IMG/VR virus record: IMGVR_UViG_3300029288_000147
Length of the DNA: 20,000 nucleotides
Direction: 5' to 3' (one strand)
Source: an uncultured virus (IMG/VR IMGVR_UViG_3300029288_000147)
Taxonomy: Duplodnaviria > Heunggongvirae > Uroviricota > Caudoviricetes
Positions 1 to 20,000 of this stretch are shown one piece after another; the stretch's first letter is position 1; every line of letters begins with the position of its first letter. A program made the translations under genes and the position numbers. Below the pieces are notes generated by a model. That model worked only from the letters and a program-made list of their open reading frames with translations. It did no database searches and had not been told where the DNA came from.

Positions 1-97
1 CATATAATTTAACTAAAATACCAATTGTTTTATTTTCATTGGATATTTTAATAAATAAAGAATCATCATTTTCTTTTTTTTCTAAAGAATATTTCAT
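1..97 (-). CDS. hypothetical protein, partial (runs off the window edge)
   Basis: ATG at 97 preceded by GAGG; frame is open to position 1 (MKYSLEKKENDDSLFIKISNENKTIGILVKLY...). Confidence 0.55.
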   Translation of the reverse strand, partial: MKYSLEKKENDDSLFIKISNENKTIGILVKLY

Positions 98-114
98 GAA
101 TTAATACCTCTTTT

Positions 115-468
115 TTAATTTGCTGGTTTACTATTTTTATTTTGTGTATTTTTGCAAATATTAATTAATTCATAACAAGCATCATATAAACTATCACAAT
201 CACCTACTTTTTGTGTTATTATTGCTTCATCAATTCTTTCAAATGACCTTACATCACAAGAAGAATATGAAGATATAGAGTTGATATATTCTACATTTTT
301 TGCAAATGTTTCTTGTATTTTTCTCAACGTTGTATTAATAAGTTCTACAACAACAATGTCTTTATAATTAGAAAGATTTTCTATTCTTTCTTTTTTCATA
401 AGAAGAAGAGTTTCAATTTGTTTTTCTAATTCTAATAGTCTAATTGTTGGATGGTTTGGATTCATCAT
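115..468 (-). CDS. hypothetical phage protein
   Basis: 117-aa ORF in the co-oriented, tightly packed gene array; no recognisable motif. Confidence 0.7.
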   Translation of the reverse strand: MMNPNHPTIRLLELEKQIETLLLMKKERIENLSNYKDIVVVELINTTLRKIQETFAKNVEYINSISSYSSCDVRSFERIDEAIITQKVGDCDSLYDACYELINICKNTQNKNSKPAN

Positions 469-925
469 TTTGATTTTCCTCTGTTTTTATTTTTTTGTGT
501 CTATCTCTAATAATATTTACTGCTTCTAATAATTTAAACGCAAATCTTTCTGCATATTCTGCATCAACTAATAGTGAAAAAGAATCTTCTAAATAATTAT
601 TTATTTCTTCTTCTGTTCCATTTAATCTATTAGGATATCTTAAATTACCATTTCTATCATAATTTTCACCAACAATCATAATGCCATCTTGTGGTATTAT
701 TTCACCATTATCTTCAATATAATCTTTCAAAATTTGTATTGACATTATATATTGAAATTCATTTGAACACTCTAAAAATTCTTTAAAGTTGTTGTTATAA
801 CATTGTTTTCTTTCGTTTTCTAATTCGTTCCATTCTTTTAAATCTGTAGCATCCATATCATCATCAATGTCATCATTCCAATAGACTTCATAAAATTCTT
901 CAACAGGCGTAATTGATTTGCTCAT
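440..925 (-). CDS. hypothetical acidic protein
   Basis: 161-aa ORF; AAAAGGAG SD upstream of ATG 925. Confidence 0.8.
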   Translation of the reverse strand: MSKSITPVEEFYEVYWNDDIDDDMDATDLKEWNELENERKQCYNNNFKEFLECSNEFQYIMSIQILKDYIEDNGEIIPQDGIMIVGENYDRNGNLRYPNRLNGTEEEINNYLEDSFSLLVDAEYAERFAFKLLEAVNIIRDRHKKIKTEENQNDESKPSNN

Positions 926-959
926 TGTGAAACTCCTTTTTATTTTTATATGGTTATTG

Positions 960-1034
960 TACCCTTAATGAGACTCGAACTCATACCATATCATCTTAGG
1001 AGGATGATGTTCTTTCCAATTAAACTATAAGGGC
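960..1034 (-). tRNA. tRNA-Arg (anticodon CCT), CCA not encoded
   Basis: Minus strand: acceptor GCCCTTA/TAAGGGT, anticodon arm TCATC-CTCCTAA-GATGA, T arm ATGAG-TTCGAGT-CTCAT. Confidence 0.93.
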
Positions 1035-1038
1035 ATAT

Positions 1039-1070
1039 ATATGCAGCATACGCTAGCGTATGCTGCATAT
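1039..1070. repeat. 32-bp perfect palindrome ATATGCAGCATACGCT|AGCGTATGCTGCATAT
   Basis: 16 consecutive pairs checked base by base around the centre 1054/1055. Confidence 0.95.
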
Positions 1071-1076
1071 TTTTAA

Positions 1077-1862
1077 TTAATGTTTGATTCTATTTCCACA
1101 ATTTGGGCAAAATTTAAAATTGAGATTCGTTACCTCTTTTCCACAATAACCGCAAAATAAATTATCACAATAATATTTTTTATTGTGTGGTTTATTTATT
1201 CTTTTCGTTGAACTTATAGAATTATTATATGGTTTTAATTGAATCTGTAGAATTATTTCGTTATTTTCACAACTAAAATCATTTACATTTACAAATTTTT
1301 GATTAGATTCAGATCCATAATCAGTAATTCCTTTTTCATTTACATCACTCAAAGTTTGATTTGATGTTAATGATACATTATTTAAACAAGCTGTTGTTGT
1401 TGTTGTCCCGCACCATCTAATCGAATAGTCTTTAAGTCTATTAACTCCATATTTCATATTATCCCATCTATATTGTTTAATTGAGATAGTTTTTGGAAAA
1501 ATATAACTGTAATCAATTACTTTTTCTTTTAGAATTTTCAATTGAACAAGTCCATTAATTGGATTTCCTGGATCAGAATTGTTTGAATAATCTGTTTTTA
1601 CAAATTTAAATTTTGGCCCATTATTTAAGCTTCCCAACATAAACCTTTCAATAGTAATTGTTGAATGAGCATTAACTACGAACCAATCTTTTTGTTCATC
1701 TCCATCTAAACAAATTTTAAATTTGATTCTAACATCATTATCGTTTCTTAAACGAATTGAATATTCCGTATTAAAAGGAATATAAGTGCATCCATTAATG
1801 ATTTTTTGTTCTTGACCATCAACAACTATGGTCATTGTGAGATTTTCTGAATTGTGTGACAT
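1077..1862 (-). CDS. hypothetical protein with beta-rich N-terminal domain and C-terminal zinc ribbon
   Basis: 261 aa; C-terminal FCGYCG...FCPNCG; AAGGA SD upstream. Confidence 0.8.
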   Translation of the reverse strand: MSHNSENLTMTIVVDGQEQKIINGCTYIPFNTEYSIRLRNDNDVRIKFKICLDGDEQKDWFVVNAHSTITIERFMLGSLNNGPKFKFVKTDYSNNSDPGNPINGLVQLKILKEKVIDYSYIFPKTISIKQYRWDNMKYGVNRLKDYSIRWCGTTTTTACLNNVSLTSNQTLSDVNEKGITDYGSESNQKFVNVNDFSCENNEIILQIQLKPYNNSISSTKRINKPHNKKYYCDNLFCGYCGKEVTNLNFKFCPNCGNRIKH

Positions 1863-2001
1863 GTTTTTGTTTCCTTTCCTAAGAGTACCATAGAAATAAA
1901 TTCCATAGCCATCCTAAGTTTTTTGTTCTTGATTTTTAGATACGTTAACTTATTTTTCGACCTATTTTTACACTCCTTTCTATTTAATTTTGAATTTCAT
2001 T

Positions 2002-2325
2002 TTATAATCCTTTTTCTCTATATTGATTATAAACATCTAATATAGCTTCTATTGCAGTTTCTTTGCCATCTGAATAATAAATTTGTTTATCAGAATTTTT
2101 TCCACATTCTTTACAAAATGATTTTTTATAAATAGTAAATTCCCATCCAGTTATCCCTATACAATTGATGTCGTGAAAATATATCAGTGTTGTAAAATAA
2201 TTTGGGTGTTTTGAAATTGTTTCGTAAAATTCAATTGCATCTATTAATTCATAAATACTTTTTGATTTTATCATTTCTTGTACTATTTTGTCTTTTTCAA
2301 GATACGTTTTGCACGTGTTACCCAT
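2002..2325 (-). CDS. hypothetical protein
   Basis: 107-aa ORF overlapping the upstream gene by 8 nt; contains CKECG. Confidence 0.7.
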   Translation of the reverse strand: MGNTCKTYLEKDKIVQEMIKSKSIYELIDAIEFYETISKHPNYFTTLIYFHDINCIGITGWEFTIYKKSFCKECGKNSDKQIYYSDGKETAIEAILDVYNQYREKGL

Positions 2326-2746
2326 TTTCGTATTTTTCCTTTAATTTTAAATATTTGTTATATTCAGCTTTTTCTAGTTTCTCTTTCATTAACTTTTGCT
2401 TTTCTTCTTTTTCTTTTTCTTTTTGAGCCTTTAATTCTTCAGTTCTTTTCTTTTGTTTCTCTATAAAGTCTTCATCATACAAAAATTCAACAGGAATATA
2501 AATATATTCTGTATCCCCACAACTAACATCAAATTCAAGACGAAGAACTAATTCATTGTTCGAATTAAAACTTAATGGAGATTCCCAATTAATTGAAAAA
2601 CTTCTATAATAGTAATATTCACCATATCCCATAGATTCTAATATAGATGGCATCATTGGAGTTAAAAACTCTTTAGCTTTTACTACAAATTTTTCAATTT
2701 TTTGTGTTGATTCATATATATCAACAATTTCTTCTCTTTTAAACAT
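2318..2746 (-). CDS. hypothetical protein with C-terminal Lys/Glu coiled coil
   Basis: 142 aa; GGAG SD; tail EKAEYNKYLKLKEKYE is typical of small phage accessory proteins. Confidence 0.8.
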   Translation of the reverse strand: MFKREEIVDIYESTQKIEKFVVKAKEFLTPMMPSILESMGYGEYYYYRSFSINWESPLSFNSNNELVLRLEFDVSCGDTEYIYIPVEFLYDEDFIEKQKKRTEELKAQKEKEKEEKQKLMKEKLEKAEYNKYLKLKEKYENG

Positions 2747-3084
2747 AATATCTCCAAAATATTTTAAGACCTAATTCTTTTGCAGTTTCAATCATGTTCT
2801 TTGTTCCTTTAGAGGTTGGTATCATAATTGCAATTAATGCTTCACCATATTCTGCCATCTGTTTATTTCTAATTGGTCCAGCTGATTTTCCATATTTGTC
2901 CCATTCTGCAGGAAATCTTTTTTACTGATATATGATTTTCTTCTGCAAATCTTTCACCTAATTTATCTACACCTCTTGCAGTTCCTGATATTACTTCTGT
3001 TATTTCAAATTCTGATTCTTTTATGACCTTTTTAAGAAATTCATAGTCATTTATTTCTCTTGATCCTGCTATTATTGTTTTCAT
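2739..3084 (-). pseudogene. SLOG/YspA (DUF2493)-like protein split by a single-base frameshift
   Basis: N-part IIAGSR...VISGTARGVDKLGERFA; the +1 frame after the A6 run at 2918-2923 continues RFPAEWDKYGKSAGPIRNKQMAEYGEALIAI...SKGTKNMIETAKELGL to TAA ending at 2739. Confidence 0.85.
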
Positions 3085-3093
3085 TTTAATATT

Positions 3094-3768
3094 TTAATAA
3101 ATTTTTGATTTGTCTTTTAAATACCAATATGCTAAAACACATGCACAACTAAATGTATTTCCTGAATGTCCATCATCTAAATCTTTAACTAATGATTTTT
3201 GTTTATCCCAATCAAGGTTTTTAAATTCTGAAATCATTTCTGGATCTTTTAGAGTATCAGCAATAACAACAGCTTGTTGTAAAATAAACATTTCATATGG
3301 TTCCCAATCCCATATTTCTTCTTTTTTGAATTCTGATTCTTTTGTTAATCTATCCAATCTATTTTTGAAACATTGAGGAAGAGAATCATATATTTTATTT
3401 CTTTTTTCTATATTTTCTTCATATTCTTTTTTTCTTTTTATTCCAGTATCAATAAGCCATTGTTTATCTTTTTCTTTTTGTTCTTTAACTGTTCTATAAA
3501 AATAAACGATGCCATTAGAAGTAAATCCTCTTACAGTAAATCCTGTACCTTTTCCATAAAGATGTGCAATTTCTCCAACAATCGGATCTGGTAATAATTT
3601 ATCCCTTTTTCCTACACAAAGAGACCAACCATCATCAAAGGTAATTTCCCAACCATTACTAATAATTTTTACTTTTTCAATAATACACTTATTATATTGT
3701 GTATCATTAAAAAATTCTTCATTTTGACCATCAACAAAAATTGATTTTTCCATATAAACCTCAATCAC
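3094..3768 (-). CDS. hypothetical phage protein (C-terminal GHSGNTF motif)
   Basis: 224-aa ORF; start may be the second Met (MEKSIF). Confidence 0.8.
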   Translation of the reverse strand: MIEVYMEKSIFVDGQNEEFFNDTQYNKCIIEKVKIISNGWEITFDDGWSLCVGKRDKLLPDPIVGEIAHLYGKGTGFTVRGFTSNGIVYFYRTVKEQKEKDKQWLIDTGIKRKKEYEENIEKRNKIYDSLPQCFKNRLDRLTKESEFKKEEIWDWEPYEMFILQQAVVIADTLKDPEMISEFKNLDWDKQKSLVKDLDDGHSGNTFSCACVLAYWYLKDKSKIY

Positions 3769-4348
3769 TTCTTTTTAAATATTCTTCAACAATTTTTAAA
3801 TTACATGTCAAAAATTTGCTATTAAATGAATTTCCTGAGCAATAAGTGCGACAACAGATAATACATCCACATTCTTTACAAATATACATTTTTACTGAAT
3901 TTCTTCCACCACACTCACAATCATGAGAAATATAGTTTATTCCACTATTAATTATAGCTAATTTTTCATAATTTACATAAACATTATTAACCAATATAAT
4001 ATTGTCATAATTTTTTAATACATATAATTTTGTATGATAATGTTTATATCTATCTTCTCTATATTGATGGCAATTACATTCATACATTGATTTTTCAGAT
4101 AATGATAAATTAGAAATTATTTTTGGTAAAATAACATTAATATATTTTTCTTCTTCATTTATTTCATTTAATTGCTCTGATACAAAATTAATTTTTTTAT
4201 TTAAGTTTCCTATTATATCATTATTAATAAAATAATTGTCTTCTTTTTCATATTTTAACAAAAAATTATTAATGTCCTTATATATATCTAATTCTCTTTG
4301 TAATTGTTCTTTTTCCATATGAATCTCACTTTTTTGACTCTTTTGCAC
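3761..4348 (-). CDS. hypothetical Cys-rich (probable Zn-binding) protein
   Basis: 195 aa; CNC, CECGG, CKECGC motifs; true start possibly MEKEQ at 4318. Confidence 0.7.
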   Translation of the reverse strand: MQKSQKSEIHMEKEQLQRELDIYKDINNFLLKYEKEDNYFINNDIIGNLNKKINFVSEQLNEINEEEKYINVILPKIISNLSLSEKSMYECNCHQYREDRYKHYHTKLYVLKNYDNIILVNNVYVNYEKLAIINSGINYISHDCECGGRNSVKMYICKECGCIICCRTYCSGNSFNSKFLTCNLKIVEEYLKRSD

Positions 4349-4568
4349 AAATATCAGTTACTCTTATTGGGTAATATAATCTAAAACATTCTTCTTTTGA
4401 TAATTCTGGATGATATTTCTTATGAAATTCTTCAGGACTTATTTCAATAGCATATTTAGTTAAATCTACTGGTATATAAAACCCTTGTACTATAGAAGAT
4501 GACATACCATTATTAAATTTAATTTCTTTTGACGGCCATGATTTCCATATAAATTTTGTTGTTTTCAT
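4326..4568 (-). CDS. hypothetical protein
   Basis: 80-aa ORF; GGGAGG upstream. Confidence 0.65.
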   Translation of the reverse strand: MKTTKFIWKSWPSKEIKFNNGMSSSIVQGFYIPVDLTKYAIEISPEEFHKKYHPELSKEECFRLYYPIRVTDICAKESKK

Positions 4569-4608
4569 TTTTAATATTATTTCCTCCCAGGAAAATTAAT
4601 CAAATATG

Positions 4609-4830
4609 TCAACCGCTATCAGAACAATTTCTTATTATAATGCTTAATGTACCATTTTTAATTTTATCTTGAAACTTTTCTAATTGATTTTTATGAATAT
4701 ATGTTTTCTTTCCTTTTTTATCTTTAACACATATTAATGAATCTTCTTCACAACCTTCTTTATTGTTGAAAATTTTATCAAAATGTTCTTTTGTTATTTT
4801 CATAGAAGTTTGTTGATTTGATATTGACAT
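4609..4830 (-). CDS. hypothetical protein
   Basis: Start refined from 4872 to ATG 4830 (MSISNQ), which has GGAGG upstream and follows the previous stop. Confidence 0.6.
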   Translation of the reverse strand: MSISNQQTSMKITKEHFDKIFNNKEGCEEDSLICVKDKKGKKTYIHKNQLEKFQDKIKNGTLSIIIRNCSDSG

Positions 4831-4837
4831 TTTATTA

Positions 4838-5587
4838 TTATCCTCCGCAATAAAATGATGTTGATACTCCAACCGAATGATTATCTTTATATTTTTCTAA
4901 AATATAATTATAATTCATCATATAATGTAAATAGGTTCCAATTAATAAAGCTTTATTTTCACATTTTTTATAGTCTTTATGTATTATTTGATAAATTCCA
5001 TATTCATCTTGATAAGCATATGTTAAAAATCCATATTGTATTAATTTTTCTATTGCACTTTCAAAATGTTTTGATAAACAAAATTCATAAATTATATTAT
5101 CTTCTTTATCAAATTTTAATTTGGCAATTAATTCATAATTAGATTTATTTTCATTTATTTTTTTTCCATATATTTTTAAAATAGCATTATCATAATGATT
5201 AAATTTATTAGACCTTGTTTCATGAAACTTTATAATAGCATCTATATGCCTAGAAACTTTATCTAATAAATTATATCCATATGAATAATCATCCAAACTA
5301 TATTTTCTTTTTTCATTATTATCAAAAAAACAAATTCCTCTACAATGCATTAAAGCAAATTTTAATTCATCTAATCTATTTTTAATATCAATTTTTTGAT
5401 TATCATATAATCCCTTATCCTTTAAATAAATTAAAAAATCAAGATCATCTTTCAATCTATTTGTTAGAATTGTTGTATATTTAATATTATCAAATCTTGG
5501 TTTATCTGTATTATATACAACATATATTGTTTTGCTTAATAAAGATGAAATTTCACCAAGTGTATCATTCGAATAAAAAATTTTCAT
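4838..5587 (-). CDS. hypothetical protein
   Basis: 249-aa ORF; ATGA overlap with the upstream gene. Confidence 0.75.
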   Translation of the reverse strand: MKIFYSNDTLGEISSLLSKTIYVVYNTDKPRFDNIKYTTILTNRLKDDLDFLIYLKDKGLYDNQKIDIKNRLDELKFALMHCRGICFFDNNEKRKYSLDDYSYGYNLLDKVSRHIDAIIKFHETRSNKFNHYDNAILKIYGKKINENKSNYELIAKLKFDKEDNIIYEFCLSKHFESAIEKLIQYGFLTYAYQDEYGIYQIIHKDYKKCENKALLIGTYLHYMMNYNYILEKYKDNHSVGVSTSFYCGG

Positions 5588-6003
5588 TGTTTAAACCTTT
5601 TATTTGCTTCATCTGGATGTAATGCATAATATGGTTGATTATACATTCTTATATCATTGTCTGAAAAATATTTACAACATGATAGATGATAAAATAATTT
5701 TGACAATACACTGTCGCTGTCATCTAATATTCTTCCTATTCCCATTTGAACATTTACATAATCATTATATATTTTTTCTGTATGTTTATGTTCTTTACAT
5801 AATTTCCAAAATTCTTCATTTACTTTTTTATACGATTTAAAATCTATATTTACATATTTACCACCAGGAATTTCATAAGGATCATGATATAAATCTTTAA
5901 TAAGATTGAGAACAATTTTCATATCATTATCATATTGTACAGCTGCCTCATATGTTTGAAACAATTTTCCAAAAGACTTGAAATAAGATGATTTTTCTAC
6001 CAT
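5584..6003 (-). CDS. hypothetical protein
   Basis: 139 aa; AAAAGGAG SD. Confidence 0.8.
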   Translation of the reverse strand: MVEKSSYFKSFGKLFQTYEAAVQYDNDMKIVLNLIKDLYHDPYEIPGGKYVNIDFKSYKKVNEEFWKLCKEHKHTEKIYNDYVNVQMGIGRILDDSDSVLSKLFYHLSCCKYFSDNDIRMYNQPYYALHPDEANKRFKQ

Positions 6004-6028
6004 GATAAACTCCTTTTAATAAAAAATT

Positions 6029-6379
6029 TTATAACTCTTTGTACTTATTATAATAATATTCAATAACCCAGTCTTTTATATGTATCGCTGTATTTTTAAT
6101 ATCATCATACTTAAATGCCTCTTTGGTTAAAACAATATCCCACTCTGCAGAGCAACAATCAATAAAGTAAACTTCTTCTCCATCTCTCAAATTTAATTTT
6201 TCATTTAATTGTGTTTCAATACCCCACAATTTTTTTCCAAATATTGACCACATTACAAAATCTTGTGAACATTGGTCGCATTTTTTAAATATATTAAGAT
6301 ATAATTCCGCTGATCTTTTTGTAGGAAATCCATAAACACATTGAATATTATTAGACGGTATATAAATTACGCAGTACAT
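6029..6379 (-). CDS. hypothetical protein
   Basis: 116-aa ORF in the co-oriented array. Confidence 0.7.
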   Translation of the reverse strand: MYCVIYIPSNNIQCVYGFPTKRSAELYLNIFKKCDQCSQDFVMWSIFGKKLWGIETQLNEKLNLRDGEEVYFIDCCSAEWDIVLTKEAFKYDDIKNTAIHIKDWVIEYYYNKYKEL

Positions 6380-6383
6380 TATT

Positions 6384-6800
6384 TTACTCTTTTATTACAA
6401 ATGAATCAAAATACAAACCCTTGTTATAATATTCATATGCTAAATTAAAATCAAAATTAGCTTTTCTTAAGCATTTCATGAGATATTTTCTGCCAACATG
6501 TATATTAAGAAATGGATATTTTCTAACAGCTTCGTAACTATATCCTAAATCTTTACAACACGTTTTTGTAACTTGCATAAAACCACACGCAGTAGAATTT
6601 TTATTTTTTGCAAAAGGATTAAATGAACTTTCTATTTGTATTGTTTTTAGTATTTGTTTATGATAAGTAGGGTATGTTGATTTTACATATAATTCAACAT
6701 TTTTTTTATTATGCCAATTAATTGAATCAGGTACAACAATTAATTGTCCATATAATATTAGTGGGATGAATAATAATAATATGAATATAAATTTTTTCAC
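6384..6800 (-). CDS. SLT-domain lytic transglycosylase with N-terminal signal peptide/anchor
   Basis: Catalytic IQIESSFNP, ACGFMQV, NIHVGRKYL and YYNKG motifs; hydrophobic N-terminus; GTG start. Confidence 0.9.
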   Translation of the reverse strand: MKKFIFILLLFIPLILYGQLIVVPDSINWHNKKNVELYVKSTYPTYHKQILKTIQIESSFNPFAKNKNSTACGFMQVTKTCCKDLGYSYEAVRKYPFLNIHVGRKYLMKCLRKANFDFNLAYEYYNKGLYFDSFVIKE

Positions 6801-6821
6801 TATACTTATGACAAACTTTAA

Positions 6822-7178
6822 TTATTGATATATAGTTTCTAATTTATTTGTAAAATACATTATGTTAAGAACTGGCAAATCACCCAATGCTGACATCCCG
6901 GTCGGTGGCCAATTAGCTGAAACATATTGTGTATTAGCATTATTTATAATTAATGGTTTATTTGCTTTTAATAAAAAATATGAAGTAAAATTATTAGGAG
7001 CCGCTACCACAACTTCTGATGATCCAAAATTTATATTTAAATCATAATTTGAGACCAATTGAATATGTTGAGCTTTTTCTCCTAAATCCTTTACATAAAA
7101 CTTACCATGATTTATTAATTCTAATGCTGTTGACTTCCATTCACCATTTATTATTCCATTTTTATATATAGTTTTCAT
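6822..7178 (-). CDS. hypothetical beta-rich protein, probable paralog of 8578-8874 (possible virion protein)
   Basis: Shares GII.GEW, A..I.L....(I/V)NF, FL(L/I).AN and I.YF.NK with the 8578-8916 frame. Confidence 0.75.
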   Translation of the reverse strand: MKTIYKNGIINGEWKSTALELINHGKFYVKDLGEKAQHIQLVSNYDLNINFGSSEVVVAAPNNFTSYFLLKANKPLIINNANTQYVSANWPPTGMSALGDLPVLNIMYFTNKLETIYQ

Positions 7179-7190
7179 ATAGAGGGTAGG
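7175..7190. repeat. left arm of a 16-bp inverted repeat flanking hsp20 (TCATATAGAGGGTAGG)
   Basis: Exact reverse complement of 7752-7767. Confidence 0.95.
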
Positions 7191-7200
7191 GGTTTATTTA

Positions 7201-7704
7201 TTATTTGTCAATTATTTCTATTTTCTTAATTTTATCTGTTTCTTTTTTATCTTCAACTAATTTAGGTATTTTTATTGTTAAAATACCTTTTTCTAATGTT
7301 GATGTAATATTTTCCTTATTATGATTTTTTGAAAGCTTAATAAGTCTTGAGCTTGATGTCTTTTTTAATTCTCTATAGCAATAAAAACCACATTCATCAA
7401 TTTCGTTTTGATCTTGTTTGTCACATTTGATATTAAGAATATCATTTTCAATTTGTATTGTTATTTGTTCCTTATTTAATCCAGGAACAGCAGCTTGAAT
7501 TATTGTTTCTTTTGGTTCTTCAATAACATCAATTTTTGGATATACATTCTTCATAAAGAAATCTGAACCAAGAAAATCATCATTACCAAATAATTCTTTT
7601 CTTATGGTATCGAATAACTTTGGTAGACTTACAAAATCATAATCGTCAAAATTTTTCATTAGAGAACGTGATACTTCATCGTTATGTTTTACGAGTTTAT
7701 TCAT
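7201..7704 (-). CDS. hsp20: small heat-shock protein (Hsp20/alpha-crystallin family)
   Basis: PKIDVIE...AAVPGLNKEQITIQIENDILNI...LEKGILTIKIPK; start refined to ATG 7704 with AAAAGGAGG SD. Confidence 0.95.
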   Translation of the reverse strand: MNKLVKHNDEVSRSLMKNFDDYDFVSLPKLFDTIRKELFGNDDFLGSDFFMKNVYPKIDVIEEPKETIIQAAVPGLNKEQITIQIENDILNIKCDKQDQNEIDECGFYCYRELKKTSSSRLIKLSKNHNKENITSTLEKGILTIKIPKLVEDKKETDKIKKIEIIDK

Positions 7705-7751
7705 AATAATCCTCCTTTTATAATACTGCATAAAGCATGTATTTATTATAG

Positions 7752-7767
7752 CCTACCCTCTATATGA
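7752..7767. repeat. right arm of the 16-bp inverted repeat flanking hsp20 (CCTACCCTCTATATGA)
   Basis: Exact reverse complement of 7175-7190; a minus-strand TATAAT (7745-7750) lies just inside it. Confidence 0.95.
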
Positions 7768-7835
7768 TATGACTATATTATAACTATATTTTTTTGTATA
7801 TGAAAATGTTATAAGTATATTATAAACATAATTTG

Positions 7836-8185
7836 TGGAGATGGTCGGTTTCGAACCGACGTCCAAAATAATTTCATAAATAGGAATTACATGTTTTCTA
7901 TTTTTTATATGATTCTCTATAGAAATAGAAAACTATAATTGAGAACCATTTGTGATAATTTTTATTGTGATTATCGCACAACACATTTTTTCTCGATTTT
8001 ATAACAAATACAATATACCTACGAGAATCGAAATACTGTATTCGCTTGTGCTATTTTATATATTAAGCAGCAAGAGCAAAATTTTCGTTTGCGTTTATTA
8101 TTTCATTGAATTTTTTACGATATATCAATGTTTATCGACATGCCTAGTTTACTTCAATTTATTCTGTCGAATCCAATTCATCCCC
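7836..8185 (-). ncRNA. ssrA: tmRNA, tag peptide ANENFALAA
   Basis: 5' GGGGATGAATTGGATTCGAC; 3' GACGTCGGTTCGAAACCGACCATCTCCA; acceptor stem with G3.U alanine determinant; tag frame 8092-8063 GCA AAC GAA AAT TTT GCT CTT GCT GCT TAA. Confidence 0.96.
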
Positions 8186-8190
8186 ATATT

Positions 8191-8577
8191 TTAAAATTTC
8201 TTATAAAATAATCCTTTATTAATCCTTTTTTTTCTGAATATAATTCCAAATGATAATTCAAACCCTATAAACCATATTAATGCACATAATATAAAATTAT
8301 ATAATGTTAAAGATAATCCAAACATCACTGATAATATAATAGATATTGTCATTAATGCTTTTGAAAAATGCCACCCATCTTTAAAATAAGGTAATAAAAT
8401 TAAATTTTCTGAATTAAAATACCAATGATTTTTATTTTCTGATTTTCTTAACCAATTTTTTATCTTTTCATTTTTTATATTACAAAAAATCATATTATTC
8501 CAATCTACTAATGCATCCATAATTCCATTAAAAAATGATGCTAAGAATAAAAATATATATGATAAGTATATCAACAT
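8191..8577 (-). CDS. hypothetical membrane protein
   Basis: About three hydrophobic segments, DGWH motif and a basic C-terminus. Confidence 0.8.
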   Translation of the reverse strand: MLIYLSYIFLFLASFFNGIMDALVDWNNMIFCNIKNEKIKNWLRKSENKNHWYFNSENLILLPYFKDGWHFSKALMTISIILSVMFGLSLTLYNFILCALIWFIGFELSFGIIFRKKRINKGLFYKKF

Positions 8578-8874
8578 TTACCTCCACCCATAATCTGTGT
8601 GTTTGTTCATGAAATATGCTATGTATATATTTTTTGGTACATCTACAGTGGCTCCACCCGAAACTATTGCATAAACTTTATCACCTAAAAATGGATCAAA
8701 ATCAACAACAGTATTTGCTGGTATTAAAAATCCATTTGTACTTGATGCATTACCATTAAAATTTACATATGCTGCCGCATCAACAGATAATTTTATTTCA
8801 TTGGCGTTTTGAGCATTTGAATGAGTTGGTAATTGAAACGTAGTTGATAAACTTGATGTAATTGCACCTGTCAT
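8578..8874 (-). CDS. hypothetical beta-rich protein (possible virion protein); coding frame extends upstream to 8916
   Basis: 98 aa from ATG 8874; 14 upstream in-frame codons (GRTIGIIIQGEWGF) resemble the N-terminus of 6822-7178. Confidence 0.75.
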   Translation of the reverse strand: MTGAITSSLSTTFQLPTHSNAQNANEIKLSVDAAAYVNFNGNASSTNGFLIPANTVVDFDPFLGDKVYAIVSGGATVDVPKNIYIAYFMNKHTDYGWR

Positions 8875-8916
8875 GAATCCCCATTCGCCTTGTATAATTA
8901 TTCCTATGGTTCGGCC

Positions 8917-9603
8917 CTACCTTTCTTTTATTTTTGATTTTTTTAATTTATCTTTGTATTCTTGCATTCTCGTATTTGCACCAATTAAGCCATATTTTTC
9001 TAACCACACTTGATATAATGATCTTCTATACATTCCATTTTTTTCACCTGAATTAGCCATTGAAATTTTATTTTTTGATTTTTCTAGATGTTTTTTACCT
9101 TTCATTGGTGATGGAACGCCGTACATAGGATTATTTTCACCTTTCATATCAGCATGATTTTGACTTATTTTAATCTTGTGGTCATTTGACAATTTTTTTC
9201 CTTTTAATCTTTTGCTCACGTTATCGCAAAATTGTTTTGATCTTTTTTTACCCCTTGATTTAAACTTAGGTTTACCTTTTAATGATTTACTTAAATTAAG
9301 AGATATTTTATCTATGTTTGGATTATTAGATAAAGTATCACCACCATTACCGCCTTTTGCTATATTATATCCTATTTTCTTATTTGTAGAATTTAATTCT
9401 TCTATCCAAAACATTTCTTTTTTGTTGAGTTCTTCTTCACTTTCACATAATTCTAATATAGATTTAGAAAAATAAGTTTTGCCATATTTTAATATAGCTT
9501 TATTTAATAATAATCCAGACCCTAAATAATCACAATTATTTTTTGAGTCTTTACCTATATATATTTTATTATTTATTAAATTTGTTGTCTTATATATTAT
9601 CAT
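8917..9603 (-). CDS. GIY-YIG (Seg-like) homing endonuclease with NUMOD3-type DNA-binding repeats
   Basis: IIYKTTNLINNKIYIG, YLGSG, KKEMFWI, GYNIAKGG; GENNPMYG and GEKNGMY repeats; lies directly downstream of tRNA-Ser. Confidence 0.92.
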   Translation of the reverse strand: MIIYKTTNLINNKIYIGKDSKNNCDYLGSGLLLNKAILKYGKTYFSKSILELCESEEELNKKEMFWIEELNSTNKKIGYNIAKGGNGGDTLSNNPNIDKISLNLSKSLKGKPKFKSRGKKRSKQFCDNVSKRLKGKKLSNDHKIKISQNHADMKGENNPMYGVPSPMKGKKHLEKSKNKISMANSGEKNGMYRRSLYQVWLEKYGLIGANTRMQEYKDKLKKSKIKER

Positions 9604-9633
9604 TTCATAAATTCAAAATTATAATATGATTTG

Positions 9634-9720
9634 CGGAAGGTACAGGATTCGAACCTGTGCAGGTGTAACCCTGGCCTCAGTTTAGCAAACTGGCACATTA
9701 CCGGCCTCTGTCAACCTTCC
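9634..9720 (-). tRNA. tRNA-Ser (anticodon GCT), CCA not encoded
   Basis: Acceptor GGAAGGT/ACCTTCC plus discriminator G; anticodon loop TTGCTAA; long variable arm; T arm ACAGG-TTCGAAT-CCTGT. Confidence 0.96.
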
Positions 9721-9726
9721 GTATTT

Positions 9727-9913
9727 TTAAATTTCACTTACGTTTAAAATTTTATAATCACCTGTTTCTGTATCAACTTCTAATTCAAACTTTACTTCAT
9801 ATAAAAGCATACTTAAAATTTTCCAATGCATGTTTTTCTAAACCTGCTTCTTCTCCATCTTCCCACATGCTATCTTTATCTGAATGAAGATATACAATTA
9901 TATTTTTTTTCAT
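9727..9913 (-). pseudogene. small (about 61-aa) protein gene with a single-base frameshift, absent from the ORF track
   Basis: MKKNIIVYLHSDKDSMWEDGEEAGLEKHALENFKYA, then in the +1 frame LYEVKFELEVDTETGDYKILNVSEI*; ATG overlaps the previous stop (ATGA); span is 187 nt = 62 codons + 1. Confidence 0.7.
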
Positions 9914-10203
9914 ATAGGCACCACATTAGTTAATTTTTTAAACCAACTTCCATTAATCTTAATTGATTTTTTATTTTCACTTATTTCTTCAACAATACCT
10001 TTTTTTAAATTATGACCATTTTCATGATCAAATCTATCTCTAGCCCATGCAGGTTTACATTTACTGATATAAATAACTTCTTGCCCAACATATATTTTCT
10101 TTCCATCAAAACCAATTACAAATGGTGAATAATCTAAGTGGGTCAATAAAACAATTTGATTATCCTTCATTTTCTTTTTCCGATCTAATACTAATATATG
10201 CAT
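9910..10203 (-). CDS. hypothetical protein, SH3-like beta barrel suspected
   Basis: IYVGQEVIYI...KKGIVEEI pattern; start probably the internal Met (MKDNQ). Confidence 0.7.
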   Translation of the reverse strand: MHILVLDRKKKMKDNQIVLLTHLDYSPFVIGFDGKKIYVGQEVIYISKCKPAWARDRFDHENGHNLKKGIVEEISENKKSIKINGSWFKKLTNVVPI

Positions 10204-10720
10204 TTAATCTTGCGATCATTGTAGCGAATGTTGGATCTTTTGAAAATATTGCATCACCCATAGAAACCCAATCACAATAATTTGTGTGTTCGCCATAATC
10301 TTTATCACTATTTAAACCATCACCAGTTCTTTGGAATCTTTCTTTATTTGTAACATCAACAGCAAATAAGAACATTGTCATATCAGAGAATTTTACTGGA
10401 TTAATTTCTCCTAATTTAACAAGTTCGTCTTTGCTTATTTCATAACCTGCTTCTTCTCTAACCTCTTTTATTGCTGTTTGTATTTCATCTTCATTATCAT
10501 CAACCATTCCTGTTAATGCTGTAAGTTGAATGTCATCAAAATGACAAGGAACCTTTTCAAAAGAACCTAATATAGGTGTTTCTTTATCATTTCTATAAAC
10601 TAAAACTGCAACTACTTTACTATTACACTTGTGTTCATGAGCATATTCATACCCATCAAAATCATATATCGACAAATAATTTCCTTTAAATAATAAACTC
10701 CCTTTTTTATCTTCTTCCAT
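10160..10720 (-). CDS. Nudix hydrolase
   Basis: Nudix box GMVDDNEDEIQTAIKEVREEAGY (K in place of the usual R). Confidence 0.92.
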   Translation of the reverse strand: MEEDKKGSLLFKGNYLSIYDFDGYEYAHEHKCNSKVVAVLVYRNDKETPILGSFEKVPCHFDDIQLTALTGMVDDNEDEIQTAIKEVREEAGYEISKDELVKLGEINPVKFSDMTMFLFAVDVTNKERFQRTGDGLNSDKDYGEHTNYCDWVSMGDAIFSKDPTFATMIARLNAYISIRSEKENEG

Positions 10721-10730
10721 ATAAATCCTT

Positions 10731-10940
10731 TCATAAAATTTGTATGTCTTCCTTTAATACCCAAAACGATTTATTCTTATCTTCTAAATATATTCGATAT
10801 GAATCTTCATTATTTTTATCATTGATTTTTACTTTTTTTCCTCTTGGAATAAATTCATCATCAAATATAACATCATGTGACAATTTAACAATTTGACCTA
10901 TATCTATAATTACCTTTTTTTTCCTTCCTCTTTTTGCCAT
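10731..10940 (-). CDS. small basic protein, SH3/KOW-like
   Basis: AAGGAGG SD; MAKRGRKKK N-terminus; IGQIVKL...FWVLKEDIQIL. Confidence 0.8.
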   Translation of the reverse strand: MAKRGRKKKVIIDIGQIVKLSHDVIFDDEFIPRGKKVKINDKNNEDSYRIYLEDKNKSFWVLKEDIQIL

Positions 10941-11039
10941 TAATCCCTCCTTATTTCAATATTAGATTAATGGTTATAATATAACTTATTAATTTGTCTT
11001 ATGGAAATGAATTAAATTTAATAAAAACATTAATTTATA

Positions 11040-11231
11040 TTAACTTATTTCAATTTCTTCTTGTTTAAGCCAAAAATAGTGATTGTTTACGTTTATTTCA
11101 AATAAATCATCCTCTTCATCAATTGTTACAACTTCATATAATTCATTATTATACTCAAAATCTTCATATGATTCTTTTATAAAATCAACACCTAAATTAT
11201 TAAGTCTAACCATAGTACCTGTAGATATCAT
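11040..11231 (-). CDS. small acidic protein, SH3/KOW-like
   Basis: AGAGGA SD; TGTMVRL...FWLKQEEIEI. Confidence 0.75.
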   Translation of the reverse strand: MISTGTMVRLNNLGVDFIKESYEDFEYNNELYEVVTIDEEDDLFEINVNNHYFWLKQEEIEIS

Positions 11232-11234
11232 ATA

Positions 11235-11543
11235 TTATCCTCTTTTTTTCTTCTTTTTTGATTTATTTTCTTCTGGTTCACTATTTACTATTGTCGTTGT
11301 TTCATCACATGACTGATTATTTAATTTAATAGAAGCCCATGCTGCTGTTACCTTTGAACCGAAAACATATGTCAATATTGCACTTAATGTCAACATCATA
11401 TTTGGTTGTATATCATTACCTTTTAACCATATCATAATAGCAACAATTAATAACACAATAAAAGTTATTCTTCCAATTGAAAGCTTCGTCATATCACTAT
11501 CTTGATACAGAATACCAAGTATTTGCTTGATTATTGATTTCAT
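11235..11543 (-). CDS. putative holin-like membrane protein
   Basis: Two hydrophobic segments and a highly basic C-terminus (KSKKKKKRG); function inferred from architecture only. Confidence 0.55.
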   Translation of the reverse strand: MKSIIKQILGILYQDSDMTKLSIGRITFIVLLIVAIMIWLKGNDIQPNMMLTLSAILTYVFGSKVTAAWASIKLNNQSCDETTTIVNSEPEENKSKKKKKRG

Positions 11544-11597
11544 ATTTTAGTCCTCAAAATTAATCTGGGTGTAAATATATATATTCTGGGATTAAAA

Positions 11598-12203
11598 TTA
11601 CATATATCGTGTATATTCTGTTACAACACTTACAAAAGAAGGCACTGAACTTGCTGTAACATAATCAACTCTAAAATAAACCCAATTATTAGAAGTAACA
11701 CTATAAGTTGCAAAATTACTTTGAGTGTATACAGATCCACCACTAAAATGATACGCGAGTGATTTACCATAAAATGAAGATGATAATATGTATGATTCAG
11801 TACCATTGTCAATTGGGGTTGTATTATATAATATTGACCAAGTTAAATTTACAGGACTTGGTCCACTTGGGTAAACTGCAAATCTATTAATATGATTATA
11901 TGGATCTGAATTATAAAATAATGGTTGAATTGCTCCATTATACATACTATGTGATAGAATTGTTGCACAATTTATTACTGACGATGTTAAAAAGTGTCTT
12001 GAAACAGATTCTGATACTGCACTATCAAATTGTATTATTGTTTCTACCCTTATTCCATCAGCATTATTCCATTGTTTCCATTCTTCTGTTGGCGCACCAT
12101 CTGATCCACTTTTATTTGGTTCTGTTACAGTTAATGTGTTTGTTATTGATGCATCGTTACATATATATGCTGATATAACTGTTGATTCTCTAATGTCTCC
12201 CAT
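11598..12203 (-). CDS. putative virion structural protein (Ser/Thr-rich, beta-rich)
   Basis: AAGGAG SD; low-Lys, S/T/V/Y-rich composition like the capsid protein; first gene after the capsid-associated endonuclease. Confidence 0.65.
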   Translation of the reverse strand: MGDIRESTVISAYICNDASITNTLTVTEPNKSGSDGAPTEEWKQWNNADGIRVETIIQFDSAVSESVSRHFLTSSVINCATILSHSMYNGAIQPLFYNSDPYNHINRFAVYPSGPSPVNLTWSILYNTTPIDNGTESYILSSSFYGKSLAYHFSGGSVYTQSNFATYSVTSNNWVYFRVDYVTASSVPSFVSVVTEYTRYM

Positions 12204-12278
12204 TTTATTTCTCCTTGTATATTACTTTGATTTCTATTATAAATATATAGATTTTTTATAAAATGACAATAAATCAAT

Positions 12279-14018
12279 CTAGAATGATTGAATAAATTTT
12301 AATTGTCCTGCATCATAAATAGTTGTAAAATTATTATCTTTCATTATTTGTGATTCTGTTTTATTTTTATCATATCCTTTTTTTACAAGTTTATATTTAG
12401 CATATTTATATCTGTGTTCTCTAATTGGTGTTCTATTACATTTATTAATATAGAAATATCCAGGATTACCCTTAGATATTAATGACATGCCAATTTTATC
12501 ATAAATATTATTAAAACAATTCGTGTATCTTCTATCAGCATATGAAATAATTGATACTGGACTATATAACCTTATAAATGTTTTATATAGCTTAGATCCT
12601 ATTCCAATACATCTATATTTAAAATTTGTTGCAAATCTTAATAATTCATATTCTCCATCATTTGATGAATTATATATAAATTTTCTATTTCTTCTTAATG
12701 TAAACGTCATGACTGATACTAATTCATTATTGTAAAATGCGCCAAAATTTATATTCGTATTTGATTTACCTTGTAAATGAAATTTATTCATAAATTCGTT
12801 AGATGTTTTTGAGCTAATGCATTTTATCTCGCAATTTCTTGCGTATATCTTTATTCCATCGTTGACATCTAATATATTTTTTAATCTATTTTTTACAATA
12901 TCTTTTTTATTTAACCACTCATCTTCAAATATTTGAATTAATTTTATATTATTTTTTTCACATAATTCTAATTTATTCTTATGATAATTTTTGTTTTTAT
13001 ATTCGCTGCTATGCCAATATAATCCATTATATTCTATTGCAATTTTTTTATCTGGTATATATATATCCAATTCATTATTTATTATAACATTTCTTACATT
13101 CCTTCTAATATTAATGTCTAAATTTTCAATAAATTCTGCAACTTCGTTTTCAGCATTAGAAACAAATACCGGTAATTTTGTGTTGTTCCAATATGCAATA
13201 GATTGTTTTTCCTTACTCTTTCTTGATAATATATCAGTTATATTGTATTCATTTTTTATTTGTTCTATACTTTTGCTATGAGTAGCAGCATGTGAATTTG
13301 TCAATCTTTTTAATTTTTTACCACAAATTGGGCAATTTATATAATTGTCTTTAGATGAACTTAACGAATTATATGTTTTTATCTTTTTCATTTGTGAGCT
13401 TAGTGCTAATTTGATAGAATCTATTCGCCCAAATTTATTAATAAATTCTTCAATAGTTGTTTTATGGTATTTTGTTATGTGGGTGGTAAACATTCCAGAT
13501 CTATTATTAATATCTATTGTTTCCCACTTGCACAACGGACACTTTAATGTTGGCAGTACATTATTATCGATTTTCTTAAAATATTTATTATAGTCCTTTA
13601 TTGATATATTATGTATATTGAACAAATGCTTTGTTAGCGCGCCAGATTTATTATTAAAATCTAAAAATTTTTCACCACATAAATTACAAATTAATATATT
13701 TTTGGTCATAGATATTCTTGATGATTTTGAATTTAAACCATTACCAGATATATTTTTATTATGTTTGTTATGCTTACTAATACATTTTTTATCATTACAA
13801 TATTTTTTGAATATATTATCTATATTATTTTCTTTAAAATTACTACAACATTTGAATTGAGCATTTTTGGTTTTGCAATATGAACATTTTGGCCATTTGT
13901 CGTTTAAATAATATTTTACATAATAATTAGGGAAATTAATCAGGTGTGAATTTCTTATATGTTTTGATAAACCCATATTGTTTTTAAATAATTTGTTGCA
14001 AATTTTACATTTTACCAT
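12279..14018 (-). CDS. Hef-like homing endonuclease: multiple C2H2 zinc fingers, Vsr/PD-(D/E)xK-like nuclease and C-terminal GNAT-like domain
   Basis: CKIC..HIRNSH, CNLC..HLFNIH, CPLC..HITKYH, CPIC..HAATH; ELDIYIPDKKIAIEYNGLYWHS; LIQIFEDEW; YELLRFA...GIGSKL...IISYADRR. Confidence 0.85.
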   Translation of the reverse strand: MVKCKICNKLFKNNMGLSKHIRNSHLINFPNYYVKYYLNDKWPKCSYCKTKNAQFKCCSNFKENNIDNIFKKYCNDKKCISKHNKHNKNISGNGLNSKSSRISMTKNILICNLCGEKFLDFNNKSGALTKHLFNIHNISIKDYNKYFKKIDNNVLPTLKCPLCKWETIDINNRSGMFTTHITKYHKTTIEEFINKFGRIDSIKLALSSQMKKIKTYNSLSSSKDNYINCPICGKKLKRLTNSHAATHSKSIEQIKNEYNITDILSRKSKEKQSIAYWNNTKLPVFVSNAENEVAEFIENLDINIRRNVRNVIINNELDIYIPDKKIAIEYNGLYWHSSEYKNKNYHKNKLELCEKNNIKLIQIFEDEWLNKKDIVKNRLKNILDVNDGIKIYARNCEIKCISSKTSNEFMNKFHLQGKSNTNINFGAFYNNELVSVMTFTLRRNRKFIYNSSNDGEYELLRFATNFKYRCIGIGSKLYKTFIRLYSPVSIISYADRRYTNCFNNIYDKIGMSLISKGNPGYFYINKCNRTPIREHRYKYAKYKLVKKGYDKNKTESQIMKDNNFTTIYDAGQLKFIQSF

Positions 14019-14064
14019 TTTTCATAATCCTTTTTTTGGCTATTTATATATAAATATAATGATA

Positions 14065-14094
14065 AATAAAAAAGGTCATCTTTCGATGACCTTT
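14065..14094 (-). terminator. rho-independent terminator after the major capsid gene
   Basis: Minus strand AAAGGTCATC-GAAA-GATGACCTTT followed by TTTATTT. Confidence 0.9.
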
Positions 14095-14116
14095 ATTTAT
14101 AAATGTTTGTTATTAA

Positions 14117-15829
14117 TTAATTAACAAGTATACTATTATACATGTCTCTTACAATAACACAACCATAAAATTCTGGACGAACTGTCTTTGTTGCATAGCG
14201 TGTCATGATGCCTTTGCGGGGTTGGAAATTATCTGGATCCAAGACAGTTGGTGTAAGAATCAATGGGACATATGGAGCGTAAACAAATCCGTTTTCCAAG
14301 AATGTTGATCCACGATAACCTATAAGAATCTTATTTGTTTGGAAATAAGGATCCTTATATACAGTCCAACGACCTGATAATGTACCGACCTTTTCGATAC
14401 CAAGACTATACTTAACTTCTTTTTCATCCATTGTCATAATTGGTCTGAATGAATGAGTTGCTTCCAACATTGTGCAAATTTCAGGCGATGTTACGATGAA
14501 GTTTGCTGCACCTCTCAATGTTTTCTTATGAATTCTGTTTGATGCATAAAGAAGAGTTTCATTCAACGTTTGATACCAATCTTGTTGTGTACCATAGAAT
14601 GTACCAGCACTTATTGTAGCACCAGTTTCTGGATTTACAAAGTTACCAAGATTTCTGCTCCAATAGAATGGATTTGTTTGGATACCGTTGTGAAGAAGTT
14701 CATCAATAATTTCGCGGTCAATTTCAAGAGAAATTTGATCTGCTAACATTGATGTTAATTCTGCTTCTGCATCGATATCATGATAAGCTGCCAAGTCTTG
14801 TTGAATTTCTGGAGTCCATTCTGATTTAAGCTTACGAGTTCCAGCATTAACGTTTTCTCTCTTGACTTTAAGGTTTAATTCTGGAATTGGATCAGTACCT
14901 GTTCCAGTTTGACCAATTTCGAAGTCACCACGGAATGATTCAGTTGTTGCACGAATCCATGATGCTGAAATATTAGAATACAAGCTTGTATCAAATGTAC
15001 TGTTTCCAGATACAATAAATGTAATAGCTGAATTTGCGGCATCATATCTTGTAAAGTTTCTATATTGTTTGAATATAGGATCACTTCCAACTGAATATAA
15101 TGATATTGCTCCAACTTTTGTTGTGTCAATATTACTCATTGATGAAACTGGAACTGAGATTTTCTTAAGACCATATGAACTTCCAGCCTGGCCATCTCTA
15201 CCTATTGATGATGATAATGATGCGTCATAATCTACATCTGCCCATGATGCTGATTTATAATAATTACTTGTATTTGCTATTGTATTAACACCTGATACAA
15301 ATGGGCCAACAGTTCCACTTAAGAAGTTTCTTGTGTATGAATAATTGACACCACCATAATATCCACCTGCTGGCTGACCTGATGATGATGTATTACCATA
15401 TACTGATTCTCCTACTGATCTTTTATCTTTATCCCATCCACTTCCAGATGCTGTTCCAAATTGGAAGTCAAGATAGAATACAAGACCAGAAGGAAGGTTC
15501 ATTGGTTGAACAGAAACAATTTCATTTGCTAAAAGATTCGCAAATACCTTGCGGACTAATGGCAATGCAACGTTTGACCAACCTTCAAATCCTGTTGAAG
15601 ATTGTGTCATTGTACCTTCAGCAAGATATGATTTTGATGTTTTAATCTCTCTCAATTGATTTTCAAGAAGAGTTGCCATATTTCTCTTTGAGCGACCCTT
15701 TAACCCTTCAAGAAGACCTGTTTTTTCCCAACTTGCTGTAATTTGATCCGTTATTATTCTTTGTCTAGGATCTTCTAAATTTGCAAGTTGTTCAGAGATT
15801 AAAGATTCCATTACTAATTCTTTTCCCAT
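14117..15829 (-). CDS. gp23: T4 gp23-like major capsid protein
   Basis: LLENQ, PLVRKVF, VSVQPMNLPSGLVF, TRKLKSEWTPE, QDLAAYH, EIDREI, YAPYVPL, FQPRKGIMTRYA. Confidence 0.97.
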   Translation of the reverse strand: MGKELVMESLISEQLANLEDPRQRIITDQITASWEKTGLLEGLKGRSKRNMATLLENQLREIKTSKSYLAEGTMTQSSTGFEGWSNVALPLVRKVFANLLANEIVSVQPMNLPSGLVFYLDFQFGTASGSGWDKDKRSVGESVYGNTSSSGQPAGGYYGGVNYSYTRNFLSGTVGPFVSGVNTIANTSNYYKSASWADVDYDASLSSSIGRDGQAGSSYGLKKISVPVSSMSNIDTTKVGAISLYSVGSDPIFKQYRNFTRYDAANSAITFIVSGNSTFDTSLYSNISASWIRATTESFRGDFEIGQTGTGTDPIPELNLKVKRENVNAGTRKLKSEWTPEIQQDLAAYHDIDAEAELTSMLADQISLEIDREIIDELLHNGIQTNPFYWSRNLGNFVNPETGATISAGTFYGTQQDWYQTLNETLLYASNRIHKKTLRGAANFIVTSPEICTMLEATHSFRPIMTMDEKEVKYSLGIEKVGTLSGRWTVYKDPYFQTNKILIGYRGSTFLENGFVYAPYVPLILTPTVLDPDNFQPRKGIMTRYATKTVRPEFYGCVIVRDMYNSILVN

Positions 15830-15872
15830 ATTTCTTTTTTACCTCTTATAATTTTTTAATGTTAAGATTTGC

Positions 15873-16964
15873 TTACTTACTTTCGTTTAAATTTGCCAAT
15901 TTTTTCCATGTTTGTAATCTTTGTGGTGTAATAATTTGATCTCTTAATGATGTTACTGTTTCATTAAGTTGATCTTTATTACTATCTAATTTGATTGATT
16001 CTGTGAGCTTCTTTACATTTTTGCTGCTACCATTTGATCTATTACGTAGCATTTTGAATGATTCGTTGAGGCTCTTGTGTACAAGTCTTGTTTCTTGAAT
16101 TGTATTAGCTTCATCAAGTCTCTCAATTACCATTAACTTTTCTGGTTTAGTTAATGAATAATTACTCATAAGAGAATACGCGTATGCTAATTTAGCATTC
16201 ATAAGTGCTGTTTCATTAAGTTTCTTGTGAAGAATCTTAGCTGATCTGTTGACTTCATGCAATTTCGTTTTCAATCTACTATTTTCAATTCTTAATGACT
16301 TCAATTCTCTAACAGGAAGCATTCTGCTTCTTGGCTTTCTGTTAATTGTTTCATTAATTTTATTAATAATTTCGTTGATTTCTTCATCTTCATCACCTGG
16401 CTCTTCATCACCAAGATCTGGGTAGACTTCATCACCATCTGGTTCTTCATGATCTTCCATGTCTTCATCTTGTTCAGGAACGATATCTTCTTTTTCATCA
16501 CCAAAATCAGAAATTTCATCTTCTCCAGAAAGTTCTTCTGTACCACTTTCATCACCAAGATCTTCTATTTCTTCTTCATCATCTTGTTCAGAAATTGATG
16601 AAAGAATTTCTTCTAATTCTTTATCATCTTCTTCATCACTTGGTTCTTCTAAATTCATTTCTTCATCTTCTTCGTTCATGTCATCTTTTTCTTCATAATC
16701 TTCTAAATCTTCAGCCTCATTTGTTGAAGTCGGAATACTTTGATTCAATGGTTCCCCTTCCTTCTCTGAATCCTTATCAGCGTCAGCTGGACTACCAATG
16801 GTATCTTCTGTTTCGCTAATATTCTTTGTAAGGATTCTTCTAATAGATGGTTGGAACGCTTCCGCCAACATGGCCTTTGCTTGATTGATTGAAACTTTTT
16901 TTATAAGTTCTGCATCTTCGATGAGTTTCTTATAATTCGCGTCGACTTTGTTTTTGTTAGCCAT
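15873..16964 (-). CDS. prohead scaffold/core protein (gp22-like position and composition)
   Basis: Very acidic central region, coiled coils, many L/I-x-E sites; immediately upstream of the capsid gene; AGAGG SD. Confidence 0.8.
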   Translation of the reverse strand: MANKNKVDANYKKLIEDAELIKKVSINQAKAMLAEAFQPSIRRILTKNISETEDTIGSPADADKDSEKEGEPLNQSIPTSTNEAEDLEDYEEKDDMNEEDEEMNLEEPSDEEDDKELEEILSSISEQDDEEEIEDLGDESGTEELSGEDEISDFGDEKEDIVPEQDEDMEDHEEPDGDEVYPDLGDEEPGDEDEEINEIINKINETINRKPRSRMLPVRELKSLRIENSRLKTKLHEVNRSAKILHKKLNETALMNAKLAYAYSLMSNYSLTKPEKLMVIERLDEANTIQETRLVHKSLNESFKMLRNRSNGSSKNVKKLTESIKLDSNKDQLNETVTSLRDQIITPQRLQTWKKLANLNESK

Positions 16965-17057
16965 GTGTTTTACCTCTTGTTTAAGTTTAAATTTTACAAA
17001 ATAGATTTTATACTATGTCATTAATAAATATAACATTTTTCAGAAAAATCACAAAAA

Positions 17058-17092
17058 TAAAAAAAAATAAGATCATATGTGATCTTATTTTT
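17058..17092 (-). terminator. AT-rich hairpin plus U-tract, probable terminator
   Basis: Minus strand AAAAATAAGATCA-CATA-TGATCTTATTTTTTTTTT downstream of 17139-17546. Confidence 0.7.
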
Positions 17093-17138
17093 ATAAAGTT
17101 ATATTATATATTATTTTAATTTTTTATTTCATTTTTGT

Positions 17139-17546
17139 TTACCTCTTTTTGTTTTTTTGCTTATCTTCATTAATAGGTTCGTTATTCGTATCATAATATC
17201 TTGAAATCAATGGATATAAATCCTCAACAAGTGCTAAACTTCTTTGATTTAATGATTGATATTCTTTTCTTAATCCTTCTGCAACCTTTGACAATTCTCT
17301 TAATGATTTTGTATTTCTTGATAATGTTTTTTTATCAAAAATATCATCACCTTGTTCCATAATATGACGTGAGCTTTCATTAGCTATGTATTGAATTCTT
17401 TTTAATGGTGCATCTATGTTCATATTTTTGAATGATTCAGCTATTTGTTCAAACTCTTTTATTTCAGAAAATAATCTTTTTACATCAACAGGCATCTCTT
17501 GTTGTTTTTGTTCTATAGCTTCTTTTATTATAGATTTTAATTTCAT
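17139..17546 (-). CDS. hypothetical head-module protein (helical)
   Basis: MKLKSIIKE N-terminus; lies between protease and scaffold. Confidence 0.85.
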   Translation of the reverse strand: MKLKSIIKEAIEQKQQEMPVDVKRLFSEIKEFEQIAESFKNMNIDAPLKRIQYIANESSRHIMEQGDDIFDKKTLSRNTKSLRELSKVAEGLRKEYQSLNQRSLALVEDLYPLISRYYDTNNEPINEDKQKNKKR

Positions 17547-17548
17547 TT

Positions 17549-18148
17549 TTATTTTCCTAATAATGTTTGACTCATTAATCTATCTAATTCAATATATTTT
17601 AAATCTTTAGTACTTAATTCTTTTGATTCTTTAAGTAAAAATGCACCTTCGGTTGATGGCTGAGATACTAAATCGAACGTGATCAGTTCATAATCAGGTT
17701 CAACAATTGAAACTCTTGAACTGTCTTTTGGGAATATACTTTCTTTCACAGAGCCAACACCTCTACTTGATACACCTAACTTAACTCCACTTAAAACCAT
17801 TCCTTTAACGTCATTACCTTTTGTTGTAGGAAGAATTTCTAATTTACCCATTAAATCTTTTCCTTGCCACCATAAATCTCTTATAATATGAGACACATTT
17901 GCCAAGTTAACAATAATAGATTCTGGGTGATCTGCTTCTCCTAATGCTCGATCTTCAGCTATGACTTTCATAAACTTATCTGCTTGAGCCTTTAATATCT
18001 CATACGGATAAATTCTTTTATTCTGATTTGGTGAATCAGCACGTTGAAAAACACCAGAAAGTATTAATTTCCCAGTTTTTTCATATTCTTCATTCAATAA
18101 ATTTTTATCAAATGATAATATATTATATTCAGTTAATAATTTTGACAT
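17549..18148 (-). CDS. gp21: T4 gp21-like prohead core protease
   Basis: NQNKRIYP, ALGEADHP (His), GVSSRGVGS (Ser), FDLVSQPS. Confidence 0.95.
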   Translation of the reverse strand: MSKLLTEYNILSFDKNLLNEEYEKTGKLILSGVFQRADSPNQNKRIYPYEILKAQADKFMKVIAEDRALGEADHPESIIVNLANVSHIIRDLWWQGKDLMGKLEILPTTKGNDVKGMVLSGVKLGVSSRGVGSVKESIFPKDSSRVSIVEPDYELITFDLVSQPSTEGAFLLKESKELSTKDLKYIELDRLMSQTLLGK

Positions 18149-18152
18149 TTAT

Positions 18153-18476
18153 TTATTCCCAATTTACTTTTTTAATTTGATCCCAACTATCTATACCTAA
18201 TCCTTTTAATAATGCTTTATTAACTCTATATGCATCAACAGTTCTTACACAAAGTTCATAATTGCTACGATTTCTTATTAATTCTACTTTGAAACCACCA
18301 TTCTTTATTATTTTTAATGCTTTTTTTGCTCTTTCAATATTATTTGTACTCCAAATAGTTTCTAATTTAGCAGAAGAACCTCCATCTAATAGTTTATCAC
18401 CGCCAATATGTGTATCTGTTTCTTTTAAAAATTGTTCTAATAATGTTTTTAATTTTATTTTGTCTGATGTTTTCAT
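18153..18476 (-). CDS. hypothetical protein, possible internal head protein
   Basis: N-terminal KLKTLLEQFLKE resembles a cleavable propeptide. Confidence 0.75.
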   Translation of the reverse strand: MKTSDKIKLKTLLEQFLKETDTHIGGDKLLDGGSSAKLETIWSTNNIERAKKALKIIKNGGFKVELIRNRSNYELCVRTVDAYRVNKALLKGLGIDSWDQIKKVNWE

Positions 18477-18487
18477 TTTACTTACCC

Positions 18488-19141
18488 TTAATATTTAATT
18501 GTATTATTCTTACTCCAGTAATTCTTTCTCGCAACGCTCATTTTAGTTTTTGTCTCATTTGTAACTATCTTACCCCTATTACCATCTCCTATTTTTCTTT
18601 TATGCTCATCACATAAATGCTTCCCATACATTGGGTGATTTTTACCCAATTTTGATTTACTAATGTTGTTTTTATGAAGACCGGTAAATATTCTATTTTT
18701 ACATGATTTGCTTATTTTTTCTTTTGTTTCTTCAGAATGGTTAAATAATCCTCTTGTTCCTTTTAATTTAGATGTTTTACCTTTTAGGGATTGACTTATT
18801 CTTCTTTTTGTTTCTTCTGAATAACAATTTTTTAATCCTTTATTCCAGGGGATTCGACCTTTTAATGAATTACTTAATTTATTTCTTGTTTTATTTGAAC
18901 ATTTATAATTTAATCTGTACCACCCTATAGTAATGTTACATAAATTTTCTAAACCTATTTCTTTTATTAACTGTTTTTCTTTTTCATATACATTTTTTTC
19001 ATTTGGTATTTTGTTATTTTTTACATTATTATAATGATCATACATTCTTTCTTTATAACCTTTTCCAATATAAAAAATTTTGTTATCATTTGGGTCAATG
19101 AGTTCATAAACATAATATAATTTTTCTTTTTTGTCATTCAT
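18488..19141 (-). CDS. GIY-YIG homing endonuclease-like protein with NUMOD3 repeats (possibly degenerate)
   Basis: YYVYELIDP..KIFYIGKG...R...H; HSEETKEKIS, GRIPWNKG, GKNHPMYGK; start refined to MNDKK at 19141. Confidence 0.85.
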   Translation of the reverse strand: MNDKKEKLYYVYELIDPNDNKIFYIGKGYKERMYDHYNNVKNNKIPNEKNVYEKEKQLIKEIGLENLCNITIGWYRLNYKCSNKTRNKLSNSLKGRIPWNKGLKNCYSEETKRRISQSLKGKTSKLKGTRGLFNHSEETKEKISKSCKNRIFTGLHKNNISKSKLGKNHPMYGKHLCDEHKRKIGDGNRGKIVTNETKTKMSVARKNYWSKNNTIKY

Positions 19142-19143
19142 AT

Positions 19144-19992
19144 TTATTCTTCGACCGCACATGGAGGAGTATTTCTGATTTTTTCATTTTTTAAATAATG
19201 ATAACGAATTTTTCTTTTTGCCTTATTTAAATCGTTCTCTACAGCTAGAACTTGTATACCTTTATTTTTTCCTGATGGGCAAAAACACCCAATATATATA
19301 CCATTATTTTCTTCGTTGTCCTCATATATATAATATTTACCACCTACCTGATTACCTTCATAAGGAAAATATCCGTCTTCTTCTTTTACAATTTTTTTCT
19401 TATATTGAGGAAGACCTGGATTGATATATTCTCTTTTTAATATTTTTCTTAATAATGGATAATTTGCTGATTCATTTAAATTAGAATGATTTAATGTTCT
19501 CTTATATGATGTTAATACATGAGTTTGCGAATTTCCATTAACAAAATATACTTCACTACTTATTATTTCTGGTATTTGATTAACTAGTGCTCTATTTAAA
19601 TCAGTTATTTTACTTTTACCACAACCTTCAAGTGGCACAAGTATTTTATTTCCAATTTTATCATTCTTCCAATATCCATTATATTTTTTTAACGTTTTTT
19701 CTATTTTCTTTATATGCATTGGCGGTAATATTTTGCCATTTGAAACTTTAAAAAAAATAGTCCAATTTAATTTATGAGAACTCTCATTTAATGATTCATC
19801 AATCATTTTTTTGTATAAATCAGCTTGATGTTCACCAAATTTTGATTTTAATATACCATATATAGCATCTTTATCTACTTTTTTTCTTTTAAGCGAATTA
19901 ATTAAATTTGTAATTCTCGAGTTTACTTTAGAAGGAACTGTATCTATAAGTGGATGGAATGCTGATTCATTTAATGATTTAATTTTATCTAA
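19144..19992 (-). CDS. hypothetical protein with repeated LNES motifs (possible internal head protein); 5' end uncertain
   Basis: ORF track starts at ATG 19806, but the frame is open and protein-like up to an in-frame TAA at 19993-19995. Confidence 0.7.
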   Translation of the reverse strand, partial: LDKIKSLNESAFHPLIDTVPSKVNSRITNLINSLKRKKVDKDAIYGILKSKFGEHQADLYKKMIDESLNESSHKLNWTIFFKVSNGKILPPMHIKKIEKTLKKYNGYWKNDKIGNKILVPLEGCGKSKITDLNRALVNQIPEIISSEVYFVNGNSQTHVLTSYKRTLNHSNLNESANYPLLRKILKREYINPGLPQYKKKIVKEEDGYFPYEGNQVGGKYYIYEDNEENNGIYIGCFCPSGKNKGIQVLAVENDLNKAKRKIRYHYLKNEKIRNTPPCAVEE

Positions 19993-20000
19993 TTAATCAG

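Follow-up and report, generated by a model that had tools for sequence, protein, structure and literature searches.

The window analysed here is a stretch of 20,000 nucleotides from an uncultured tailed virus (Caudoviricetes; IMG/VR record IMGVR_UViG_3300029288_000147), in which all genes lie on the minus strand and the G+C content is 26.4%. It is the head-gene region of a distant T4-like phage. The major head protein (14117-15829) belongs to PHROG 138 (E 2.9e-71), with best tblastn identities of 41-42% to a Microcystis phage and Flavobacterium phages, and a prohead protease is recognised by PHROG at 17549-18148. Three endonuclease-like genes are found by PHROG in these 20 kb, and the ARAGORN scan of the same 20 kb returned tRNA-Arg(CCT), tRNA-Ser(GCT) and a tmRNA. 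A GC-rich patch, GGGCCGAACC with its surroundings, occurs once in the window. The features at the junction that concerns us, between a homing-endonuclease gene and a small structural-looking gene, are collected in Table 1.

Table 1. Features at and around the junction, by position in the window
Feature	Position	Strand	Basis
109-residue all-beta (jellyroll-like) protein gene, first codon ATA	8578..8907	-	Met1 alignment of homologues; AF2 model
Proposed initiation codon ATA, at the Met1 position of homologues	8905..8907	-	phmmer query residue 4 (I) = P0002 residue 1; alignments
Shine-Dalgarno-like AAGGTAGGG, 7 nt upstream of ATA, including the endonuclease stop	8915..8923	-	anti-SD duplex, -8.0 kcal/mol
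TAG that ends the endonuclease ORF, 9 nt ahead of ATA	8917..8919	-	ORF reading; unchanged in X1 and X2 contigs
Free-standing GIY-YIG/NUMOD3 homing-endonuclease gene, 228 aa, without SD of its own	8917..9603	-	PHROG 314; Pfam NUMOD3
ATG codon 12 (Met12), start chosen by gene callers, possible second start	8872..8874	-	98-aa form in public collections
tRNA-Ser(GCT), directly upstream of the endonuclease gene	9633..9720	-	ARAGORN; Rfam tRNA, 49.2 bits
Following gene, hydrophobic product of 128 aa; its ATG comes straight after the TAA of the 109-aa gene (TAA ATG)	8191..8577	-	SD GTGGAGGTA, -10.6 kcal/mol
Possible distant paralogue, 118 aa, GIINGEW at residues 8-14	6822..7178	-	10-mer rank 2/20,549

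At the junction the minus strand reads AAA GAA AGG TAG GGC CGA ACC ATA GGA ATA ATT ATA CAA GGC GAA TGG GGA TTC ATG. A 228-aa ORF (9603..8917) and a 98-aa ORF (8874..8578) thus share one frame and are parted by the TAG (8919-8917) and 14 open in-frame codons, GRTIGIIIQGEWGF, which run up to the ATG at 8874-8872; the TAA that closes the downstream 109-codon gene is at 8580-8578. Re-reading the minus strand gave the same letters and coordinates for the TAG, the 14 codons and ATG 8874 as the initial annotation had given, and it bore out the accompanying remark that ATG, GTG and TTG are absent from the 14-codon segment. The sole table-11 start codon between the TAG and the conserved glycine at residue 2 (G2) is ATA 8907-8905. 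The initial annotation had placed the TAG where the start codon of the downstream gene should be, whereas the homologues put that start three codons later, at the ATA.

This placement comes from a phmmer search, in which the translation of the 112 codons after the TAG was compared, without length limits and at E<=0.001, with 1,835,955,588 representative proteins. Five matches were returned: the window's own 98-aa call, three small homologues (P0002, 109 aa, E 3.5e-17; P0003, 105 aa, E 9.6e-11; P0005, 109 aa, E 1.7e-05), and one 1108-aa repeat protein that matches a middle segment of the query weakly. The alignment with P0002 pairs query residues 4-110 with protein residues 1-106, and its Met1 falls on ATA 8907-8905. 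The same holds for all three small homologues, whose Met1, as set by gene callers, aligns with the ATA three codons after the TAG; their N-termini read MGIILQGYWSF, MGFYIQGQWEF and MGYIVQGQWQF, and the window reads I-GIIIQGEWGF-M. Residues G2, Q6, G7, W9 and F11 are invariant in 4/4 sequences, and at the Met12 column the homologues carry A, L or I. When all 20,549 10-mers without a stop in the window's six reading frames are ranked against the three homologue N-termini, GIIIQGEWGF comes first with a score of 119, the next one reaching 55.

Because the Met1 of the homologues aligns with the ATA and the N-terminal residues behind it are conserved, the gene is assigned, on the strength of these alignments, to 8907..8578, that is to 109 codons, a length equal to that of two of its relatives. 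The ATA almost certainly stands at the ancestral Met1, and the 11 codons from there to ATG 8874 are, with the same high confidence, coding sequence of this gene; the frame behind the TAG is open for that reason. The triplets GGC CGA ACC form a non-coding spacer of 9 nt. The ancestral sequence "ATG GGC CGA ACC" that the initial annotation had predicted does not agree with the homologues, which begin M-G-I/F/Y instead.

The family has four members, the window protein included, and the genes of the homologues are located on contigs of 910, 735 and 4586 bp. Word-index protein searches gave nothing beyond the window's 98-aa call or the same four members, and the 109-aa protein had no tblastn match among 50,697 phage records. 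When the DNA context of the homologues was sought in viral, metagenome and genome contigs, only distant relatives on viral contigs (L001-L004) appeared; two scans each of metagenome contigs and genome contigs gave none, and contig searches with the neighbouring gene 8191-8577 or with the exact junction 28-mer returned nothing. By blastn, 8300-9800 was covered by phages to 6-10% only, the annotated matches lying on endonuclease genes. A second possible non-canonical start in the window, at 19144-19992, where 62 open codons precede 19806, yielded no homologues and no families.

The initial annotation had also likened the segment before ATG 8874 to the N-terminus of the ORF at 6822-7178, which it took for a probable paralogue. 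The local likeness is real, as the 10-mer NGIINGEWKS of that ORF holds rank 2 of 20,549 (score 55) and the two proteins have GIINGEW, FLLKAN and YFTNK-type motifs in common; over the whole protein it is weak (BLASTP E 1.6; hhalign probability 1.4%, E 0.038). The family HMM gives this ORF 4.7 bits, a value reached by 30/2000 shuffles, and its single-sequence AF2 model is unusable (pLDDT 35.6). On these sequence comparisons, the ORF is a possible distant paralogue and should be called nothing closer.

An AF2 model of the 109-residue protein, built on the four-sequence alignment, is all-beta, with pLDDT 84 and pTM 0.76. Residues 2-16 form one long strand in this model and Met12 lies inside it, so a start at Met12 would be predicted to remove most of the first strand. 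The nearest structures found by Foldseek are Ena endospore-appendage subunits (8pdz_A, E 9e-05, TM 0.55; 7a02_A, TM 0.62), followed more weakly by phage cement proteins (KHP40 7dou_4, E 4.5e-03; Pam1 7eel_H, E 4.7e-03). One PDB match reached E<=0.001, and the similarity to cement and Ena proteins amounts to 9-18% sequence identity and TM 0.40-0.62. BFVD gave 44 models at E<=0.001, and among the matches listed all are uncharacterised and most come from tailed phages; the look-alikes in the Atlas have 88-101 residues and belong to phage clusters without a name. Neither Pfam nor PHROG gave a family match for the 109-aa protein or for the 128-aa protein of 8191..8577. Two distant IMG/VR relatives sit one to three genes after major head genes. 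A head-associated role of the predicted 109-residue protein is plausible, and the label "possible virion protein" of the initial annotation is compatible with the modelled fold and the gene neighbourhood. Jellyroll cement or decoration proteins (KHP40 7dou, Pam1 7eel_H) and the Ena subunits (8pdz, 7a02) are of similar size and likewise all-beta; in the window, the gene lies about 5 kb from the major head gene.

To examine the initiation region, 34 candidate starts were taken and the 22 nt that precede each were paired with an anti-Shine-Dalgarno (anti-SD) sequence, for which a generic consensus was used that may differ from the host's. With this generic consensus, ATA 8907 is preceded by AAGGTAGGG (8923-8915) at a spacing of 7 nt and with a duplex energy of -8.0 kcal/mol, and ATG 8874 by GAAUGGGGA, with an SD-like GGGGA, at a spacing of 3 nt and with -5.5 kcal/mol. 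The same generic anti-SD gave the other 32 starts a median of -5.2 kcal/mol, 6/32 being stronger than the element of the ATA, and 5.75% of 400 random positions reached -6.0 kcal/mol. Of these two starts, it is therefore the ATA and not ATG 8874 that has the better ribosome-binding site, and the TAG of the endonuclease is part of that same site. The odd look of the locus arises because the endonuclease ORF runs to its first stop, which lies inside the Shine-Dalgarno element of its neighbour; that this TAG is in frame with the downstream gene is a one-in-three accident. RNA structure at the junction is ordinary (z 0.52; 143/200 shuffles fold as well), and a scan of 8000-10300 for promoters and terminators was uninformative, with 10 promoter-like sites where 18.1 were expected and no terminator.

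The letters themselves were compared over 7800-10400 with the contigs of four public runs, at low depths of 9.4 and 4.6, a comparison in which contigs hide rare variants and a minority ATG allele is possible. An 8910-base contig (X1), possibly from the window's own sample, covers 7800-9950 with 0 differences. A 1016-base contig (X2), which belongs to a different study and carries a different habitat label, agrees with the window at every letter and without gaps over 7991-9006. At the contig level, none of the four runs has a listed variant at 8905-8919. None of the sequencing runs listed as containing the stretch is an RNA run. Assembly error does not account for the TAG or the ATA, because the contig of a second, independent study has the same letters. 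An error at the TAG had been the concern behind the initial annotation's call for sequencing data at 8917-8919, and the TAG is unchanged in both contigs. Endonuclease-less variants sought in the four runs gave only joints with sides of 21-36 letters and 80% likeness, which were treated as noise.

The upstream ORF, 9603..8917, matches PHROG 314, "homing endonuclease", at E 6.3e-38. Pfam NUMOD3 is found at 22.3 bits, above its cut-off of 20.4, while GIY-YIG (19.0 bits, cut-off 22.6) and SegE_GIY-YIG (21.5 bits, cut-off 25) stay 3-4 bits below theirs. The tRNA-Ser(GCT) gene ends 29 nt before the endonuclease ATG, and the downstream gene starts 9 nt past the TAG. Before the starts of the window's two GIY-YIG-type genes, at 9603 and 19162, no anti-SD pairing at all was seen, in agreement with the account of T4 seg and mob genes in PMC2988022. 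These two genes share only NUMOD-like repeats (37% over 87 residues, E 2e-4) and, for that reason, define no common cassette end. Neither a group I intron nor any other intron family was detected in 7500-10500 at E<=1. The endonuclease gene is free-standing, outside any intron or intein.

The junction is best read as a start codon of a rare type that is already known, rather than as read-through of a stop codon. Ribosomes would start at the AUA with the initiator tRNA and would yield M-G-I-I-I-Q-G-E-W-G-F-M, presumably at a fraction of the rate of AUG. Initiation at this codon is credible because a strong Shine-Dalgarno element lies at 7 nt. In E. coli reporters, AUA initiates at 1-2% of AUG (10.1101/063800). 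In the systems described in PMC5499595, an AUG-to-AUA mutant of T4 rIIB retained about 15% of its translation at 25 C and lost about 85%, and the phage HB-3 hydrolase kept 7.5% with AUA; in an optimised in-vitro context described there, AUA mRNA behaved like AUG mRNA from 20 to 40 C. Reinitiation by ribosomes that finish the endonuclease ORF 9 nt upstream may contribute as well, a share that may be small because this ORF is without an SD of its own. Reinitiation after termination in E. coli drops with distance, with losses of 5-70% at +2 nt depending on the gene pair, and the results at short distances (+2 and +14 nt) are called variable by the authors (PMC10666635). The ATG at codon 12 may also give a 98-residue product that would lack most of the first beta-strand. 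The option of a non-canonical ATA start behind AAGGTAGG, one of those listed in the initial annotation, is the one that gains from the data: the Met1 of three homologues falls on the ATA, and an SD-like element lies 7 nt upstream. That the 109-residue form is made from the ATA we consider somewhat better than an even bet, judging from the sequence.

The chief competitor, which we hold to be possible but clearly less likely, is a plain loss of the start by mutation of ATG to ATA, after which only the 98-residue form would be made from ATG 8874 and the 11 upstream codons would be a recent, untranslated relic. ATG 8874 is a canonical codon only 11 codons downstream, where GGGGA pairs at -5.5 kcal/mol, and translation may begin mainly or solely there, but the stronger Shine-Dalgarno element at ideal spacing is that of the ATA, ATG 8874 having a spacing of 3 nt. 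All five invariant N-terminal residues (5/5) and the frame are intact, which speaks for continued use of the segment, although an intact segment would also fit an ATG-to-ATA loss that is recent; the presence of the ATA allele in two studies tells against the start-loss account. Gene callers in three sources chose ATG 8874. As A, L or I stands in this column in the homologues, Met12 may be a new, compensating start, yet the resulting truncation would, in the model, remove most of strand 2-16. The weakness of AUA in measured systems also favours a lost start (10.1101/063800; PMC5499595, for the genes treated there). A related suggestion of the initial annotation, that insertion of the endonuclease destroyed the original ATG, holds in so far as no ATG remains; what differs is one base of the third codon past the stop, with no insertion junction there.

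Far less probable is amber read-through, by a suppressor tRNA or by recoding, which the initial annotation had put forward and which would join endonuclease and structural protein into a 341-residue fusion that could bring the nuclease into the virion. Its appeal lies in the two ORFs being in one frame with 14 open codons between them, but an in-frame position has a 1-in-3 chance and an open frame is expected from coding sequence. The homologues are free-standing proteins of 105-109 aa that start at the ATA position, and no endonuclease-fused homologue appeared in the phmmer search, which had no length limits. TAG is an ordinary stop here: this codon ends 4/33 minus-strand ORFs, and the other three have a second stop after 8, 1 and 13 codons. 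The CUA-anticodon tRNA that the initial annotation had suggested looking for is absent from the 20-kb window, where the tRNAs are Arg(CCT) and Ser(GCT), with the tmRNA; the scan covered these 20 kb, and such a tRNA might lie elsewhere in the genome. A group I intron or split gene, with the true start at an ATG AAA before the endonuclease ORF and splicing to ACC ATA GGA, was considered and rejected as extremely improbable: a mini-ORF ATG AAA TGA does overlap the endonuclease start and the possible paralogue begins MK, but no intron model was found in 7500-10500 at E<=1, the 29 nt from tRNA to ATG and the 9 nt from TAG to ATA are too short to hold an intron core, nothing precedes the MG of the homologues, and folding at the junction is not unusual (z 0.52).

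Initiation at the ATA, the preferred reading, matters mainly for annotation, as every public copy found is the 98-residue form without the conserved first strand. Gene callers do not consider ATA as a start, and for this reason the public copies are cut to 98 residues; in the public protein collections only this Met12 form was found, the callers of three sources having agreed on ATG 8874. The locus further presents a free-standing homing endonuclease whose ORF ends within its neighbour's ribosome-binding site and leaves that site intact. A bolder proposal, to which we give a low probability, is that the endonuclease has become entrenched: the start of the neighbour would have decayed to AUA, its Shine-Dalgarno element would lie in the endonuclease ORF, and full-length synthesis would depend on reinitiating ribosomes. 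In a variant of this proposal, the AUA and Met12 starts would both be used and would give a fixed ratio of long and short form. If entrenchment were true, exact removal of the selfish gene would reduce or alter the expression of the head-associated protein, and the arrangement would parallel, at the level of translation, the embedded promoters of T4 seg genes and would be a new way for a selfish gene to persist.

Three kinds of known system invite comparison. The first comprises genes that start at AUA, AUU or AUC, such as the T4 rIIB AUG-to-AUA mutant and infC with AUU, which, as described in PMC5499595 and 10.1101/063800, have the same near-cognate AUN at Met1 behind a good Shine-Dalgarno element; by analogy with what these sources describe, the expected result here would be reduced, non-zero initiation with fMet. 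In contrast to them, the present allele occurs naturally, in an uncultured phage, and two metagenome studies contain it; the putative start follows a homing-endonuclease stop by 9 nt and a canonical ATG lies 11 codons downstream. The second is the free-standing Seg/Mob endonuclease genes of T4-like phages (PMC2988022), where a promoter-less, SD-less GIY-YIG gene likewise sits between phage genes, the present one in a T4-like head-gene region. After insertion of a Seg or Mob gene, signals for expression of the downstream gene come to lie within the endonuclease ORF (PMC2988022); the signals described there are promoters, whereas here it is the Shine-Dalgarno element of the downstream gene that lies in the last codons and the stop of the endonuclease ORF. 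The third is termination-reinitiation coupling (PMC10666635), with which the locus has in common an upstream stop 9 nt before the start and a Shine-Dalgarno element between and over the two. Coupled pairs, in the account of PMC10666635, mostly overlap by 4 or 1 nt, and their efficiency falls with distance. At this locus, unlike in such pairs, the upstream partner is a selfish gene without a Shine-Dalgarno element, so that few ribosomes may arrive at its stop.

The spacer that separates the TAG stop of the GIY-YIG/NUMOD3 homing endonuclease gene from the ATA proposed as initiation codon of the 109-residue protein gene, GGGCCGAACC, contains G or C at eight of its ten positions, against a genomic G+C content of 26%. 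Only 133 of 19,991 10-mers carry at least seven G+C, and the spacer occurs once in the window. It may conceivably be a remnant of an endonuclease target. In one contig of X2, a public sequencing run from another study, positions 9986 and 8917 are joined across 8 other intervening letters (depth 3.6). Either a related genome carries the 3' end of this endonuclease gene, or of one like it, beside another site, or the joint is a low-complexity artefact; both are possible readings.

At the other end of the endonuclease gene, which has no Shine-Dalgarno (SD) sequence of its own, the overlapping mini-ORF (see table) may act as a coupling device. SD pairing is absent for both GIY-YIG-type genes (starts 9603 and 19162).

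Features of the head module and late-gene region
Feature	Coordinates	Strand	Remarks
tRNA-Arg(CCT) gene	959-1034		
Hsp20 gene	7201-7731		Pfam HSP20, E 1.3e-15
Phage-borne tmRNA gene	7835-8185	minus	Rfam 117.2 bits, E 1.8e-46; ARAGORN
Spacer between endonuclease TAG and ATA	8908-8917	minus	GGGCCGAACC
Mini-ORF ATG AAA TGA	9600-9608	minus	ATGA-type overlap with endonuclease ATG
NUDIX hydrolase gene	10160-10720		Pfam, E 2.3e-07
579-aa endonuclease-like ORF	12279-14018		directly after major head gene; PHROG 3339 'homing endonuclease', E 3.1e-98; also PHROG 559 'HNH endonuclease'
Second NUMOD-bearing gene	18488-19162		between head genes
Open in-frame codons (62) preceding ORF 19144..19806	19806-19995	minus	no ATG, GTG or TTG

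The open codons upstream of ORF 19144..19806 are directly preceded by a stop at 19995-19993, and each of the three frames contains a stop within the window's final 15 nt (minus strand). By our own estimate, the chance of so long an open stretch at 26% G+C is about 0.004. Together with these codons, the ORF may be another gene that begins at a non-canonical codon, the second in the window, perhaps at ATT 19983, or else a frameshifted gene.

The tmRNA gene, whose tag peptide is given by ARAGORN as ANENFALAA, is flanked by the 128-aa gene on one side and by the Hsp20 gene on the other. The tRNA-Arg(CCT) and NUDIX hydrolase genes both lie within the same late-gene region. The head module, that of a distant T4-like phage, holds three endonuclease-like genes within 20 kb, the one at 8917-9603 and the two listed in the table.
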